From a virus (lineage: Duplodnaviria > Caudoviricetes), in IMG/VR virus record IMGVR_UViG_3300012979_000002, positions 32,001 through 96,000 of that record: a stretch of DNA of 64,000 bases. The stretch is one strand, 5' to 3'. This document shows positions 1 through 64,000 of the stretch, one piece after another. The notes beneath the pieces were generated by a model. It saw only the letters and a list, made by a program, of their open reading frames with translations, was not told the origin of the DNA and searched no databases. A program made the translations under genes and the position numbers. Each line of letters starts with the position of its first letter. Position 1 is the stretch's first letter.

Positions 1-2
1 CC

Positions 3-224
3 GGTCCGAAGGTTAAGCCTGAGGATTATCTTGGGAATAAAATAGTAGGCCTAGTCGCTGTTGGAAATTATACATTTGAGCAGGTGTATAATATGACTAT
101 GCTGCAGTTCAACATGCTCCTGAAGAAATATGTGGACATTCAATCATTTGAATTACGCACAGTATTAAGCCCATATATGAGTTCAGAAGATGGTCAGAAT
201 AGTAACAAATTCTGGCTCGACTAA
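3..224 (+). CDS. 3' end of a phage protein (5'-truncated); possibly tail completion/chaperone-type
   Basis: Open frame from the window edge (GPKVKPEDYLGNKIVGLVAVGNYTFEQVYNMTMLQFNMLLKKYVDIQ...KFWLD*) ending TAA at 224, just before the RBS of the next gene; not in the ORF track. Confidence 0.7.
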   Translation, partial: GPKVKPEDYLGNKIVGLVAVGNYTFEQVYNMTMLQFNMLLKKYVDIQSFELRTVLSPYMSSEDGQNSNKFWLD

Positions 225-245
225 TATTAATTAGGAGGTATTAAA

Positions 246-1220
246 ATGTTAGACATTCAAGGAAGAAAATATGCTTCAGTTACAGTTTGTGACGTTACAT
301 TATATGACTTAGTTACTAAATACCCAGTTATGTATTTCGACACTTTAAAAGTTACTACTTTAGAAGGAACTGCTGAAGTTACAGATATCCAAGGTGGACA
401 AGGTAACGCTACTTTAGCATCAGTATCTCACTCTAAAGCTATCAATGTTACATTCGATGACGCTATCATGACTATGTCAAGTTTAGCTATCTTAACTGGT
501 GGTGAATTAAGAGAAGGTACTAACGATGATAAAATCGTTATGGTTGAAAGTGAATTAGTAAAAGTTGCTGACAAAGCAGAAGAAATCGTTTTATCAAGAA
601 AAGCACGTAAAGGTTCTTACGTTTACGCTGGACAATTAATTAATGGTATCATCAGTACTGTTTCAAGAATTGATGAAGCATTAACTGCAGAAACTGATAA
701 AATTTCTTTAAACGCATTCCACAACTACAAAGAAGATTCTGTTGAAGGAGAAGCTACATTCAGAGTATTCTATGAATACGAAATGGGATTCCCTACAAAA
801 GATGAAGAATTAACTGAAATCACTGTTTTAGCTGACAAATTCGCTGGAACTTACAAATTCATTGGTGATACAGTATTATTCAATCAATTCACTGGATTAA
901 ACGACATTTTCCAAATCGAAATTCCTAAACTTAAATTAGACAGCTCATTCTCATTCAACTTAAACGCTGCTACAGAAGCTGTAGTATTCTCATTCAAAGG
1001 AAAAGCTTTAAGAGATGACGAAGGACAAATGATTAAATTCCGTCAATTAAGAGTAGAAGGAAAATCTGGAGAAGAAACTTATGGACAATTCGATGGTTCA
1101 TTCAAACGTGTACCAGCTAAAGAAGTTACTGTAGACTCTGTAGACGCTAGTCTTAAAGATACAGGAAACACTTATCCATTAAACGAAAACTACGAAGTAG
1201 TTGAAACACCAAGTATCTAA
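246..1220 (+). CDS. Major tail (tube) protein
   Basis: GGAGG RBS; strongly biased codons suggesting high expression; beta-rich; tube-like motifs (YFDTLKVTTLE, GGQGN, KFAGTYKFIGDT, FQIEIPKLKL); upstream of the tape measure and followed by a terminator. Confidence 0.75.
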   Translation: MLDIQGRKYASVTVCDVTLYDLVTKYPVMYFDTLKVTTLEGTAEVTDIQGGQGNATLASVSHSKAINVTFDDAIMTMSSLAILTGGELREGTNDDKIVMVESELVKVADKAEEIVLSRKARKGSYVYAGQLINGIISTVSRIDEALTAETDKISLNAFHNYKEDSVEGEATFRVFYEYEMGFPTKDEELTEITVLADKFAGTYKFIGDTVLFNQFTGLNDIFQIEIPKLKLDSSFSFNLNAATEAVVFSFKGKALRDDEGQMIKFRQLRVEGKSGEETYGQFDGSFKRVPAKEVTVDSVDASLKDTGNTYPLNENYEVVETPSI

Positions 1221-1225
1221 TTATA

Positions 1226-1254
1226 AGAGAGGATTTATCCTCTCTCTTTTTTTT
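1226..1254 (+). terminator. Rho-independent terminator
   Basis: AGAGAGGA-TTTA-TCCTCTCT stem followed by a T-run. Confidence 0.85.
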
Positions 1255-1276
1255 GTTATTTTTTTTCATAAAACTA

Positions 1277-1305
1277 TTGACAAGTTTTTAGTTTTATGTT
1301 ATACT
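1277..1305 (+). promoter_or_regulatory. SigmaA-type promoter with extended -10
   Basis: TTGACA (1277-1282), 17-nt spacer, TATACT (1300-1305), with TG at 1297-1298. Confidence 0.75.
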
Positions 1306-1341
1306 GTTAGTAGTAATAGTGAAGAAATGAACTGTTTTTGC

Positions 1342-1356
1342 TACTATAAATTAGAG
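1342..1356 (+). promoter_or_regulatory. Putative late-promoter motif
   Basis: TACTATAAATTAGAG; one of eight similar copies upstream of late-arm genes. Confidence 0.6.
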
Positions 1357-1371
1357 AGGAGGAACGATAAC

Positions 1372-2163
1372 ATGTTAGAACAATTAAGAATGCAAGAAGT
1401 TTCTCAAATTATTTTTACTATGCCTGAGGGAGCAATTATCCCGGGTAAAGATTATCATGTTGGAGAACCGGTTATGATTATTGATAACCCTTCACTTTCA
1501 ACTTTATCTTTCTTATCAAGACCAGTTACTGCTGAAGACAACCAAGGACATATTGGTACAGCTGGAATTACTAAGAACCTAGAATTCATTATTAATGATG
1601 GGGCTATCTTATATTCTTTATGGTCTTATGTGTATGGTTATGATAATGGGAAACCTAGCAAAGAACCTTTTTTACGAGGTAATGAATATATCACTTTACA
1701 GGACGATGGATTTTTACCATTAAAGGTTGAACCTAAAAATCTATTCTTGTATTTAGTTAATGACAACAATAACATTTTAATACCTGGTAATCAATATGAA
1801 GTTTATGCTATTGAAAACGAAGATGGAATAGCAGAACGTTACGCTATCAAATATGACAAAGCAACATCTAAAGATACATTTATGGCGTTCTATGAATATG
1901 CTGTAGAGCCAGTAACAGTATCTAATGTTAAACAAATTCACAACAACATTTTTTGTTCTATGGATGTGTACATTAACGCAGTTGATTTAAAAAATGATGA
2001 CAAACATACAGTTTATATCCATTGTGATAAAGTTCAAATAACAACGGATTTAGTACTTTCAATTAATGATAGTAATAAAGCATCATTCACGCCTATTAAA
2101 GTAAAATCTATCCCAGACGGAGACGGATTTAACAAAGACGTAGCTACTATAGTGGTGATATAA
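1372..2163 (+). CDS. Tail-tube-like paralogue / minor tail protein (start moved from 1201 to 1372)
   Basis: GGAGG RBS before ATG 1372; the longer start would cross a terminator and promoter; segments resemble 246..1220 (GEPVMIIDNPSLSTL vs KYPVMYFDTLKVTTL; FMAFYEY vs FRVFYEY). Confidence 0.55.
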   Translation: MLEQLRMQEVSQIIFTMPEGAIIPGKDYHVGEPVMIIDNPSLSTLSFLSRPVTAEDNQGHIGTAGITKNLEFIINDGAILYSLWSYVYGYDNGKPSKEPFLRGNEYITLQDDGFLPLKVEPKNLFLYLVNDNNNILIPGNQYEVYAIENEDGIAERYAIKYDKATSKDTFMAFYEYAVEPVTVSNVKQIHNNIFCSMDVYINAVDLKNDDKHTVYIHCDKVQITTDLVLSINDSNKASFTPIKVKSIPDGDGFNKDVATIVVI

Positions 2164-2164
2164 T

Positions 2165-2542
2165 ATGGCACACGCTCCAAGATATAGACAGTTATGTTTA
2201 TTCTCTAGTATTCAGAATTATAACCTAACCATTGATAAAACCTTAACCACAAGAAAGTTTGGGCGTAATGGAATACTATATGAATGGATTTTACCTTATG
2301 GTGCGAATCCAAACAATTATTATAAAGAGGCTGTTGATGTTAAATCTATCAAAGGAAAAAATTCCAATCCAACAACAAAAAAAGGAAAAGAAGGATATGT
2401 TTATCGTACAGGTATGTACCAGCCGGTAGGAGATAAAAGGTATTTTACATACTACCAATTAAATAAGATGACTAAAAAAGAAAGAGAAGAATGGTACTTC
2501 TTTGTAAATGTCATTAAGGTGTTTTTTAAGGAGCTGTTCTAA
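2165..2542 (+). CDS. Hypothetical basic protein
   Basis: 125-aa ORF tightly packed in the operon; TAATG overlap with the next gene. Confidence 0.6.
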   Translation: MAHAPRYRQLCLFSSIQNYNLTIDKTLTTRKFGRNGILYEWILPYGANPNNYYKEAVDVKSIKGKNSNPTTKKGKEGYVYRTGMYQPVGDKRYFTYYQLNKMTKKEREEWYFFVNVIKVFFKELF

Positions 2543-3408
2543 TGGCAATGGATAAACAAGCAGCAAGAAGGATGCTGGAACAGTTTTTTGACAAACTAAT
2601 TGGAGAATATAAAATACAAGAACGCGACTTTACCCACGCCGTTTTAGGGGATTTATTTTATGAGGCTGCTTGGGACAATGGTTTTGAAGCATATAGAGAC
2701 CGCGTCATGAAAGACCTGCCTGAATTTTTATATCTAACCTTTATAAAATTCAGCCGTGATATAGGTAAAGATGCTCAAGACAGATATACGACCTTTACCG
2801 TAGGAATGAACGACCAGGACTTGGCAAATATGTCTGAGACTGAGGCGTACGGATTAATCTATGAGCGTACTTTAAAAAGTACTTTTGCAACTTTTCAAGA
2901 GAATACGATTAGAATAGGGGCATTTCTGTTGGGTGATACTTTAGAGAAGCTAGGTTTTAAATATAATGCAGATTATAAAGACCTGGCTAATCATGTCGCA
3001 GCACATTTAGAGAAAACTGCTCGTCATATAGACTTTGAGGACATCGCTATGGAGATGAGGCCTGGAGACTTATCTATGTCTATTGAAGGTTCCGTTATGG
3101 GTCTATTAGACATTAAATCTATGAACTTTCAAAGTTTAAAAAGTCTAGAAGACATTTATAGGAATTTACTTAAAAAGGTTCCAGTTAATGATGCGCACGC
3201 GACATATAAAGAGTATCAGCAAGCGTTGGCCAATAGTTTTAAATTTGACACTTCCCTTCCAAGAACATTGGGCTCTAATAATGTATTAATCTTCTTGTTT
3301 AGGGATGAGGCTATATGGGTATCAGAGTTATTAACTAGAGTTAAAGATTTGGTTGTAACTGATTGGCTAGACCGTATTGAAAAAGGAACTATGACTGGCG
3401 GTAAATAA
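2542..3408 (+). CDS. Hypothetical protein
   Basis: 288-aa ORF with AAGGAG RBS, coupled to the upstream gene. Confidence 0.65.
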   Translation: MAMDKQAARRMLEQFFDKLIGEYKIQERDFTHAVLGDLFYEAAWDNGFEAYRDRVMKDLPEFLYLTFIKFSRDIGKDAQDRYTTFTVGMNDQDLANMSETEAYGLIYERTLKSTFATFQENTIRIGAFLLGDTLEKLGFKYNADYKDLANHVAAHLEKTARHIDFEDIAMEMRPGDLSMSIEGSVMGLLDIKSMNFQSLKSLEDIYRNLLKKVPVNDAHATYKEYQQALANSFKFDTSLPRTLGSNNVLIFLFRDEAIWVSELLTRVKDLVVTDWLDRIEKGTMTGGK

Positions 3409-3429
3409 TTAAGGAGGACAAAGAGAGAT

Positions 3430-3972
3430 ATGAAATTAACTTTAAATGAACAATTTAATATTAATTCTGTAGTTGAACAACATAAAATATTAGTTCAAGC
3501 TACAATGTTATTACAAGGGAGAGAAGGAGTTTTAGAAACAGAAAAGGAACTTTATTTAATTTTAGCATTAGTTAATGCTATGGTGAATGAAGACCTAGTT
3601 GAATTATGTAATGACGACAACAGAGATTTAATTACAATTATGGAAGAAGATGTTGAACCATTTTTCTTAGAGCATTTAGGAACTACAATTCCTAGAGAAT
3701 TATATATGGACTTAAGGTTTATGTTACTAAATAGATGTAGAGAAATTTGGGAAAATCAACACTCAGTTATGGGATTAATTGATACTTTATTATTAGCTAT
3801 AGGAAGTTTAAGTGAAGAAGATAAAAAAGAAGCTTTAGTTCAAACAGCACATATAGCTGAAAAGGTATATGAAAACAGAACAGAAAAACTTGAAAAACAA
3901 GGCGAGGAAATGAATGCCAAAATGGCAGAATTAATTAACAAGTATCAAGTGCAAAAAGATAACGCTGAATAA
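3430..3972 (+). CDS. Helical acidic protein, possible tail assembly chaperone
   Basis: AAGGAGG RBS; helical composition; immediately upstream of the tape measure gene. Confidence 0.45.
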   Translation: MKLTLNEQFNINSVVEQHKILVQATMLLQGREGVLETEKELYLILALVNAMVNEDLVELCNDDNRDLITIMEEDVEPFFLEHLGTTIPRELYMDLRFMLLNRCREIWENQHSVMGLIDTLLLAIGSLSEEDKKEALVQTAHIAEKVYENRTEKLEKQGEEMNAKMAELINKYQVQKDNAE

Positions 3973-3987
3973 TAGCGTTATTTTTTT
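3959..3987 (+). terminator. Terminator-like hairpin overlapping the stop codon
   Basis: ATAACGCT-GAATAAT-AGCGTTAT followed by a T-run. Confidence 0.65.
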
Positions 3988-4014
3988 ATGCTTGAAAAGG
4001 AAGGAGGAAGAGAG

Positions 4015-7000
4015 ATGAATAATAAAAGAATTCAAGCACAAATGCAAATAGATGTTTCATTTGTTGGGAAAACAACCAATCTCGTAAAAGATTTACAGTC
4101 TGGCATTAAATCTTTAGACCTTAGCTCCGCTTTAACGAAAAATATAGGGTCTAATCTAAATAAAAGTTTTAAAGACATTTATGCTAACTTAGACCGTATG
4201 GCTGAAGGATTAAGCAAGAAAGGCTTAAGTCCAAAACAATACAACATATTTTTCGATACCATCAATGCGAAGGTAAACGAAACTGCCCAAATTTTTGGCA
4301 ATTTGAAGAAAACATTAGATGATGTTTATAATAGTGAAGAAAACAAGAAAGCGATTAAGGATTTAACAACCTTAAAGAAAGAGCTTGAAGGAATTAATAA
4401 AGTAGTTGCTAATCAAAAGAAACTACAAACAAGGCAAAACACAGCTAAAACAAAAATTAAAGACTTGACTGGTTATGATTATGATGCCATTAAAGGAGAG
4501 TTAAGAAAAATTATTAACCGTCAAGGTACGGGTAAAGATTTAACATCGGGACAAGAAAAATGGTTATATCAAGATTTAAAACTTAGTAAGGAAGAGGCGG
4601 CTGAGGTTTTAAAACTTTTCAAACAAATAGATAGCTTAAGACAGAAAGAATCAGACAATACAAAAGAATTTGGGTCTGACCCTTTTAAGACAAAAATAGA
4701 CACCGAGAAGAAGATAGCTCAATTAGAAAAAACAGCTTATACGGCAGATGCTCACAAACATAACTTGAGTGTGTTTAGACAAGAAGAGCAAGCTCTACAA
4801 GATGTATATAATATTTCGGACACTCTATTAAGTCACTGGAATAGTGAGGTGCCTAGAGCTACACAAGAGGCCAAAGAATTAGCAGAAGCACAAAGTACCA
4901 TTAAAGAGATTTTTGCTCAATTTGGTATTACATTCTCAGCGGCTACACTTGTACGTGGTTTCCAAGACTTAGTAAGAGAAGCATTTAACTTCTATAAAGC
5001 CTTAGACAGTGCTTTAAATGAAATATATGTAGTTAGTAATTTAACTATTAATGAAGTAAATAAATTGCAAACAAGTTTCGTTGACATGGCGAAAACAACA
5101 GGAATGTCTATAGATGACATTACTCGTTCAGCGACTTTATTCTTTCAACAAGGTTTGGATACTGAAGAAGCTATGACCATGACTAAGGTTACTTCTGAGT
5201 TTGCGAAAGTAGCTGGTATAGATGCTACTAGTGCAGCTGACAAATTAACAGCGGCAGTTAATGGTTATTGTTTAGCGGCAGAAGATGCGGCTAGAGTAGC
5301 TGACAAATTTAACAAAGTAGCAGCAGCATCTGCAGCAGACATTGATGAGTTATCAACAGCGTTCTCTAAAGCGGCAGCACAAGCTAACCAAGCCGGAGTA
5401 GGAATGGATAACTACTTAGCATACATAGCAACAATGGTTGAAGCAACACGTGAAGCACCAGAAAACATAGGTACATCATTAAAAACAATCATGTCACGTA
5501 TGCAACAAGTTAAGATGTCAGGAACTACTGAAGATGGAGAAACAGACGTTAACCAAGTAGAAACGGCATTAAAATCAGTTGGAGTAGCTTTAAGAGATGC
5601 TCAAGGTGAATTAAGAAATCTTGAAGATGTATTCGCAGAGTTAGGACCTAAGTGGCAATCATTAGATAGAAATACTCAAGCTTATTTAGGAACTATCATC
5701 GCCGGTACTCGTCAACAATCTCGTTTCATTACATTAATGCAAAACTGGGACCGTGTATTAGACTTAGCAGACCAAAGTGCTAATAGTGCTGGAATGCAAT
5801 CATTGATGCACGCCAAAGCAATGGAAAGCGTAGAATCAAAACTACAACAATTAAATGTAGCTTGGCAAGAATTTGTATCTAACTTAACTGACTCAGGGAC
5901 AATTAAAGTTGTAATAGAATTATTAACAAAATTAGTAGACGCCTTGAACGATGGTACAAAACCTTTAATGTTAATAAGTGGTATTGTAGGATTATTAGGG
6001 CCTAAGATTGCTAAGTTAAATAAACCGTTAGGAAATATGGTTAAACATATGAAAGACGGAATAAAAGGAGTAGCTGCTTCCGTTAAGGGAGTAATTACTA
6101 AGAAGGGAGTTCAAGACAACCCTGCATATTTTACATCTGAAGCAGAGAAGAACTTTGCTATGGCTGACATTAAAATGCAAGTAGATGCCAATAGACAATT
6201 ACAAACTAGAATGCAAATGCGTTATGACGAACTTAAACTACAAGGGTATACAATAGATAATAACCAAGAGATGGTTGAGTTAGAATGCATGATTAATAAA
6301 GCCAAAGAAGATGGTGTAAAACTATCGACTAAACAAATGGAAATTTCCAACAAAGAGGTTATGACTAAAAAACAAGCAATGCAAAACGCTATTATGGCTT
6401 TTGAAGTTGCAGCTCAATCTATTTCTATGATGTTGTCAGAAGTAGATGAAGCAGCAGCTGGAGCTGTATCTGGAGTGAGTGGAGTAGTTGCTGGAGTTGG
6501 TAAGATAGCCACTGGAGATATTGTTGGAGGTACTATTTCCACTATAATGGGTGTTATTCAATTAGTTGAAACATTTAAAGATTGGGATGAAAAGATGGCC
6601 AACAAATTGTCAGAAGCAGCTAATAATATTAATCAGGCTGCCACTGAATTGAGTAATACTAAAACACAAATTAATTCTACTAATGAGTTGTTAGACAGAT
6701 ATGATGAGTTACAAAACAAAATCTATCGTACAGCAGCAGAGCAAGAAGAATTAAATGACATAGCTCAACAAATGGCAGACTCTTTTGATAGTGTTGAAGC
6801 CATTACAGACGCGTATGGTAATTTAACCATTAATGTAGCTAATGCTCGTCAAGAGTTAGCTAATTTACAAGAACAATACAATGAACAATTTGAAGATTTG
6901 AATAAAACAGAAAAAGACAGTGTGTTAGATGCTACTTCTGGTTTAGGTAACACCAATACTTTAACAGAGGCTTACGAGAAGGTATGGTCTACTAATAGAG

Positions 7001-10000
7001 GTACATATCGTGGTATGCTAAAAGGAGTAAAAGATGGTCTAACAGACGAAAGTCGTAATGTATCAAAAGCTGTTGCGCAGGAGTTTAGTGAAAACCTAAA
7101 AGACGCCATTACCGATGAGGTAGAACACAATAGTTTAAAATACGGACATAAAGGATTATTAACTTCAATGGTAGATTTAGAAGAAGGAGTCACAGGAGAC
7201 CTTGAGAGCGAAGATTGGAATGAATTATACAATCAAATGAATGTTCTAGAACAAAACCTAGGGGATATGACTTTTGCTCAAGTACAAGAAAGTTTAGATA
7301 ATTTCTATAATAGCTGGTCAGGTAAAAATCAAACTACGTTAGAAGAGTGGCAGTTATTAAAAGATACTATTAATGGTACGTTGTATGATAATTCATCATT
7401 ATTACAATTTTATAAATCTACTGAAGAAACCATGAACAAATTAACAGACGATGACACTAAAGATATTTTAAAGGCGATGGATAATGTTATTAAGGAAGGC
7501 GCCGAATATCAAGTCACTAAGGCTGGATACATGGCAGGTGGAGCTGCTATTGGGGCTGGAGTTGGTGCTGCCGGTGGAGCTATCGGTGGAGCCATCGGAA
7601 CCTTTGGTGCAGGAGCGGTGCCAGCAGCTATAGCCGGGGCTAAAATAGGAGCTGGTGTAGGAGCGGCCGGAGGAGCGATAGCTGCATATTTCTCTAAAGA
7701 CGCTAAAGAATACCGTTTAGCAAAGAAAGAGTTAAAAGAAATTATCAAAGAAAATGAAGAAACTTTAAAACAAATAATGGAATCCAACAAAAACTTAAAG
7801 ACTGAGGAAGACGCGCTTAAATGGGTATATGCTCAAAATCAAGTGGCTGAGGCTTTAAAGAATACAACTCAAGAAACACAAAACTATTTGTCTGGTTTAG
7901 AGTCTTTATATGATATGTCAGGATTAGACGCAGAGCAAGCTGCTCAGTTCTCAACCGATTTACAATCAGCTTTAAGCCAAATTGAATTAGGTGGAACAGA
8001 CGCTGAAAAATATAATTATTTAGCTAAATGGTACGAAGAAAACCAAGATTCAATGACCGAAGAAATGAGAGAACATTGGCAAGAAATTTTAGACGATGCC
8101 TTCGATGGTTTAAAAATAACTGGACGAATGACTTTCTCACAAATTGGTAATGAATTAAAATCTATTAGCACCGACTTACAATCAATTAATAAATTAACTG
8201 CTGATTTCACTAAGAATGGCGGAATGGCATTAGATAGCTTTATTGAATTAGCTGGTATATTAGATGACATTAGCGCTGGAATAGGAGATTTGGGTCAATT
8301 ACCAGATGGAGCAAAATATGTAGATGAATACATAGATGCGATTGACCAATTAAATTTAGCTTATGATGCTAATACAGGTTATATCACAATGAATGGTGAT
8401 TCATTACAAACTCTACAAAAAATACAAGAAATACAAACTAAAGCAAAAATCGCTGGTATGATAGCAGATTTAAAAGCTAGTCGTGCTACTACAGAAACTG
8501 AGTTAGCATATATAGATGCTCAAATTGCAGCAACAGATGCCGCTATTGAAATGCTAGGAGCAGAAGCTGGTACAAAAATTACACAGTCTCAATTAATGAG
8601 CCAAGCTGATGCTGAATACATGAATGTGTTTGATTCTAAGATGGCCGACATCACAGCAGGATATAAAAACGATGTAACAAACAACAGTGAATGGGCAACC
8701 ACTATTTTAAATAATATAGGTGCGGTAAGTGCTGGATGGAATAAATATTTTACAGGTATTAGAGATGGTTCAGAAATACCTTTAGATGAGATTTATGGCA
8801 AAGCTGATACTGTATTAGATGGAAAGGACCACAAGTGGGAAGCCTCTTATGGAACTTCAGGTATCGATTGGAAATCTTATAGCGGTACTTTAACTACAGG
8901 GTCTGAGGAAGCAAACAGATTAAAAGCTGAACTAGAAGAGTATCGTACAAAACTAGTTAACACTCGTAAAGAGTATCAAGCTACCCTAGATACTACTAAT
9001 GCACAAATCAAAATGTTAGAAGGCATGATGGGTATGGATTTATCTAAATTAGGTTTAGATGGAGCCGTTGAAGAATTAGATAAATACATTGGAAAATTAC
9101 AAGAAATCTATAACATCTTAAATCGTATCCAAAACTTAGAACATCGCTTAAGTACTCTAGATACTTATTCAGAAATAGCGGTTGGAGAAGACTATGGTAA
9201 GTACTATAAAGAAAGATTAAAATACACCGAAGAGTTGAGTGACCAATACAAGTTCTTAGTAACAGAGCAAAAGAAATTCACTAACGGTTATATGGAATTT
9301 ATAGAGAACAGTGCCGTAGGAGACGTATTTGATTTTGACGAATTTGGTCAAATTATTATTGACTTTGAAAAGTATAACGCTTTACAAGATACAGCAGCTG
9401 ATGGTGAGAAGTCATTAAAAGAACAAGCTGATGAATTGTATGAAACTTACACTGGTATGTATGAGGAATTACAAGGATACTTTGATGAGTATATAACTTA
9501 CTTACAAAAAGCTATTGACTTACACCAAGAAGCGATTGACTCTTATGTAGAAGTAGAAAACACTATGGCAGATGCTATTAAAGAAATCTACCAAAAAATA
9601 CTAGATACTAAGTTAGAGGCAATTGACAAAGAAAAAGAAGCTCTAGAAGAATTAAAAGAAGCTAGAGAGCAAGCAAGAAAAGACCAAGAAAATGCTAAAG
9701 AAATTAGTGGATTACAAACTAACATCCAACGTGCGATGATGGATACATCAGGAGCTTCAGACATAGCATTCATAAAAGCTCAACAAGATATGACAGATAA
9801 ATTGGAAGCTATAGCTGATGACAAATACGCAGAAGAACTAGATAATATTATAAATCGTCTAGAAGAAGAGAAAGACACTCTACAACATAATTTTGATGAA
9901 ATGTTTGAAAACACTGATTGGCTATTCGGTTTCATTGAAGAAAACATCATGAACGACGAAGCTAAGATACAACAAATCTTAGAACAAACCGACAATTGGC

Positions 10001-10977
10001 AAACACAAAGTAATTTAGAACGTAAACAACAACTAGAGGCGTTAAGTACCGATTACAACACTTATATGTCTGCCTTAAGAGGAAAAGATGGTGAAGAAGG
10101 TACTATCTATGGTGTATGGAATAAATTACAAGAATTAAAAGGAGCAACTGAGGCCTTAGATAAAGCCCTACAAACTCGCGAAGTAAATGTAGGAACAGCA
10201 GTAGCTAACGCTATCGCAGCTGGCATCCAATCCAACAATTCTAATCCTGGAGGAAATGGAAATGGTGGAAACGGTGGTGGTGGCGGAGGCGGCGGCGGAG
10301 GCGGCGGGGGTGATGAGTATTATACCATTACCTGGGATTATGGTTACGACAACAAGAAAGAACCTCATAAAGTTATTAAAGGTAACCAAATTACGCTTCC
10401 TAAACTAGCTCGTACCGGCTACGAATTTGATGGATGGGATATTCCTTCTAAAAAGATTTGTTCAGTTGGAGCATACACTTATACTCCTACTGGCAACGAA
10501 ACAGTTACCGCAAGATGGAAGGCGCCAAAAACATCTACTACATCTACAACAACCAAGAAGACTGGTACTACTACAACTTACAGCCCTTATGCTGGAAATA
10601 ATAGAGGTATCTTAAGTGGAGTTGATACTCGTATTCCTACTAATAACCGTGGTTATTCTCATGGTGGACTTATAGACTTTACTGGTTATGCTATGTTGCA
10701 TGGCTCTATGACTAGACCAGAGATGGTTTTAGATGCCTTACAAACTAAACACTTTATAGATTTCACTGAAGCATTAGATGAAATGTATCGTGAAAGAGAT
10801 AGCTTCCGAACTTCTTATGAAGGAGGAAATATCACAATAGGTTCAATCGAATTTAATGTTGACTCAATGTCATCTGTTGAAGATGGTAGAGATGCTTTTG
10901 AGGCATTTGTAGATGAGTTCAAAAAAATTGGAGAGAGAACCGGAATTAAAATAAACACTTTTAAAAACATACTTTAG
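4015..10977 (+). CDS. Tail tape measure protein (TP901-type core); start moved to 4015
   Basis: ~2,320 aa, coiled-coil rich; core motifs (DKFNKVAAASAADIDELSTAFSKAA, TREAPENIGTSLKTIMSR, AGTRQQSRF); C-terminal GGLIDFTGYAMLHG..RPEMVL; AGGAGG RBS before ATG 4015. Confidence 0.95.
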   Translation: MNNKRIQAQMQIDVSFVGKTTNLVKDLQSGIKSLDLSSALTKNIGSNLNKSFKDIYANLDRMAEGLSKKGLSPKQYNIFFDTINAKVNETAQIFGNLKKTLDDVYNSEENKKAIKDLTTLKKELEGINKVVANQKKLQTRQNTAKTKIKDLTGYDYDAIKGELRKIINRQGTGKDLTSGQEKWLYQDLKLSKEEAAEVLKLFKQIDSLRQKESDNTKEFGSDPFKTKIDTEKKIAQLEKTAYTADAHKHNLSVFRQEEQALQDVYNISDTLLSHWNSEVPRATQEAKELAEAQSTIKEIFAQFGITFSAATLVRGFQDLVREAFNFYKALDSALNEIYVVSNLTINEVNKLQTSFVDMAKTTGMSIDDITRSATLFFQQGLDTEEAMTMTKVTSEFAKVAGIDATSAADKLTAAVNGYCLAAEDAARVADKFNKVAAASAADIDELSTAFSKAAAQANQAGVGMDNYLAYIATMVEATREAPENIGTSLKTIMSRMQQVKMSGTTEDGETDVNQVETALKSVGVALRDAQGELRNLEDVFAELGPKWQSLDRNTQAYLGTIIAGTRQQSRFITLMQNWDRVLDLADQSANSAGMQSLMHAKAMESVESKLQQLNVAWQEFVSNLTDSGTIKVVIELLTKLVDALNDGTKPLMLISGIVGLLGPKIAKLNKPLGNMVKHMKDGIKGVAASVKGVITKKGVQDNPAYFTSEAEKNFAMADIKMQVDANRQLQTRMQMRYDELKLQGYTIDNNQEMVELECMINKAKEDGVKLSTKQMEISNKEVMTKKQAMQNAIMAFEVAAQSISMMLSEVDEAAAGAVSGVSGVVAGVGKIATGDIVGGTISTIMGVIQLVETFKDWDEKMANKLSEAANNINQAATELSNTKTQINSTNELLDRYDELQNKIYRTAAEQEELNDIAQQMADSFDSVEAITDAYGNLTINVANARQELANLQEQYNEQFEDLNKTEKDSVLDATSGLGNTNTLTEAYEKVWSTNRGTYRGMLKGVKDGLTDESRNVSKAVAQEFSENLKDAITDEVEHNSLKYGHKGLLTSMVDLEEGVTGDLESEDWNELYNQMNVLEQNLGDMTFAQVQESLDNFYNSWSGKNQTTLEEWQLLKDTINGTLYDNSSLLQFYKSTEETMNKLTDDDTKDILKAMDNVIKEGAEYQVTKAGYMAGGAAIGAGVGAAGGAIGGAIGTFGAGAVPAAIAGAKIGAGVGAAGGAIAAYFSKDAKEYRLAKKELKEIIKENEETLKQIMESNKNLKTEEDALKWVYAQNQVAEALKNTTQETQNYLSGLESLYDMSGLDAEQAAQFSTDLQSALSQIELGGTDAEKYNYLAKWYEENQDSMTEEMREHWQEILDDAFDGLKITGRMTFSQIGNELKSISTDLQSINKLTADFTKNGGMALDSFIELAGILDDISAGIGDLGQLPDGAKYVDEYIDAIDQLNLAYDANTGYITMNGDSLQTLQKIQEIQTKAKIAGMIADLKASRATTETELAYIDAQIAATDAAIEMLGAEAGTKITQSQLMSQADAEYMNVFDSKMADITAGYKNDVTNNSEWATTILNNIGAVSAGWNKYFTGIRDGSEIPLDEIYGKADTVLDGKDHKWEASYGTSGIDWKSYSGTLTTGSEEANRLKAELEEYRTKLVNTRKEYQATLDTTNAQIKMLEGMMGMDLSKLGLDGAVEELDKYIGKLQEIYNILNRIQNLEHRLSTLDTYSEIAVGEDYGKYYKERLKYTEELSDQYKFLVTEQKKFTNGYMEFIENSAVGDVFDFDEFGQIIIDFEKYNALQDTAADGEKSLKEQADELYETYTGMYEELQGYFDEYITYLQKAIDLHQEAIDSYVEVENTMADAIKEIYQKILDTKLEAIDKEKEALEELKEAREQARKDQENAKEISGLQTNIQRAMMDTSGASDIAFIKAQQDMTDKLEAIADDKYAEELDNIINRLEEEKDTLQHNFDEMFENTDWLFGFIEENIMNDEAKIQQILEQTDNWQTQSNLERKQQLEALSTDYNTYMSALRGKDGEEGTIYGVWNKLQELKGATEALDKALQTREVNVGTAVANAIAAGIQSNNSNPGGNGNGGNGGGGGGGGGGGGGDEYYTITWDYGYDNKKEPHKVIKGNQITLPKLARTGYEFDGWDIPSKKICSVGAYTYTPTGNETVTARWKAPKTSTTSTTTKKTGTTTTYSPYAGNNRGILSGVDTRIPTNNRGYSHGGLIDFTGYAMLHGSMTRPEMVLDALQTKHFIDFTEALDEMYRERDSFRTSYEGGNITIGSIEFNVDSMSSVEDGRDAFEAFVDEFKKIGERTGIKINTFKNIL

Positions 10978-11012
10978 GACGTAGCGCTTAGGCGCTGCGT
11001 TCTTTTATTTTT
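10978..11012 (+). terminator. Rho-independent terminator
   Basis: GACGTAGCGC-TTAG-GCGCTGCGTT stem followed by a T-rich tract. Confidence 0.85.
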
Positions 11013-11025
11013 ACTCTCTTTTGAC

Positions 11026-11040
11026 TACTTATTATTAGAG
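11026..11040 (+). promoter_or_regulatory. Putative late-promoter motif (variant)
   Basis: TACTTATTATTAGAG between a terminator and the RBS. Confidence 0.5.
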
Positions 11041-11065
11041 AGAATTAAATAATAGGAGGGAAAAT

Positions 11066-12571
11066 ATGGTCAGAAGCGTAAAGACCGGAGAGCTATTTGC
11101 GACTTTTAATTATGACGGAAAAGACTGTGCCGACATGGGTATTTATAATGTTACCAGTGGGGCTGTTTATACAATGAACATTGAACCTACTTTTTCGGAC
11201 AAGAAATTAGAAGTACCAGCTTACGACGGTAAATATTATTATGGCACACAAATAACTGGACAACAATTTCAGTTTAATTGTTTTTGCCACGATTTGTTAG
11301 CAACGGAATATGATAGAATGAGAGCTTGGTTAAATCCAAGAAAAATTGGTAGATTAATTTTATCTGACCAGCCATACAAATACTATTTAGTTAAACCTGT
11401 TAGTGTATCTACATTAGGAGCTTATCCTTTAACTACAATTCAAACACCACAAAATTCATTGTTTGGTAGATACGCACCAGAAGATGTAGTTTATACAGGA
11501 AACTTCACAGTTACTTTTGAAACCGTAGGGTCAGCCTATGGATACGGGTTAAGCTATTATAGGGATGATTTAATTTATGACGCCGTATTTGTTTACGGTA
11601 AAAACTATTATTATGACACAGGACTTTTATATAAAGATATGTGTCCAAAGGCTAATTGGGAAATACAAGCCAATGCAGAATTACAGCCAATTCCTTTATA
11701 TAATCCAGGAAGCGCAGCTATAGCTCCTAGATACTTAATCCATTATGAAGGAGTTTGTAGTAAGAATACTTTTATTCAATTTACAAATAATACAACAAAT
11801 ACCTCAATGGTAGTGGACATGAGTGATTTAGGTGGAGACATGGTTTTAGACTTGGCATCACAAACAATTACTCAAACAGTTATTATTACAGATGAAAACG
11901 GCAAGGAAGTTAAAACAGAGAAACATTACTATGGTCGTTTTACTGGACAGTCATTAACCCTAAACCCACATGGCGAAATTATAGACATACCAGAAACGTT
12001 CACTGTTAATGATGAGAATGTAGCTCTATTTGAATTTAACACTTTTTATATTGTGGGCAATAGAGTATATTTTACAGGTTTTGGCCCAGTTAAAATTACA
12101 CAAGACTTAGTTGGTAAGTACTTTAGTGTTAATCATAACGGAGGTAGTAGAATAATTGCCGTGGACGAAACCCAATCAATTTTAACACTTGACCCAGATG
12201 TATTAACATATGACATTCCTAGACAAGGATGTCGTTATATTTATCGAGAAGTAGATAATGTATTACCATCAGATGATGATGGTACTATAGGAGAAGTTTG
12301 TGTTGTAGATGAAGTCTGGTATACATACCGTTACGATAAATGGGAAAAAACTAGTCTATTCTCTACCAAAGACGAATTCAAAGACTCTCGTGGAAATTAT
12401 ATAGCAATATACAGACCACTAGGAGCGACTATAGTGGAATTGGATAATTTAGTAATCACTACAGGAAACCACATCTCATACAAAGATGCGGCTGATAATA
12501 ATACAATTAAAGAAGGCAATAGTATGAACAGCTTTACTATGGAAGCTGAAATACTGCCTAGATATTTATAG
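11066..12571 (+). CDS. Distal tail protein (Dit) with inserted domain(s)
   Basis: Directly follows the TMP; N-terminal FNYDGKDCADMGI...VPAYDGKYY...WLNPRKIGRLILSDQPYKYY and LYNPGS motifs typical of siphophage Dit; 501 aa implies insertions. Confidence 0.8.
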   Translation: MVRSVKTGELFATFNYDGKDCADMGIYNVTSGAVYTMNIEPTFSDKKLEVPAYDGKYYYGTQITGQQFQFNCFCHDLLATEYDRMRAWLNPRKIGRLILSDQPYKYYLVKPVSVSTLGAYPLTTIQTPQNSLFGRYAPEDVVYTGNFTVTFETVGSAYGYGLSYYRDDLIYDAVFVYGKNYYYDTGLLYKDMCPKANWEIQANAELQPIPLYNPGSAAIAPRYLIHYEGVCSKNTFIQFTNNTTNTSMVVDMSDLGGDMVLDLASQTITQTVIITDENGKEVKTEKHYYGRFTGQSLTLNPHGEIIDIPETFTVNDENVALFEFNTFYIVGNRVYFTGFGPVKITQDLVGKYFSVNHNGGSRIIAVDETQSILTLDPDVLTYDIPRQGCRYIYREVDNVLPSDDDGTIGEVCVVDEVWYTYRYDKWEKTSLFSTKDEFKDSRGNYIAIYRPLGATIVELDNLVITTGNHISYKDAADNNTIKEGNSMNSFTMEAEILPRYL

Positions 12572-12585
12572 GAGGTGCACTAAGG

Positions 12586-15500
12586 ATGCAAGATTTTATA
12601 AGAATACGTGGGGAAATAATTTCTTCTCCATTAAACGAGAACTTTAGAAGACTATTAAACCAAATCAGTATCTCTAATACCAACTTGGTGTTCCCAGAAG
12701 AAAACGCCATAGTAAATACTTTAGATGACAGAGATGCTATTAAAAACCCAGATGATGCTCAAGTATGCTATGTTGTATCTAGTGGTGAATTATATCGTTT
12801 TTCTAAAAAAGATGACAAATGGTATAAAATTATGGACATCGGGCAAACCTTTAGACAAGGTTTTTTAAACTCTGGAGCAGTAGTATTAGAAGACATTATT
12901 AAACTAGAAGAAGGTAGCAACACAATACTGTCAATGCCTGATATGCTAGTTTATTTCAAAAACAAAGAAGGAGATAACAGATACCTTAAAGGTATGTACA
13001 AAATTGATGCTCAATCATTTGACGTGTCTCCTTATATAAGCAGTGCAGGAGCATTCTCTATCTTCATTGATGAGAACCAACACTATTTTATTAATGCAGG
13101 TATGCCTACTACAGACACTCCTAGCAACATTTACATAGGTTCATTTTTAACAGACAAGGAATCTCATGTAAGGTCTGATTTTATTTACACTATACCAGAC
13201 ATTGCTTACACCGCAGATAGAGGACATTTCTTCGTAGATGGTGGTAAAGTTAGTGGTTTAGATTTAGCACCAGCTTCAGGTAAGAAGATTGGACGTAAAG
13301 AAGGTTTTTATTATGATGAAGGTATCAGTTGTACTTTGGGAAGTACAGATGCTTTCCCAGCAGATACAGATAACGGGTCAAACTTTAACTTAAAATGGTT
13401 CCCAGCAGAAACCGAAACCGGTAATTTATATTATGCTTATCCTGTTGATACAATTAGTAATGGTTTTGAGCAAGTTCAAACCAATGAATTGATTATAGAT
13501 AAATTCTACAACCCAGACACAAAACAACTTGAGAAAGTAGAGAGTGGCTCATTTACTATACAACACCATTTAGTTACACCAAATGGTCAAAACATAATGA
13601 TTTATGGGCAAGCAGTTTACAACTCTTTTGTAGATGCTCAATCTAACTTAAACACTCCATTAGCAATTGATGCTGATTTCCCTTTTGCAGAAGTAACGAG
13701 AGTTATAGTAGGAAATGTAAGTGGATTTAGCACAGCCCATGAAACTGATTGTGATTTCTTTGTAATGCAACGTTTGGCACAAGTAGGAACTATCAGTCCT
13801 GTATTTGCTGATAATATTTTTACACTTTACAGTGGAGATGCAGAAGATGATGTTCCATCTCAAGTAAAATTCAGTTTAAAACAATTACAAAAAACACAGT
13901 TTAATAATGTTTATACTCTAAACATTAAAACAGATAAAGATAAAGAGTATTTGTTTGCTCTAGATAAACAATACTTATATGGGCATAACGATGCAACTAC
14001 CAATTCGACTATGTCTATCGCTGACAGGATTACAAACAGAGATTATACAAATAAAGTAGATGCAGTTTATGGTTACACAATACCAACTGAACATGATATA
14101 ACCACTTTACGTGATAGGGTTACTGCTATTGAAACAGAATTGTGGAAAGCTCCAGATGCTAAAGCTACTTTAGAAACATTAGAACAAAATATAGTTAATC
14201 AAAGCGTGCGCTTTAGATTATATGATATAGAGCGTAGAGCAACCTTAAATGAAACAGAAATTAAAAATCACGCTCGCGAATTAACTAGATTAAATTTAGT
14301 TAAGGTAGAAAAAGAAACAAGTATTAATGGTCATCCTCTTGGAGACCCAGAGAAAACAACTGTTGAACATATTACTCTATATACAGGGGACATTACTGAG
14401 GGCGCTGGTTTAAATAATAAGCCTAAGAACCTATGGTATACAGAGACTCGTGTTAGTAAAAACCCAGATGTAAAAAATGCTACAGACCATATTAACACAT
14501 TTGGTAGCGGCGCTGAGTCTACTAAAAACCCTCATAGACTAAGTACAGATGATTTAACTGTTGGAAGCAATAAGTTTGTTACACAAAACGACTTAAATAA
14601 ATTAGCAAATGTACCTGCTAATACAAATAATGAGTTAAATAAAAAATTAGAAAGTATTACTATACAATCACTTACAGGTACATCACCTACAACATTAGGA
14701 AAAGTTGATACAATAGCTGTAAAAACTTTTGGGGCTAAAATTTCGGTTGATGAAACTAACCGTATAGCTACTTTAGAATGTGTTGGTCAAATGGACCCAA
14801 ATGATTATATGTCTAAAGCTGATTATGCACATACATCAATGAATGACTCATCTAAATTTGGTTATGTAGATAAAGCCTTAAAGGCAGACAATTTAACAGC
14901 CGTTGCGGATGGAACTCCTAGCCAATACTACGGTACAAACGTAGATGGTATAGCTGGTGTTTATGATTTACCTAAATGGGTAGATACAGAAGACCCAGAG
15001 CGTGTTTTAACAGCAGATGCTGAATCAGTTATGTTCCAACCAGTACCACACAGTATTACTTTAAAACATTTAGCTAATAGTAAGGTATTATATACAAACT
15101 ACAATGAAGAAACTAAATTAAATACTAATGTATATGATTTAGTTAAAAATCATTATCATAAAGTATATAACGATGCTGTGCAAGGACCTTATTCAAATGC
15201 GAATAATACAGACCCAGTGGAAGCTACTGTATATTATGCTTACACAATCCCATCAGGCGGACTAAAGGGACAAACTTACCAATTTGCATGTGGCAATGAT
15301 TTATACCAATTCGCTGGTACCACTTCGATGGTTGCCGGTATGATATTACAATTTAATCCAAAAACCAAAACATTAGTATATGGTAATTTAAAACCTAATA
15401 CAGATTATACTATAAACAATCCAGTAACAGTAGGAGTAGACACACTTGAAGTCGACGACGTTAAGGAAGAGTTGTGGTTAGATTTTACTACTCAGACCGA

Positions 15501-16014
15501 TTGGAATAAAGTTAATGAATGGAATTTTGGAACAGGATTGAGTGTTCAAGTTTTAAATGGTAGGGCTACAATTAATGCCGTAAATCCATCAGCAAGTTCT
15601 GTTCGTCAATTCTCCTCTTTAGAAGACGTATCGGTTACATATGATGACACCAACGTTGGTAAACTGTTACAATTAGGGAAAACAGAATCTGGCGTATATA
15701 ATATAGAATTAACGTCAGCTCCTCCATTACACCTATACATGACTAAAGACAGTTATGCGTTCAATGATGAAAAAATTAAACGAGCAGTTAATTCAGATAA
15801 TGCTGACAGGGCAGATACAGCAGATAAACTACACAATCGTTATGCTGTAAACGATGCCGGTATTTCAAATTCAACTCTATGGTCAGCAGCACAAATTAAA
15901 TCAAACACTACTTCTCAAATTAAAGCTGAAGGTGTTAATACTTTTAGTGGCACTGGAGTGCCTACCAATGACATAGGTAAAGATGGAGATTTATACATCT
16001 TATTAGAAGATTAG
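12586..16014 (+). CDS. Large baseplate/tail fibre protein
   Basis: Follows Dit; central coiled coil; NLWYTETRV fibre motif; C-terminal GTGVPTNDIGKDGDLYI motif. Confidence 0.7.
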   Translation: MQDFIRIRGEIISSPLNENFRRLLNQISISNTNLVFPEENAIVNTLDDRDAIKNPDDAQVCYVVSSGELYRFSKKDDKWYKIMDIGQTFRQGFLNSGAVVLEDIIKLEEGSNTILSMPDMLVYFKNKEGDNRYLKGMYKIDAQSFDVSPYISSAGAFSIFIDENQHYFINAGMPTTDTPSNIYIGSFLTDKESHVRSDFIYTIPDIAYTADRGHFFVDGGKVSGLDLAPASGKKIGRKEGFYYDEGISCTLGSTDAFPADTDNGSNFNLKWFPAETETGNLYYAYPVDTISNGFEQVQTNELIIDKFYNPDTKQLEKVESGSFTIQHHLVTPNGQNIMIYGQAVYNSFVDAQSNLNTPLAIDADFPFAEVTRVIVGNVSGFSTAHETDCDFFVMQRLAQVGTISPVFADNIFTLYSGDAEDDVPSQVKFSLKQLQKTQFNNVYTLNIKTDKDKEYLFALDKQYLYGHNDATTNSTMSIADRITNRDYTNKVDAVYGYTIPTEHDITTLRDRVTAIETELWKAPDAKATLETLEQNIVNQSVRFRLYDIERRATLNETEIKNHARELTRLNLVKVEKETSINGHPLGDPEKTTVEHITLYTGDITEGAGLNNKPKNLWYTETRVSKNPDVKNATDHINTFGSGAESTKNPHRLSTDDLTVGSNKFVTQNDLNKLANVPANTNNELNKKLESITIQSLTGTSPTTLGKVDTIAVKTFGAKISVDETNRIATLECVGQMDPNDYMSKADYAHTSMNDSSKFGYVDKALKADNLTAVADGTPSQYYGTNVDGIAGVYDLPKWVDTEDPERVLTADAESVMFQPVPHSITLKHLANSKVLYTNYNEETKLNTNVYDLVKNHYHKVYNDAVQGPYSNANNTDPVEATVYYAYTIPSGGLKGQTYQFACGNDLYQFAGTTSMVAGMILQFNPKTKTLVYGNLKPNTDYTINNPVTVGVDTLEVDDVKEELWLDFTTQTDWNKVNEWNFGTGLSVQVLNGRATINAVNPSASSVRQFSSLEDVSVTYDDTNVGKLLQLGKTESGVYNIELTSAPPLHLYMTKDSYAFNDEKIKRAVNSDNADRADTADKLHNRYAVNDAGISNSTLWSAAQIKSNTTSQIKAEGVNTFSGTGVPTNDIGKDGDLYILLED

Positions 16015-16030
16015 TGAGGTGAGATAAACT

Positions 16031-17908
16031 ATGGCTAATTATAATTCTGAACCAGATTTAGTAAGTGATGAAGGTGGAAAACCAAGTATAACCTTTACAG
16101 TGCACTGTTATATAGGGCATGGTACTATTACCAGAAGTGGGGATATGGTTACCATTCCCCTTGGTTTAAAGCTAATTCCTCAAAAAACAGGCACTTCTAC
16201 TTGGATATTTAACTCGATAGGAGGGTCTTATGGCACCGAGTCTGGACAAAACATCCGATACGCCTTCAAAGGTAACGCAAGTAATCATTATACCGTTGAC
16301 ACCAAAAATCCACTATATTGCACATCTCGTAGTTTGAGTGTAGGGCAAAAAAATACTACTGATGAAACCCCTTGGAAATTAACTACTAAAGTTGACCCAG
16401 GACAAAAAACAGTAGATGTAAAAATGTGGGCCTCTTGGTCTCAGTTTACATTAGGCGCGGCGGGTAAAAATAATAAATGGGTAGAGGTAACTCGAAGCAT
16501 AGACATACCACAACCAACAGCACCATCTATAGGTGAGGCCACTTTTGAAGCCACTGGACGTACTACTGCATCTTTCCAGTGTGCCATATCGTCTCCTGGT
16601 AATTACAGTACTATTTCATCATATGTTTGGACTGTAACTGCAACCAATTTAGCTGCCACATATGATAGTCAAGATTTATATAAGGTACGCCAACATATTC
16701 TTGGTAATACTTTAATTCCTAATGATGAATTTTATAAATATGATTTTACTGGCGATGGCAAAATAGATGACGAAGATTTAGAACATTTGCGTCGTGCTAT
16801 AACTGGTTACCAAGAAACAACCGACTCTGGCGAAATAACTTATTTAGCACCAAATACAACTTATAATTGGACTTTAACAGTTACTAACTCTAATGATTTA
16901 AGTGCCACTACTTCAGGTAGTTTTACTACCTCTGGTAATTATCCGACAATTAAATCTGTCACAGCTTCATCAGATAGAACTAGTATTATGGTTAGACCTC
17001 AAGCTCTTTTTGATTATAATGATGACTTGGCGTCTTATAATTTAAGTTATGGTACAAGTAGTTCAAATTTATCTAGAGGACCTAGTACAGCCATTGTAAA
17101 CAATTTGCAACCAAACACAAAATATTATTATCAAATTTCAGTAACAAGTACACAAGGAAAACAGAGTACATATAAGACAGGAAATATAACTACCACCTGC
17201 TTAGCTCCTACTAATCCTGTTATTACTAGACTAGATGGCGATACTACTTCATTGAAGATAGGAGTTTCTGCTACAGGGGATACGAATGCTCCAATTAAAA
17301 ATTATGTACTAAAGTATACCGACCCAGATAATAATACCACTTCCATTCCTATGGGTAGTGCCACATCTACAATTATTCCGGGGTTATTACCAGATACCAA
17401 TTATAGATTTGTGTTAGTTGCTACAAATGATGGTGGGTCAGTTACATCATCTAATAATACGATTTATTCTACTGATTTGCCAGACCCAACGATTACCAAA
17501 ATCGAGGCTAGTAATATACTACCTTTTAGTTGCACTTTAACGGTTGATGCTTCTATCGTTCCATCTCGCGATTTAACTTATTCGTTTAGTAAGGATGGAC
17601 AAAACTGGACTCCTTACCAATCGTCACATATATATAATTGGGAAGGATTGAGTGAAGAAACAACATATAACATGCAAGTGCGTGTTAAAGCCGCTCACGA
17701 AGGAGCTAGTTCCAGTGACACTATTGCATCACGCACCATTGAGGTTATTACTCCAGCTGACCAAGCCAAAGTACGTATCCGTAAAGGGAATGCTTGGAAA
17801 AAAGGAAAACTTTGGTTTAAAAAAGGTGGACAGTGGAAGAAAGCTAAAAAAGTATATATTAAAAAAGGTGGTCAATGGGTTGTTGGCTACAATTATGAAA
17901 ACCAATAA
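16031..17908 (+). CDS. Putative adhesin/tip protein with several FN3 domains and a dockerin-like insert
   Basis: FN3 signatures (LAPNTTYNW, LQPNTKYYY, LLPDTNYRF, LSEETTYNM); DFTGDGKIDDEDL Ca-loop; basic/Trp-rich C-terminal KKGGQW repeats. Confidence 0.75.
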   Translation: MANYNSEPDLVSDEGGKPSITFTVHCYIGHGTITRSGDMVTIPLGLKLIPQKTGTSTWIFNSIGGSYGTESGQNIRYAFKGNASNHYTVDTKNPLYCTSRSLSVGQKNTTDETPWKLTTKVDPGQKTVDVKMWASWSQFTLGAAGKNNKWVEVTRSIDIPQPTAPSIGEATFEATGRTTASFQCAISSPGNYSTISSYVWTVTATNLAATYDSQDLYKVRQHILGNTLIPNDEFYKYDFTGDGKIDDEDLEHLRRAITGYQETTDSGEITYLAPNTTYNWTLTVTNSNDLSATTSGSFTTSGNYPTIKSVTASSDRTSIMVRPQALFDYNDDLASYNLSYGTSSSNLSRGPSTAIVNNLQPNTKYYYQISVTSTQGKQSTYKTGNITTTCLAPTNPVITRLDGDTTSLKIGVSATGDTNAPIKNYVLKYTDPDNNTTSIPMGSATSTIIPGLLPDTNYRFVLVATNDGGSVTSSNNTIYSTDLPDPTITKIEASNILPFSCTLTVDASIVPSRDLTYSFSKDGQNWTPYQSSHIYNWEGLSEETTYNMQVRVKAAHEGASSSDTIASRTIEVITPADQAKVRIRKGNAWKKGKLWFKKGGQWKKAKKVYIKKGGQWVVGYNYENQ

Positions 17909-17911
17909 AGT

Positions 17912-17943
17912 AGAGGGAATTAACTTCCCTCTCTTTTTATTTT
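17912..17943 (+). terminator. Rho-independent terminator
   Basis: AGAGGGAA-TTAAC-TTCCCTCT followed by a T-rich tract. Confidence 0.8.
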
Positions 17944-17973
17944 AGACCATTATAACATACTATAATTATAGAG
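17943..17973 (+). promoter_or_regulatory. Putative late promoter
   Basis: TAGACC-N9-TACTATAATTATAGAG. Confidence 0.6.
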
Positions 17974-17999
17974 ATAAAAAAACACAAAGGAGGTAAAAT

Positions 18000-20552
18000 A
18001 TGTCATATCCTATTAAATTTTTAGTGGATAAAGAAGGAGTATCTTTTATCCCATACACTAATAGTCGAAGTGTATTAATTGATGGAACAGAGACTAAATT
18101 ACAAGACATTTTAGATGTTAAATTAGACCCAGCTGACGTTAAGGCTGGTGGTGATATTAAAGTAACTCCTACAAAGGACACTACTACTATAGCCTGGGTT
18201 CGTCCTACAAACTTAACCGTGCAAGACAATTTAACTACTGCAGCTGCCGGGCAAGGGGTATTAGACGCTCGTCAAGGAAAATTATTATTAGATAATATCA
18301 ATACTCGTATTTTGGCATCAGAAAAAGGAAAGGCTAATGGAGTGGCTACATTAGATGGCAACGGTAAAGTGCCAAGTGGTCAATTACCAGCTTACGTAGA
18401 CGATGTTATAGAATCATACATTGTAAGTGGAGCAACAGCATTAAGTAAGGGATGGTTATCCGCTACTTCAGGAGGAAGCGCCCTAACACCAGAAACAGGA
18501 AAGATTTATGTTATTATGAGTTCTGGTTCTTACCAAAATAAACAATACAGATGGGGAGGTAGCACATATGTATTGTGTAATCCATCTGATGTTAATTCAG
18601 TTAATGGTATGACTGGAGTTATTACTTTAAAAACATTAACATTAAAAACTGCAGCAGGTACTGCTAATACAGTAAATGAAACTTACAATGCTGGTACTGA
18701 TAAAACAGTTACAATTAATGTACCAACTAAAACTAGCCATATTACCAACGATAGTGGCTTTATCACTTCTTCAGCAAATATTACAGGTAATGCTACTACT
18801 GCTACAACTGCTGATAAGACAAAAGGTACATTAACTATTAAAATGAAAAACTATGACAACAACACCGAAACAACTGATACTTTTAATGGTAATGAAGATA
18901 AGACAATTACAATTGGAGTTCCTACTAAGGTTAGTCAATTAGAAAATGACTCTAAGTTCATCACTTCAAGTGCTTCTATTACAGGGAACGCAGCTACAGC
19001 TACTACTGCTACAACTGCTACGAAGACCCAAGGAACTTTAACAATTAAAATGAAGAATTATGATTCTAATACAGAAACTACAGATACCTTCAATGGTAAT
19101 GCAGATAAAACTATCACTATTGGAGTTCCAACAAAACTTAGTCAACTAAATAATGATACGGGTTTTATTTCATCTGTACCACAAGCAAGTACAACAGTAT
19201 CTGGTACTATTAAGATAGGTACTGGTTTGGCTATGGGAACTAATGGAGTAGTTTACGTAACAGGTGAAGGTGTTAGCGCCGAATCAATCGATTGGGAAAA
19301 CGTAACTAACAAGCCAACATATATTACAGACTGGAAAGATTATATTACTGCTGACAGCGATATTACAGGTAATGCTGCTACCGCTACAACATTAGAAACC
19401 GCTAGAACAATTAATGGAACATCGTTTAATGGTAGCAAAAATATTACAACTGCCAACTGGGGTACTGCTAGAAATATTAGTATATCAGATAGCGATGCTA
19501 CTAATACAGGTACAGCCGTATCTGTAAATGGTTCTGGAGCTGTAACCTTAAAATTACCAGCAACGATTAAAGCTTCATTAAGTGGTAAGGCAACAACAGC
19601 TGGAACAGCAGATAAAGCTAACAAAACAGCTGGAACATTAACAATCCAAAAAAATGGTACCAATGTAGCAACATTCGATGGTTCTGGTAATGCCACAGCA
19701 AATTTTACTTTTAAAACAAGTGAAATAACTAATGACAGTGGTTTCATTACAGCCAGCGCTTCAATCACTGGGAATGCAGGTACTGCTACAACTTTGGCAA
19801 CAGCAAGAACATTAACTATTGGTTCTACTGGTAAAACATTTAACGGTGGAGCTAATGTAAGCTGGACCTTAGACGAGATTGGAGCAGCCCCAAAAAGTCA
19901 TACACATAATTATGCTGGTTCATCTTCTGCTGGAGGAGCTGCAAACAGCGTTAAAACTAACTTAATTATTAAATTAAATAGCGGTACTACTGAAGGAACT
20001 AATCTATTTACTTTCAATGGTAGCACAGCTAAAACAATAAACATTACACCAAGTGCAATAGGAGCATCAGCATCTAGTCATGGTCATGATTATTTACCAT
20101 TAACCGGTGGAACAGTGTCAGGGCCAATAACCTCTTCACAAACTTCTTCAACTTGGATTAATTCAGCAAACGGAAAGAGTGCTATCAATTTAACTGGTAC
20201 AGGTTACACTGGATGGATAGCAGGTCCGTCTAAAACTGGTAGATTACTTATTTCAAGTTACTCAGGGAATGACGATAAAATATATTTTGGATATATGAGC
20301 AATGAAGCAATAACAGCAGGAACAAATTCCCTTACAAGACAAATGTCTTGGGACGGTGCTACTGGTACGCTAACTGCTACAACTTTTTCTGGAAAATTAG
20401 GTAATACTTTAACATTAACTAAAAATCGTTCAGATATAAGTTTTAATGGTTCAGCAGCACAAACTGTAATAATACCAACAATACATAATGGACCAGGCGT
20501 GCCAGCTGCATCATTAGGGCAAGACGGCGATATTTATATCGTAACAGGATAG
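18000..20552 (+). CDS. Tail fibre protein
   Basis: KGKANGVATLDGNGKVPSGQLP and VNSVNGMTG motifs; repeated ITGNAATAT, TARTINGTSFNGS and VPTKxSQLxNDSGF modules; C-terminal PAASLGQDGDIYI. Confidence 0.85.
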   Translation: MSYPIKFLVDKEGVSFIPYTNSRSVLIDGTETKLQDILDVKLDPADVKAGGDIKVTPTKDTTTIAWVRPTNLTVQDNLTTAAAGQGVLDARQGKLLLDNINTRILASEKGKANGVATLDGNGKVPSGQLPAYVDDVIESYIVSGATALSKGWLSATSGGSALTPETGKIYVIMSSGSYQNKQYRWGGSTYVLCNPSDVNSVNGMTGVITLKTLTLKTAAGTANTVNETYNAGTDKTVTINVPTKTSHITNDSGFITSSANITGNATTATTADKTKGTLTIKMKNYDNNTETTDTFNGNEDKTITIGVPTKVSQLENDSKFITSSASITGNAATATTATTATKTQGTLTIKMKNYDSNTETTDTFNGNADKTITIGVPTKLSQLNNDTGFISSVPQASTTVSGTIKIGTGLAMGTNGVVYVTGEGVSAESIDWENVTNKPTYITDWKDYITADSDITGNAATATTLETARTINGTSFNGSKNITTANWGTARNISISDSDATNTGTAVSVNGSGAVTLKLPATIKASLSGKATTAGTADKANKTAGTLTIQKNGTNVATFDGSGNATANFTFKTSEITNDSGFITASASITGNAGTATTLATARTLTIGSTGKTFNGGANVSWTLDEIGAAPKSHTHNYAGSSSAGGAANSVKTNLIIKLNSGTTEGTNLFTFNGSTAKTINITPSAIGASASSHGHDYLPLTGGTVSGPITSSQTSSTWINSANGKSAINLTGTGYTGWIAGPSKTGRLLISSYSGNDDKIYFGYMSNEAITAGTNSLTRQMSWDGATGTLTATTFSGKLGNTLTLTKNRSDISFNGSAAQTVIIPTIHNGPGVPAASLGQDGDIYIVTG

Positions 20553-20567
20553 GAGGTGGAGTAAATT

Positions 20568-21902
20568 ATGGCTGGAAATATTAGAGGTAGATATTATGCC
20601 GAAGGTAATAGTTTTAAAGCAAATGTAACAACCAAGGGTAACGCCAGCTCTGCTGGTGGTGCTACCTCAGCATCGCAAATTAGCTCTGGCGCTACAATAT
20701 ATTACAGAAAGCATTCGGCTGGAGCTGCCTATCCAATTGCGGTTTGTAAAACTAACAATAACTGGGTTGATGGTTGGTATCCATTAAACATTGTCCCATG
20801 GGCTACGTATCCCGTATATTTAGATGCAAATGGAGGTTCTGGCGTTGCAGAATCAATCACTAAGACATGGGGAACCAATTACACGCTACCAGAACCAACG
20901 ACCGCCAAGCCTTCTGTAACCTCAGATGGATATAAAGTTACTTATAGTTATGGCAATGGTAACGCTAATACTTCGGAAACGGTAAAAAACACCACTTCAT
21001 ATACATTTGGATACTGGGTTGATGCTAGTTCCGGTGCTACAATAGCACAACCTTTTTCAGATGTTATCAAGGACGACCTAACTGGTTCTGATTCAATTTC
21101 TTATACGGGAGGAACGGCACCTGCCTCACGTTCTTTTAAAGCATATTGGGTAGATTCTTTTAAACGTGGTAGTGTAACGTTACCAACACCAACTTGGGCT
21201 AACACAACAACATCAGGTACTATTACTTATAATGCTTCCACTAATGGAGGTACATCTACTAAGGCATCTGATACTGTTAATTTAAAAGTAACGCATACGT
21301 TTAATGGTTGGTATAATGGAAGTACTAAAGTTGGTAACGCTGGTGCAAGTTATACACCTACAGCTAACGTTACTTTAACAGGTAACTGGACGAACACTTC
21401 AACGGGTAGTGCAAACATTACATTGCCTACTGCTTCTAAGGCAAACGGAACAGCTAGTCGTACGGTTACTATTAATGCTAACGGGGGTTCTACAACCGTA
21501 AGTTCTCGTAAATCAAATGCGACAATCACTTACACAAGTACTGGTTGGTGGACTGCTGCAAGCGGAGGTACAAAGGTTGGGAACAATGGTGCATCTATTA
21601 CACCATCAACAGCCCCTATCACGTATTATGCTCAGTTTAGTAGTTCAACTGGTTCATATAGTGCGGTAACATTGCCTACTGCAGCGCAATGCACCCGTAC
21701 AAATCATACTTTAAAAGGCTTCGCTACAAGCAGCACAGCTACGACAGCGGCATATGCTCCAGGAGCTTCTTATACACCAAGTGGTAATGTAACACTATAT
21801 GCCGTATGGGAAGATTTAACTGGTAGAGTATATGTTAAAAAAGATGGAGCTTGGGTACAAGCTAAAGCTGTTTATACTAAAGTAAACGGGGCTTGGGTAT
21901 AG
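20568..21902 (+). CDS. Putative fibre-tip adhesin with InlB-B (Listeria-Bacteroides) repeats
   Basis: LDANGGS, TFNGW and TLYAVW repeat motifs; C-terminal VYVKKDGAWVQAKAVYTKVNGAWV. Confidence 0.75.
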   Translation: MAGNIRGRYYAEGNSFKANVTTKGNASSAGGATSASQISSGATIYYRKHSAGAAYPIAVCKTNNNWVDGWYPLNIVPWATYPVYLDANGGSGVAESITKTWGTNYTLPEPTTAKPSVTSDGYKVTYSYGNGNANTSETVKNTTSYTFGYWVDASSGATIAQPFSDVIKDDLTGSDSISYTGGTAPASRSFKAYWVDSFKRGSVTLPTPTWANTTTSGTITYNASTNGGTSTKASDTVNLKVTHTFNGWYNGSTKVGNAGASYTPTANVTLTGNWTNTSTGSANITLPTASKANGTASRTVTINANGGSTTVSSRKSNATITYTSTGWWTAASGGTKVGNNGASITPSTAPITYYAQFSSSTGSYSAVTLPTAAQCTRTNHTLKGFATSSTATTAAYAPGASYTPSGNVTLYAVWEDLTGRVYVKKDGAWVQAKAVYTKVNGAWV

Positions 21903-21917
21903 GAGGTGAAATAAATT

Positions 21918-23231
21918 ATGGCAGAATTAACATATAAAAAGTCCAACAATGGATATAATCAGGGTAGTAGTTTATTTTGTTTCGTACTAGACGGTGGTTA
22001 TGATACAGTTGGTGATGGTAAAGCTCGTGTTTGGGCTGATTGTTATTTATATTGTTCATGGGGTACTTCGTCTACCCCTTTCTATGGTTATAGTAGCCAA
22101 AGAGGGGGTTGGATAAACGGAGAATGTTTGTTCTGGGGTGAATTTGCTGAAAGTGGTGGCTCAAGTTGGCCATCTAGTGCAAGCTCTTGGTCTGGCAATT
22201 CTAGAACTATTGGAGGCACTGCGTATAAACAGAGAGCTCATGTGTTCTCAATTAGTAAAACTATTACATATGATTATGGTACAACGCCTAAAATTCCTGT
22301 TAGAATGACCTATACTCCTCAATGGACAGGTGGTTATGCTCCTAGCTCAAGTGTAGATATAACTGGCTATGTTACGTTGCCAGAACAAGCGCCACCAGCG
22401 CAATATTTTGATTTAAATGGTAGCTTAGATGGTACGGCACAGGGTGGTATTAGCCCTATGGGTACTGCTGACGTAACCATAGGCGGGACAAAGGTATTAG
22501 AGAATGGTACAGATTATTATACACAGCACGCCGTTGGTTCATCTTATACCGTAAATGATATTAAAGCCAATGCAGGTTATACCTATACTGGTAATAGTAG
22601 CTATACTGGTACCATAGGTAATTCTACAACAACTGTAGTTCTACCATTTACTACCAATTCATATACAGTATCATATAATGCCAATGGTGGAACTAGCACT
22701 CCAAACACACAAACGGCAAAATATAACACTTCTGTAAACCTAGCGTCAGCTATTAAGAAAAATAATACAAATGCTAATGTAACTATCACTATAACTTACA
22801 ATGCAAATGGAGGTTCTGGAGCACCGGGCAATAGTACCGGTACTGCTGTAAATACAACCCCATATACTTTCAGTAAATGGGCATTGGGCAGTACTTCGGG
22901 AACCAAATATGGTGCTGGAGACCCATATACTATTCCAGCGCAAAACAGTGTTATGTACGCAACTTGGACCACAGGTACCACTACCAGAAAATCAAATCCA
23001 AGTATCACTTTAAGTAATACAAAACCAACAAGAAGCGGTTATGTATTTAAAGGATGGAGTACTAGTTCAACGGCTACCTCTGCTTCATATAATGCCAATA
23101 CAGCCTATACTTTTAGTGCTAATACGACTTTATATGCCGTATGGGAGCCAAGCACTCAAGGAAATATTTATGTTAAACAAAACGGGGCTTGGGTATTAGT
23201 ATCTACTAAATACCTATGGGCTTATAGATAG
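21918..23231 (+). CDS. Putative fibre-tip adhesin with InlB-B repeats
   Basis: YTVSYNANGG, KPTRSGYVFKGW, TLYAVW; C-terminal IYVKQNGAWV. Confidence 0.75.
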   Translation: MAELTYKKSNNGYNQGSSLFCFVLDGGYDTVGDGKARVWADCYLYCSWGTSSTPFYGYSSQRGGWINGECLFWGEFAESGGSSWPSSASSWSGNSRTIGGTAYKQRAHVFSISKTITYDYGTTPKIPVRMTYTPQWTGGYAPSSSVDITGYVTLPEQAPPAQYFDLNGSLDGTAQGGISPMGTADVTIGGTKVLENGTDYYTQHAVGSSYTVNDIKANAGYTYTGNSSYTGTIGNSTTTVVLPFTTNSYTVSYNANGGTSTPNTQTAKYNTSVNLASAIKKNNTNANVTITITYNANGGSGAPGNSTGTAVNTTPYTFSKWALGSTSGTKYGAGDPYTIPAQNSVMYATWTTGTTTRKSNPSITLSNTKPTRSGYVFKGWSTSSTATSASYNANTAYTFSANTTLYAVWEPSTQGNIYVKQNGAWVLVSTKYLWAYR

Positions 23232-23242
23232 TAATTAGATTT

Positions 23243-23271
23243 TAAGCCCGGATTATTTACTATATATAGAG
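23243..23271 (+). promoter_or_regulatory. Putative late promoter
   Basis: TAAGCC-N9-TACTATATATAGAG. Confidence 0.6.
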
Positions 23272-23299
23272 AGAGAAAAACTATAAAGGAGGTATAAAT

Positions 23300-23947
23300 G
23301 TGGAAACTATATTAGACACAGCGAAAACACTGGGAACAGCCATAGCTGAGTTCATTTTATTAATTTATTTTTGTAAACAGTACATTGAAAAGAACTCAGA
23401 CCGTATTAATATAGGTAGAGGCGTAAAAGAACAAAGTGAAATTAGCAAAGAAATTATTGATACCATGGACCACTACAAAGAATTATTAGGCGCCGACCGC
23501 ATTTTACTTTTTGAATTTCATAACGGACAGCACTATTCAAACTATCGTAGTGCTTTAAAAATGTCGGCTTCATATGAGGTATACAGAGCAGGTTTAGAAA
23601 GCGTACGTGATAAATGTACCGGACTTCCTATTGCAGTAATGCCTCATTTTGTGGCGGCTATTACTAATGAAGGTCAAGCATGGTGTCGTGACATTGAAGA
23701 AATTAAAGGCAAAATGGGGAGCAGTTACGAATTTAAGAAGAACTTAGGTATTAAGTCATTTTATGATGTGGCTATTAGAGATAGCGCAGGAAATACCATT
23801 GGTTTTGTAGCTGTTCAGTGGAACGATACAATGCCAGGCATCGACCCTCATAACATTGATAGGTTAGCTGGGTATCTAGAATCATCAGTTAAAAAGCTAA
23901 CTCAATTAGATAAACAAGAGAAAAAAAAGTTTAATTTTTTTAAATAA
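23300..23947 (+). CDS. Membrane-anchored GAF-like domain protein (architecture similar to T4 holin T)
   Basis: GTG start after GGAGG; N-terminal hydrophobic helix; GAF-like pattern (ELLGADRILLFEFHNG...LGIKSFYDVAIRDSAGNTIGFVAVQW). Confidence 0.6.
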   Translation: METILDTAKTLGTAIAEFILLIYFCKQYIEKNSDRINIGRGVKEQSEISKEIIDTMDHYKELLGADRILLFEFHNGQHYSNYRSALKMSASYEVYRAGLESVRDKCTGLPIAVMPHFVAAITNEGQAWCRDIEEIKGKMGSSYEFKKNLGIKSFYDVAIRDSAGNTIGFVAVQWNDTMPGIDPHNIDRLAGYLESSVKKLTQLDKQEKKKFNFFK

Positions 23948-23948
23948 A

Positions 23949-23975
23949 AAGACCTCGGTCTTCTTTATTTTTTTT
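23949..23975 (+). terminator. Probable terminator
   Basis: AAGACC-TC-GGTCTT short stem followed by a long T-tract. Confidence 0.6.
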
Positions 23976-23985
23976 ATTTAGATAA

Positions 23986-24001
23986 TACTATATATTTAAG
24001 G
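23986..24001 (+). promoter_or_regulatory. Putative late-promoter motif
   Basis: TACTATATATTTAAGG after a terminator. Confidence 0.5.
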
Positions 24002-24035
24002 AAAGGAGAAAAGTGATAGTATAAAGGAGGCAAAA

Positions 24036-25160
24036 ATGTTTAAAGTAAAAGTATTATTACAATTCACAGATTTAACTACTAAAAGAAAGGAAGTGCGCAA
24101 ACCAGGAGATATTTACACAATAGACAACTATGACCGTGTAGAAGTTCTGTTAGGGAAGAACCCCCGCAAGGCAAAATTTGTAGAACTAATTGAAATTGAA
24201 AAACAATGCCCTACTACACACACGGAAAATAAAATCGTGGTTTTCCAAGACCTGTTGTATCGTATAGGAGGTATCGAAACTTTTGTGTTCAATTTCGTAA
24301 AGAACTTTAAAGACTATGACATTACTGTTATAGCTCGTGAATTTGCGTTAACACAAATGTTGGCTATAGCTCAATACGCTACTGTGAAGAAATATACGGA
24401 GGAGAGAATAGAGTGTGATACATTAATTCTAGGCAATTATAATTGCGACTATGTATTACCAAGGGTAAAAGCAAAAAAGATATATCAGATAATACATGCT
24501 GATTGGAGAGGTATTAAACAATTACCAGCATGGAAGGATTTCAAATGGACAAAGAACAAACGCATCGATGAAATCATTTGTGTATCGGATACGGCAGCTA
24601 CTGGATTAAAAGCTACCATGAATTATGATAGTAAGGTTATCCATAATATTTTAGACAATGATTATACCATAGAGGATGGCTTAACTTTCATAACAATGTC
24701 AAGAGCTACCCCAGAGAAAGGTATCGAACGAATGTTAAAAATGGCTCAAGAGTTTAAAAAAGCCAATAAAAAGTTTGTATGGTTTGTATGCTGTACATTA
24801 GACCAAGCCGATAGAAAAATTGTAGAGGCTATTAAACAGATACCAGAATTTGTAATCATCCCACCAAGCATTCATAATAAAATGCTAATTAAAGGATGCG
24901 ATTATTTAGTACAATTAAGTGATACAGAAAGTTTTTGTTATAGTGCCTATGAGGCATTACAACGCAATGTACCTGTTATTTTAACTGATTTCCCAGAAGC
25001 TCATAACATTGTAGATGATGGAGAAAACGGTTTTATTATAAAAAGAGATTTAAGCAATTTGGACGTAGATAGAATTTTCAATGAACGTCCTAAATCAACA
25101 TATTATGTAGATAGATGTAACCAAGATTTATGGTTGCAAGTTTTTAAAGGAGAATTATAG
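24036..25160 (+). CDS. GT-B (GT4-like) glycosyltransferase with an extra ~55-aa N-terminal domain
   Basis: IGGIET, IIHAD, ICVS, IHN, SRATPEKG, LSDTESFCYSAYEALQRNVPVILTD (E-x7-E), VDDGENGF. Confidence 0.9.
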   Translation: MFKVKVLLQFTDLTTKRKEVRKPGDIYTIDNYDRVEVLLGKNPRKAKFVELIEIEKQCPTTHTENKIVVFQDLLYRIGGIETFVFNFVKNFKDYDITVIAREFALTQMLAIAQYATVKKYTEERIECDTLILGNYNCDYVLPRVKAKKIYQIIHADWRGIKQLPAWKDFKWTKNKRIDEIICVSDTAATGLKATMNYDSKVIHNILDNDYTIEDGLTFITMSRATPEKGIERMLKMAQEFKKANKKFVWFVCCTLDQADRKIVEAIKQIPEFVIIPPSIHNKMLIKGCDYLVQLSDTESFCYSAYEALQRNVPVILTDFPEAHNIVDDGENGFIIKRDLSNLDVDRIFNERPKSTYYVDRCNQDLWLQVFKGEL

Positions 25161-25161
25161 T

Positions 25162-25431
25162 ATGAGAAAGACGGCTGCTTTTTGGACCGAGGACTTGCTG
25201 AATAAGTTTATAAGAGTGGCCATGCTTACCCCAGAGGAAAGCGAAATAATCAGGTTGAGAATATATAGCTACACTTTGGAAGAAATAGCGGCTGCCACCG
25301 GCTTGAGTACCAGCACTGTTTCTCGCAGAATAAAATTATTAAATGACAAATACGATGAAGTGGAAGTAGAATATGGGTTCCCTCATAGAACCAAATTAAT
25401 TAAGATGGATAAAGATGAGTATCCATCTTAA
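25162..25431 (+). CDS. Small HTH DNA-binding protein (LuxR/sigma region 4-like)
   Basis: LTPEESEIIRLRIYSYTLEEIAAATGLSTSTVSRRIKLL. Confidence 0.85.
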   Translation: MRKTAAFWTEDLLNKFIRVAMLTPEESEIIRLRIYSYTLEEIAAATGLSTSTVSRRIKLLNDKYDEVEVEYGFPHRTKLIKMDKDEYPS

Positions 25432-25446
25432 TTTTTTTTGCCTTTT

Positions 25447-25582
25447 TATCATTTCTCTATCACTAGTTTATCATAATTTTATTAAGTTCTTTTCATAGTT
25501 TTATCATTATCATATCAAAAGCTTGCGAACCCTTGTAAATAAAGGCTTCGCAGCTCTTTTTTCTTTTTATCATTTTTTATTA
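25447..25582. repeat. Phased array of TATCA-like boxes with an 11-bp period
   Basis: TATCA/TATTA/TTTCA at 25447, 25458, 25469, 25480, 25491, 25502, 25513; again at 25568 (55 nt later, in phase) and 25578. Confidence 0.85.
25520..25568 (+). terminator. Imperfect inverted repeat/terminator embedded in the phased array
   Basis: AGCTTGCGAACCCTT-GTAAATA-AAGGCTTCGCAGCT followed by a T-rich tract. Confidence 0.6.
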
Positions 25583-25588
25583 AACTGC

Positions 25589-25603
25589 TACTATATGAGT
25601 GAA
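25589..25603 (+). promoter_or_regulatory. Degenerate late-promoter-like motif upstream of the four-gene cassette
   Basis: TACTATATGAGTGAA, adjacent to the last phased box. Confidence 0.4.
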
Positions 25604-25639
25604 AGATAAAAAACAAAAAAAGAAAAGAGGTGATACAAA

Positions 25640-25891
25640 ATGTTTATAGGTAGTTTTTTTAGGGTACGCGACAGAACTGAAGCGGAACGAGCAATACCTA
25701 CAGGGACAGGCTCTACAATTATATTTATAGAAACCGAAAATAAGTTGTATGAGAAGAATAGATATGGAATGCTATTAGAGTATAATTTAGGCTTGTCCCC
25801 TAATGCTGAGCTTGATAAGCGTCTAACCGAATTGGAGACCGCTTTTAAAAAATTAAATGAAGAACTAGGAGGAACACAAAATGAGATTTAA
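25640..25891 (+). CDS. Cassette gene 1: small beta domain plus C-terminal coiled coil
   Basis: GAGGTG RBS; 83 aa; ELDKRLTELETAFKKLNEEL heptads. Confidence 0.75.
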   Translation: MFIGSFFRVRDRTEAERAIPTGTGSTIIFIETENKLYEKNRYGMLLEYNLGLSPNAELDKRLTELETAFKKLNEELGGTQNEI

Positions 25892-26126
25892 CCCACAAAC
25901 ACTAATGCAAATGATGGTACAAAGAGACCCTGGACTAATGCAACGCTTTCAACAATTTCAACAAATGATGCAGAATAGTCCACAAATGCAACAACAGTAT
26001 ATGGCTTTCCGTAAGGATATAGCTAACAACCCACAAATGCAAGACCAGGCGGTGAAGAGTGTAATTGATAAAATTAACAATTTACCACCAGCTGGGGGAC
26101 CAACACCCCCAACAAACATTGGATAA
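25881..26126 (+). CDS. Cassette gene 2: Gln/Met-rich low-complexity helical protein
   Basis: GGAGG RBS; LMQMMVQRDPGLMQRFQQFQQMMQNSPQMQQQ. Confidence 0.75.
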   Translation: MRFNPQTLMQMMVQRDPGLMQRFQQFQQMMQNSPQMQQQYMAFRKDIANNPQMQDQAVKSVIDKINNLPPAGGPTPPTNIG

Positions 26127-26184
26127 CACTTACTGGGCCCAGTCAAGTTTATCATATATATAGGAAAAGGAGGAAGGAAACACT

Positions 26185-26766
26185 ATGGAAACAATGAATG
26201 GAATTATGCCAGTATATAATATGGCAGACAACAACACTAATCGATGTGGATTTGGAGGAGGAGACGACTGGATTTGGTTATTAGTCTTCTTCGCTTTAAT
26301 GGGAGGAAATGGCTTCGGATTTGGTAACAATGCTAGCGCAGTTACATCAGATTTCTTATTAAATCAAACTAGCCGTTTAAGCGAACAAATCTTAACGCAA
26401 GCTAATGCTACTAATCAAGGTATCTGCGATTCTACTTATGCTATTAATAATAGTTTAAAAGATTTGGGGGCACAATTATCTCAATGCTGCTGCGACAACA
26501 GATTTGAGATGTCTCAAGGCTTCTGCGGAGTAAACAGAAACATAGACAACCTAAGATACGAAATGGCAGAAAAATTCTGTGCAGTTTACAACAATCAAGC
26601 TAGAGACACAGCTCAAATCTTACAAGCTATTTCAGACAAAGGATACCAAGAACAAATTAGAGAATTAGAAAGAGATAATTTAGCATTATCTCAACGTAAC
26701 CAAACTACAACCATTTTATCAGCAGTCCAAGATATGTTAAAAAACAGCGGAACTATTTCAGCGTAG
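26185..26766 (+). CDS. Cassette gene 3: Gly-flanked hydrophobic segment plus coiled coil with a CCC motif
   Basis: AAGGAGG RBS; GFGGGDDWIWLLVFFALMGGNGFGFG; AQLSQCCCDNRF; N/Q-rich coiled coil. Confidence 0.8.
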   Translation: METMNGIMPVYNMADNNTNRCGFGGGDDWIWLLVFFALMGGNGFGFGNNASAVTSDFLLNQTSRLSEQILTQANATNQGICDSTYAINNSLKDLGAQLSQCCCDNRFEMSQGFCGVNRNIDNLRYEMAEKFCAVYNNQARDTAQILQAISDKGYQEQIRELERDNLALSQRNQTTTILSAVQDMLKNSGTISA

Positions 26767-26769
26767 ATA

Positions 26770-27246
26770 ATGTTTAAGACTTACATGGACCGCATTTACG
26801 ATAGATACCACACGGAAACTACGATGCACGATACAATAGCAATTATATCAGAGATTATGGAAGAAGTGAGAGTAAAGGATGAGAAGATATATAATGACAT
26901 GATTTGCAAGTTAAAAAAGTATATGTATAAAGTTAGTTTAGAGGAAGCGGAAAGTATAGTTGCTAATATGTGGAACGAGTATGGTGTAAAAGGTGGTCGA
27001 TGGACATACGACCAAGTATGTGAAGTTGCCAAACAATACTCTATACCCGAAACGATAGATAGGTGTGAGTTATATGTCGTAATGAATATGTGGGCTACGG
27101 ACTATCAAAGAACCATGCAACACTATGGTTTAGACGATAGGGTAGACATTTATTTAATGTTCAGTTGTGATTGGCTAACAGATTGCGACTTTGGTAAAGG
27201 TAAAGTATATAAATACTTTGTAGAAATGAAGAAAGAGGATGAATAA
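26770..27246 (+). CDS. Cassette gene 4: helical protein of unknown function
   Basis: 158 aa; EAESIVANM...GGRWTYDQV...LYVVMNMWATDY...DWLTDCDFGKGKVYKYF. Confidence 0.75.
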   Translation: MFKTYMDRIYDRYHTETTMHDTIAIISEIMEEVRVKDEKIYNDMICKLKKYMYKVSLEEAESIVANMWNEYGVKGGRWTYDQVCEVAKQYSIPETIDRCELYVVMNMWATDYQRTMQHYGLDDRVDIYLMFSCDWLTDCDFGKGKVYKYFVEMKKEDE

Positions 27247-27264
27247 TCCTCTCTTTCTTTTTTT
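27229..27264 (+). terminator. Rho-independent terminator closing the cassette
   Basis: AAGAAAGAGGAT-GAATA-ATCCTCTCTTTCTT followed by a T-run, overlapping the stop codon. Confidence 0.8.
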
Positions 27265-27284
27265 GAGTAAAAGGCGTAAGTTTA

Positions 27285-27299
27285 TACTATATATTAGGG
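27285..27299 (+). promoter_or_regulatory. Putative late-promoter motif
   Basis: TACTATATATTAGGG upstream of the endolysin. Confidence 0.6.
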
Positions 27300-27326
27300 A
27301 AAGAAAAATCAAAGGAGGTATATGTT

Positions 27327-28520
27327 ATGGCAAAAATGACAGACAAAGAAAAGATTGCTCGCATTGAAAAGGCGCCAAAAGAAATGCAAACTATGGTAGC
27401 CAAAGCCTTTATTAGAGAGGACATTGACAATGAAAATATTCAGTTCCTATTTAATACTGACACAATCGAACAATTAAATGACCCTAACGAAGATAGTGGG
27501 GTAGAAAACATTAACGCTGAACAACCGCAAGGAATCGGAGCAGGTGAATTTTTCGTTAGAACTTACAAACCTAGTAACAACAAGAACTTTATAACTACTG
27601 GGTCTGGCGGATGGAACACTTGTATCAAGGGATATCCTATGGACGCTAACGCGAATGTATTGGCAAACTGTGTAGGGTATGCTAGTGGACGCTTCAATGA
27701 AATCATCAATGAAGCAAGAGGAACTACTGGATGCGCTTACAAAGGTTTAAACTGTAATGCAGAGTGGTTCATTGAAAGAGCAAACCAAGCTGGATTGAAA
27801 ACTGGTTCAACTCCAAGAGTTGGAGCTATCATGTGCTGGCAAAAAGGTACAGTAGATGGCGGAGGCGATGGAGCCGGACATGTTGCTATTGTTGAAAAAG
27901 TAAATAGTAATGGAACTGTTTATACATCAGAATCAGGTTATGGCTCAACAGCATTCTGGAACCAAACGAGAAGTAATTCTAATGGAAGATGGGGAAGCGG
28001 AAGTGGATACACATTTAGAGCTTTTATTTATTTACCTAGTGATGTTCAAAAGGTAGTAGATGGAGCAGTTAATCCACCAGCACCAACACCTACACCTGGA
28101 CCAAGTGGTAAGTTTGAAATTGGAAATAAAGTAGTCATTAATGGACCTTTATATTATACAGCAAACGATACAACACCAAATGGTTCAGTATCAAATAAAA
28201 TAACTACTATCACTCGCAAAGCAGTGGGGACAGCTCATCCTTATAATACTGAAGGAGATTTAGGATGGATGGATGAAAGTTCAATCACTCAATATGTTGA
28301 ACCTGCACCAGTACCTACTAAAACATTAGAGATAGGTAATACCGTTAAGATTGTAGGGACTGGAAACGGTAGTTCATATGGTACATCAAATACCGCTTAT
28401 GGTATCGGATGGACTAGACAAATTTTAGACATCTATGAGGGCAGACCTTACCCTTATAGAGTTGGTAATGCAACTGGTACTACAGGTTTTTATAAAGCCA
28501 GTTCGTTACAAAAACAATAG
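27327..28520 (+). CDS. Endolysin: CHAP domain plus two SH3-like cell-wall-binding domains
   Basis: NCVGYA (Cys), GHVAIVEKV (His), SESGY; Pro/Thr linker; two domains beginning FEIGNKV and LEIGNTV. Confidence 0.9.
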   Translation: MAKMTDKEKIARIEKAPKEMQTMVAKAFIREDIDNENIQFLFNTDTIEQLNDPNEDSGVENINAEQPQGIGAGEFFVRTYKPSNNKNFITTGSGGWNTCIKGYPMDANANVLANCVGYASGRFNEIINEARGTTGCAYKGLNCNAEWFIERANQAGLKTGSTPRVGAIMCWQKGTVDGGGDGAGHVAIVEKVNSNGTVYTSESGYGSTAFWNQTRSNSNGRWGSGSGYTFRAFIYLPSDVQKVVDGAVNPPAPTPTPGPSGKFEIGNKVVINGPLYYTANDTTPNGSVSNKITTITRKAVGTAHPYNTEGDLGWMDESSITQYVEPAPVPTKTLEIGNTVKIVGTGNGSSYGTSNTAYGIGWTRQILDIYEGRPYPYRVGNATGTTGFYKASSLQKQ

Positions 28521-28543
28521 ACTAGAAGAGGGAGGAATATTAA

Positions 28544-28849
28544 ATGATAACAGTTCAAGAAAAAACTGTCGATTTAACAAACTATAACTCTGAAGACCTA
28601 TTTATTAGCAAGGCAGACGGAGGCACTCTTTATATTCAATTAGAAGGAGATGCCTCTATTAACCTTACTGGTAAAAATTCAGAACTAGAAACTTATGTTA
28701 GCTTACCAGTAGTTAATATGAGTACATTTGTTAAAACAGACAACATTACATCAGCAGGGTTCTATATGTGTGTAATTGGTGGTTTAGACCAAATTAAAAT
28801 GGAAGCCAACGGTTCAGGGAAAATGCACTGGAAGGTTATGGGTGATTAA
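28544..28849 (+). CDS. Small beta-rich hypothetical protein
   Basis: GGAGG RBS; 101 aa. Confidence 0.65.
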   Translation: MITVQEKTVDLTNYNSEDLFISKADGGTLYIQLEGDASINLTGKNSELETYVSLPVVNMSTFVKTDNITSAGFYMCVIGGLDQIKMEANGSGKMHWKVMGD

Positions 28850-28851
28850 TC

Positions 28852-30096
28852 ATGGCAGTAGATGTATTTGCAAGAGCCCTTGCCGTGGCAGCTAGTGATG
28901 GAGCCAAAGTAGATTTAAGTAATTATTATACAAAAGAAGAAGTAGACAACAAAGGATTTGTTCCTACTTTTATGTGGGACGGTAGTAGTAGTGAAGACAA
29001 TCCTGACAACCTTCAACTATTTACTGATTTTTATAAAGCTTGGGAAGAATATAATGGAGAAGTTCATTTAATGGCTACGACTCCACATTCTCAAAACCCT
29101 GTTTATATGGCTTTGAGCGTTCAACGTGACTTGCCTCATGGAGGGAAAGACTATTTTTATTTTTCATCAACGACGGATTGGTGGAGTTCAGAAGACTGGG
29201 ATAGCGAAGAATGTCAATTCTATCAAAAGTCTGCTTCTGCCATTTTCAGAAATGGAGAGTGTATAGAAGTTTCTGAGCTAGGTGATTATGAACTTAACTT
29301 TAACTATTTATCAACTACAAGAGTATACGGTGGAGGAGATTACTACAGCCCAATTTCTGACGGAAGTCCAGTTTCTAAGGGGTATATGGTTGAGGTTTTA
29401 CAGGATGGAACATATTCTGTAAGTCCAGAACAATTAGAAGAAAAGTTTCAAACTTTAATAACAGAACCAATTCTTACCGTTGAGGAAACAGAAACAGACG
29501 AAATAGAGTTTGTTGCTTATGAACCTGAAGAAGGCGGAGAATATGATTTCGTTTATGAAGATAAATGGTGGGGTTCAGGGTATAGGTCTAACAACGGAGC
29601 ACATGATAACTCTTATGCTCTTGGAAAGTTTATACTTAATAACCCAACTGATAAAACTCTTAGATGTTCAATTGACTATGATTTAAGTTGCGCTGTTGGA
29701 GATACAGCGGTATTTTCAGAACTAGATACCGAAGTGGCAGCAAACAGCTGGAATGATTACACTAACGTTCGTAAAGTAATCACAGGAGAAACTTATACTT
29801 ATGGTTCAGTTACATACGATTTAACACCAGGAGAACACTTTATTACCTTTAAATATATGGTAGGCTGGAAAGACGAAGGTGAAGGCGAAGAAGATTCATT
29901 ACTTGTTTCTTATGGTTGGACACATGGAGTGGTTCAAGAACATCAATTAGCCACAGAACAATTTGTAAAAGATTATGTTGCAGCTAACGGTGGAGGAAGT
30001 GGTGAAAGTTATACTAGAGAAGAGATTGACGAAAAAATAGGAGACATCAATTCTATTTTAGCTACCATAGTAACTCCTACAGAAGAGGAGGCATAA
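28852..30096 (+). CDS. Acidic putative virion protein with a possible beta-sandwich domain
   Basis: VDLSNYYTKEEVD and YTREEIDEKI fibre-type motifs; SNNGAHDNSYA...GEHFITFKY. Confidence 0.55.
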   Translation: MAVDVFARALAVAASDGAKVDLSNYYTKEEVDNKGFVPTFMWDGSSSEDNPDNLQLFTDFYKAWEEYNGEVHLMATTPHSQNPVYMALSVQRDLPHGGKDYFYFSSTTDWWSSEDWDSEECQFYQKSASAIFRNGECIEVSELGDYELNFNYLSTTRVYGGGDYYSPISDGSPVSKGYMVEVLQDGTYSVSPEQLEEKFQTLITEPILTVEETETDEIEFVAYEPEEGGEYDFVYEDKWWGSGYRSNNGAHDNSYALGKFILNNPTDKTLRCSIDYDLSCAVGDTAVFSELDTEVAANSWNDYTNVRKVITGETYTYGSVTYDLTPGEHFITFKYMVGWKDEGEGEEDSLLVSYGWTHGVVQEHQLATEQFVKDYVAANGGGSGESYTREEIDEKIGDINSILATIVTPTEEEA

Positions 30097-30099
30097 AAT

Positions 30100-31353
30100 A
30101 TGGCTACCACAGAACAATACTTAAAAGAGATTATAAAACAAAAAGAAACGCTAGCGCAAACCCTAAAAGATAATGGTGTTGAGGCACAGAGCGAAGAGAC
30201 CTTTAATACACTAATACCAAAAACAAGTACTATCAGACCAGAGCCAGAGCAAGGTTTCATAGTTGAAGAATGGACTAAACAAACTAACTCTGGTTCGAAG
30301 GTACCTAAAATAATTAGAACTATAGGATACGAAGTATTACCAACCTTTGGTTTTGCTTGCATATCACCAGGTTTTGGAAGTCCTTGCGGATTTACTGGAG
30401 ATGTAACAGAGGTTTACTTAAATGAAGGATTAACAGATACAGGACGTTATGCCTTTTATTCATCTGCAGGAACTTCATCTGTTAATAGATTAAAAACAGT
30501 TCATTGGCCTTCTACCATTCAAAAGATAGGGTCTTATACTTTCTATAATAATGGTAAATTGGAAATGAGCGAATTACCTGAAACAATTACATCTATTGGT
30601 TCATATGCTTTTTACAACTGTGATAGCATTACTTTTAAAAATATACCAGATGCAGTTAATTCGATTGGTGACTATGCTTTATGCTCTTCAACAGGATTAA
30701 CAGAATTGACTTTGAATGTTGAGTCAGTTGGAGACTATGGGTTATATAACAATACTAATTTAACCACTCTCCATTTTAAGAAGCCAGTATCACTTGGGGC
30801 TAATGCTTTATATGGTAATTCCAAATTAACAAACTTAAACACTGAGAATATTATTACAGCAGGGTCTAACGCTTTTGCTAATGTACCATTAGAAGATTTT
30901 AAATTTGATAGTTGGGAAAGTACAATACCTAAATTAGCATTTTCTGATGTACCAACCCTAAAGATAAAAACTTTACCAGCACATATTACTGGTTTAAGAG
31001 ATGGTAGTTTTAGAAATGACAAGGGTATTACTCAATTGTCTTGTTATATTACCAACGCTTCTGATGGTTCTAGTTACTGGTATCCTTTTAGTGGATGTTC
31101 TAATATTAAGGCTTTGTATTTTGCTGCGCCTTGGGATACTCCAACACAAACTAGAAGTCGTTATATAGGTTCTGGTTGTACAGGATTAAAATATTTATAT
31201 ATTAATATGCCTAGGGCTGAAGTTGAAGCTATGTCTGGTTATAGTTATAAATTTGTTAACAAGGCAGCTCAAGAAGTTACAATCATATGTAATGATGACG
31301 CTGACTGGATAACTAAAGAAGAGTTCGATGCTATAGATTGGACTACTAGATAG
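30100..31353 (+). CDS. BspA-type leucine-rich-repeat (LRR_5) protein
   Basis: Repeats of P.TITSIGSYAFYNC type; N-terminal KQKETLAQTLKDNGV...ETFNTLIPK anchor-like segment. Confidence 0.85.
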   Translation: MATTEQYLKEIIKQKETLAQTLKDNGVEAQSEETFNTLIPKTSTIRPEPEQGFIVEEWTKQTNSGSKVPKIIRTIGYEVLPTFGFACISPGFGSPCGFTGDVTEVYLNEGLTDTGRYAFYSSAGTSSVNRLKTVHWPSTIQKIGSYTFYNNGKLEMSELPETITSIGSYAFYNCDSITFKNIPDAVNSIGDYALCSSTGLTELTLNVESVGDYGLYNNTNLTTLHFKKPVSLGANALYGNSKLTNLNTENIITAGSNAFANVPLEDFKFDSWESTIPKLAFSDVPTLKIKTLPAHITGLRDGSFRNDKGITQLSCYITNASDGSSYWYPFSGCSNIKALYFAAPWDTPTQTRSRYIGSGCTGLKYLYINMPRAEVEAMSGYSYKFVNKAAQEVTIICNDDADWITKEEFDAIDWTTR

Positions 31354-31365
31354 GAGGTATAAAAC

Positions 31366-31785
31366 ATGTTAGATGCTATATTAACAACTTTAAAAATTAT
31401 GGGTTGGTTAGGTGTTGTATTAGCACTTGTAGTAATAGTAAATACAGTATGCGGTACAGTATTTAACATCAGCTCTAAGAAAGAAAATTTCTGCTGGAAA
31501 AGATTATTAAAAGGTTTAGGAAAGTCATTAGTTTTTTATATAAGCGCTACCTTAATGGGAGTTGCTTGTACAATGCTACCTTACATTAATGAAATGATTA
31601 CTAAAGCTTTCGGTACAGTACTACTTTCAAATGATATTTTAACTACACTGTCTAGTGTAGGAGTTTTAGGTGTGGTAGTAGCTGCTATCGTATCGCTAGG
31701 TAAAAAAGCTATCGCAAATGTGGTAAAGTTAGCAAACATGGCTTACGAAACAGAAGAAATTACTTGGAAAGTAGAAGAAGAATAA
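31366..31785 (+). CDS. Probable holin (three hydrophobic segments)
   Basis: 139 aa; three hydrophobic stretches; FCWKRLLKGLGK; charged C-terminus. Confidence 0.7.
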   Translation: MLDAILTTLKIMGWLGVVLALVVIVNTVCGTVFNISSKKENFCWKRLLKGLGKSLVFYISATLMGVACTMLPYINEMITKAFGTVLLSNDILTTLSSVGVLGVVVAAIVSLGKKAIANVVKLANMAYETEEITWKVEEE

Positions 31786-31803
31786 AAATTAGGAGGCACA
31801 AGA

Positions 31804-32676
31804 ATGGGCATTTATAAGAGAGTAAATAAAACTTGTGGGAACCCAGGAGACTTGTATGCCAATGTAAGAGAAGATAGTAATAAGGCTACTGTTCATACGC
31901 CTTATGGTACTAGAGTATATCAAAAAGTATCAAAAGACCAAATGGACGAAGACTTATTAATGAAAATAAAATCTAACCCAAATCTATCAATGGCGGAGTT
32001 AATGCCGTTCATTGATGCTTTGGGAGATTATATTTTCTTAACAAACAAGCCTAAAATTAATGGTGTTGTTTTAGAAGGAGATAAAAGCACAGAGGATTTA
32101 AAAATCTACAGTAAGGTCGGTGCTGACATTGTAACCTTTACCGATGGAGAAACATTACAAGAAAAATATGACAATGGTAGTTTCGGTAATGGGGCCAATG
32201 ATTATGCCAAATTAAACAACAAACCTACAATCAATGGCATTGTATTAAATGGAGATTTAACTGCTGCGAGTCTAGGTATCATTGATGATACCGCTCCTTC
32301 AACTCAAGGTACTTGGTCATCTGCTTATATTAAACAGCAAATTGATACTGCCCCAGCGGTTATTACTTCAATAAGCGGCACTGATGAAAAGCCTATCATT
32401 GCTGCGGACTTGCTTTTAGGCTCATATGTTATATCTGGAAAGATACAATCAAGTCAAAATAATGTGACCACAATCAGAGTATCAAAACCAAGACAATATA
32501 TAGTAAATAGAGATGTAGAAGGTACTACTGTGTTATGGGAACAAAACCCATTCGCAGCATCACAATACTATATAGTATTTTACCACGAAGGTCCAGACGC
32601 ACCACAGGAGAAGACCATAGACGTGGTAACTAAGGCTGACTTAGAACAAGCTAAATTAGACTGTGGTAATTTCTAA
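31804..32676 (+). CDS. Putative structural protein with duplicated NKPxING motif
   Basis: LTNKPKINGVVLEGDKS and LNNKPTINGIVLNGDLT; C-terminal LDCGNF. Confidence 0.55.
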   Translation: MGIYKRVNKTCGNPGDLYANVREDSNKATVHTPYGTRVYQKVSKDQMDEDLLMKIKSNPNLSMAELMPFIDALGDYIFLTNKPKINGVVLEGDKSTEDLKIYSKVGADIVTFTDGETLQEKYDNGSFGNGANDYAKLNNKPTINGIVLNGDLTAASLGIIDDTAPSTQGTWSSAYIKQQIDTAPAVITSISGTDEKPIIAADLLLGSYVISGKIQSSQNNVTTIRVSKPRQYIVNRDVEGTTVLWEQNPFAASQYYIVFYHEGPDAPQEKTIDVVTKADLEQAKLDCGNF

Positions 32677-32695
32677 TTAAAGGAGGAAAATAAAA

Positions 32696-34372
32696 ATGGC
32701 AAATATTATTAAAATTAAAAGAGGGCTAGAGGCCAACTTAGCAAATTTAACCTTACAACCAGGTGAATTAGGAGTAACATTAGACACTCAAAAATTATAT
32801 GTTGGTGATGCCAATGGAGTTAAACAATTAATTAAAGGTGCCGCTGCTGGTGTAGTAGAAGCTGCTGATAAATTATCAACAGAAAGAACTATTGCTATTA
32901 GTGGTGACGCTACAGGTAGCGCTTTATTTGATGGTTCAAAAGATGCTACAATCGCTTTAACATTAGCTACTAGCGGAGTTGCTGCTGGAACTTACAATAA
33001 CGTAACAGTTAATGCTAAAGGTTTAATCACTAGTGCTACTAACGTAGTTTACAAAGTTGAAGACATTCAAGGATTACAAGACGCATTAAACTTAAAAGCT
33101 AATGCAGCTGACGTTTACAAAACTACTGAAACTTACAGCAAAACTGAAGTAGATGCTAAAATCGATGCTAAAGATTCATTACCTAGCCAAGAAAATAACG
33201 CAGGTAAATTCTTACAAACTGACGGAAGCAAAGCATCTTGGGCTACAGTAGACTTAAGTTCTAAAGCTGACGTAACTGCTGTAAATGAATTAGCAAACAC
33301 AGTTGCTACAAAAGCAAACGCTGCTGATGTTTATACACAAACTCAAGTTAATGATTTATTATCACCAATCAATGCAAGTTTAGCAGACAAAGCTAACGCT
33401 GACGATGTATACACTCAAGCAGAAGTTAATACATTATTAAATGGTAAAGTAGATAACGAAGACATCTATTCTAAAACTCAAATCGATTCTATGGTTGGAG
33501 AAAAAGCTAACTCAGCTACAACTTTAGGTGGATACGGAATCACTGATGCTTATACTCAAACTCAAATTGAAGAAAAATTAGAAACAAAAGCTAATAAATC
33601 AGATGTTGATACAGCATTAGCTACAAAAGCTGCAGCTAGTACAGTAGAAACTTTATCTACTAATGTAAGTACATTAGATAGTAATAAAGCTGACAAAGCA
33701 GAAAGCTTAGAAGGATATGGAATCAAAGACGCATATACTAAAACAGAAGTTGACGGTATGGTTGCTGGAACATTCCACTTCAAAGGTGAAAAAGATTCTT
33801 TAGAAGAACTTAACGCTTTAACAGGAATGAAAGAAGGAGACGTTTACCAAGTTAAGGACAAAGAATATGCTTACAATGGTAAAAGCTGGGTTGAATTAGG
33901 TTTCAACATTGATTTAAGTGCTTATGCTACAACAGCTGGAGTTGCTGAAACATATGCTACTAAATCATCTGTAAACACTGAATTAGCTAAAAAAGCTAAC
34001 AGCGCTGATGTATATACTAAGGGAGAAGTTGATGGACAAGTTGAAACTATCAATGCTAACATCAATTTAAAAGCTAATAGTGCTGATGTATATACTTCAA
34101 CTACAGTAGATACTAAATTAGCTAACAAAGCTGACAAAGCTACTGATTTAGCTGGATATGGTATCACAAATGCTTACACTAAAACAGAAACAGATAACTT
34201 ATTAAAAGGAAAGGCTGACAGCGCTACTACATTAGCTGGTTATGGAATTACTAACGCTTACACTAAAACAGACATCGATGGTAAGTTTACAACAGTTAAT
34301 AACAACATTAATGCTAAATTAGACGCTAACAGCGTTATAGATGGAGGAGAATTCGGCGCTACAGCTGAATAG
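32696..34372 (+). CDS. Repetitive tail fibre shaft (Mtd-N/hyaluronidase-like N-terminus)
   Basis: MANIIKIKRG...GELGVTLDTQKLYVGD; repeats of KANSADVYTK and TLAGYGITDAYTK type; ends IDGGEF. Confidence 0.8.
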   Translation: MANIIKIKRGLEANLANLTLQPGELGVTLDTQKLYVGDANGVKQLIKGAAAGVVEAADKLSTERTIAISGDATGSALFDGSKDATIALTLATSGVAAGTYNNVTVNAKGLITSATNVVYKVEDIQGLQDALNLKANAADVYKTTETYSKTEVDAKIDAKDSLPSQENNAGKFLQTDGSKASWATVDLSSKADVTAVNELANTVATKANAADVYTQTQVNDLLSPINASLADKANADDVYTQAEVNTLLNGKVDNEDIYSKTQIDSMVGEKANSATTLGGYGITDAYTQTQIEEKLETKANKSDVDTALATKAAASTVETLSTNVSTLDSNKADKAESLEGYGIKDAYTKTEVDGMVAGTFHFKGEKDSLEELNALTGMKEGDVYQVKDKEYAYNGKSWVELGFNIDLSAYATTAGVAETYATKSSVNTELAKKANSADVYTKGEVDGQVETINANINLKANSADVYTSTTVDTKLANKADKATDLAGYGITNAYTKTETDNLLKGKADSATTLAGYGITNAYTKTDIDGKFTTVNNNINAKLDANSVIDGGEFGATAE

Positions 34373-34387
34373 TCCTCCCCTTTTTTT
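34343..34387 (+). terminator. Terminator hairpin overlapping the gene end
   Basis: GGAGGA..ATTCGGC-GCTACA-GCTGAAT..TCCTCC followed by T7. Confidence 0.65.
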
Positions 34388-34412
34388 ATTACAAAATTAA
34401 GGAGGGACAAAG

Positions 34413-35093
34413 ATGTCAAACATAATTAAATTAAAAAGAGGGTTATCTTCTGACATCGACACCCTTACCCTTGAACGTGGGGAATTGGCATTAACAACCG
34501 ATACGAATGAAATTCTATCGGTTAACGATGCCGGTGTTATTGAAAGTATAACTCCTCATCTATTAGACAACAATAAAATTAAAGAACAATACTTACCAGA
34601 GTTTAGCAAAGAAAATACAACTTACACCTTAACAAAAAATGGTAACACTATTGCTCTTACAGGTAGCGATGGTTCTAGTTCTACTATAAAGGACAGTGAC
34701 ACTATACCTACCGTTGATAACAAACTAAGTGGCACTTCTACAAATGCCATACAAAATAAAGTAGTATATGAAACAATTAATAGCCTACCAAAAATATATA
34801 TGGGAGAAGACGAACCGACTGACCTAAGCGTATTGATATGGATAGACACGGCAGATAAAGTATTAATTACCTTCACGGTACATAGTGAAACTTTTACGGC
34901 TGAGGAAAATATGACTTGGGGTGAATGGATAGCCTCTGATTATAATCCATACTTAGGCGACAGCATGGGATTCATGGATAGCGGAATCGTATATTATGCG
35001 ACAGGATTAATCCAATTACAGGGTAGTGGTGTAGCCGTACGCTCAGAGCATATCATTGAGCCTAATGGCGTATATACAGGTATGGCTTTCTAG
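34413..35093 (+). CDS. Short fibre-type protein (Mtd-N-like N-terminus)
   Basis: MSNIIKLKRG...GELALTTDT; STNAIQNKVV; IYMGEDEPTDLSVLIWIDT. Confidence 0.7.
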   Translation: MSNIIKLKRGLSSDIDTLTLERGELALTTDTNEILSVNDAGVIESITPHLLDNNKIKEQYLPEFSKENTTYTLTKNGNTIALTGSDGSSSTIKDSDTIPTVDNKLSGTSTNAIQNKVVYETINSLPKIYMGEDEPTDLSVLIWIDTADKVLITFTVHSETFTAEENMTWGEWIASDYNPYLGDSMGFMDSGIVYYATGLIQLQGSGVAVRSEHIIEPNGVYTGMAF

Positions 35094-35103
35094 GAGGTAA
35101 ATA

Positions 35104-36930
35104 ATGTCAAAATTAAAAATTAGAAATACAGACAATACTTTTTCAGAAGTGGCAACTGTCGATTATGTTGACGAAAAGATAACAGAAGCTGGAGCTGGAG
35201 TTACTTATTCTTTAAGCAAGACAGGTTCAACAATTAAGTTAACAGGGTCTGATGGTTCAACCAGTACGGTAACCGATTCAAATACTACTTATTCAACAGG
35301 GAATGCTAGTTCTGCAGGTTTAACAAAATTATATACTGGCACTGGTACTAATACCGATGGGTCTATGACTCAAAATGCCATCAAGTCTGCGCTAGATGGC
35401 AAGGTGCCTACAACTCGTACGGTTAATGGCAAAGCCTTAAGTAGCAATATTACTTTAGGCGCTGCAGATGTTGGAGCAGACGCTAGTGGTGCGGCCAATA
35501 CTGCATTAACTAACGCTAAGTCATATACTGATACTCAAATAGCTGCTCTAATTAACAGCGCTCCTACTACCCTAGACACTTTAGGGGAAATAGCTAGTGC
35601 CATGTCTGATAACATGGAGGTTGTAGAAGCACTAGAAGCATCAATTGGTAACAAAGCAGATAAAAGTGCAATCCCTACAAAAACATCTCAATTAACAAAC
35701 GACAGCGGTTTCAAGACCACTGATAATAATACCACTTATACAATTTCAAAAAGCGGTTCTACAATTACTTTAACTGGTAGTGATGGAAAGACTAGTACGG
35801 TAACAGATTCTGATACCAATACTACATATAGCGAAGCTACCACTTCTGCTGCGGGGCTAATGTCAGCTGCAGACAAGACTAAATTAAACGGAATAGCGAC
35901 AGGAGCAAATAAAATTACAGTTGACACAGCACTTAGCTCTACGTCTACCAATCCAGTACAAAACAAGGTAATCAATACCGCTTTAGCAGGTAAGGCAAAC
36001 ACTTCGGCAATCCCTACTAAGACTTCACAATTGACAAATGATAGTGGATTTAAAACCACAGACAATAATACAACTTACTCTTTATCTAAATCAGGTTCAA
36101 CCATAACGTTGACCGGTAGTGATGGTTCAACTACATCTGTAACAGATGCAGATACGAATACAACATATTCGGCTGCTACCACAAGTGCTAATGGGCTAAT
36201 GACTTCAACTATGGTTACTAAACTTAATGGAATAGCAACCGGTGCAAACAATTATTCCCATCCAACAACAAGTGGAAATAAACACATACCTTCAGGTGGT
36301 TCATCAGGGCAAATCTTAAGATGGTCAGCAGATGGAACAGCTACATGGGGAGCAGACAATAATACAACCTACAGTGCGGCTACTACAAGTGCTAATGGAT
36401 TAATGACTAGCGCAATGGTAACTAAACTAAACGGTATCGCCGCAGGGGCTCAAGTTAATAATGTTGTTGTAGCAACATCTGCGCCAACAGCATCAACGGC
36501 TCAAGTGTGGATAAACCCTAATGGACAAACATCTATTAGTAATTTACAATCTCAAATCGATGCCTTGTCAGCAAAATTACCAACAACCATTTTTGATGGA
36601 ACTCTTCAAGGAGGTCAATCAGTTACTCTATCTGGAGTTAAAAGATACATTGAAGTCCATTTTGCTATTGAATTCGGTATGATACAAACTGGAGTTGCAA
36701 TACTGGATACAGCTGAAACTTCTGCAGATAATGTGTTTGGTTCTGTAGTATGGTCTCCTATGGACGAAAGTACAATTAACTCTTTTTATGTATGTGAATG
36801 CTACTACCAAAAAAGTACAAAAAAATTATACCACAAAAGAACTGGATATATAGGTTTCCCAAGCGGAAGTTGGACAGATAGAAATGCTAGAGATGGGTAT
36901 AGAGTATATTTGGTAAGAACATACGATTAG
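35104..36930 (+). CDS. Tail fibre protein (modular Thr/Ser-rich repeats)
   Basis: GLMSAADKTKLNGIATGA, APTTLDTLGEIA, STNPVQNKVI, SKSGSTITLTGSDG modules. Confidence 0.85.
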   Translation: MSKLKIRNTDNTFSEVATVDYVDEKITEAGAGVTYSLSKTGSTIKLTGSDGSTSTVTDSNTTYSTGNASSAGLTKLYTGTGTNTDGSMTQNAIKSALDGKVPTTRTVNGKALSSNITLGAADVGADASGAANTALTNAKSYTDTQIAALINSAPTTLDTLGEIASAMSDNMEVVEALEASIGNKADKSAIPTKTSQLTNDSGFKTTDNNTTYTISKSGSTITLTGSDGKTSTVTDSDTNTTYSEATTSAAGLMSAADKTKLNGIATGANKITVDTALSSTSTNPVQNKVINTALAGKANTSAIPTKTSQLTNDSGFKTTDNNTTYSLSKSGSTITLTGSDGSTTSVTDADTNTTYSAATTSANGLMTSTMVTKLNGIATGANNYSHPTTSGNKHIPSGGSSGQILRWSADGTATWGADNNTTYSAATTSANGLMTSAMVTKLNGIAAGAQVNNVVVATSAPTASTAQVWINPNGQTSISNLQSQIDALSAKLPTTIFDGTLQGGQSVTLSGVKRYIEVHFAIEFGMIQTGVAILDTAETSADNVFGSVVWSPMDESTINSFYVCECYYQKSTKKLYHKRTGYIGFPSGSWTDRNARDGYRVYLVRTYD

Positions 36931-36942
36931 GAGGTTTTATAA

Positions 36943-37668
36943 ATGGCAACATTAATACTGAATTGTGACGGTACAGCCAATTCTTTTGAAAATAATGCGA
37001 ACATAAGAATTACATATACCGCAGGTGGTGGTAGTGTCACCGTTACAGAAATTGAAGGGATGAGAACCGATGGCTATTCTTCATATGAGGATGTTTCTCA
37101 AACAATTCAAATAACGGTTGGGGGAGTAGCAAAAACAGTTAGTGTTGGTAGAGTACGCTTTATGTCGGGGTCTTCTTATTCCTCATGGAATGTAACCGAC
37201 ACAACCTGGACAGAATTAAGTGGAAAGGTAAGTATCAAGGTGGGTGGTTTAACTCACTGGTCTGGAGCGGCTTATTACAATAAGACCTTTACTAGTACAT
37301 CAGATGCTATAGATGCGGGTTCTACGATACGGGTTATAACCTATGACGCAAACGGAGGAACGGGAGCCCCATCTCAACAAGAAAAAAAAGATGATGTAAG
37401 TCTCACCCTAAGTTCTACCAAACCAACCCGTACCGGTTATACCTTCCAGGGCTGGTGTATGAGCCCTGAAGGGGTGGGTACTATGTATAATGCTGGTGGT
37501 ACTTTCACTCAAAATGCAAGCTTAACTCTGTTTGCCATATGGAATTTTGTACCTATGGTACAGGCCAAATCAAACAGCTCTTGGGTAGGCGGAGATTTAC
37601 AATATAAATCAGGCAGCTCGTGGCTACCTGCTTCAACTATAAAACTAAAAACGAACGGAGACTTTTAA
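36943..37668 (+). CDS. Putative fibre-tip adhesin with one InlB-B repeat
   Basis: ITYDANGGTGAP...KPTRTGYTFQGW...TLFAIW; C-terminal AKSNSSWV...YKSGSSWL...KLKTNGDF. Confidence 0.7.
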   Translation: MATLILNCDGTANSFENNANIRITYTAGGGSVTVTEIEGMRTDGYSSYEDVSQTIQITVGGVAKTVSVGRVRFMSGSSYSSWNVTDTTWTELSGKVSIKVGGLTHWSGAAYYNKTFTSTSDAIDAGSTIRVITYDANGGTGAPSQQEKKDDVSLTLSSTKPTRTGYTFQGWCMSPEGVGTMYNAGGTFTQNASLTLFAIWNFVPMVQAKSNSSWVGGDLQYKSGSSWLPASTIKLKTNGDF

Positions 37669-37687
37669 TGGAGGTGAATAAACAAAC

Positions 37688-39778
37688 ATGGCAAATACAA
37701 TTAAAATCAAAAGAGGTCCTAGTGCAAGTCTAGCTTCAGTATCATTGCAGCCTGGAGAAATGGCTTACACTACCGATACAAAAAAATTATATATATCAAA
37801 CACAGATGAACCTATTAATAATAACACTACTTATTCTATCTCTAAGTCAGGTTCAACTATTACCTTAACTGGTAGTGATGGAAGTAAAACTACTGTTAGT
37901 GATAGCAATACTACTTATAGTGATGCCACTACTAGTGCTAGCGGTTTAATGACTGCTACTATGGTAACCAAATTAAATGGTATTGCTACTGGAGCAAATA
38001 AAACAACAGTGGATAGTGCTTTGAGCAGTACTTCTACAAACCCAGTACAAAATAAAGTAATTAATTCAGCGTTGGCAGGCAAAGCGGATACTAGTGCTAT
38101 ACCCACCAAAGTTTCAGAATTAACTAATGATAGTGGTTATAAAACTACAGATACTAATACAACTTATACCTTAACTCAAGATAGTTCAGATGGTCATAAA
38201 ATTACATTAACACCATCTTCAGGAACAGCAACTACAATTACTATCCCGGATAATAACACCACTTATAGTGCCATGACAGCAGCTACTTCAAGCGCAGCTG
38301 GTAAAGCAGGTTTAGTACCCGCTCCAGCCGCCGGTAAGCAAGCATCATTTTTAAGAGGTGATGGTACTTGGGTAGTACCAACTAATACCACTTATAGTAA
38401 TATGACTGCTGCCACATCTAGTGCTGCTGGTAAGGCTGGTCTAGTACCAGCTCCAGGAGCAGGAAAACAAGCTTCCTTCTTACGTGGGGACGGGACTTGG
38501 GTTGTACCTACAAACACCACTTATTCAGCGGCAACTACAAGTGCAGCTGGGTTGATGTCTGCAGCAGATAAGACTAAATTAGATGGTATCGAAACAGGTG
38601 CTGACACAGTTTCTTTTACACAGTCATTAACCAGTGGTACTCAAATTGGTACTATAACTATTAATGGAACGGCGACAAAACTTTATTGTCAAACAGATAC
38701 AAATACCACTTATAGTGCAGCCACTACTAGTGCAGCAGGATTGATGAGCGCTGCTGATAAAACTAAACTAGATGGCATTGCAACTGGGGCTAACAAATAT
38801 AGCCACCCTACTTCTAGCGGTAATAAACACATTCCTTCTGGAGGTTCTAGTGGTCAAATTCTTCGTTGGTCTGCTGATGGAACGGCAGTTTGGGGAGCTG
38901 ATAACAACACCACTTATAGTGCAGCTACTCAGTCAGCTAATGGTTTAATGTCAGCGGCCGATAAAACCAAACTAGATGGTATAGACACTGGCGCAACTAA
39001 AAATACAGCCAGCTCTACAACACCAAAGGCAGCAGGAACAGCTTCCGTAGGTAGTGAAACTACTTATGCTCGTGGTGACCATGTTCATGCGGCTCAAACA
39101 ACGGTTAGTGGAAACGCAGGGAGTGCTACAAAATTAGCAACCGCTAGAAACTTCACAATCGGTAAAACAGCCAAATCATTTAACGGAACTGCAGCTGTAT
39201 CTTGGACGCTAGATGAAATTGGTTCTAATGTATATGTAGGAACCAGTGCTCCAAGTGATGCTGACGTAGATGTTTGGATAGACCCTACGGGTTCAGTTAA
39301 CCTAAGTGCTTTATGGAATAGCATTTATCCAGTAGGTGCTATTTATATGTCAGTTAGTTCTACAAACCCTGGAACATTATTCCCAGGCACAACTTGGACA
39401 GCATTACAAGATAGGTTCTTGGTTGGAGCTGGTAACTCATATGCAGTTAATGCTACTGGTGGACACAAAGACTTACAATCACACACCCACAGCATTCCAG
39501 CATTAAGTGGTACAGCAGCAGCTAGTACACACACTCACGTTGTAACCACAAAAACAACTACATATGCACAAGGTTCTCAATCTTCTTGGAGATGTTTATC
39601 TTGGCCTGGAACTAATGCTGACTATTCTCAGACAGTAACTACAAACAATGGTACAGCCGATGGTTCACATACCCATAGCGTTACTACAACAGCAAACACA
39701 TCTGGTTCTACCGGTGCTGGTAATGGCGGAAACTTGCCACCATACTTAGCTGTTTATATGTGGAAGAGAACTGCATAG
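37688..39778 (+). CDS. Tail fibre protein with Mtd-N-like start and gp10/collar-like C-terminus
   Basis: MANTIKIKRG..GEMAYTTDTKKLYI; IYPVGAIYMS...HTH/HSH motifs...NLPPYLAVYMWKRTA. Confidence 0.9.
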   Translation: MANTIKIKRGPSASLASVSLQPGEMAYTTDTKKLYISNTDEPINNNTTYSISKSGSTITLTGSDGSKTTVSDSNTTYSDATTSASGLMTATMVTKLNGIATGANKTTVDSALSSTSTNPVQNKVINSALAGKADTSAIPTKVSELTNDSGYKTTDTNTTYTLTQDSSDGHKITLTPSSGTATTITIPDNNTTYSAMTAATSSAAGKAGLVPAPAAGKQASFLRGDGTWVVPTNTTYSNMTAATSSAAGKAGLVPAPGAGKQASFLRGDGTWVVPTNTTYSAATTSAAGLMSAADKTKLDGIETGADTVSFTQSLTSGTQIGTITINGTATKLYCQTDTNTTYSAATTSAAGLMSAADKTKLDGIATGANKYSHPTSSGNKHIPSGGSSGQILRWSADGTAVWGADNNTTYSAATQSANGLMSAADKTKLDGIDTGATKNTASSTTPKAAGTASVGSETTYARGDHVHAAQTTVSGNAGSATKLATARNFTIGKTAKSFNGTAAVSWTLDEIGSNVYVGTSAPSDADVDVWIDPTGSVNLSALWNSIYPVGAIYMSVSSTNPGTLFPGTTWTALQDRFLVGAGNSYAVNATGGHKDLQSHTHSIPALSGTAAASTHTHVVTTKTTTYAQGSQSSWRCLSWPGTNADYSQTVTTNNGTADGSHTHSVTTTANTSGSTGAGNGGNLPPYLAVYMWKRTA
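38258..38515 (+). repeat. Two tandem 129-bp (43-codon) coding repeats
   Basis: TTYSxMTAATSSAAGKAGLVPAPxAGKQASFLRGDGTWVVPTN twice; 41/43 aa identical. Confidence 0.9.
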
Positions 39779-39792
39779 GGAGGTTATAAAAT

Positions 39793-40839
39793 ATGGCATT
39801 ATTTAAAAGTACAGGTACGGTTTATACGAGAAGTGGGTCCTCTTCTTATAATACACAAGGTGACGGTAGAACAGCTGCCGATTTCCACTACTCTCAAAAC
39901 CAAGCAAACAACGTAACTACTATATCTTTCCAACCGGTTGCATATTTCTTTTCTGCAGCCGGTGGAGGTTCATCTAATACCTTCTCAATCACTGCTACCG
40001 CTAAAGTAGTAATGAATGGGAAAACTGTCACAAAGAGTTCAACTATAAGTAAGTCAATACCGGGAGGTACAGCTACTGTATGGTCTGGTATGGTTACAAT
40101 AGGTGACTTCCCAATGACAGACTCTGGTACTGGTACCGCAACTATCACTTTAACTTCTAGCGCAGTTAAATGTGATGGTTCGACTCTGGGAGGAGCTTCT
40201 TCAAGAAGCACTACCTTTACTTATACATTCCCAACGATTACCAGAAATTATACAGTATCGTATAACGCAAATGGTGGAACAGGGGCACCAAACAGTCAAA
40301 CTAAAACTTATGGGCAAACACTAACCTTAAGTTCCACAAAACCTACTAAAGCTAGTACTACAGCTACGGGGTACACAGTTACATTCAATCCTAATGGTGG
40401 TACATGTGGCACCCCCTCCGCTACCAGTACCAAAACAACGAACTACTCATTTTCATCTTGGAACACTAGTTCGGATGGTACTGGGACTTCTTACGCAGCT
40501 GGTGGAAGCTATACGGCGAATGCTGCAGTAACTTTATACGCTCAATGGACTTCGTCAACAGTTAATGGCAGCGTTAATTTACCTACGGCTTCTATGGGCG
40601 GTTACATATTTTTAGGCTGGTCTACTTCTACTACAGGGTCTGTATTAAGTGGCTCTACTTATACGCCGACCAGTAATGTAACTCTATATGCTAAATGGCA
40701 ATTAGTACCTAAGATAGCGCGGGTGCATGCTCGCTCGGGTACGTCATTTGTTAGTGACCCATTGGTAAAAGTAAAGGTTAATGGTAATTGGCATGTCGTT
40801 ACAAATATAAAAACCAGAAACTCAAATGGGAACTTTTAG
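39793..40839 (+). CDS. Putative fibre-tip adhesin with InlB-B repeats
   Basis: YTVSYNANGGTGAP, TLYAQW, TLYAKW; C-terminal VKVKVNGNWHVVTNIKTRNSNGNF. Confidence 0.75.
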   Translation: MALFKSTGTVYTRSGSSSYNTQGDGRTAADFHYSQNQANNVTTISFQPVAYFFSAAGGGSSNTFSITATAKVVMNGKTVTKSSTISKSIPGGTATVWSGMVTIGDFPMTDSGTGTATITLTSSAVKCDGSTLGGASSRSTTFTYTFPTITRNYTVSYNANGGTGAPNSQTKTYGQTLTLSSTKPTKASTTATGYTVTFNPNGGTCGTPSATSTKTTNYSFSSWNTSSDGTGTSYAAGGSYTANAAVTLYAQWTSSTVNGSVNLPTASMGGYIFLGWSTSTTGSVLSGSTYTPTSNVTLYAKWQLVPKIARVHARSGTSFVSDPLVKVKVNGNWHVVTNIKTRNSNGNF

Positions 40840-40866
40840 AGAGTAATTTTACTCTCTTCTTTTTTT
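40838..40866 (+). terminator. Rho-independent terminator
   Basis: AGAGAGTAA-TT-TTACTCTCT followed by a T-run. Confidence 0.75.
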
Positions 40867-40870
40867 ATTT

Positions 40871-40900
40871 TAAACCCATAAACCCTACTATATATTAGAG
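40871..40900 (+). promoter_or_regulatory. Putative late promoter
   Basis: TAAACC-N9-TACTATATATTAGAG. Confidence 0.6.
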
Positions 40901-40923
40901 CGAAGAACAAAGGAGGAACGTGT

Positions 40924-41541
40924 ATGTATAAAATATTAACAAGACTACATACTCTTAAGCCAGGAAACTTCCATTATCACATGGTAACAGACGCTAATGG
41001 AGAATTAGTAGAATTCCAAGCAGAAACTAAAGAAGAAGTTGAAATGGAAGCCATTAAAATCTTACGTCATGTAGGATGTATGGATTTAAGAGTAATTGAA
41101 GAGCATCCATATTATGTAGACATACAATATGGTACAGATGAAGATTTTGATTATGATAACGAAGAAGCAAGGGCATTGGCTCTTGTAGAATATATCGGTT
41201 GGGGAGATTTAAGAATCTCAGACAACAAACCTTTTTCAGTTGATATGATTTGGGGGGAAAGAGAAAAAGATGAAACCCGTTACACTTTAAGTATTACAGG
41301 ACCAGAGTCTTGTGTATTTGAACCAAATTACATTGACAATATTATTCCCGGCACAAGTAAAGTTGTAGGTGTAACTTTTACTGAGCCAGTTAAGTCGTTC
41401 CACTTTATCATTAATGGAGAGAGAAGTGAATGCGTACCTGGTTGGATAGATTATACTTATATAAGCGACCAACAATGCGTATTAACTTTCAATGCCATTG
41501 ACCAAAACTACGAAATACAAATTGAAGTGGATACAGAATAA
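40924..41541 (+). CDS. Acidic hypothetical protein with an internal duplication
   Basis: AIKILRHVGCMDLRVIEEHPYYVDIQYG resembles ALALVEYIGWGDLRISDNKPFSVDMIWG. Confidence 0.65.
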   Translation: MYKILTRLHTLKPGNFHYHMVTDANGELVEFQAETKEEVEMEAIKILRHVGCMDLRVIEEHPYYVDIQYGTDEDFDYDNEEARALALVEYIGWGDLRISDNKPFSVDMIWGEREKDETRYTLSITGPESCVFEPNYIDNIIPGTSKVVGVTFTEPVKSFHFIINGERSECVPGWIDYTYISDQQCVLTFNAIDQNYEIQIEVDTE

Positions 41542-41564
41542 TATAAAAGGAAAGGAGAATAGAT

Positions 41565-41960
41565 ATGAAACCAGTAACACGCGAGTTAATTTATTTATAC
41601 CATCCTAGGGAAATAGATTGGATGGGCTATGAGCTAAGGTCAATTACAGACCTGACCTATCATCACATTGTTAAGAAAGAGCATGGCGGTAAGCTGACGC
41701 TTGATAATGGTGCGTTGCTCCGTGGGGATACTGGGCACGAATACTTGCACATCATAGAGGGCAAGGATTTGGACATGTACATTTATATTAACAACTTATT
41801 AAAAACAATCAACACGCAGGGATACAACCCTACGAAAAGACAATTATTAGCCATCAGAGCAATACTAGAACAATTTGAGAGAGAACATTGCTCGGACCGT
41901 ACATCAAAAGGGAAACCGCTAATAAGAACAAAATATATAGAGGGAAGAAAGAAATTGTAG
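41565..41960 (+). CDS. HNH endonuclease-like protein
   Basis: LTYHHIVKKEHGGKLTLDNGALL...HEYLH. Confidence 0.8.
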   Translation: MKPVTRELIYLYHPREIDWMGYELRSITDLTYHHIVKKEHGGKLTLDNGALLRGDTGHEYLHIIEGKDLDMYIYINNLLKTINTQGYNPTKRQLLAIRAILEQFEREHCSDRTSKGKPLIRTKYIEGRKKL

Positions 41961-41987
41961 GGAAGGGTAAAAACTTCCCTACTTTTT
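41957..41987 (+). terminator. Rho-independent terminator
   Basis: GTAGGGAAG-N8-CTTCCCTAC followed by T5. Confidence 0.75.
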
Positions 41988-42008
41988 ATTTTAAGGAGGA
42001 GAGAGCGA

Positions 42009-45000
42009 ATGGAAGTATATGTAAAAGAATCGCTACATGTTTTAGACTATCAAGACCAAATAGTAGATAGTATTTTTATATCGGACGACCACACGACACC
42101 AGGCTATGCCTATGAGATTAATGTGGTGGAAGCAAATACTGGTTATAGTGATTTAAGTTTTAGTATGCCTAATACTATTATTAACGACAAAGGGGAATCA
42201 GAAAAGAATCCTCGCTTGGGGTTATTAACACCGCTAGTTAAATTACGTTACCATAGACAGGTATTTTATAAAGGAGAAGAAACTATAGTAGTTCGTGAAC
42301 CAGAAGGTTATGGTGATACCGTTACTTATGTTGACAAAGAATATTCTAACGCGTACCCTAACAACATCATTGAAAATTATATAATGGACTATATAGTTCA
42401 ACCAGTAGACAAAAGGAGAGAGGGCGTAGGTATTTCCACTAAGTTTACAGCTATAGACTATCCTAGATTTAATTTGAGTAAAAAGAAAGTTGGTTTAACT
42501 ATAGCCACTGATACCGTTACCAAAGAAGAATGGTCTTTATTTACAGATAGACCATTAGATGTTGCTGGGACTATTAAATATGTAGAATGGGATAGCAACT
42601 TAGCACAAAAAGCTGGTACCTCTAACATATCAAATGAATGGTCTCCAGTTAACGCCGAAGATTATCCTTTGACCAAAGATAATATTACTAAATTAATGGA
42701 TAGCACTAGCGAATGGCCTTATGGTTTATTAGCCACAGCTTTTTATTGGAGAATAAAAGGGACATCTCGTTACGAAGGACAATTATATAAAGATGGAAGT
42801 TTTTTAGTTTTACATCTATACGACTTTTACAGTCTTAGTGATGATAAGGTAGACCCTGACAGACACATTAGATACAAAAACGCTAGCGACCAAGAAATAC
42901 TTCACTACGGGTATGACTGGACGCAATTGCATCCTTCTGACAACTACCTATGTCCTAACAAAGCGGACAACTATTTATCTCACATATTAGAAGGAACCAA
43001 TTGGGACGTTGGTTATGTGGAAATCGTTACCAAAGACATTCCTAAACCTAATGCAGAAGACCCTAAGGTAGAGCAAAAGACAGAGTCAGCACCTATGACT
43101 TGCAACATTAGCGTAAGCAACGGTAACTGTTATAATGCTATTACTGCTGTGTGTCAAGGTTTACAATTATATCCTATTTTTGATTGTATCAAACGTACAG
43201 TATCTTTAAGAGCCTTCTCAGGAAAGAATCACGGGTTAGTTTACCGTTTGGGCTCTAACTTAACATCTAATAATGTAAAAACAGATGGAGATAAAGTTAT
43301 TACTAAATTATATGTAAATGGGGGTAAGGATTATAACGGAGACGCCAACATAAACATTGGTGATGCTACTCGTTCTTTTGAAGATAAGGGTAACCCAGAC
43401 GAAGCAAAACCATGGAACCCAAATGACCCTAGATACATCATTAAGCGTAGTCCGTATGGAACAAACTACATTTATAATTTCAAGTGGATGTTTGACAATG
43501 GTTGGATGACCCAAGACCAAATTACAGGACTATATGAAATTAGCCAAAAAATTAATGACGAAAATAAAAAGTTCATTGGACCTTATACAGAGGATAGATT
43601 AAGAACTTTACAGGAATACAACGATGCTGTAAACAATTATGACTTGTCGCAAGGAGAGTACCAATCTATACTAAATAGTATGATGAATAAATACTACAAA
43701 AAATATGGACAATACAGCGAGGGTATGCTATATGCCTTCCACAAAGCACCTTTAGGCTTGCATGAGAAAAATGGTAAAAATTATTTATGGATAAGACATT
43801 GTTATAAATGTGGCAAAACTGAATCAGTAGAAGGAGCAAAGCAACCTGATTTAGTTTGTAGTGCATGTAAGGCTTCTAACAAAGACTTGCCAGAAAGCCA
43901 AATGCCATTAGTACAAGTAGACGAGTTATACATTCCTGTATATAATGATTACAGAGAGAGTATTACTCCGCCACCTGCTCCAGAATATCCTTATGGTACT
44001 CCAGATGGTAAGTACCAGGATGTAGCTTACGAACCTTACATTAAAGGAGATTATTTAAAATTAGTTGGAACTCTAGATAGATACACAGATGACTATCCAG
44101 AGGACCCAGAAAAAGATAGTTTTGACATAGGATACTATGAAAGTAAAGTATATATCACTAGACCTATTGATATGACCGGAGAAGATTCAATCGATGGTTA
44201 TGATTACATTATGAACAATGTGTACTTAAGGGCGTCTAGTGGACACATCGAAGAATGGAACAATGACATAGATGCAACGAAAGCGACATCATTTATTTAT
44301 CATTACGGGAAGATGCTTACGAACCTACGCATAGTAAATGAATGCCAAGAAAAATTAGACAAGCTTCAAGAGCGTTATGACACTTGGAAAGCTGAAGATG
44401 ATAGATTGCATGCTTTAATTCAAGACGCTTACGGAGATTACATCGTAGAAGGAACTTATACTAATAGCGAACAACCTTATGTAGGATTACTATTTAGAGA
44501 AGGTATGGAGGCTTCAGACAAGTTTGCCGTACCAGAAATTACTTATACATTAGATGTAGTTGACTCTAGTGGATTAGTTGAATACAGACAACCGAACGTA
44601 ACCAAATATGCTTGTAATTTATGCCACCATACAGTTATATATCCTATAACAGTATGTCCTAGATGTGGTCATACAGGCATTGAACAGTACGAAGATACTT
44701 ATAATGATTTGGTTCATACATTACATAGCGTGGGACAGATTATTCCTAAAGCAGGAGACTATGTTACAGTTTACGATGAACCAATAGGAATGTTTGGGGT
44801 TCCAGCTCTTATTACAGAAATTAGTAGAACTCTAGACAATCCAATTAATAACAAAATTAAATTAGATACTTCATATACTGACGATGAAGAATTGGTAGGA
44901 AATATTATTACAGCAACGAACACTGTATTAAGCAATGCAGACATATATGCTCGTACTGCTGTGTTAAAGGCTGATGGGACTATTGATAGCGCATCATTAT

Positions 45001-46700
45001 CTCAATCATTAAACGACCCTAATGCTAACATTAGTATTGTGGGAACTAATGGTAACATGTTATTAACTGGTAGCGCTTTACAATTTACCGACCCAGCCGA
45101 CAGTACTAGAGCAATGAAATATACTGGTACTGGTATATTTAGTACTACCACACTAGAAGAAAATAACGAAGGTACTTTATGGACCAAAATGATTACCCCA
45201 GATGGTATTAATGCTAATTATATTAATGCAGGGGCAATTGATACTCAACAAATTACTATTATGTCAGGTTTAACTGCTAAGGTTATTATGGATGAATATG
45301 GTTTGGCTATTAAAGATAGAAGTAGCGTAAGCCATCACCTTAAATCTTTTGATAAAGCCCAGGCTTTAACTGATGCTGATTATGCTAGCAATTGGGGCAA
45401 AGAAAATAACTTGGCTGGATTTATAGGAGTAGATAAACAAAAGAATCCTCTAATATATACTAAAGGATTTTTAGTAGCGGAAGAGGGTAGTAATATAGCT
45501 AACTGGATTACAAGTAAAGATGGCTTCTACCATTTAGATGACAAAAGCAACAAAGACCTATGGTTAAGCCCAACTGGTTTAACAGGAACAGTTAATGGCA
45601 AAGAAAAACAATTTGCTTTATATGCTAACGGTAATTTTGGTGTAGAAACAAATGGTATATTACACGCCACAGGAGCTAACATTAGTGGTAAAATTACAAT
45701 TACTGACGCGGCTTCAGATATAAACCAAGGAACTATCGCAGGCTTTACTGCTGGTACTAATGGATTAGCAAAAGGACGTATAGTATTAAGTCCAACCGGA
45801 GGAGCTATTAAAGCATCTGTAAATACTAAATACACCTGTACAAAAAACAATACCCACGTATTCACTAACTATTTTGATTTAAAAATAGTAGATGGTGCTC
45901 TTAAGTGTCCTACATGTGGAGAAGCTGTTACAGCTTCAGACGGCAGTGGAGAACGTTCTGACTGGGCTATATTCGCCAATGGTAATTTTGGTGTTACTAC
46001 TAGCGGGCATTTATATGCAGCAAACGCTGACATTAGTGGGACTGTCAAAGCAACATCTGGTGAGTTTAAAAATGCCACTATAGATAATTGTACTATGACA
46101 AATTGTAAGATTGGTGCTGGTCAAATCACTTCTGGTACATTAGACCCAGTTCGCATTCCTAACCTTAGCGCTGATAAGATTGATGGGGGTACCATTACTG
46201 GTTCTCATATTCACTTAAATAGTGGAACTTTAAAATTATGTAAATCTGGTCATGCAGAAATCACGAACGGCACAGGCTTCTTTTCTATGGGACCTAAAAG
46301 TTCTTGTTCTAAAGCGGTAGCCGTAACTCATCCTTATGTCAGCGGACTAAACGTGGCTACGCAGGGTTCTAATAGCGGAGGTATATCATTTAGAACAGGT
46401 ACATCTATTGAGGGTGTAGGTGATGAGGGAGCTCATATTAGCATGAATTCCTCTAGCAAACTGGAAGTACATAGTAACGGTACAGTAAATATTAAAGGTA
46501 CCGATATAGCAATCCAAGCTGTATCTACAGGAGGCGGGGACAAAGGTTACTTACGTCTAGGTATAGCTGAATTAAGATTAGGGGCAGAAGGAGCTCCGAC
46601 ATATAATACTGGACAAAGCACAAGTGTAAAAGTTATGGTTGGAGAAGATTCATACAAAACTTTATATTTTGAACACGGTATTTTGTTTAAAGTATCATAA
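42009..46700 (+). CDS. Tal/baseplate hub-central tail spike protein
   Basis: ILEGTNWDVGYV, VITKLYVNG, PEITYTLDV, GDYVTVYDE..ITEISRTLDNP, ITPDGINANYINAG, IPNLSADKI; C-terminal LYFEHGIL. Confidence 0.8.
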   Translation: MEVYVKESLHVLDYQDQIVDSIFISDDHTTPGYAYEINVVEANTGYSDLSFSMPNTIINDKGESEKNPRLGLLTPLVKLRYHRQVFYKGEETIVVREPEGYGDTVTYVDKEYSNAYPNNIIENYIMDYIVQPVDKRREGVGISTKFTAIDYPRFNLSKKKVGLTIATDTVTKEEWSLFTDRPLDVAGTIKYVEWDSNLAQKAGTSNISNEWSPVNAEDYPLTKDNITKLMDSTSEWPYGLLATAFYWRIKGTSRYEGQLYKDGSFLVLHLYDFYSLSDDKVDPDRHIRYKNASDQEILHYGYDWTQLHPSDNYLCPNKADNYLSHILEGTNWDVGYVEIVTKDIPKPNAEDPKVEQKTESAPMTCNISVSNGNCYNAITAVCQGLQLYPIFDCIKRTVSLRAFSGKNHGLVYRLGSNLTSNNVKTDGDKVITKLYVNGGKDYNGDANINIGDATRSFEDKGNPDEAKPWNPNDPRYIIKRSPYGTNYIYNFKWMFDNGWMTQDQITGLYEISQKINDENKKFIGPYTEDRLRTLQEYNDAVNNYDLSQGEYQSILNSMMNKYYKKYGQYSEGMLYAFHKAPLGLHEKNGKNYLWIRHCYKCGKTESVEGAKQPDLVCSACKASNKDLPESQMPLVQVDELYIPVYNDYRESITPPPAPEYPYGTPDGKYQDVAYEPYIKGDYLKLVGTLDRYTDDYPEDPEKDSFDIGYYESKVYITRPIDMTGEDSIDGYDYIMNNVYLRASSGHIEEWNNDIDATKATSFIYHYGKMLTNLRIVNECQEKLDKLQERYDTWKAEDDRLHALIQDAYGDYIVEGTYTNSEQPYVGLLFREGMEASDKFAVPEITYTLDVVDSSGLVEYRQPNVTKYACNLCHHTVIYPITVCPRCGHTGIEQYEDTYNDLVHTLHSVGQIIPKAGDYVTVYDEPIGMFGVPALITEISRTLDNPINNKIKLDTSYTDDEELVGNIITATNTVLSNADIYARTAVLKADGTIDSASLSQSLNDPNANISIVGTNGNMLLTGSALQFTDPADSTRAMKYTGTGIFSTTTLEENNEGTLWTKMITPDGINANYINAGAIDTQQITIMSGLTAKVIMDEYGLAIKDRSSVSHHLKSFDKAQALTDADYASNWGKENNLAGFIGVDKQKNPLIYTKGFLVAEEGSNIANWITSKDGFYHLDDKSNKDLWLSPTGLTGTVNGKEKQFALYANGNFGVETNGILHATGANISGKITITDAASDINQGTIAGFTAGTNGLAKGRIVLSPTGGAIKASVNTKYTCTKNNTHVFTNYFDLKIVDGALKCPTCGEAVTASDGSGERSDWAIFANGNFGVTTSGHLYAANADISGTVKATSGEFKNATIDNCTMTNCKIGAGQITSGTLDPVRIPNLSADKIDGGTITGSHIHLNSGTLKLCKSGHAEITNGTGFFSMGPKSSCSKAVAVTHPYVSGLNVATQGSNSGGISFRTGTSIEGVGDEGAHISMNSSSKLEVHSNGTVNIKGTDIAIQAVSTGGGDKGYLRLGIAELRLGAEGAPTYNTGQSTSVKVMVGEDSYKTLYFEHGILFKVS

Positions 46701-46738
46701 AAAAAAGAGAAGGAATAAATCCTTCTCTTATTTTTTTT
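46699..46738. terminator. Bidirectional terminator at the convergence of the two arms
   Basis: A-run, AAGAGAAGGA-ATAAA-TCCTTCTCTT stem, T-run. Confidence 0.85.
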
Positions 46739-46768
46739 ATTTTTTGCTGGCGTGAAACGATTTTTTAC

Positions 46769-46804
46769 TTTTTTAATATAATTATATTAAAAAATATTTT
46801 TTAA
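46769..46804. repeat. Overlapping perfect AT-only palindromes
   Basis: TTTTTTAATATAATTATATTAAAAAA (46769-46794) and TTAAAAAATATTTTTTAA (46787-46804). Confidence 0.8.
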
Positions 46805-47052
46805 CGAAATACGCTAGTTAAAAATGCTTTTAATTTTGGTTTTTTATTTTTATAAATTTTATTTTTTTTAATTTCTATTGAATGGTTGCACTGAGGACAG
46901 TCCACGTATCTTAGATAAAAGAAATCTAGACATGTTGGGCGGTATACATCCTCACCTTCATATAGAAAGATACATCCACACTTACGGCACTTTTTAATAT
47001 ACCTGTGTGGAGCAGGAGGAAGTTTTTTTCCTTCCCTAATTATCTCCCGCAT
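46801..47052 (-). CDS. Small Zn-ribbon protein
   Basis: KCRKCGCIF...VDCPQCNH. Confidence 0.7.
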   Translation of the reverse strand: MREIIREGKKLPPAPHRYIKKCRKCGCIFLYEGEDVYRPTCLDFFYLRYVDCPQCNHSIEIKKNKIYKNKKPKLKAFLTSVFR

Positions 47053-47798
47053 CTTTTATCTCTCCATTGGTTGTAAACATCATAACGCTTAGCTAATGTT
47101 TTTTGCACTTCCAATGGTTGGTCTTTCATTAAGTTATCATAGAAACCACAATTAGTATATTCAGGACATCCTCCACATCTTACGCATTGAGGAACGCAAG
47201 CCCAGTAGATGTCTTCGTCATATTCTCTAATAGCCTCTAGCACAGCTGCCCAGTATTTACGAGTTGTAGGGTCTGCTGCTGTACACAATCTTTTTTCACT
47301 AATATTAATTAATGCTTGAATGTTAGCGTCCATTTCCATAGGTACCGGTGCCATTTGAGAACGCTCTTCTCTTTTTACACCTGTTCTATCTTCCCTAGAT
47401 GTACCGATGAATTTTTCACAACCTTCATGGTGTCTTACAAAGTGTGTAGAAATAGCGTAAGGAATTTCTTCCCACTTCCAACTTACTTCTCCTCTACGAA
47501 TAGGACTGTGTTGGCATAATAATAATTTTCTTTTCCATTCGTGAGATGGTTCTTTATCTCCAGCTTCTTTTGAAATTGTTGTCATACAGGCTGACTTGAT
47601 TTTTTTCCAGTTAATGTCAAAGTCAGTAATTCTTACTTTTATATTTTCCATTTTATTTGTCTCCTTTGTTGCTATATGTTTTGCTGAAAACCCAGTGTAG
47701 GTTTTCTCGTATGGTGCTAGCACAGTAGCGATATCAGTAAAGTCCTTCATAGTGGTGGTTACTGGCCCTTGCGGGGTGTATATCACTACCTCGTACAT
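47040..47798 (-). CDS. thyX: Flavin-dependent thymidylate synthase (ThyX-like); second in-frame start at 47651
   Basis: QHSPIR, STHFVRHH, TSREDR, NIQALINISEKRLC, VPQCVRCGGCPE..CG; lies in a nucleotide-metabolism cluster. Confidence 0.75.
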   Translation of the reverse strand: MYEVVIYTPQGPVTTTMKDFTDIATVLAPYEKTYTGFSAKHIATKETNKMENIKVRITDFDINWKKIKSACMTTISKEAGDKEPSHEWKRKLLLCQHSPIRRGEVSWKWEEIPYAISTHFVRHHEGCEKFIGTSREDRTGVKREERSQMAPVPMEMDANIQALINISEKRLCTAADPTTRKYWAAVLEAIREYDEDIYWACVPQCVRCGGCPEYTNCGFYDNLMKDQPLEVQKTLAKRYDVYNQWRDKRCGR

Positions 47799-48082
47799 TA
47801 TTCCGTTCCCTCTCTATCTTGACGCAATTCTATAACTGCTAGAATGGCATAGTTAGCCATGTCTAATAAAGTATCCTCTATTTTTTCATCGTTGACTAAG
47901 GCCGCTTGTTTTGATAAAGTTCTAGCCCTGTTCAATTTATCTTCTAATCTTACCAAGAATGATACCAAACCATATTTTTCATAAGTGTCGTGCACAGAGT
48001 CTCCATAGTCGGTATTCTTGGTAACATAAAGATTGTGTAGATAATCTATTAGTTCTTGGTGTAGCTGAAATTTATGTTCCAT
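47798..48082 (-). CDS. DUF1599 / nucleotide-modification-associated domain protein (start moved to 48082)
   Basis: KNTDYGDS...VRLEDKLNR...IEDTLLDMANYAIL; AGGAG RBS before ATG 48082. Confidence 0.8.
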   Translation of the reverse strand: MEHKFQLHQELIDYLHNLYVTKNTDYGDSVHDTYEKYGLVSFLVRLEDKLNRARTLSKQAALVNDEKIEDTLLDMANYAILAVIELRQDREGTE

Positions 48083-48083
48083 C

Positions 48084-48521
48084 TTACACTCCTGTGCTGC
48101 CGAATCCACCTTCGCCTCTATCGGTAACTTCTAATTCGTCTACTTCTACCATTTCGGCTGTGAAGTAAGGCATAAATACTAATTGAGCTATTCTATCTCC
48201 GTGGTTAATAACTCTAGCTTCTTGTGAGTCGTTATGAATGGCTACTATATACTCTCCAGTGTAGTCTTCGTCGCATACGCCAACGCAATTGGCTGGTCTT
48301 AAGCCTTGTTTTGTTGCCAATCCACTACGAGCAAAGATAGCTCCAAACATTCCTTCTGGTGGGCATACTGCTATCCCAGTTCCTACTTTAACAGTCTCTC
48401 CTGGTTGAATAGTAATTGGTTCGCTTATATAAGCATATAAGTCGTATCCTGCAGCTTTTTCGCTACCTAATTCTGGACAATGTGCGTCCTCGTGTAATTT
48501 CTTAACTCTAATCGTTTTCAT
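48084..48521 (-). CDS. dut: Trimeric dUTPase
   Basis: AAGYDL, ARSGLA, GVCDEDYTGE, GDRIAQLV, RGEGGFGSTG. Confidence 0.97.
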   Translation of the reverse strand: MKTIRVKKLHEDAHCPELGSEKAAGYDLYAYISEPITIQPGETVKVGTGIAVCPPEGMFGAIFARSGLATKQGLRPANCVGVCDEDYTGEYIVAIHNDSQEARVINHGDRIAQLVFMPYFTAEMVEVDELEVTDRGEGGFGSTGV

Positions 48522-48633
48522 TGATTGTTTCCTCCTGTTTTTCTATACATGATGGGCATAATACTTTCCCTTCGTGTCCTTTACAATAATCAAATTTGCC
48601 ACAACTGTCGCAAGCATCTTTATACTGTTTCAT
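48508..48633 (-). CDS. 41-aa Cys-rich (CxxC...CxxC) protein, below the ORF-track cut-off
   Basis: MKQYKDACDSCGKFDYCKGHEGKVLCPSCIEKQEETINEND*; TAATG overlap with the upstream gene; fills the gap between its neighbours. Confidence 0.7.
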   Translation of the reverse strand: MKQYKDACDSCGKFDYCKGHEGKVLCPSCIEKQEETINEND

Positions 48634-48875
48634 TAGTTCTCACCCATATAAAAGTCAATCCATCCGGCCTTAACTATTCTCACTTGGTTATTCATACAAT
48701 GAACGCAATTTTCATCGTACGCCTTACAATAATATTCTAATTTATTGTCAAGGCTCTTGTTTTTGTTTACAATGTATTCTACATCGTCTTGCCCTGGTAT
48801 TGTTACAGCCACATAGGCATCCAGGTTGCTCTCTTTCGCTTTAGCGAATATTTCTCTCAGTTTCTCTCTTGTCAT
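48633..48875 (-). CDS. Hypothetical phage protein
   Basis: AAGGAG RBS; EYIVN...KLEYYCKAYDE. Confidence 0.7.
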   Translation of the reverse strand: MTREKLREIFAKAKESNLDAYVAVTIPGQDDVEYIVNKNKSLDNKLEYYCKAYDENCVHCMNNQVRIVKAGWIDFYMGEN

Positions 48876-48887
48876 AGCATTTCTCCT

Positions 48888-49055
48888 TTACTTATTTCTA
48901 AACAGCAATGCTGTATATAACAAACTAGCTCCAACCCATTGCAAACTAGTAGGCCAATCGCCTTTGCTAATTAAGTTAATAATTAGACTACCTAAAGCTC
49001 CAGCTACCATCATGCCTGGGAACACTAGTTTTAATACATTAATTATGTTGTCCAT
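48888..49055 (-). CDS. 55-aa two-helix membrane protein, not in the ORF track
   Basis: AGGAGG RBS; MDNIINVLKLVFPGMMVAGALGSLIINLISKGDWPTSLQWVGASLLYTALLFRNK*. Confidence 0.7.
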   Translation of the reverse strand: MDNIINVLKLVFPGMMVAGALGSLIINLISKGDWPTSLQWVGASLLYTALLFRNK

Positions 49056-49540
49056 AATACAGTGCCTCCTGTTTTATTACTTTCTTGGACATCTATTATT
49101 CTTTGATTGGCTGACCCTCTAAAAGGCAAACTTATATCTCTTTGTTCTAAGATGAACGGTCCGTCTATCATAACATCAACATAATCTAACAACGGATGGC
49201 CAATGATGTTTTCATAAATGCACCCTGTGTAAAGCCATATTTTTACATCAGGTCTTATTTCTTTTACTTTTTCACACAAAGGTATTACAACTTGAGGGGA
49301 ATAAATTGGGTCTCCTCCAGATAGCGTTAGTCTAGTGGCGTATGGGGTATTTTGAAAATAAGTAATAATTTCATTATACACTTCTTCAGTATACTCCTTA
49401 CCCCCTGTCTTAGACCAAGTTTCTGGGTTTTGGCAACCCTTACAATGATGGGGGCAGTATTGAGTAAAGAATGTTAGCCCTACCCCCTTACCATTGTTAA
49501 AGTCGTCTTTAATTAGACCTGCGTAACGCACTATTCCCAA
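49043..49540 (-). CDS. nrdG: Anaerobic ribonucleotide reductase activase
   Basis: CPHHCKGCQNPETW, LTLSGGDP, DGPF, FRGSANQRII; adjacent to nrdD. Confidence 0.96.
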   Translation of the reverse strand: MGIVRYAGLIKDDFNNGKGVGLTFFTQYCPHHCKGCQNPETWSKTGGKEYTEEVYNEIITYFQNTPYATRLTLSGGDPIYSPQVVIPLCEKVKEIRPDVKIWLYTGCIYENIIGHPLLDYVDVMIDGPFILEQRDISLPFRGSANQRIIDVQESNKTGGTVLWTT

Positions 49541-51723
49541 TCCTTTAATTGTTTACTATGCTTGTAACGCATTTCTGTTTCTTGTTGTTTTCCTTTGTTG
49601 AAAGCAGTTTTATAATTACCAGTTAAGTATCCAGTAACTCTTCTTAGTTGTTGTATATTTTCACTATCACATTCAGGACAGTGGTCGTTAAATTCGTCAC
49701 AGTATCCACAATCTAAACAAGTATCGTTTGGCACATTGATAGCAAAATATGGTATGTCTTTATCCATAGCATAATTTACTAATGTTTCTAATGCCTCTAA
49801 GTTGTTTTTTGCTCCACTGTCTAATTCAACATAAGTAATACAACCAGCATTTGAGAAGCCAGATAGTTCAGCCTCAATGTCTATTTTTTCAAATGGCGAC
49901 ATTTTCTTCCATACTGGAACGTGGGTGCTGTTAGTAAAATATTCTTTGTCGCTAACATTTTGAATGTTGCCGTATTTTGCTCTGAACTTTTTCATAGCAG
50001 TGTGGCATAAATTTTCTGCTGGGGTGTAATATACACCAAAGTTTAGACTTAATTTTTGCTTAAACTCTTTGCAACGCACATTAAATAATTTCTCAATGCG
50101 TTTGGCTAATTCCATACCTTCTGGAGTAGTATGGTCTTTGCCTATTAATATTTGTAGGGTTTCTGCTAAACCTAGTTGACCTATTACTAGAGTTCCGTGT
50201 TTCATGGCACTCTCTACAGTTTTACCATCGAAGCCAGCCATTAAACCGTTTTCATACATAAATTTGGCTGATGAAATTGGTTGTTGGCAAATCCAACGAT
50301 AGCGCTCAACTAACATATCCCTTGCTTCGAGAATCTTCTGGTCTAATAAGTCCATAAACTTCTCTACATCTCTGTCAGCTTCCATAGCTAATGTAGGCAT
50401 AATAATAGTAACTGGAGCTATGTTACCTCTCCCATCTTTTAAGAAGCCTAGTCCATTAATGTCGAATCCATTATATGTTCTACATCCCATAGTGCTTACA
50501 TAAGTCTTAGGGTCGTTTTTGTCATACCCCTCATTAACGCTCCAATCTACATTGGCATAATTAGGGTATAGTCTTTGTGCTGTTGATTTCAATGCTAGTT
50601 GGTATAGGTCATAATTAGGTTCCCCTTCTTGACGGTTTACTCCTTTCATACATTGGAATATACCACAAGGGAAGATGGCAGTTTTATGCACTTTTCCTAC
50701 GCCTTTAATACAACCTTCTAATAATGCTTTAGTTACCATTCTACCTTCTGGTAAAGTACAGGTTCCATAATTGATAGAGGTAAAAGGTAATTGGTTTCCG
50801 CTACGGCTTTGTAATGTATTAAGATTATGATACATTCCTTCAACCGCTTGCATAAGTTCTTTTTCGGTCTTCGCTAGAGCGTAGCGATACGATTTTTCGT
50901 AAGCTCTGTATAACTCACTATCAATAGGTAAGGTGTCATCATAGCCTATTAGCTCTGCCTCGTCAATGTAAGTCATTCCATCTCTAAAATGTTTAAAGAA
51001 AGATTTTCTAACATAAGGCACCATAGTCCAGTCAATGTGGCTGGCACTCACTCCTCCGAATTGTTGTAGTGATTGTAATTGGAAAATCACTGCCACTAAT
51101 TGGAATGCTGTGTTGATAGAGTTTGCAGGTCTTACGTCTGTTTGTCTGGTATTAAAACCATTTGCTAACAAGTCATCAAATGGAATTGTTAAACAATTGT
51201 GCATACCCACTGCATAACTATCTAGGTCGTGGATGTACACTTCGTTGTTTAAGTGATTGTTTCTTGCCATATCACTAATTAAATAGTTTAAGGCATAATC
51301 TTTCATCAATTCGCTACGTGCTTCTCCCATACGACCACCAAACGAATGTTCGTCTAGGTTGGCGTTTTGGTTTTGCACATTAGTAGCCATTAACTTTTCT
51401 TCTATGTTTTTCATTAAGTCTGTATTGCGAGAACGCATTTTGCTTCTTTCATTCCTATATACTATATAAGCTCTCGCTACATCCTTACGGTCGGTATCCA
51501 TTAACAGGTTCTCCACTCTGTCTTGGATTTCCTCTACCGTTAGAGGTTTCTTTGAAGTTAGGGCTTCTTTTTCTATTTCATTCCCTATTCTTCTAATTTT
51601 TTTGACTCCAGCCTTAGTTAGGGTGCCGTCCACCGCTACGAAGGCTTTCTTAGCCGCTTCAATAATTTTTTGCTTGTTAAATTTCTCTTCGCGACCATCT
51701 CGTTTAATAATATAAGATGCCAT
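49531..51723 (-). CDS. nrdD: Class III ribonucleotide reductase with ATP cone (start moved to 51723)
   Basis: IIKRDGREEKFN ATP cone; YIHDLD, HNC, MGCRT, TPAENLC; C-terminal Zn site and RRVTGYL glycyl-radical motif; GGAGG RBS before ATG 51723. Confidence 0.98.
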   Translation of the reverse strand: MASYIIKRDGREEKFNKQKIIEAAKKAFVAVDGTLTKAGVKKIRRIGNEIEKEALTSKKPLTVEEIQDRVENLLMDTDRKDVARAYIVYRNERSKMRSRNTDLMKNIEEKLMATNVQNQNANLDEHSFGGRMGEARSELMKDYALNYLISDMARNNHLNNEVYIHDLDSYAVGMHNCLTIPFDDLLANGFNTRQTDVRPANSINTAFQLVAVIFQLQSLQQFGGVSASHIDWTMVPYVRKSFFKHFRDGMTYIDEAELIGYDDTLPIDSELYRAYEKSYRYALAKTEKELMQAVEGMYHNLNTLQSRSGNQLPFTSINYGTCTLPEGRMVTKALLEGCIKGVGKVHKTAIFPCGIFQCMKGVNRQEGEPNYDLYQLALKSTAQRLYPNYANVDWSVNEGYDKNDPKTYVSTMGCRTYNGFDINGLGFLKDGRGNIAPVTIIMPTLAMEADRDVEKFMDLLDQKILEARDMLVERYRWICQQPISSAKFMYENGLMAGFDGKTVESAMKHGTLVIGQLGLAETLQILIGKDHTTPEGMELAKRIEKLFNVRCKEFKQKLSLNFGVYYTPAENLCHTAMKKFRAKYGNIQNVSDKEYFTNSTHVPVWKKMSPFEKIDIEAELSGFSNAGCITYVELDSGAKNNLEALETLVNYAMDKDIPYFAINVPNDTCLDCGYCDEFNDHCPECDSENIQQLRRVTGYLTGNYKTAFNKGKQQETEMRYKHSKQLKDWE

Positions 51724-51724
51724 T

Positions 51725-52435
51725 TTACTGTTCCTCCTCTTGGGCGTTCTTGTTGTAGGCACAAATACCATAAAATCCTAAGAATATGGACTCGCTTTCG
51801 TCCTCAGGGATATCATCCTTGAAAATGTTTTTTGCTCGTGTTATAGCCGCCTGTTTCTGTTCTGCTCTTTTAGAGCCATAAATATGATTATATGCTCTCC
51901 ATTCGTCTGCCATAGCGGTGATTAAATCCACATCTAATTCTTGGATAATGGTATATCTCAATACGCCCTGTAACATTGCTAATTTTTTGAATAGCACGGG
52001 GTTCTGTTGATACTGTATATCTTCCAGTATTACACATTTAATATTATGTTCACTAATAATTCGTGCTACCTCTGCTTTTAATTCATGTACCCTAACAAAA
52101 AAATCTTTCTTCTTGTCTATGTTAAAACTTTTATGTCCTAGCAACTGTCCTTCCCTGTTAAATAGGGACATGCCTGTGGTGTATGTTGCGGCATCTAAAG
52201 CCAAGAAAAAGGGGGTTGTATCCTTAACATCTACGGCGTGTAGATGCTGGCATTCTAAACATTCAAAGTCAGTTTTAATTAAGTAATCTACACTACCGAT
52301 AATCTGATGTCTGTGGTTAACGCAGGCACAAATCATTTGGCTATCTTTGTTTTGGTAGTCTTCTATGTTAAGGATTTCAACCCCTAAATGTTGAGCCATT
52401 AATAATAAGTTATTCTGTTTCTGATTTAGGCTCAT
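51725..52435 (-). CDS. RuvC-like Holliday junction resolvase with an N-terminal Cys/His domain
   Basis: LALDAATYTTG, ILEDIQ, LAMLQGVL, EDESESIFLG; N-terminal CVNHRH...CLEC. Confidence 0.75.
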   Translation of the reverse strand: MSLNQKQNNLLLMAQHLGVEILNIEDYQNKDSQMICACVNHRHQIIGSVDYLIKTDFECLECQHLHAVDVKDTTPFFLALDAATYTTGMSLFNREGQLLGHKSFNIDKKKDFFVRVHELKAEVARIISEHNIKCVILEDIQYQQNPVLFKKLAMLQGVLRYTIIQELDVDLITAMADEWRAYNHIYGSKRAEQKQAAITRAKNIFKDDIPEDESESIFLGFYGICAYNKNAQEEEQ

Positions 52436-52634
52436 CTAATACTTCATCCATAGTTTGAGTATCGTTTTCTTCTTTTTCTTTCTTTTCTAAATAAGCAATG
52501 TATTTATCTAAATCGTCAGCATAGTCCGTTAATCTTTTGTTATGAACTGCGTTCGCTGCTAGAGTGTGTAACACTTCCTCCAAAAGCGTAACGGCTTCTG
52601 CTTTGGTCATAATATTTCCGTCTTTGTTCTTCAT
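52410..52634 (-). CDS. Hypothetical protein
   Basis: AGGAGG RBS; 74 aa helical; overlaps the upstream gene by ~95 nt. Confidence 0.6.
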   Translation of the reverse strand: MKNKDGNIMTKAEAVTLLEEVLHTLAANAVHNKRLTDYADDLDKYIAYLEKKEKEENDTQTMDEVLDEPKSETE

Positions 52635-53769
52635 AATTTGAATCTCCTCCTATAAAGACCCACTCCTCACAATCGAGGTTGGTCCTTATCCAATCTTCTA
52701 GTCTTACCATTAACGGTGTCATCCCATAGTTTTTAAAAATGTAATCATACCTATCCTCGCCTGTGTGAATAAGTTCTTTGGGCACCCCTAAGCGTAAATA
52801 GGAAATGTTAAATACATACTCGTAGTAAGACATATAATAAGGTTTTTCTATTAGGTAATTAAAAGCATACTGAGCAAGGTCAAACTCATTGGTAAGGAAA
52901 TGAAAATCACGCATAGGCATTAGGCGTAATTTGTATTGGGTTTTAAAGTTATAGTAATTCATCAGCAACAGAGTACGAAAGTACTGGTTTGCCGACAGGG
53001 TTTGTGATAATTCAACGAAGACAACTACACTTTTTTTACATTCTTTGCTTATAATCTTTTCTACAAGCCAACTAATAACCTCGTTAATCTCCGTTGCGTA
53101 TAAAGTTTTTCTCATTGAAGCATATTTTGATGAGTTTAACACCTGCTCTAATATATTAGTATCATTCAGCTGACTAATGTCAAGTGTCTGTGCAAACATA
53201 AATTTATGCCCCTTGTCTAAAAGTTGGTTGTAGTAATCCCACTTGTCCTTGTTATTCAGGATATCCAATGGATTGTCATAAATACAATGATACTTGGAAG
53301 TGGGAAAATCTTTTTTTAATTCTTCGTCCTCTATAACTTCATATAACCTTAGCGGTTTATATTTACTTTTAATTACCATCTTATCTATTTTCCATGCTAT
53401 CTTATGGCTAGGATGCTCCAAAGAGAACATCAGCATATTATTATAGCACGTAAAATCCGGTTCTAAAAATTGTGTTTCCCTCATAAAAGGGCGGGCTGGC
53501 TTTTGCATAAAGCCTGGGCCAAACTCCTCCACTGGGAGTTTATAATAGTTTTGTATCACGCTCGATGGGTGTGGTAGTCTGGTAGATTGTTTAAATACAT
53601 ATATTTTATCATACTGGGCTAGGTTGTTGTATGACAGCGATGATACCAGTCTGACGCTCACGTTTTTGTCGTTACGATAGTAAGCATACATAACACCTAA
53701 ATCATAGTTAGGCGTTTTATACCAACGCTGTCTTAATACATCATAATCTACTAAGCCGATTGCTATCAT
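52540..53769 (-). CDS. Degenerate radical-SAM-like protein lacking CxxxCxxC
   Basis: MIAIGLVDYD..PNYDL..YDKIYVFK..GPGF..EPDFTCY..YDN..FAQTLDI resembles a phage rSAM family as I recall it; no Cys triad. Confidence 0.5.
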   Translation of the reverse strand: MIAIGLVDYDVLRQRWYKTPNYDLGVMYAYYRNDKNVSVRLVSSLSYNNLAQYDKIYVFKQSTRLPHPSSVIQNYYKLPVEEFGPGFMQKPARPFMRETQFLEPDFTCYNNMLMFSLEHPSHKIAWKIDKMVIKSKYKPLRLYEVIEDEELKKDFPTSKYHCIYDNPLDILNNKDKWDYYNQLLDKGHKFMFAQTLDISQLNDTNILEQVLNSSKYASMRKTLYATEINEVISWLVEKIISKECKKSVVVFVELSQTLSANQYFRTLLLMNYYNFKTQYKLRLMPMRDFHFLTNEFDLAQYAFNYLIEKPYYMSYYEYVFNISYLRLGVPKELIHTGEDRYDYIFKNYGMTPLMVRLEDWIRTNLDCEEWVFIGGDSNYEEQRRKYYDQSRSRYAFGGSVTHSSSERSS

Positions 53770-56700
53770 TAGTCATCAGCTCTGTATCTAGTTATATTTA
53801 ACAATCCACAATCGTCTATGTCTAACACCCTATAGAACGGATATAAATCTTCGCTTTGTCTTCCTCTTGCCATAAATTGGTCACCACTCCTGTACCCGTT
53901 TACAATTAGACGAGTACCTCTTTTAAACCAAGACCTCTCGATTATTTCTTTCTTATTTGTTTCCTTGTTCAGTTGAGATAATTGCTTATCATATTTACTA
54001 TACTGTTCGGCTACACACTTAACATTTACCACTCCATGAGGAGTTAATAAGATAACGGTGTGTTTATAACTACTTTTATCCAGTACTGTGCCACAAATAG
54101 TTTTAAGAGCATAGATAGGAACCTTACGCCCCTTATACTCTTTCTGCTCTTTAGGGGTAGCAATTTCACTTTCCTTATAGAAATCTACAAAAGTAAATTC
54201 AGGATGATAGGTGTTAGCCAAATCGTGGTCGTGATAATAAAAACCTAATGTGTCCATTTCCCAAGTTGAGAGGCTACCCTTACAGTAGTTATGCCATACT
54301 TCGTCTATTTCTGCCTCATGTAGTTTGGCTATTAATTTCTCTTGGTTGCGGTTCATATAATCTTTTAACTCGGCCATGCGCTCTTTGTATAAAGTATCCC
54401 ACAACTTAATAGGAATGTAAGTTCCTTGTTTGTTGGTACTTAGATTGCTAACATCAAAATTCTTACTGAAATAATCATAAGCCCGGTCATCTAAATAGTA
54501 GTCTTCGCCCTTCTTATTTAGTTTTAAATACTTATTAAAATTAAACAAATACACGAATTTGGATTTGTTCTTCGGCAAGACATTATAATTAATTAACCCA
54601 TTTACATTTGCTAGAGTTAACTTATTTTTCGCTGGGATTAATGATGATATATACTCATACAATAATTCCTTACGGCTCTTGTTGCTTTCCAGCTTATCAA
54701 AACAACCAGCCTTAATTAAAGCTATCGCTTGTACTTTAGAGGCTCCCGTTTTTTCCAAAAAGTCTTGGAAGGAAGTATAAGGACGATTGGTAATAATTTT
54801 GTTTGTAATTTCATCACCTACATCACTAATACCTTTTAGTCCATAAATAATTGTATTGGTTTCTTGGTCCGGTGTAAAACCAAAACGAGCTTTATTTACA
54901 TCCGGCAGTTCTACATTAATGCCCTGTTTTTTAATTCTCCCTATGGCCGCACTTAACTTACCATAGTTTGTTATTCCACCACTCTCTTCGTCTGCCCCAC
55001 CACTGTTTACAGTTAAGCAGGCTGTTGCCCAGTATATCGGTGGAAATAATATATTTAGGTTCATTTCTTGTAAAGCTATCAATGAGTACGCCACCGTATG
55101 TGGAATACTAAATGAATAACCCAACTGTCTTTTGATTTGGACATCCCAAATATATTTTAATATATCTTTACTTACTCCATGCTCAGCTCCTGTATTAAAA
55201 TACTCTTCACGAGCAGAAGTAATTTCTTTCATTTTCTTCTTTGCTATAATCTTTCTAATTTTATTAGCGTGCGGTACATCATAATTAGTAAACTCAGGTA
55301 TCATAACCGCTAACATTGCGGACTCTTGACTTTCTAATACGCCCCCATAGTCTTTCATAAAGTTATATAAGATTTTCTTTTCAGTCTCAGTGGCATCTAA
55401 GTCGTAAATCTCTTTCTTAATTAACTCTGGATGTTGCTTGTATATAACATATTCCTCTGTTGGAGTCTTCTGTCCTTTTTCCGGTACCAATCTCATCAGC
55501 GAGTTAACCGCTGCCATTTGAGGAATACTCTCAGGTTTAACTAATGATAAACTCTGTTTACCAACTGTTGAGTCCATCTGGAATATATCTATAATCTCGT
55601 TACGCCATACTTTATGCCACATTTCTGGGTTGTCTCTTATCAACACATCGGGGTGTAAGTATTTATCATAAGTGGCTTTTAGATTACCTTGCCATTCAAT
55701 TAAATTATCTTCCAACAATAAATCTAATGTAGTGTGGATTTTATCTAATGCTTCAACTGATAAACAGTCCATTTTTAATCCACCCATATATTCTGTATCT
55801 CCTAAATCAAACTGAGTAACCTCAGTTCCGTTTGGAGCTTTCATCATTGCATTATAAGTATAAACTGGTACATTAAAAATTACATTACCACAGGCATGAA
55901 TACCTAATTGACATACTAGCCCTTCAATACCTTTTACTACATCCAAGTATCCTGGATACTTATTAAATTCGGCTATTAATTGACGGATAGGTTTTCTATC
56001 CTTTTCAGCATTCCCTTCTAAACAATCTTTCAGTGGCCACAAGAAACCTCTCTCTTGAGGTATCATAGTAGCTAGATACTGAGCGATGTCTACATCTATT
56101 CCTAAACCTCTTGCTGCAGTAAGTATTGCAGAACGAGTGCCCAAAGTCCCAAATGTACATACACATACGCTATCTCCACCATCGGCTTGAGCTGCTTCCT
56201 TAATCTTCTGTAGAACCACTGGTCTTCTACGACCTTCTGAGTCTACATCAATGTCGGGTAGCTCTATCTTGTTTCTTTCCAAGAAACGCCAATGTGGAAG
56301 ATAAATACCTTGTTCTAGTGGGTTCATTTGTGTTACACCAATTAAATAGTTAATTAACATAACCCCCGCAGAACCACGAGATATACCAACCAATGATTCT
56401 GCTTTATTCCACATAATTTGAATAATGTTACGAACCATCAGCAGATAAGAACTAATGGGTTGCCCTAGTCTTTCTGATACCAGCCAACATTCTGTCAGCT
56501 CCTGCTCCAATCGCTCTAGATACTGTTCCTTCTTGTCGGATTTTAATTTCATAGACGATAACTTCATTAAACCTAAATAGATTAGATAGTTGTCGTCCTC
56601 CGAAGCTGAGGACATATATTTATTAATGTATTCAAACTTAGGTCGTACCTTGATGCGACCAAAGACTACTTTCCACTCAGGATGATAGCGCCTATCATCA

Positions 56701-57611
56701 CTTAAGTGAGGTACAATCTGAGGTTGTGATAAATCGTATTGTGAAATTTTGGCGTTAATTTCATTTGTATTAGCAAACAATTGTTCTAGGGTAGTAGTGT
56801 TAATGTAATCGTCCATCAGCTCCTGTATTTCAGCAGGAGTCATCATATAAGTATACTGATAGAACTCAGCTGTTTCACGGTCTCCGTCCTTACTATTTAA
56901 AAACGCTGCGTGAACTTCTCTATCTTCTTTTTTCATATAATGGCTGTCGGTAGTTACGATACATTTTGTATTTGTTCTATTACCAATTTCTAACAACCAC
57001 TTGTTGTATTCTATTTGTTCTTCATATCTAGCGGGCTGTACTTCTAAATAGAAGTCATCCTTAAATATGGTTTTACACCAAGTAATAAAATTGATAGCCC
57101 CATCTACATCTTTACTACTGAAACAATTGCCCAGCCATCCGCCTATACAAGCACTGGCTGCTACCAAATGTCCTGGATTGCGACCAACTATTTCTTCTAT
57201 GTCTTTATAGTAGGTTGGTACTCGGGTCAAGAACATTGTGAATGAATGCTGCCATGCCCTACTAGACAACTCTCTAAGTTGAGCATGTCCTTCTTTATCT
57301 TTTGCTAATAAAATAAAGTGGGGGAATTTTTCTCCTTTTTGGTATGTCTCGGCATCTAAACCATTTCGGCATAAATAAATCTCATTACCTAAGATTAGTT
57401 TAAATTCCTTCCACTTGTCATCGTCTTTACATTTTTGATTATAATATCGTAATGCTTTGATATGAGCAGACAACGCTTCGTGGTCTGTAATAGCCATACC
57501 ACTTAAGCCAATGTCATAAGCATACTGAATTAAATCTTCTACTTTGTTAATACAGTCAAGTAATCTTAAGTTACTATACTCTGTATGGTTGTGCAAACTT
57601 GTATAACTCAT
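53769..57611 (-). CDS. dnaE: DNA polymerase III alpha subunit (family C)
   Basis: PHP domain (LHNHTEYS, AITDHE, TTDSHY); SRGSAG, LPDIDVD, GIHACG, KMDCL, GYSFSIPH. Confidence 0.97.
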   Translation of the reverse strand: MSYTSLHNHTEYSNLRLLDCINKVEDLIQYAYDIGLSGMAITDHEALSAHIKALRYYNQKCKDDDKWKEFKLILGNEIYLCRNGLDAETYQKGEKFPHFILLAKDKEGHAQLRELSSRAWQHSFTMFLTRVPTYYKDIEEIVGRNPGHLVAASACIGGWLGNCFSSKDVDGAINFITWCKTIFKDDFYLEVQPARYEEQIEYNKWLLEIGNRTNTKCIVTTDSHYMKKEDREVHAAFLNSKDGDRETAEFYQYTYMMTPAEIQELMDDYINTTTLEQLFANTNEINAKISQYDLSQPQIVPHLSDDRRYHPEWKVVFGRIKVRPKFEYINKYMSSASEDDNYLIYLGLMKLSSMKLKSDKKEQYLERLEQELTECWLVSERLGQPISSYLLMVRNIIQIMWNKAESLVGISRGSAGVMLINYLIGVTQMNPLEQGIYLPHWRFLERNKIELPDIDVDSEGRRRPVVLQKIKEAAQADGGDSVCVCTFGTLGTRSAILTAARGLGIDVDIAQYLATMIPQERGFLWPLKDCLEGNAEKDRKPIRQLIAEFNKYPGYLDVVKGIEGLVCQLGIHACGNVIFNVPVYTYNAMMKAPNGTEVTQFDLGDTEYMGGLKMDCLSVEALDKIHTTLDLLLEDNLIEWQGNLKATYDKYLHPDVLIRDNPEMWHKVWRNEIIDIFQMDSTVGKQSLSLVKPESIPQMAAVNSLMRLVPEKGQKTPTEEYVIYKQHPELIKKEIYDLDATETEKKILYNFMKDYGGVLESQESAMLAVMIPEFTNYDVPHANKIRKIIAKKKMKEITSAREEYFNTGAEHGVSKDILKYIWDVQIKRQLGYSFSIPHTVAYSLIALQEMNLNILFPPIYWATACLTVNSGGADEESGGITNYGKLSAAIGRIKKQGINVELPDVNKARFGFTPDQETNTIIYGLKGISDVGDEITNKIITNRPYTSFQDFLEKTGASKVQAIALIKAGCFDKLESNKSRKELLYEYISSLIPAKNKLTLANVNGLINYNVLPKNKSKFVYLFNFNKYLKLNKKGEDYYLDDRAYDYFSKNFDVSNLSTNKQGTYIPIKLWDTLYKERMAELKDYMNRNQEKLIAKLHEAEIDEVWHNYCKGSLSTWEMDTLGFYYHDHDLANTYHPEFTFVDFYKESEIATPKEQKEYKGRKVPIYALKTICGTVLDKSSYKHTVILLTPHGVVNVKCVAEQYSKYDKQLSQLNKETNKKEIIERSWFKRGTRLIVNGYRSGDQFMARGRQSEDLYPFYRVLDIDDCGLLNITRYRADD

Positions 57612-57629
57612 ATCAGGTCCTCCTATAAT

Positions 57630-57658
57630 ATTATATCATATTTAGCCAGTTCTGGCAA
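57630..57658 (-). promoter_or_regulatory. SigmaA-type promoter for dnaE
   Basis: Minus strand: TTGCCA, 17 nt, TATAAT with extended TG; followed by AGGAGG and ATG. Confidence 0.75.
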
Positions 57659-57920
57659 ATCTTTCTTTATTACAAATGTCTTTGTAGTTCTTGAATGGAC
57701 AGATGTTAATAGACCACTCTCCACATTCCCATTCTCCATACCAGGTTTCACTACCATCGTCTTCTTTAACAGTGTGAGAAGTCTTATAGTAGGTTTTGTT
57801 TTCTTCGTCATACAACAAAGTAGACAGGTATTGTTTACGAGATGTGGCGCTGTCACATATCATTGACATGGCTGACGAGTGCCCGTCCATTTCAAAAGTT
57901 GCTGTTATATAATATTTCAT
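57642..57920 (-). CDS. Hypothetical protein
   Basis: AAAGGA RBS; 92 aa. Confidence 0.6.
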   Translation of the reverse strand: MKYYITATFEMDGHSSAMSMICDSATSRKQYLSTLLYDEENKTYYKTSHTVKEDDGSETWYGEWECGEWSINICPFKNYKDICNKERFARTG

Positions 57921-57931
57921 TTTGTCCTTTC

Positions 57932-58038
57932 TTTAAAAAATATTTTTTAAAAATATAATAAGCGATTTAAGCCTATTTTTAAGCGTTTTACGCTTGGTTA
58001 AAATATTTTCTAATATATTTATATTATTTAAGCGTTTT
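57932..58038. promoter_or_regulatory. AT-rich intergenic element with a palindrome and TAAGCG repeats
   Basis: TTTAAAAAATATTTTTTAAA (57932-57951); TAAGCG at 57959, 57980, 58029; AAGCG-TTTTA-CGCTT at 57981-57995. Confidence 0.55.
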
Positions 58039-58261
58039 ATTCTTCTACGCTTGCTTTTTCGGTTTCTTCAGCTATTTCGGCAGTAGGCACTGCTTCTTGT
58101 AATTCTTCTACCATTCCTCTTAATTCTTTGGAATAGTCTTTAAGGTCTGCAATAATTTTTGCTACATTTAATCCAGTGCTGTACGGGTGCCCTAAAATAG
58201 CCTCTGCATCCACCAAGAAGGTGTCTAAATTATTAATTGCTTGTAATATTTGTGCTTTCAT
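58037..58261 (-). CDS. Hypothetical helical protein
   Basis: GGAGG RBS; 74 aa. Confidence 0.65.
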   Translation of the reverse strand: MKAQILQAINNLDTFLVDAEAILGHPYSTGLNVAKIIADLKDYSKELRGMVEELQEAVPTAEIAEETEKASVEE

Positions 58262-58715
58262 TTGTATCCTCCGTATTATTTTCTTTTAATTCTTTTTGAA
58301 CCTTAGCGTTATCAGTTTCCTTTTCAAAGTAAATGTTAATTAAAACTGCAGCCTTCCCTTTTGCAAAGTCTGCAATAGTAATTTCTTTCGTGTTAAAATT
58401 AAGCTCGGTTACATCTATCTTTGTTTCCCCATTAGCATTTATCATATAAGTATCACTGTTAATGTATAAACGCAATACGCTTTCTTCTAGTTCAAATGAT
58501 TGATGCTGGGCTGTGATGTATCCTTTTTCTTTTGCATGCTCTAGAAACTCTTGTGTTCTAGGATGGTTTCTATACAAAAAGATTTGCAAATTCTTTCCCC
58601 CATCCAAATTATGAGTTTCTACATAAAAGTCCAGTTTACCACGAATGTTTTTTGAATATAACATTTGACGACCCATATAGTCTTCTATCTCTAGTTTGTT
58701 TAGTATAAATCCCAT
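58233..58715 (-). CDS. Hypothetical protein
   Basis: AAGGAG RBS; 160 aa; overlaps both neighbours. Confidence 0.65.
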   Translation of the reverse strand: MGFILNKLEIEDYMGRQMLYSKNIRGKLDFYVETHNLDGGKNLQIFLYRNHPRTQEFLEHAKEKGYITAQHQSFELEESVLRLYINSDTYMINANGETKIDVTELNFNTKEITIADFAKGKAAVLINIYFEKETDNAKVQKELKENNTEDTNESTNITSN

Positions 58716-58936
58716 GCGTCATCTTCTCCTTCTAATACTCTTTCCACGATGTCTTCTAATCGTAGATTATAATAAGTATACAGTAAATGATGAACTTTGT
58801 CAATGATTTGTTCTAATTCTTTGTTAGATAAATCTATACTGCGGTCGTCGTTACTTAGTAAATGGTATATGTATAAATCTACCACAGATATGTTTTGGTC
58901 CTGAAGGTCATAATAGGCATTAATTAGTGCGTCCAT
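58700..58936 (-). CDS. Hypothetical acidic protein
   Basis: GGAGGT RBS; 78 aa. Confidence 0.65.
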   Translation of the reverse strand: MDALINAYYDLQDQNISVVDLYIYHLLSNDDRSIDLSNKELEQIIDKVHHLLYTYYNLRLEDIVERVLEGEDDAWDLY

Positions 58937-59285
58937 TTTCTACCTCCAGCGCTACTAAAATGTCATTGTCTACTACCTGAGTTTTTAGTACAACTTCTAT
59001 AGGACTCTGAGCCAAGTAGTCTAATAACAATTTAGTCTTGCCTGTTATCCCGTTTTGTAAATCTAAACTGCTAGGCACAGCGTTGTTCATTCCTGGGATG
59101 CTACGTAGCATTTCATATTCGTCAACTATAATCTTAAGAGCAGCCAAGTAACTGTGGAATGAAGAGATAGGGTCTTGCGTATCAAAGATTACACCATTAA
59201 TATATGGTTGAGTCTTTAACGAAATCTTAGTTCCCTTCTCAGCGAGAGTTCCAGGTCTATAAAACTTTTTTGTTTCCTTTGACAT
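58920..59285 (-). CDS. Hypothetical protein
   Basis: AAGGAGG RBS; first gene after a sigmaA-type promoter. Confidence 0.7.
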   Translation of the reverse strand: MSKETKKFYRPGTLAEKGTKISLKTQPYINGVIFDTQDPISSFHSYLAALKIIVDEYEMLRSIPGMNNAVPSSLDLQNGITGKTKLLLDYLAQSPIEVVLKTQVVDNDILVALEVENGRTN

Positions 59286-59316
59286 ATTTTCCTCCTTCTA
59301 ATTTTCTTTCATTATA

Positions 59317-59346
59317 ATTATATCATTTTTTTGGTATTTTTGTAAA
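59317..59346 (-). promoter_or_regulatory. SigmaA-type promoter
   Basis: Minus strand: TTTACA, 18 nt, TATAAT with extended TG. Confidence 0.7.
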
Positions 59347-59366
59347 GAAAAAAGAACTCAAAAAGA

Positions 59367-59672
59367 CTAATTTTTTTCATAAGTCATTTTGAATTCTTCG
59401 TAAGCTAATGCTGCTAGTTCATCCTTAGATAAAGTAGTCTTGAAATTAATGTTGTTATCTTTTAAAGTTTCTTGTAATTCTTTTACGCTATGTTTCATAA
59501 AATAGTCTTTTAATAGCGAATTGTATTCGTCAATTAACTCAACTATAGCCTTAGAGTTCTTAATCTTATCCGCAGCTGTTTTAATATAATCTACTTGCCA
59601 ACTCTCAGGTACGGCAACTAATTTGTCTTTCTTTAACAATACTGTTATTAGCCAGTTTTTAAATGATTGCAT
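59367..59672 (-). CDS. Small protein with a C-terminal HeH/LEM/Rho-N-like motif (start moved to 59672)
   Basis: AGGAGG RBS before ATG 59672; SVKELQETLKDNNINFKTTLSKDELAAL. Confidence 0.6.
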   Translation of the reverse strand: MQSFKNWLITVLLKKDKLVAVPESWQVDYIKTAADKIKNSKAIVELIDEYNSLLKDYFMKHSVKELQETLKDNNINFKTTLSKDELAALAYEEFKMTYEKN

Positions 59673-59680
59673 TGGTCCTC

Positions 59681-61426
59681 CTAAAATGCCATGTCCCATA
59701 TGTTTTGGGCTACATGCTCTTTTGTATCATAATCTTTAACTATAAATTGTAATCTACCTATGTTGTATGATTTGTCTATGTCAAATTCCCCTACAACATC
59801 TAGATTATATTTTTCACCATTAGATAGAGCTTCAGCTAATTCTGGTTCATTAAACATTACCACATCATATTTGTCGCAATTTATTTTAATATGTTGCCCT
59901 TCCGCTCCCATTAATTCAAAACGGTCGGTTGGAATGTCTGTTATAACTCCTAATGGTTTTTCTACTCCATGTGACCATATATTGTCACGAGCCATAATAG
60001 TTGCTATTTCTTTATTTACTAAATTGTAGCGACTTATCATATCTACCATATATAAATTAACATTAAAATCTATTTGGTCTAACACCGAGTTTAAATGAAC
60101 TTTAAACTCTGATAGTAAATCACTATCTATACCTATACCAAAAGCAAATGCGTGTCCTTCGGCCATCTCTACTCCGGTAATGTCTTTGATGGCGTCTTTG
60201 AGATTGGTTAACCCTTCAGCCGCCCTGCCTCTTACACTACCTCTGTATTGGTCGATACCCTTGCCATCTATGTAACGCCTTAATAGAACTACTGGTTTGT
60301 TTGTTTGACTTAGTAGTTTATTCGCTATTAACCCCGACAACTCAAATGTTAAGTCTTGGTCTTCGTCTACATATACTATTGAGTTATGGTCGTCATCCCC
60401 AATTTCTTTGTTAATGATACCTACACTACGAGTCACAGCTGTAGTTTGTCTCTTTTTAGCATTGTCGCATAATCGCACTGCTTCTTCATACATAGGAACC
60501 TCTTCGTCTTCTGCTCCTTTTTTACTGCTAAAGGTTAAAGTCATAGGCGACACCAGTGCTGTGAATACTGCATGCTTTTGTGCCATTGTACCTAGACGAA
60601 TAATTGAGTTAATATTCGGTCCTATTACCCATCCTATATCCTTTATACTAGGCTCTGGGTTTTCCATATTATAATGTGCCTTTTTTATTAGAGCCATTAA
60701 GAATGGATGCTCCGCAATATAACGAATGCCTGTCGTAATGATTTGTTTATTCTCTAAACTAGAAATGTCCATTACATCTGCTACGATACCACAAGCTGCT
60801 AAGCTATACAGTTTCATTGGGAAGTTTATGCCATATACACTAAAGTAAGCCTGTACAAACTTTAACGCCACCCCAGCACCGCTTAACGCAGGGTTAGGAT
60901 AATTTAATTGACTGCTAACTATAGCTATGTCATCGCTATGTTTTCCATAATCAAAGTCGTTGGAAATTTCGTGATGGTCTAGAATAATAATCTTAGTTCC
61001 ATTCTCTAATAGTTTTATATGCTCTTCTTTTTGAGAACTGCCGGCATCAGGTACAATAATTAAATCTACATCGTCAGAGATGTCTTTTAATTCTATTCCG
61101 TGTTCCTTGCCTGGATGTAATACATAATCTATCGTGTGCCCTTTACTAATTTGATTAAGCATATTCAAAATAATAGCTCCACTAGTATAACCATCCATAT
61201 CACTATCTACCACTACCAGAATGTTCGCCTCTGGATTTGCTAATGTGGTATGTAATATATCTACTGCTTTTTTCATATTGTCCATAGACAATGGACTGTG
61301 TTCATAAGCCTCGTGAGGATATAACCATTTCACCGGGTCTTCTATTCCTCTGTCGCTTAATAAATCATATAAAGCCAATTCGGAGTTCTCTTCATTATAG
61401 TTCTTCGTTCTCAATTGGTATTTCAC
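59681..61426 (-). CDS. recJ: RecJ-like DHH ssDNA exonuclease
   Basis: DSDMDGYTS, LIIVPDAG, ILDHH, LSGAGVA, VADVM, RGSVR, GHAFAFG. Confidence 0.9.
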   Translation of the reverse strand: MKYQLRTKNYNEENSELALYDLLSDRGIEDPVKWLYPHEAYEHSPLSMDNMKKAVDILHTTLANPEANILVVVDSDMDGYTSGAIILNMLNQISKGHTIDYVLHPGKEHGIELKDISDDVDLIIVPDAGSSQKEEHIKLLENGTKIIILDHHEISNDFDYGKHSDDIAIVSSQLNYPNPALSGAGVALKFVQAYFSVYGINFPMKLYSLAACGIVADVMDISSLENKQIITTGIRYIAEHPFLMALIKKAHYNMENPEPSIKDIGWVIGPNINSIIRLGTMAQKHAVFTALVSPMTLTFSSKKGAEDEEVPMYEEAVRLCDNAKKRQTTAVTRSVGIINKEIGDDDHNSIVYVDEDQDLTFELSGLIANKLLSQTNKPVVLLRRYIDGKGIDQYRGSVRGRAAEGLTNLKDAIKDITGVEMAEGHAFAFGIGIDSDLLSEFKVHLNSVLDQIDFNVNLYMVDMISRYNLVNKEIATIMARDNIWSHGVEKPLGVITDIPTDRFELMGAEGQHIKINCDKYDVVMFNEPELAEALSNGEKYNLDVVGEFDIDKSYNIGRLQFIVKDYDTKEHVAQNIWDMAF

Positions 61427-62537
61427 CGACTGCTTCCTCCTCGTTGTTATTTTCTCTTGTAAAGTTGGAAATATTTTTACGCTCTCTATATAATTTAGAA
61501 TACACTTGTCGCCCTCTATCTATTGGGGCATCTTTATTTCCCAACTGGTCTCCATCCCAATCATACATAATATCCACATCAAATCCCATGTCCTGTATTT
61601 TAAAACCTTCCTTAACCATCTTGTCTAAACCATAAAAACGGTTTCCATCTTCGTCCCAGTCATTATCCATAGCTAGGACTATTTTTTCTACTCCGGCTTC
61701 TTTTAAAATGTGGGCGTGGTAGTCACTAAATGAACTACCTCCTATGGCAATTGATTTGTTTTGTGTGAAATACGAACCGTGTTTTAATACGGACTTTTCA
61801 GCCTCATATACTATAACTTCTTTCGCCTTCTTAATTACTTTTTGGTTTTGATAATAACCATAAGCTACCATCATTTTTGGATAATTATATAATTCTTTAT
61901 TATGCCACAGTGGCATATACTTTCTATGTTCTTCAATGTCTTTTTGATTAAAGTTTCTTACCTTGATACCGACCAATCTACCTAGATGGTCAATGACAGG
62001 AAATACTATACGATTGCGCACCATATCAAATCTCACACCGAAGTTGACCAAAACATCATAATCTATCCCTTCTTCTAACCAAGGCGCCAGGTACTTGGGT
62101 TGTTGTGTAAAACATTCCAAGACGTGTGGATTATATACAGTTAATTGGTCTGTCCAATCTTCGGTTACTTTCTTTGTCTTTTTAATGGCAGGGTTTTGTA
62201 TTACTGCAAAACCATGCTTCATCCTCTCATTTACTATTGAGTCTAATAAGGTGTAAGCTTGCGCGTATGTAGCTTTGACGCCGCGAGCCTTGTAAGTGTT
62301 TAATATCATTTCATATATATTCATAGCCTTACAACTTGTATAGCAATAAAACTTTTTACTACTCTCGTAATAATATAATTTACGAGATGGGTTACTAATT
62401 AATTCGTTGTGACAAACGGTAGGAAAGATAAGACAATCATTGCCATATCTAACCTCACTCTCTGACACCCCTAAATGTTCCATTAATCGTATTACATCTG
62501 ATGTGTTTAGTTTTGTTAATAAAATATCACCATACAT
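61395..62537 (-). CDS. DNA primase (DnaG-like, Zn-binding plus TOPRIM)
   Basis: CHN...CYTSC; RIVFPVID..GRLVG; VYEAEKS; LAMDND; KDAP. Confidence 0.9.
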   Translation of the reverse strand: MYGDILLTKLNTSDVIRLMEHLGVSESEVRYGNDCLIFPTVCHNELISNPSRKLYYYESSKKFYCYTSCKAMNIYEMILNTYKARGVKATYAQAYTLLDSIVNERMKHGFAVIQNPAIKKTKKVTEDWTDQLTVYNPHVLECFTQQPKYLAPWLEEGIDYDVLVNFGVRFDMVRNRIVFPVIDHLGRLVGIKVRNFNQKDIEEHRKYMPLWHNKELYNYPKMMVAYGYYQNQKVIKKAKEVIVYEAEKSVLKHGSYFTQNKSIAIGGSSFSDYHAHILKEAGVEKIVLAMDNDWDEDGNRFYGLDKMVKEGFKIQDMGFDVDIMYDWDGDQLGNKDAPIDRGRQVYSKLYRERKNISNFTRENNNEEEAVGEIPIENEEL

Positions 62538-64000
62538 TATACTTCTACTCTAATTTCCTGTCCAAAGTTTTCGTAAGGGTCTTCATTGCTAGTTTGCTTA
62601 GGTGCCACTACAAACCCTCCAACTTTACTTGCTTGCTTTATCTGCACTTTAACACTATTGAAATCAATAGGGTCGTTGCTTCTGTCTGTTACAAAACAGT
62701 CGTATGTTCTACAAGTACCTAAATCTATATATCTCCAGATACGGATTGCTGTCCATTTACCACGACGGTTTTTATATATGTCGGTTATAAAGTTAGGTTC
62801 ATATGTTCCTAGTTTTAAGGCTAATGCTTTTCCCAACTCTTGCTCGGCTGGATTCATTGGCAGGGTAATAGCCCCTATGTCAGCTTTATCTGCTATCGCC
62901 TTAGAACCACGAATTAAGTTTTGGTTTTTAACCTCTTTCTCTTCATAATCTCCATTCAGCTGAGTAGCTGATGAGATGTGAATGTTTAATTCGTTTGCCA
63001 AGTTTTTTAATGTATCAGAAACCAACATTAATACGACATCATCACGAGTTTGTTTATCCCTACCATCCATCAGTCCGGCAGTGATATGTATGTAATCGTA
63101 AAAAACATATTCTACATCATTTTGTAGTACGTGCTTTTTAATGGTTGTTCTTATAATTGGTATAGTTGGATTTGGCAAGAACTCCAGTAGGATGTTATCA
63201 TGTTGCATTAAATACTGTATAGCTAACTCTACTCTCTCTTGCTCATTCCCACTATACTTATTGTTTAAAATCTTATCTTCATTTACCCCTGAAATGTAGG
63301 CTAGTATTAATGTTTGCACTTCTGCATGTTCCAACTCAGTTGTAATAAACAATACTCTATTTTCCATACCTGTATTTTCCCATTCATCCGTCTCGGTATT
63401 ATACCGTAAAGGGATGGCTAACTTACAAGCATTACCAACCATACGTCTCGATTTACCAGTACCTGAAGCACCAGAGTCAATATATAGTTTTTTCAGTCTA
63501 GCTCCACGGGTAACTGTATTATACATTTCTCCCTCTAATGGAAGACCAACTTCCGGTATTGTTTGTAATGAACGATACAGCTCCTCAATACCTTCTGCTG
63601 CGTTAATACAACTTTTCTCTAACAAGTTTTGATACTTGTTTTGAAGATTATTTATTTTGCTCTCATAATGCTTAAACATATCTTCTATACTTAACGCATT
63701 AAAACGAGCCATCTGTTTTTCAAATGCCTCGGCGTTCAAAGTTTTATCATAGATGTCCGAGGTATCTATACCCATCTTAGCAAAATCTCTTAATAGAGTG
63801 TGCTTTTTTACTGATGAGTAATTGTATTCAAAGTTTAAAGGCGTTTCATCATTACATACTTGATACAACACATCCATACCACCATCTTGTATGAACTTTT
63901 CGTACATCCCTTGCTGTTCTTTGAAATATGCTACTATGTCATTGATGTCTATGTTATTATTACCTAAGGTATATAAATTATACAGGGCTGTATAAATAGC
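62537..64000 (-). CDS. dnaB: Replicative DnaB-like helicase (5'-truncated by the window)
   Basis: Walker A SGASGTGKSR; LFITTE; VFYDYI; ATQLN; IRGSKAIADKAD; YKNRRG; frame stays open to base 64000. Confidence 0.92.
   Translation of the reverse strand, partial: AIYTALYNLYTLGNNNIDINDIVAYFKEQQGMYEKFIQDGGMDVLYQVCNDETPLNFEYNYSSVKKHTLLRDFAKMGIDTSDIYDKTLNAEAFEKQMARFNALSIEDMFKHYESKINNLQNKYQNLLEKSCINAAEGIEELYRSLQTIPEVGLPLEGEMYNTVTRGARLKKLYIDSGASGTGKSRRMVGNACKLAIPLRYNTETDEWENTGMENRVLFITTELEHAEVQTLILAYISGVNEDKILNNKYSGNEQERVELAIQYLMQHDNILLEFLPNPTIPIIRTTIKKHVLQNDVEYVFYDYIHITAGLMDGRDKQTRDDVVLMLVSDTLKNLANELNIHISSATQLNGDYEEKEVKNQNLIRGSKAIADKADIGAITLPMNPAEQELGKALALKLGTYEPNFITDIYKNRRGKWTAIRIWRYIDLGTCRTYDCFVTDRSNDPIDFNSVKVQIKQASKVGGFVVAPKQTSNEDPYENFGQEIRVEV

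Follow-up and report, generated by a model that had tools for sequence, protein, structure and literature searches.

A reduced copy of a widespread, mobile phage gene cassette built around a protein with a hydrophobic helix and a coiled coil

The phage DNA analysed here (the window, a stretch of 64,000 nucleotides) carries, between a glycosyltransferase gene and an endolysin gene, a small regulator gene followed by four tightly packed genes. As a whole, this locus is best explained as a reduced copy of a widespread mobile phage accessory cassette with a late role at the level of the membrane, a reading to which we give a probability of roughly 45%. The cassette is a self-contained, conserved and non-enzymatic gene module around a protein with a hydrophobic helix and a coiled coil, as a first-pass annotation of this DNA had proposed. 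The parts named there, i. e. the HTH gene, a spacer of about 200 bp with phased TATCA boxes, the four packed genes and a terminator, were all found in place. Two further terminators, in the spacer, are absent from that description. The features are as follows (positions in the window):

24036-25160: GT4 glycosyltransferase gene, upstream flank
25162-25431, + strand: hth, 89 aa
25398-25441, + strand: terminator 1, 14-bp stem overlapping the hth stop codon, then a run of eight T
25447-25517, + strand: TATCA array in an 11-bp phase, with T-tracts in the same phase
25520-25566, + strand: terminator 2, imperfect palindrome, then a T-run
25567-25596, + strand: promoter-like region, -35-like TTATCA, 16-bp spacer, TGcTACTATAT
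25640-25891, + strand: g1, 83 aa
25881-26126, + strand: g2, 81 aa, Q/M-rich
26185-26766, + strand: g3, 193 aa, core protein
26770-27246, + strand: g4, 158 aa, DUF7841 domain
27228-27264, + strand: terminator 3, hairpin and U-run (dG -12.6), overlapping the g4 stop codon and closing the operon
27327-28520: CHAP endolysin gene, downstream flank
31366-31785: 3-TM holin gene, separate from the cassette

The gene order g1-g2-g3 is kept across 93 loci, which come from C. perfringens phages, from gut and rumen phages and from prophages in the genomes of 80 Clostridia species. Most of these loci have an HTH gene upstream, and the core is followed by variable accessory genes; in the window the order is hth, g1, g2, g3, duf7841, and all iterated HMMs match. 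Profile searches with the proteins revealed conserved synteny, and the statement of the first-pass annotation that uncultured gut Firmicutes phages share such a gene order proved correct: many of them do, frequently with lysis genes next to it. The position of the cassette within the genomes varies: it may follow the lysis genes, precede the integrase, or lie within head modules or early regions. Its upstream neighbours are often endolysins or holins and its downstream neighbours often integrases. The cassette is very widespread and mobile between genome positions.

For g1, g2 and g3, searches of Pfam, NCBIfam, PADLOC and the PDB sequences gave no named family, and PHROGs holds one family of unknown function (phrog_16490, matched by residues 62-184 of g3 with E 3.6e-9). 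The NCBIfam scan gave no named match for g1-g4, the PADLOC anti-phage defence models matched neither g1-g4 nor their distant homologues, and profile searches of the PDB sequences with g1, g3, g4 and a Cys-rich beta partner known from other loci returned nothing below E 0.07. For four of the five proteins there is no match to an established structural or lysis family. Among GenBank phages, blastn with the region gave nothing, and scans of IMG/VR yielded two close relatives only. Literature searches on DUF7841, on phage-encoded exosporium or BclA proteins and under general descriptors yielded no paper on the cassette. The DNA sequencing runs listed are of pig gut, manure and viral metagenomes; no RNA runs are listed.

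In the core protein g3, three long helices come after a hydrophobic, Gly-flanked helix (about residues 28-40), and the motifs GIC, CCC and C are conserved. The Gly-flanked segment and the CCC motif of the first description are thereby borne out. We collected 117 homologues and 3,778 cluster representatives; in C. perfringens phage XP41-N3 the blastp match has E 3e-34. The AF2 model is all-helical at low confidence (pLDDT 48), and in the ESM Atlas g3 matched unnamed viral clusters only and g4 had no match. The hydrophobic segment comprises about 13 residues, with a Kyte-Doolittle value of 1.77 over 15 residues and below 1.6 over 19, and no positive charges flank it. Because the segment is so short and lacks such charges, membrane insertion and topology of g3 are uncertain. 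As regards a holin, g3 has one short hydrophobic segment and is encoded beside the endolysin; it has no holin match in Pfam or PHROG, and a separate, typical 3-TM holin is present. The YjcZ / tiny_TM_bacill proteins (TIGR01732) are likewise Gly-rich with a short Gly-flanked hydrophobic segment. However, the length of g3 is four to six times theirs, its body is helical, and the NCBIfam scan of g3 gave no match to them at E up to 0.1.

Most g3 homologues carry a PxPAY motif and a CGCGC tail, which the window protein lacks, and the CCC motif is absent from some relatives. Thus disulphide linkage, suggested earlier for this assembly, is not at the core of the system. Nor does a Cys tail on g3 predict the presence of a Cys-rich beta partner. 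Long fused forms of g3 exist as rare single-member clusters and are possibly gene-calling artefacts.

The g1 protein consists of a small alpha/beta domain and a C-terminal coiled-coil helix. Its AF2 model (beta-alpha-beta3 plus helix, pLDDT 73) points to a small oligomerisation-like domain joined to a coiled coil; fold searches gave sub-threshold matches only (Foldseek E 0.15; VIA Z 5.2). The window protein is a short form without the Q/P/Y-rich N-terminus of most homologues. Members of the g1 family are found directly upstream of g3 in 84 of the 93 loci, and a g2-like ORF stands between the two in about 79 (42 by HMM and 37 by inspection). The g2 protein is Met/Gln-rich and helical with NPQM repeats, and has a blastp match in phage XP41-N3 (E 2.5e-4). 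An overlap of 11 nt between g1 and g2, conserved across loci, points to translational coupling. A strong RBS precedes all three core genes, and 3 nt separate g3 from g4.

The accessory gene of the window is g4, which matches Pfam PF25223 (DUF7841) over residues 48-150 (E 1.2e-15, 58.2 bits against a cut-off of 25.2), as do all its close homologues. It is optional: in two relatives g3 is directly followed by the endolysin gene. In 16 distant loci, longer DUF7841 forms of 208-282 aa occupy the g4 position. Kinship between the accessory families (R/G/Y-rich 'x232', long DUF7841 and ferritin-like-looking proteins) was not detectable. A likeness of the g4 N-terminus to the C-terminus of an accessory protein of 105-132 aa (blastp E 4e-5) was dropped, as profile-profile comparison gave it no backing. 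Many loci, all of them distant ones, add a Cys-rich beta protein after g3, and partners in relatives carry Q/P/Y-rich, M/Q-rich and R/G/Y-rich low-complexity parts. The window copy is a minimal or reduced version: it has no Cys-rich tail, no BclA-like "knob" partner and none of the low-complexity extensions of other copies.

The timing of expression is suggested by a motif which the cassette has in common with other genes of the phage. The late motif [CT]ACTATA[TA] lies at 25589, 50 bp 5' of the g1 start codon, and the -35-like TTATCA of the same promoter-like region is the last in-phase TATCA box. The motif is found 37-50 bp 5' of six genes, each time after a terminator, so that five other post-terminator intergenic regions share it with the cassette; six of its 13 occurrences fall within the 1.3 kb of intergenic DNA. 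The genes concerned are structural and fibre genes and lysis genes (endolysin). In an alignment GCTACT is kept in nine of nine relatives. The 9-mer TGCTACTAT is not enriched by itself, whereas the shorter late motif is. From this shared motif we infer a putative late promoter before g1.

A possible interpretation is that g1-g4 are transcribed late, behind a promoter motif common to the fibre genes and the endolysin gene and between two terminators. The g3 protein would be tethered to the cytoplasmic membrane by its hydrophobic helix, its body forming an elongated helical stalk, and g1, g2 and g4 would assemble on it to a non-enzymatic complex. As no partner has a signal peptide, this complex would lie on the cytoplasmic side. 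Its role would then be a late function at the membrane, and we tentatively name the tuning of lysis time or the exclusion of secondary infection as examples. The gene neighbourhood is consistent with this: in the window phage g1-g4 lie immediately 5' of the endolysin and holin genes, and relatives have the order cassette, endolysin, 3-TM holin, each directly adjoining the next. However, in temperate relatives the adjacency to lysis genes may be due simply to the place that cargo usually takes at the end of the late operon. The early-gene position of the cassette in C. perfringens phages does not fit a lysis-linked role either, and a canonical holin and endolysin are present without the cassette.

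A known parallel in layout is the lysis-inhibition set of phage T4, composed of the holin T and the antiholins RI and RIII. T is bitopic and consists of a short N-terminus, a single TM helix and a large C-terminal domain that contains Cys. Its partners are small proteins, either soluble or anchored, and the set provides late timing at the membrane in a lytic phage. The gross layout of g3 is the same, and g3 too is encoded beside lysis genes. Yet T and g3 are related neither in sequence nor in fold, the window phage already has its separate 3-TM holin, the partners of g3 have no signal peptides, and the cassette, being mobile, is remote from the lysis genes in some phages. Prophage morons resemble the cassette in another respect. 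They are self-contained with their own regulator, promoter and terminators, mobile, partly dispensable, and often located between lysis genes and integrase. The window phage, however, has no integrase, and the putative late promoter indicates that its copy serves the lytic cycle; moreover, the moron class is silent on mechanism.

Alternatively, the cassette could encode virion-associated or ejected proteins. In this case g3 would be a helical rod with a hydrophobic segment, similar to a tape-measure or pilot protein, which is packaged in or attached to the particle and enters the membrane of the target during infection; g1, g2 and g4 would partner it in assembly. The late motif and the position among fibre and lysis genes are compatible with this, as are five loci in which the cassette lies between minor capsid protein 2 and the scaffold. 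The best fold matches of g1, to trimerisation units and tailspike neck domains, are weak and below the level that separates real from chance matches, and the rare long protein in which a g3-like part is joined to a Peptidase_S74 fibre-chaperone domain belongs to the single-member clusters. Unlike structural genes, the cassette is highly variable in position, including early and att-proximal cargo slots. It also has a dedicated small regulator and its own terminators, and its accessory genes come and go. We consider a role in the virion unlikely.

Another explanation is lysogenic-conversion cargo which builds a cross-linked structure on the cell or spore surface of the host, similar to an exosporium. 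Temperate relatives often hold the cassette between lysis genes and integrase, most g3 homologues have the Cys-rich tail, and at many loci the Cys-rich beta protein is present, with a weak BclA_C match in one version (locus L012). This recalls the Bacillus exosporium nap with the C1q/TNF-like C-terminal domain of BclA (PF18573). The cassette proteins have no signal peptides, which is also typical of the Cys-rich proteins of coat and exosporium. However, both the beta partner and the Cys tail are absent from the window copy, and collagen-like repeats are missing. A module like BclA or the exosporium nap was thus rejected for the window cassette, which has no C1q/TNF-like BclA_C gene. The operon of the window carries the late motif, and the complete 120.5-kb genome of its phage encodes neither an integrase nor a resolvase. 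The carriers include phages that seem to be strictly lytic, and also a phage of a host that does not sporulate, Butyrivibrio fibrisolvens. The full cassette is present in the cultured Butyrivibrio phage Ceridwen, which grows lytically on this species and was seen in lytic growth only (PMC7372960). For this reason, and with no integrase in the window phage, the manipulation of spore coat or dormancy considered in the first-pass annotation is unlikely, and a surface structure in general has little probability.

It is similarly improbable that the cassette encodes a membrane-anchored organiser of phage replication or assembly, in which low-complexity partners might form a condensate. The model for this would be phi29 p16.7, a membrane-anchored coiled-coil early protein that organises replication and ends in a DNA-binding domain. 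Like p16.7, g3 has an N-terminal hydrophobic anchor followed by a coiled coil, and both are non-enzymatic phage proteins of Gram-positive hosts. In C. perfringens phages the cassette lies in the early region beside the Gam and Erf recombination genes, and in relatives the partners are rich in Q/P/Y, M/Q and R/G/Y. In contrast to p16.7, g3 has no DNA-binding domain, nor is there one elsewhere in g1-g4; p16.7 is early, whereas g3 follows the late motif in a lysis-proximal position. In addition, the window copy is devoid of the low-complexity parts.

The regulator gene hth encodes a stand-alone HTH protein of the sigma-70-region-4 / LuxR-GerE-like class, with a match to Pfam Sigma70_r4 (E 5.6e-8, 32.6 bits against a cut-off of 24.1). 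NCBIfam matched it only to region 4 of the sigma70-ECF superfamily; the match to TIGR02937 covers profile positions 108-157 of 165 and its score of 30.3 is below the cut-off of 42.9. PADLOC gave weak generic HTH matches only. Region 4 of sigma factors binds the -35 element, and their region 2 binds the core and recognises the -10 element. A sigma factor was considered and rejected, as region 2 is missing from the 89 aa, which leaves a stand-alone region-4-like HTH. The gene starts 1 nt past the glycosyltransferase stop codon and is thus probably co-transcribed with the glycosyltransferase. A small homologous HTH gene lies upstream of the cassette in 67 of the 93 loci.

Behind hth, TATCA boxes start at 25447, 25458, 25469, 25502, 25508, 25513 and 25568, i. 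e. seven boxes in 126 bp, while the largest cluster elsewhere in the window has three. All but the box at 25508 share one phase modulo 11, for which the chance at random is about 1e-5, and neither the box count nor the phasing was reached in any of 20,000 dinucleotide shuffles. T-runs of at least four (25443, 25476, 25487, 25498) are phased by 11 bp as well. Across the 120.5-kb genome there is a single instance of the triple-box pattern. The array is bracketed by two strong intrinsic terminators (terminator 1, dG -15.7 kcal/mol, z -5.5; terminator 2, dG -15.8, z -3.7), and the late-promoter motif comes after them. The right arm of terminator 2 is the element ATAAGGGTTT, which is kept in relatives of the window phage in an alignment of nine. 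The array itself was found upstream of g1 in none of 82 other cassette loci, and close relatives have weak versions only. The array is thus statistically real but lineage-specific and outside the conserved system, of which the first-pass annotation had made it a part with the HTH gene. We propose that it is a lineage-specific regulatory or curved-DNA element just 5' of the late promoter of the operon, and the window-type HTH protein may be its binder.

The boxes could also be overlapping sigma-A-type promoter elements (TTATCA / TATCAT in a 22-23 bp register) which fire a short RNA ending at terminator 2. A scan match (TTATCA, 17 bp, TATCAT) at 25446-25474, the location of terminator 2 at 50-80 nt downstream and boxes at multiples of 11 bp in four relatives would fit this. 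The promoter scan, however, found no more sites here than in shuffled sequence, the RNA of the array is unstructured except for the terminator, box sequences are poorly conserved among relatives, and Rfam gave nothing near threshold; we hold such a promoter cluster to be rather improbable. The idea of a partition or DNA-tether device, with the array as centromere, the HTH protein as adaptor and g3 as membrane anchor, drew on phased direct repeats adjoining a DNA-binding gene and a membrane protein, and is largely refuted: the complete 120.5-kb genome gave neither a ParA-like (AAA_31) nor a ParB_N match, the array is not kept along with the cassette and is placed between two terminators just upstream of a putative late promoter, and in one relative (L100) spacer and cassette are kept with no HTH gene between the glycosyltransferase gene and g1, while in another (L099) the HTH gene is two genes away. 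Taken together, the cassette probably has no virion, spore or partition function.

A late, membrane-level role of a mobile accessory cassette is the reading we prefer. It is conceivable, though doubtful at present, that hth-g1-g2-g3 represents a new class of phage function, a late, membrane-tethered, non-enzymatic rod complex that would control a step at the envelope, for instance lysis timing or the exclusion of secondary infection, across thousands of Gram-positive gut phages, with the window copy as its minimal core and, in the window lineage, its own regulator reading the phased TATCA platform. The window copy indicates that the module can do without the Cys tip, the BclA-like partner and the low-complexity arms. 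Here the module serves an integrase-less phage, apparently from a late promoter, which narrows the range of roles. Culturable carriers are at hand with Butyrivibrio phage Ceridwen on B. fibrisolvens DSM 3071 and several C. perfringens phages, among them XP41-N3, HMD-PC1 and vB_CpeS-17DYC. As the module, which has no relative of known structure, is carried by gut, rumen and Clostridium phages in their thousands and by prophages of many cultured and uncultured Clostridia, it would represent a common and so far unrecognised step in the biology of gut phages and their hosts.

The virus record to which the window belongs is complete, 120,526 bp long and carries direct terminal repeats. Bases 246-46700 of the window are one long run of + strand genes with structural, fibre and lysis functions, in which all five open reading frames proposed by the first-pass annotation were found: a small HTH gene (hth) followed by the genes g1 to g4.

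Features of the cassette and its flanks
24036-25160, + strand: GT4 glycosyltransferase, upstream flank of the cassette
25162-25431, + strand: hth, 89 aa; Pfam Sigma70_r4 (32.6 bits, cut-off 24.1)
25640-25891, + strand: g1, 83 aa
25881-26126, + strand: g2, 81 aa, Met/Gln-rich
26185-26766, + strand: g3, 193 aa
26770-27246, + strand: g4, 158 aa; Pfam DUF7841 (E 1.2e-15)
27228-27264, + strand: hairpin with U-run closing the cassette unit
27327-28520, + strand: CHAP endolysin, downstream flank of the cassette

There is an 11-nt overlap between g1 and g2, and 3 nt separate g3 from g4. Upstream of the cassette, the window lineage also keeps a gene (window 23300-23947; 4088-4768 in the related locus L004) whose product has a hydrophobic helix at its N-terminus and matches GAF weakly (E 0.006).

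By tblastn, g3 homologues were found in Clostridium perfringens phages and uncultured gut phages, where g1-, g2- and g3-like genes adjoin in identical order (g3 E 3e-34, g2 E 2.5e-4). When 5.8 billion proteins were searched, 117 unnamed g3 homologues emerged, and the full g3 profile search returned 3,778 cluster representatives at E <=1e-3 (2,142 at 1e-10). Among species-representative genomes, 133 contain a relative; nearly all are Clostridia, including Muriventricola, Agathobaculum and Enterocloster isolates and a complete Lachnospiraceae chromosome. With iterated HMMs built on 93 loci, g1 was located directly upstream of g3 in 84, which bears out the earlier suggestion that the gene order recurs in gut Firmicutes phages. 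A small region-4-like HTH gene lies upstream in 67 of the 93, and g2 was detected in 42, with an M/Q/N-rich ORF of 55-88 aa occupying the g1-g3 gap in 37 more. The downstream genes are variable: an R/G/Y-rich protein (57 loci), a Cys-rich beta protein (38), a helical protein of 105-132 aa (17) and DUF7841 forms (21 matches in all, 16 of them long forms in distant loci). Apart from DUF7841, no named match for the cassette families was found in Pfam, NCBIfam, PADLOC or PDB sequences. The hth-g1-g2-g3 set is a conserved, mobile, non-enzymatic module with a core gene trio.

In many distant copies hth and g1 are separated by a gene for a papain-like Cys-His protein of 125 aa (1517-1894 in L011; 3045-3422 in Butyrivibrio virus Ceridwen), which is missing from the window copy and accounts for the hth-g1 gaps of 440-700 bp in about half of the loci. 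After the cassette, C. perfringens phages and two gut phages encode a ferritin-like-looking protein (F.GL.GFK..HE; 175-335 aa) without a Pfam match (L001 5658-6185; L003 5368-6366; L012 7292-7900). The Ceridwen cassette is interrupted at 5489-6283 by a Cys-rich ORF of 264 aa that looks HNH-like; it lies between the beta partner and the R/G/Y-rich gene and may be a homing-endonuclease-type insertion. In a few long proteins (P0283, 842 aa; P0280; P0282) a g3-like part is fused to a Peptidase_S74 (fibre chaperone), GDSL lipase or glycosyltransferase domain; these fusions are rare, all single-member clusters, and may be read-through artefacts.

The neighbourhood of the cassette differs between phages. 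The two nearest large upstream ORFs, surveyed in 72 loci, match endolysin catalytic domains in about 21 cases and Phage_min_cap2 in five, and downstream 13 tyrosine integrases were identified along with two serine recombinases and five scaffold proteins. C. perfringens phages have the cassette in their early region, with an antirepressor on one side and Gam/Erf genes on the other. The cassette therefore relocates as a whole from one genome position to another. In the window lineage (L004-L007, L094, L096-L100), fibre genes and the glycosyltransferase come first, followed by hth in most cases, the spacer, g1-g2-g3, an optional g4, the endolysin and the 3-TM holin. L007 and L097 are devoid of g4; hth is two genes away in L099 and absent from its usual position in L100. 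In the window, three extra genes (28544-31353; 101, 414 and 417 aa) separate the endolysin from the holin (31366-31785). Since the holin directly follows the endolysin in L004, L007, L097, L099 and L100, these genes look like an insertion into the lysis module.

On the + strand of window bases 1-46700 there are 13 copies of the motif [CT]ACTATA[TA], six of them in the intergenic DNA (1.3 kb). The intergenic copies (17958, 23258, 23986, 25589, 27285 and 40886, + strand) each follow a terminator and precede a gene start by 37-50 bp; the gene at 11066 has a variant, ACTTATTATTAGAGAG, in front of it. The motif upstream of g1-g4 is the one that also precedes the fibre, glycosyltransferase and endolysin genes, and is probably the late promoter of the phage. 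As hth starts one base past the glycosyltransferase stop, it probably belongs to the late unit before it.

The hth-g1 spacer (208 bp) holds more elements than had been described.

Elements of the hth-g1 spacer
25398-25441, + strand: terminator 1 (dG -15.7, z -5.5)
25447-25517, + strand: TATCA array, between the two terminators
25520-25566, + strand: terminator 2 (dG -15.8, z -3.7)
25567, + strand: extra in-phase box TTATCA directly after terminator 2, with TGcTACTATAT 16 bases further on

The phased array seen in the first-pass annotation is statistically real. Seven TATCA boxes lie within 126 bp, compared with at most three elsewhere in the window, and six of them fall in a single phase modulo 11; neither count nor phasing was matched in 20,000 dinucleotide shuffles, and the triple box occurs once in the whole genome. 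Runs of four or more T share the phase of the boxes and, A-tracts being known to bend DNA, the segment should be intrinsically curved. However, the array is not a constituent of the system. In the 250 bp upstream of g1 at 82 other loci no phased 5-mer array exceeded the control level, and close relatives retain the terminator, one to three TATCA boxes (spaced by 11, 22 or 44 bp) in an AT-rich stretch, the late motif GCTACT and the conserved element ATAAGGGTTT. The array is therefore specific to the lineage and regulatory or architectural in nature: the window-type HTH protein may bind it, it may act as curved DNA, or it may consist of -35/-10-like hexamers. In the window, ATAAGGGTTT reads ATAAAGGCTT (25536-25547). 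Relatives keep this element some 50-55 bp before the late motif, and in L004, L094, L097, L098 and L007 it lies about 110 bp before g1. Its retention in L098, where the hairpin partner arm is not kept, suggests a putative protein-binding site rather than a terminator stem alone.

The g3 monomer model is all-helical, with a hydrophobic helix (28-40) followed by three long helices, at a pLDDT of only 48. The g1 model (pLDDT 73) shows a beta-alpha-beta3 unit with a C-terminal helix. Its best fold matches, collagen XV/XVIII trimerisation domains and tailspike neck domains, score below the level separating true from chance matches (Foldseek E 0.15; VIA Z 5.2 to 4.7) and give only a hint of an oligomerisation role.

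A possible interpretation is that g1-g4 are transcribed late, that g3 would be tethered to the membrane and that g1, g2 and g4 would assemble on it at the cytoplasmic side, because the partners of g3 have no signal peptides. This could act on the cell envelope late in infection, for example in the timing of lysis or in exclusion, a speculative reading to which we assign a probability of about 0.3. That the products are instead virion or ejected proteins appears unlikely. Lysogenic conversion or a spore-surface role, the latter proposed earlier, is quite unlikely. Neither a tyrosine integrase nor a resolvase was found in the complete genome, and the cultured phage Ceridwen has a full cassette directly after its endolysin (HMM E-values: hth 5e-26, g1 2e-38, g3 2e-66). 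Butyrivibrio, the genus of its host, is not known to sporulate. On Butyrivibrio fibrisolvens DSM 3071 only lytic growth of Ceridwen was seen, and its authors considered the phage virulent (PMC7372960). Together this argues against a spore-surface role and against one restricted to lysogeny. An organiser of replication or assembly is similarly improbable. Partition, with the array as a centromere, is very improbable, as the complete genome encodes neither a ParA-like nor a ParB-like protein and the array is lineage-specific.

The window copy lacks several parts found elsewhere. A PxPAY motif and a tail rich in Cys and Gly form the C-terminus of most g3 homologues; no tail of this kind is present in the window lineage. 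The window cassette has no Cys-rich beta partner, its g1 no Q/P/Y-rich N-terminus and its DUF7841 protein no R/Y/G-rich arm. Even the CCC motif is missing in some members of the window lineage. Judged from these sequences, the indispensable core excludes the tail, the beta partner and the low-complexity arms, and would consist of the g1 domain with its coiled coil, g2, and the anchor and helical body of g3. The window cassette is thus a minimal and, as its promoter motif suggests, late-transcribed form of the module in a phage without an integrase.

Follow-up and report, generated by a model that had tools for sequence, protein, structure and literature searches.

An array of seven T(A/T)T(C/T)A boxes, repeated with an exact 11-bp period, lies at positions 25447..25517 (+ strand) of the window, the 64,000-nucleotide stretch of phage DNA analysed here (bases 32001-96000 of a viral record that is complete at 120,526 bp, with a 123-bp terminal repeat and 35.5% GC). 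The T-TCA core of the boxes is conserved and their spacers are variable. On sequence grounds the array is taken to be real and functional, and it is probably a docking platform for the 89-aa helix-turn-helix (HTH) protein encoded immediately upstream, whose binding would go together with activation of a gene cassette downstream. The HTH protein is the best candidate for the binder, the boxes would be bound cooperatively and head-to-tail, and activation, rather than repression, is the most likely outcome. The principle is already known; the element described here is an enlarged variant of an established phage regulatory design.

The Phased Box Array

The boxes read TATCA at 25447, 25458, 25469, 25502 and 25513, TATTA at 25480 and TTTCA at 25491. 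Re-reading bears out this list, which was given in a preliminary description of the DNA, and the 11-bp spacing is exact for all seven boxes, with TRF also reporting a period of 11. One additional TATCA, at 25508, is out of phase and was absent from the earlier list. The 6-nt spacers do differ from one another, and a fresh tandem duplication is thereby excluded as the origin of the array. The preliminary description had proposed a comparison with shuffled sequence, and this was carried out with a motif-agnostic statistic (any 5-mer, periods of 8-14) on dinucleotide shuffles of the intergenic region. The array has five exact boxes in a run of seven, and four or more exact boxes were obtained in 0 of 2000 shuffles. 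It is the strongest periodic array genome-wide (120 kb), and the sole place on either strand of the genome with at least three T.TCA boxes in helical phase. Being unique, it would have a regulator dedicated to it. Periodic repeats of other types (TAGTA/ACTACT-rich; TAATC at 5/10/15 bp; one 15-bp repeat) are present outside the window, at L029:1980-2161 and L029:6600-6700 (genome 10979-11160 and ~15600-15700) and at genome position ~26327.

The layout of the array resembles that of a head-to-tail protein-binding site, as originally suggested, although two further points of that suggestion have to be modified. The boxes had been said to keep their phase across a hairpin that follows the array. 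A TATCA does lie at 25568..25572 (+ strand), exactly 5 x 11 bp after the box at 25513, but the 13 related intergenic regions all lack it, and it is probably a chance occurrence or peculiar to this lineage; the TATTA at 25578 is out of phase, being 10 bp and not 11 bp further on. The boxes had also been placed on one face of the DNA. In relaxed B-DNA, a strict 11.0-bp period accumulates a drift of ~100 degrees in 66 bp, so that wrapped or underwound DNA would be more likely than a flat face.

The repeat unit is T-rich at positions 9-11 and at position 1, and boxes that are 22 bp apart mimic the arrangement TTATCA-N17-TATCAT. Both features are consistent with a reading that dispenses with a dedicated protein, in which the array is a curved, T-tract-phased upstream element or a group of weak sigma-A-like -35/-10 look-alikes. 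This is highly unlikely. The best-conserved letters of the unit are T1, T3, C4 and A5, the T-tracts being less so, and since curvature has no need of a conserved C, curvature alone does not explain the pattern. The promoter-like match, for its part, reaches only 9/12 and is no commoner here than in shuffles.

Conservation in Related Phages

Ten homologues of the HTH protein (36-85% identity) were examined, seven from a first search together with P0010, P0011 and P0024, and their loci gave 14 distinct intergenic sequences that contain the array. In a gap-free layout with the last box as the common anchor, the 11-bp register and the T-TCA core are seen to be conserved in all 14 lineages, with drifting spacers. 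Mean column identity is 0.89 in core positions versus 0.74 in spacers, a difference of 0.15, and the maximum among the other ten phase shifts is 0.11. All 14 share a common order, consisting of the glycosyltransferase gene (where the contig reaches it), the HTH gene with its terminator-like hairpin T1, the boxes, a TCAAA, a second hairpin and a promoter-like motif. The number of boxes varies, with six or seven in the close clade, five in L026 and three or four in L018 and L027. The array follows the HTH gene throughout its clade, and the recognition helix, GLSTSTVSRR, is invariant within the close clade. The L020 contig stops just past T1, and hence no array can be read there. Matches to the intergenic region (nucleotide) or to the HTH protein were absent from 50,697 GenBank phage records, and IMG/VR searches with the HTH protein alone or with an alignment of its close relatives as the query returned at most one weak locus.

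The 89-aa HTH Protein

The HTH gene (25162..25431, + strand) encodes a stand-alone domain of the sigma-70 region-4/LuxR-GerE type (Pfam Sigma70_r4, 5.6e-8), and it is the sole Sigma70_r4 match in the genome. Its matches in PHROGs are to sigma-factor or regulator families, with phrog_36 at 2.1e-5, and the PDB matches of the family profile are the DNA-binding domains of RhlR, GerE, VraR and NarL. The AF2 model of the protein (pLDDT 81.5) is a helical bundle with a long terminal helix at residues 50-71, for which Foldseek retrieves sigma region 4, RcsB and GerE. The family consists of 80-90-aa proteins, with 304 matches at E values up to 0.001 in an exhaustive profile search. The pI of the window protein is 5.8, and that of its relatives 8-9.8.

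The possibility that the protein supplies region 4 in trans to a split sigma factor was rejected, as Sigma70_r2 has no match anywhere in the phage genome. A 384-aa protein of this phage (L028:2966-4120; genome ~19965-21119) matches the PHROG 5767 'sigma factor' family at 1.5e-16 and has no Pfam or PDB sequence match; its gene is directly upstream of the terminase-like and portal genes. The phrog_5767 family profile that it matches already contains a region-4-like stretch.

Terminators, Promoter-like Motifs and the Downstream Cassette

The HTH gene is preceded by a glycosyltransferase gene (24036..25160, + strand; Pfam Glycos_transf_1, 6.7e-15) in conserved synteny. The glycosyltransferase stop codon lies one base ahead of the HTH start codon, indicating that the pair is probably co-transcribed. 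T1 (25398..25441, + strand) is intrinsic-terminator-like, with a 14-bp hairpin over the HTH stop codon and then a T8 tract (dG -15.7 kcal/mol, z -5.4), and its hairpin and T-run are present in every relative. On the other side of the array, a second terminator-like element, T2 (25520..25569, + strand), consists of a hairpin (CCCTT...AAGG at its top) and a T-run, with an A-tract upstream (dG -15.8 kcal/mol, z -3.5). The structure of T2 is kept in 13 relatives, with one compensatory pair and 21 G-U cells versus 5 A.C cells. This excess of G-U over A.C favours folding of the + strand RNA.

As the G-U pairs show that the + strand is transcribed across T2, and as the array lies between two terminators, the boxes could conceivably function at the RNA level, where an RNA-binding protein would recognise UAUCA repeats and control termination at T2. 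This is extremely unlikely. The RNA of the array is unstructured on both strands, Rfam gives only sub-threshold chance matches for the region, and a helical-turn period without a single indel, together with the inverted orientation of the boxes elsewhere, argues for recognition of double-stranded DNA. Non-coding RNA and RNA-binding readings were dropped because of the first two of these results. The intergenic region also contains small ORFs (26-33 aa), for which there is no support.

Downstream of T2, 51 nt before an ATG, is a conserved, late-promoter-like TACTATATGAGTGAAAG (25589..25605, + strand). The conserved motif at this place is TACTATAT, one of a family of late-promoter-like sites in this phage. 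Another member, TACTATATAT (23986..23995, + strand), stands upstream of the glycosyltransferase-HTH pair, and its orthologous position is kept in relatives. There are four + strand copies of TACTATATAT (23258, 23986, 27285 and 40886), each of them intergenic and 30-45 nt before late genes. Three of these (23986, 27285 and 40886) come after a terminator-like T-run, and the copy at 25589 is a variant. A further motif of the TACTATATAT type is located at genome position 1984. In relatives, the promoter-like motif is found at orthologous sites, 42-53 nt ahead of start codons. It is thus a plausible late promoter, without a visible -35 element. TACTATATAT-type motifs, which as a class stand 30-50 nt ahead of late genes and mostly behind a terminator, probably make up the late promoters of this phage group and are perhaps read by the phrog_5767 sigma-like protein.

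The unit proposed to be regulated is a four-gene cassette (25640..27246, + strand) encoding proteins of 83, 81, 193 and 158 aa and ending at a terminator-like hairpin (27234-27252). The 193-aa protein (26185-26766) has a transmembrane (TM) segment and a CCC motif, and the 158-aa protein is a DUF7841 protein. No function for the 193-aa protein emerged from the ESM Atlas; the protein has at least 197 tblastn-confirmed relatives in IMG/VR. It is 69-86% identical across the relatives, versus 43-85% for the HTH proteins there.

The last box starts 76 bp before the motif at 25589, and the distance is 76-77 bp across relatives. The preliminary description had the adjacent HTH protein coating the DNA as far as this motif. 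The protein itself remains the best candidate for the binder, the array tracking the HTH gene, but a coating that extends so far is not supported: the conserved boxes end at 25517, an RNA-type hairpin and 76-77 bp intervene, and the box at 25568 is lineage-specific.

This distance, the two terminators that bracket the array, the occurrence of the promoter motif elsewhere without an array and the variation of box orientation among lineages can also be accommodated if the HTH protein binds the array with a negative or architectural outcome. The complex would then be a roadblock or insulator reinforcing T1 and T2, or an autoregulatory or titration site, and it is known that arrays of P2 Cox can repress or activate according to their position (PMC3936717). 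Such a role is unlikely, as the tested Ltr systems, which have the same layout, are activators (PMC3753634) and as no promoter element is overlapped by the array. The constancy of the 76-77 bp to the TACTATAT motif, moreover, suggests a coupling to the promoter.

The Box Code at Other Phage Loci

More distant loci were collected with the 193-aa cassette protein as the bait, giving 79 IMG/VR loci (534 kb in all). Among their ORFs, 45 match the HTH-family profile at E <= 1e-3, and 44 of the 45 precede the 193-aa homologue on the strand that carries the cassette. Those of the stronger HTH matches that were aligned have a different recognition helix, STAKRLSRR, and three T.TCA boxes in phase occur in 0 of the 79 loci. 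L078 has a family member with a different recognition helix and no array. In two of the loci, the terminator of a short HTH homologue (68-72 aa) is separated from the ribosome-binding site of the next gene by three tandem 12-bp AAGTCATAGAAT repeats (L062:2680-2730 and the same region of L069), which are absent from close relatives.

IMG/VR was also scanned with the bare pattern of boxes and period, a query that contained no protein information. Among the matches listed, two are next to genes for proteins of the sigma-4 type. In L246, four to five TGATA boxes at an 11-bp spacing (L246:10840-10910) begin at the end of the gene for a 79-aa member of the HTH family (E 6e-17), the TGA stop codon of which is contained in the first box; a terminator follows the array, the last box overlapping its stem, and then comes the same cassette, with its Q-rich and TM-CCC proteins. 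In the Clostridioides phage phiCDKH02 (PP767789), the 159-aa gp23 (Sigma70_r4_2, 2e-6) is annotated as a 'sigma factor-like helix-turn-helix DNA-binding protein', and four TGATA boxes at 11 bp (L435:2795-2850) begin in its stop codon, with a terminator next and terS 2.6 kb downstream. Variants of the phiCDKH02-type array are present in several C. difficile prophage contigs (L349, L357, L413 and others). In both L246 and phiCDKH02, the boxes run in the inverted orientation with respect to the gene. The HTH proteins of the window and of L246, gp23 and the LtrA of phage 37 all match phrog_36 in its C-terminal part. A literature search for late regulators of this type in C. difficile phages found nothing.

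It thus seems, among the matches listed, that a TATCA/11-bp code recurs at other sigma-4-like phage regulators. Recognition helices of the T(V/I)(S/N)RR(I/W) type pair with TATCA arrays and other helices are without them, but the array of L019 is degenerate even though its recognition helix is the same.

The scans returned other arrays as well. A viral contig has four TATCA boxes at 11 bp (L407:4982-5019), and an HTH_17 (Xis/MerR-like) gene has its 3' end 40 bp away. The matches listed from bacterial genomes are mostly tandem repeats and, in Bacteroidota, arrays in which five to nine (G)ATATCA boxes follow one another every 11 bp (L110:620-720, L118:6350-6450, L135:1020-1090, L162:3000-3100 and L206:2770-2900), certain of which show conservation from one genome to another. 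These Bacteroidota arrays are unrelated to the phage element.

Relation to Known Regulatory Arrays

The closest parallels in layout are offered by the Ltr superfamily (RinA, ArpU, LtrA, LtrB and LtrC), likewise small phage regulators with a sigma-region-4-like DNA-binding domain. In Ltr systems, direct repeats lie distal to the activator gene, the same intergenic region contains the terminator of that gene, and a late promoter follows (PMC3753634). RinA, LtrC and ArpU were tested by Quiles-Puchalt et al. 2013 and are activators, and LtrA, one of the Ltr families, is defined by Sigma70_r4 (PMC3753634). The window has the same succession of repeats just distal to the coding sequence, a terminator, and a putative late promoter and late operon, and weak phrog_36 matches are common to all (6e-19 for the LtrA of phage 37). 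Several differences are nevertheless apparent. Ltr proteins are ~130 aa long, basic, and have an N-terminal part before the HTH, whereas the window protein has 89 aa and is an HTH only; in hhalign with the LtrA of phage 37 (L024:1225-1626), only the HTH aligns, at a probability of 27%. The Ltr gene is just upstream of terS, whereas the window HTH gene is not near terS, the terminase-like gene being ~33 kb upstream, and its target is a cassette in the middle of the late region. Ltr systems have two to four repeats of seven nt, whereas the window has six or seven boxes in a strict 11-bp period and an additional terminator, T1, between gene and repeats. The minimal protein, the position away from terS and the longer phased array together indicate a module that is Ltr-like without belonging to any described Ltr family.

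A hallmark of winged-helix regulators of the OmpR/PhoB family is the strict 11-nt unit, in direct repeat (PMC2275107, PMC3798270). The PHO boxes of Streptomyces have a GTTCAY core and 11-nt units, up to six to eight of them, and a 10-nt unit abolishes binding (PMC2275107), and in ArcA sites the direct repeats, also at 11 bp, number two to five (PMC3798270). The window array shares with them the exact 11-nt unit, a conserved core containing TCA and a loose spacer. In PHO and ArcA boxes, weak units are filled cooperatively from strong ones, and the same is proposed for the window array. The regulators differ, however, those of PHO and ArcA boxes being host winged-helix proteins and the protein adjacent to the window array having a sigma-4/LuxR fold; PHO and ArcA boxes also usually overlap or replace a -35 element, whereas the last box of the window precedes the -10-like motif by 76-77 bp.

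As the exact 11-nt unit is textbook OmpR/PhoB operator architecture, a host response regulator has to be taken seriously as an alternative, and it is the main rival. The array would be an operator for an OmpR/PhoB-family protein of the host (e.g. PhoP-like or WalR-like), the adjacent HTH gene would be incidental, and expression of the cassette would be tied to host physiology. Boxes such as TGTCAT indeed resemble the E. coli pho half-site, CTGTCAT. PHO boxes, with a core of 5-6 bp, an AT-rich spacer and two to eight units in which strong and weak are mixed (PMC2275107), and the two to five direct repeats of ArcA sites are in line with this idea. It is nonetheless quite unlikely. The array is attached to sigma-4-like genes in three lineages, starting inside their stop codons in two of these, and is well upstream of the promoter, not in place of a -35 element as is usual for activating PHO boxes. 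The phage genome encodes no winged-helix regulator (Trans_reg_C) of its own, although the host could supply one. A pattern scan of 185,579 species' genomes had, among the matches listed, no comparable AT-rich array near Firmicutes phosphate genes, a result that speaks neither for nor against a host regulator.

Small phage proteins are also known to act on phased repeats. Like P2 Cox, 186 Apl and lambda Xis (PMC3936717, PMC7498355), the window has a protein of ~90 aa and repeats one helical turn apart. The Cox, Apl and Xis proteins form a filament or wrap DNA, with an outcome that depends on the location of the array; they are winged-helix proteins tied to integration and excision, whereas the window protein has a sigma-4/LuxR fold and the phage has no integrase. 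A role as Xis or recombination directionality factor (RDF) was rejected on these two grounds. BvgA on the ptx promoter (PMC7250471) resembles the proposed regulator in another respect, being an HTH protein of the LuxR/NarL type that acts on many weak upstream sites with a high threshold and late activation. Its dimers are placed head-to-head every 22 bp and need phosphorylation, whereas the boxes of the window are head-to-tail every 11 bp.

Genomic Setting

The phage carries tail, fibre and lysis genes, including a CHAP-domain endolysin, with the tail, fibre and lysis genes on the + strand. Replication genes are on the - strand and comprise a 1280-aa DNA polymerase (PHROG 405), a primase, a DnaB-like helicase, NrdD and a RecJ-like exonuclease. 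The terminase-like, portal and 384-aa 'sigma factor'-like genes lie ~33 kb upstream of the array. The Phage_integrase profile identifies no integrase in the genome and Resolvase gives a sub-threshold match only, which suggests a large, lytic phage infecting a gut Firmicute.

Repeats of 11-12 bp beside a small adaptor gene are found in the plasmid centromeres parC/ParR of plasmid R1 (ten 11-bp iterons) and tubC/TubR. The array shares with these its head-to-tail boxes about one helical turn apart and its small adjoining gene, its site is unique in the genome, and T1 shields that site from incoming transcription. The HTH-array complex might accordingly serve a DNA transaction, acting as an anchor or centromere-like site, as a site recognised in packaging or as an auxiliary origin of replication. 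This is quite unlikely. Whereas parC/ParR and tubC/TubR have a partition NTPase, profiles for tubulin and for the ParA-type ATPase (AAA_31) have no match in this lytic-type phage genome, which argues against a centromere. The lack of an integrase also speaks against a DNA transaction, and for packaging (pac), the terminase and portal genes are ~33 kb away. With regard to an origin, cumulative GC skew has no signal at the array site (57.4 kb of the genome) and replication genes occupy the opposite arm. The arrays of phiCDKH02 and L246, furthermore, are in the classic position of a late regulator. The comparison with plasmid centromeres, iterons and Xis-type sites that had been made in the preliminary description is thus unlikely to extend to function, given that searches found no ParA-type partition ATPase, no tubulin and no integrase and that GC skew has no signal there.

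Proposed Mechanism and Implications

In the favoured reading, the HTH and glycosyltransferase genes would be expressed late from the TACTATATAT-type promoter, and the HTH transcript would terminate at T1. HTH monomers would then fill the six or seven boxes cooperatively and head-to-tail, the boxes being asymmetric, -35-like (T(T)nTCA) and 11 bp apart. As several weak and strong boxes need to be filled, the complex would form only above a threshold concentration. Once formed, it would activate the promoter-like TACTATAT motif 76-77 bp downstream and thereby drive the four-gene cassette, which T1 and T2 would otherwise shield from upstream transcription.

Certain features do not sit easily with this mechanism. 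For a classical activator, the distance of the boxes from the -10-like motif downstream of them (76-150 bp, with a hairpin intervening) is large. An array would be no general requirement, since four or five other TACTATATAT sites, if indeed promoters, do without one. LuxR and sigma-4 domains, in addition, are better known on inverted repeats or on single -35 elements.

A bolder reading, which is possible although doubtful, is that a sigma region-4 domain on its own polymerises head-to-tail on 11-bp-phased, -35-like TTnTCA boxes and wraps the DNA. The polymer would act as a dosage-counting late timer for the conserved cassette, and its code would be common to three otherwise unrelated lineages of regulators, including those of Clostridioides difficile phages. 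If this were true, there would be a general 'sigma-4 filament' class of phage regulators with sites that can be read from sequence.

If the docking platform of the adjacent HTH protein is the correct reading, pairs of regulator and site would be predictable from sequence alone in uncultured gut phages and in phages of C. difficile. The search rule would be a sigma-4-like gene with its 3' end running into TATCA boxes every 11 bp. The Ltr-type late switch would be extended beyond terS operons and to a minimal protein of 80-90 aa, and a long cooperative array could set a timing threshold for a conserved cassette that adjoins the lysis genes.
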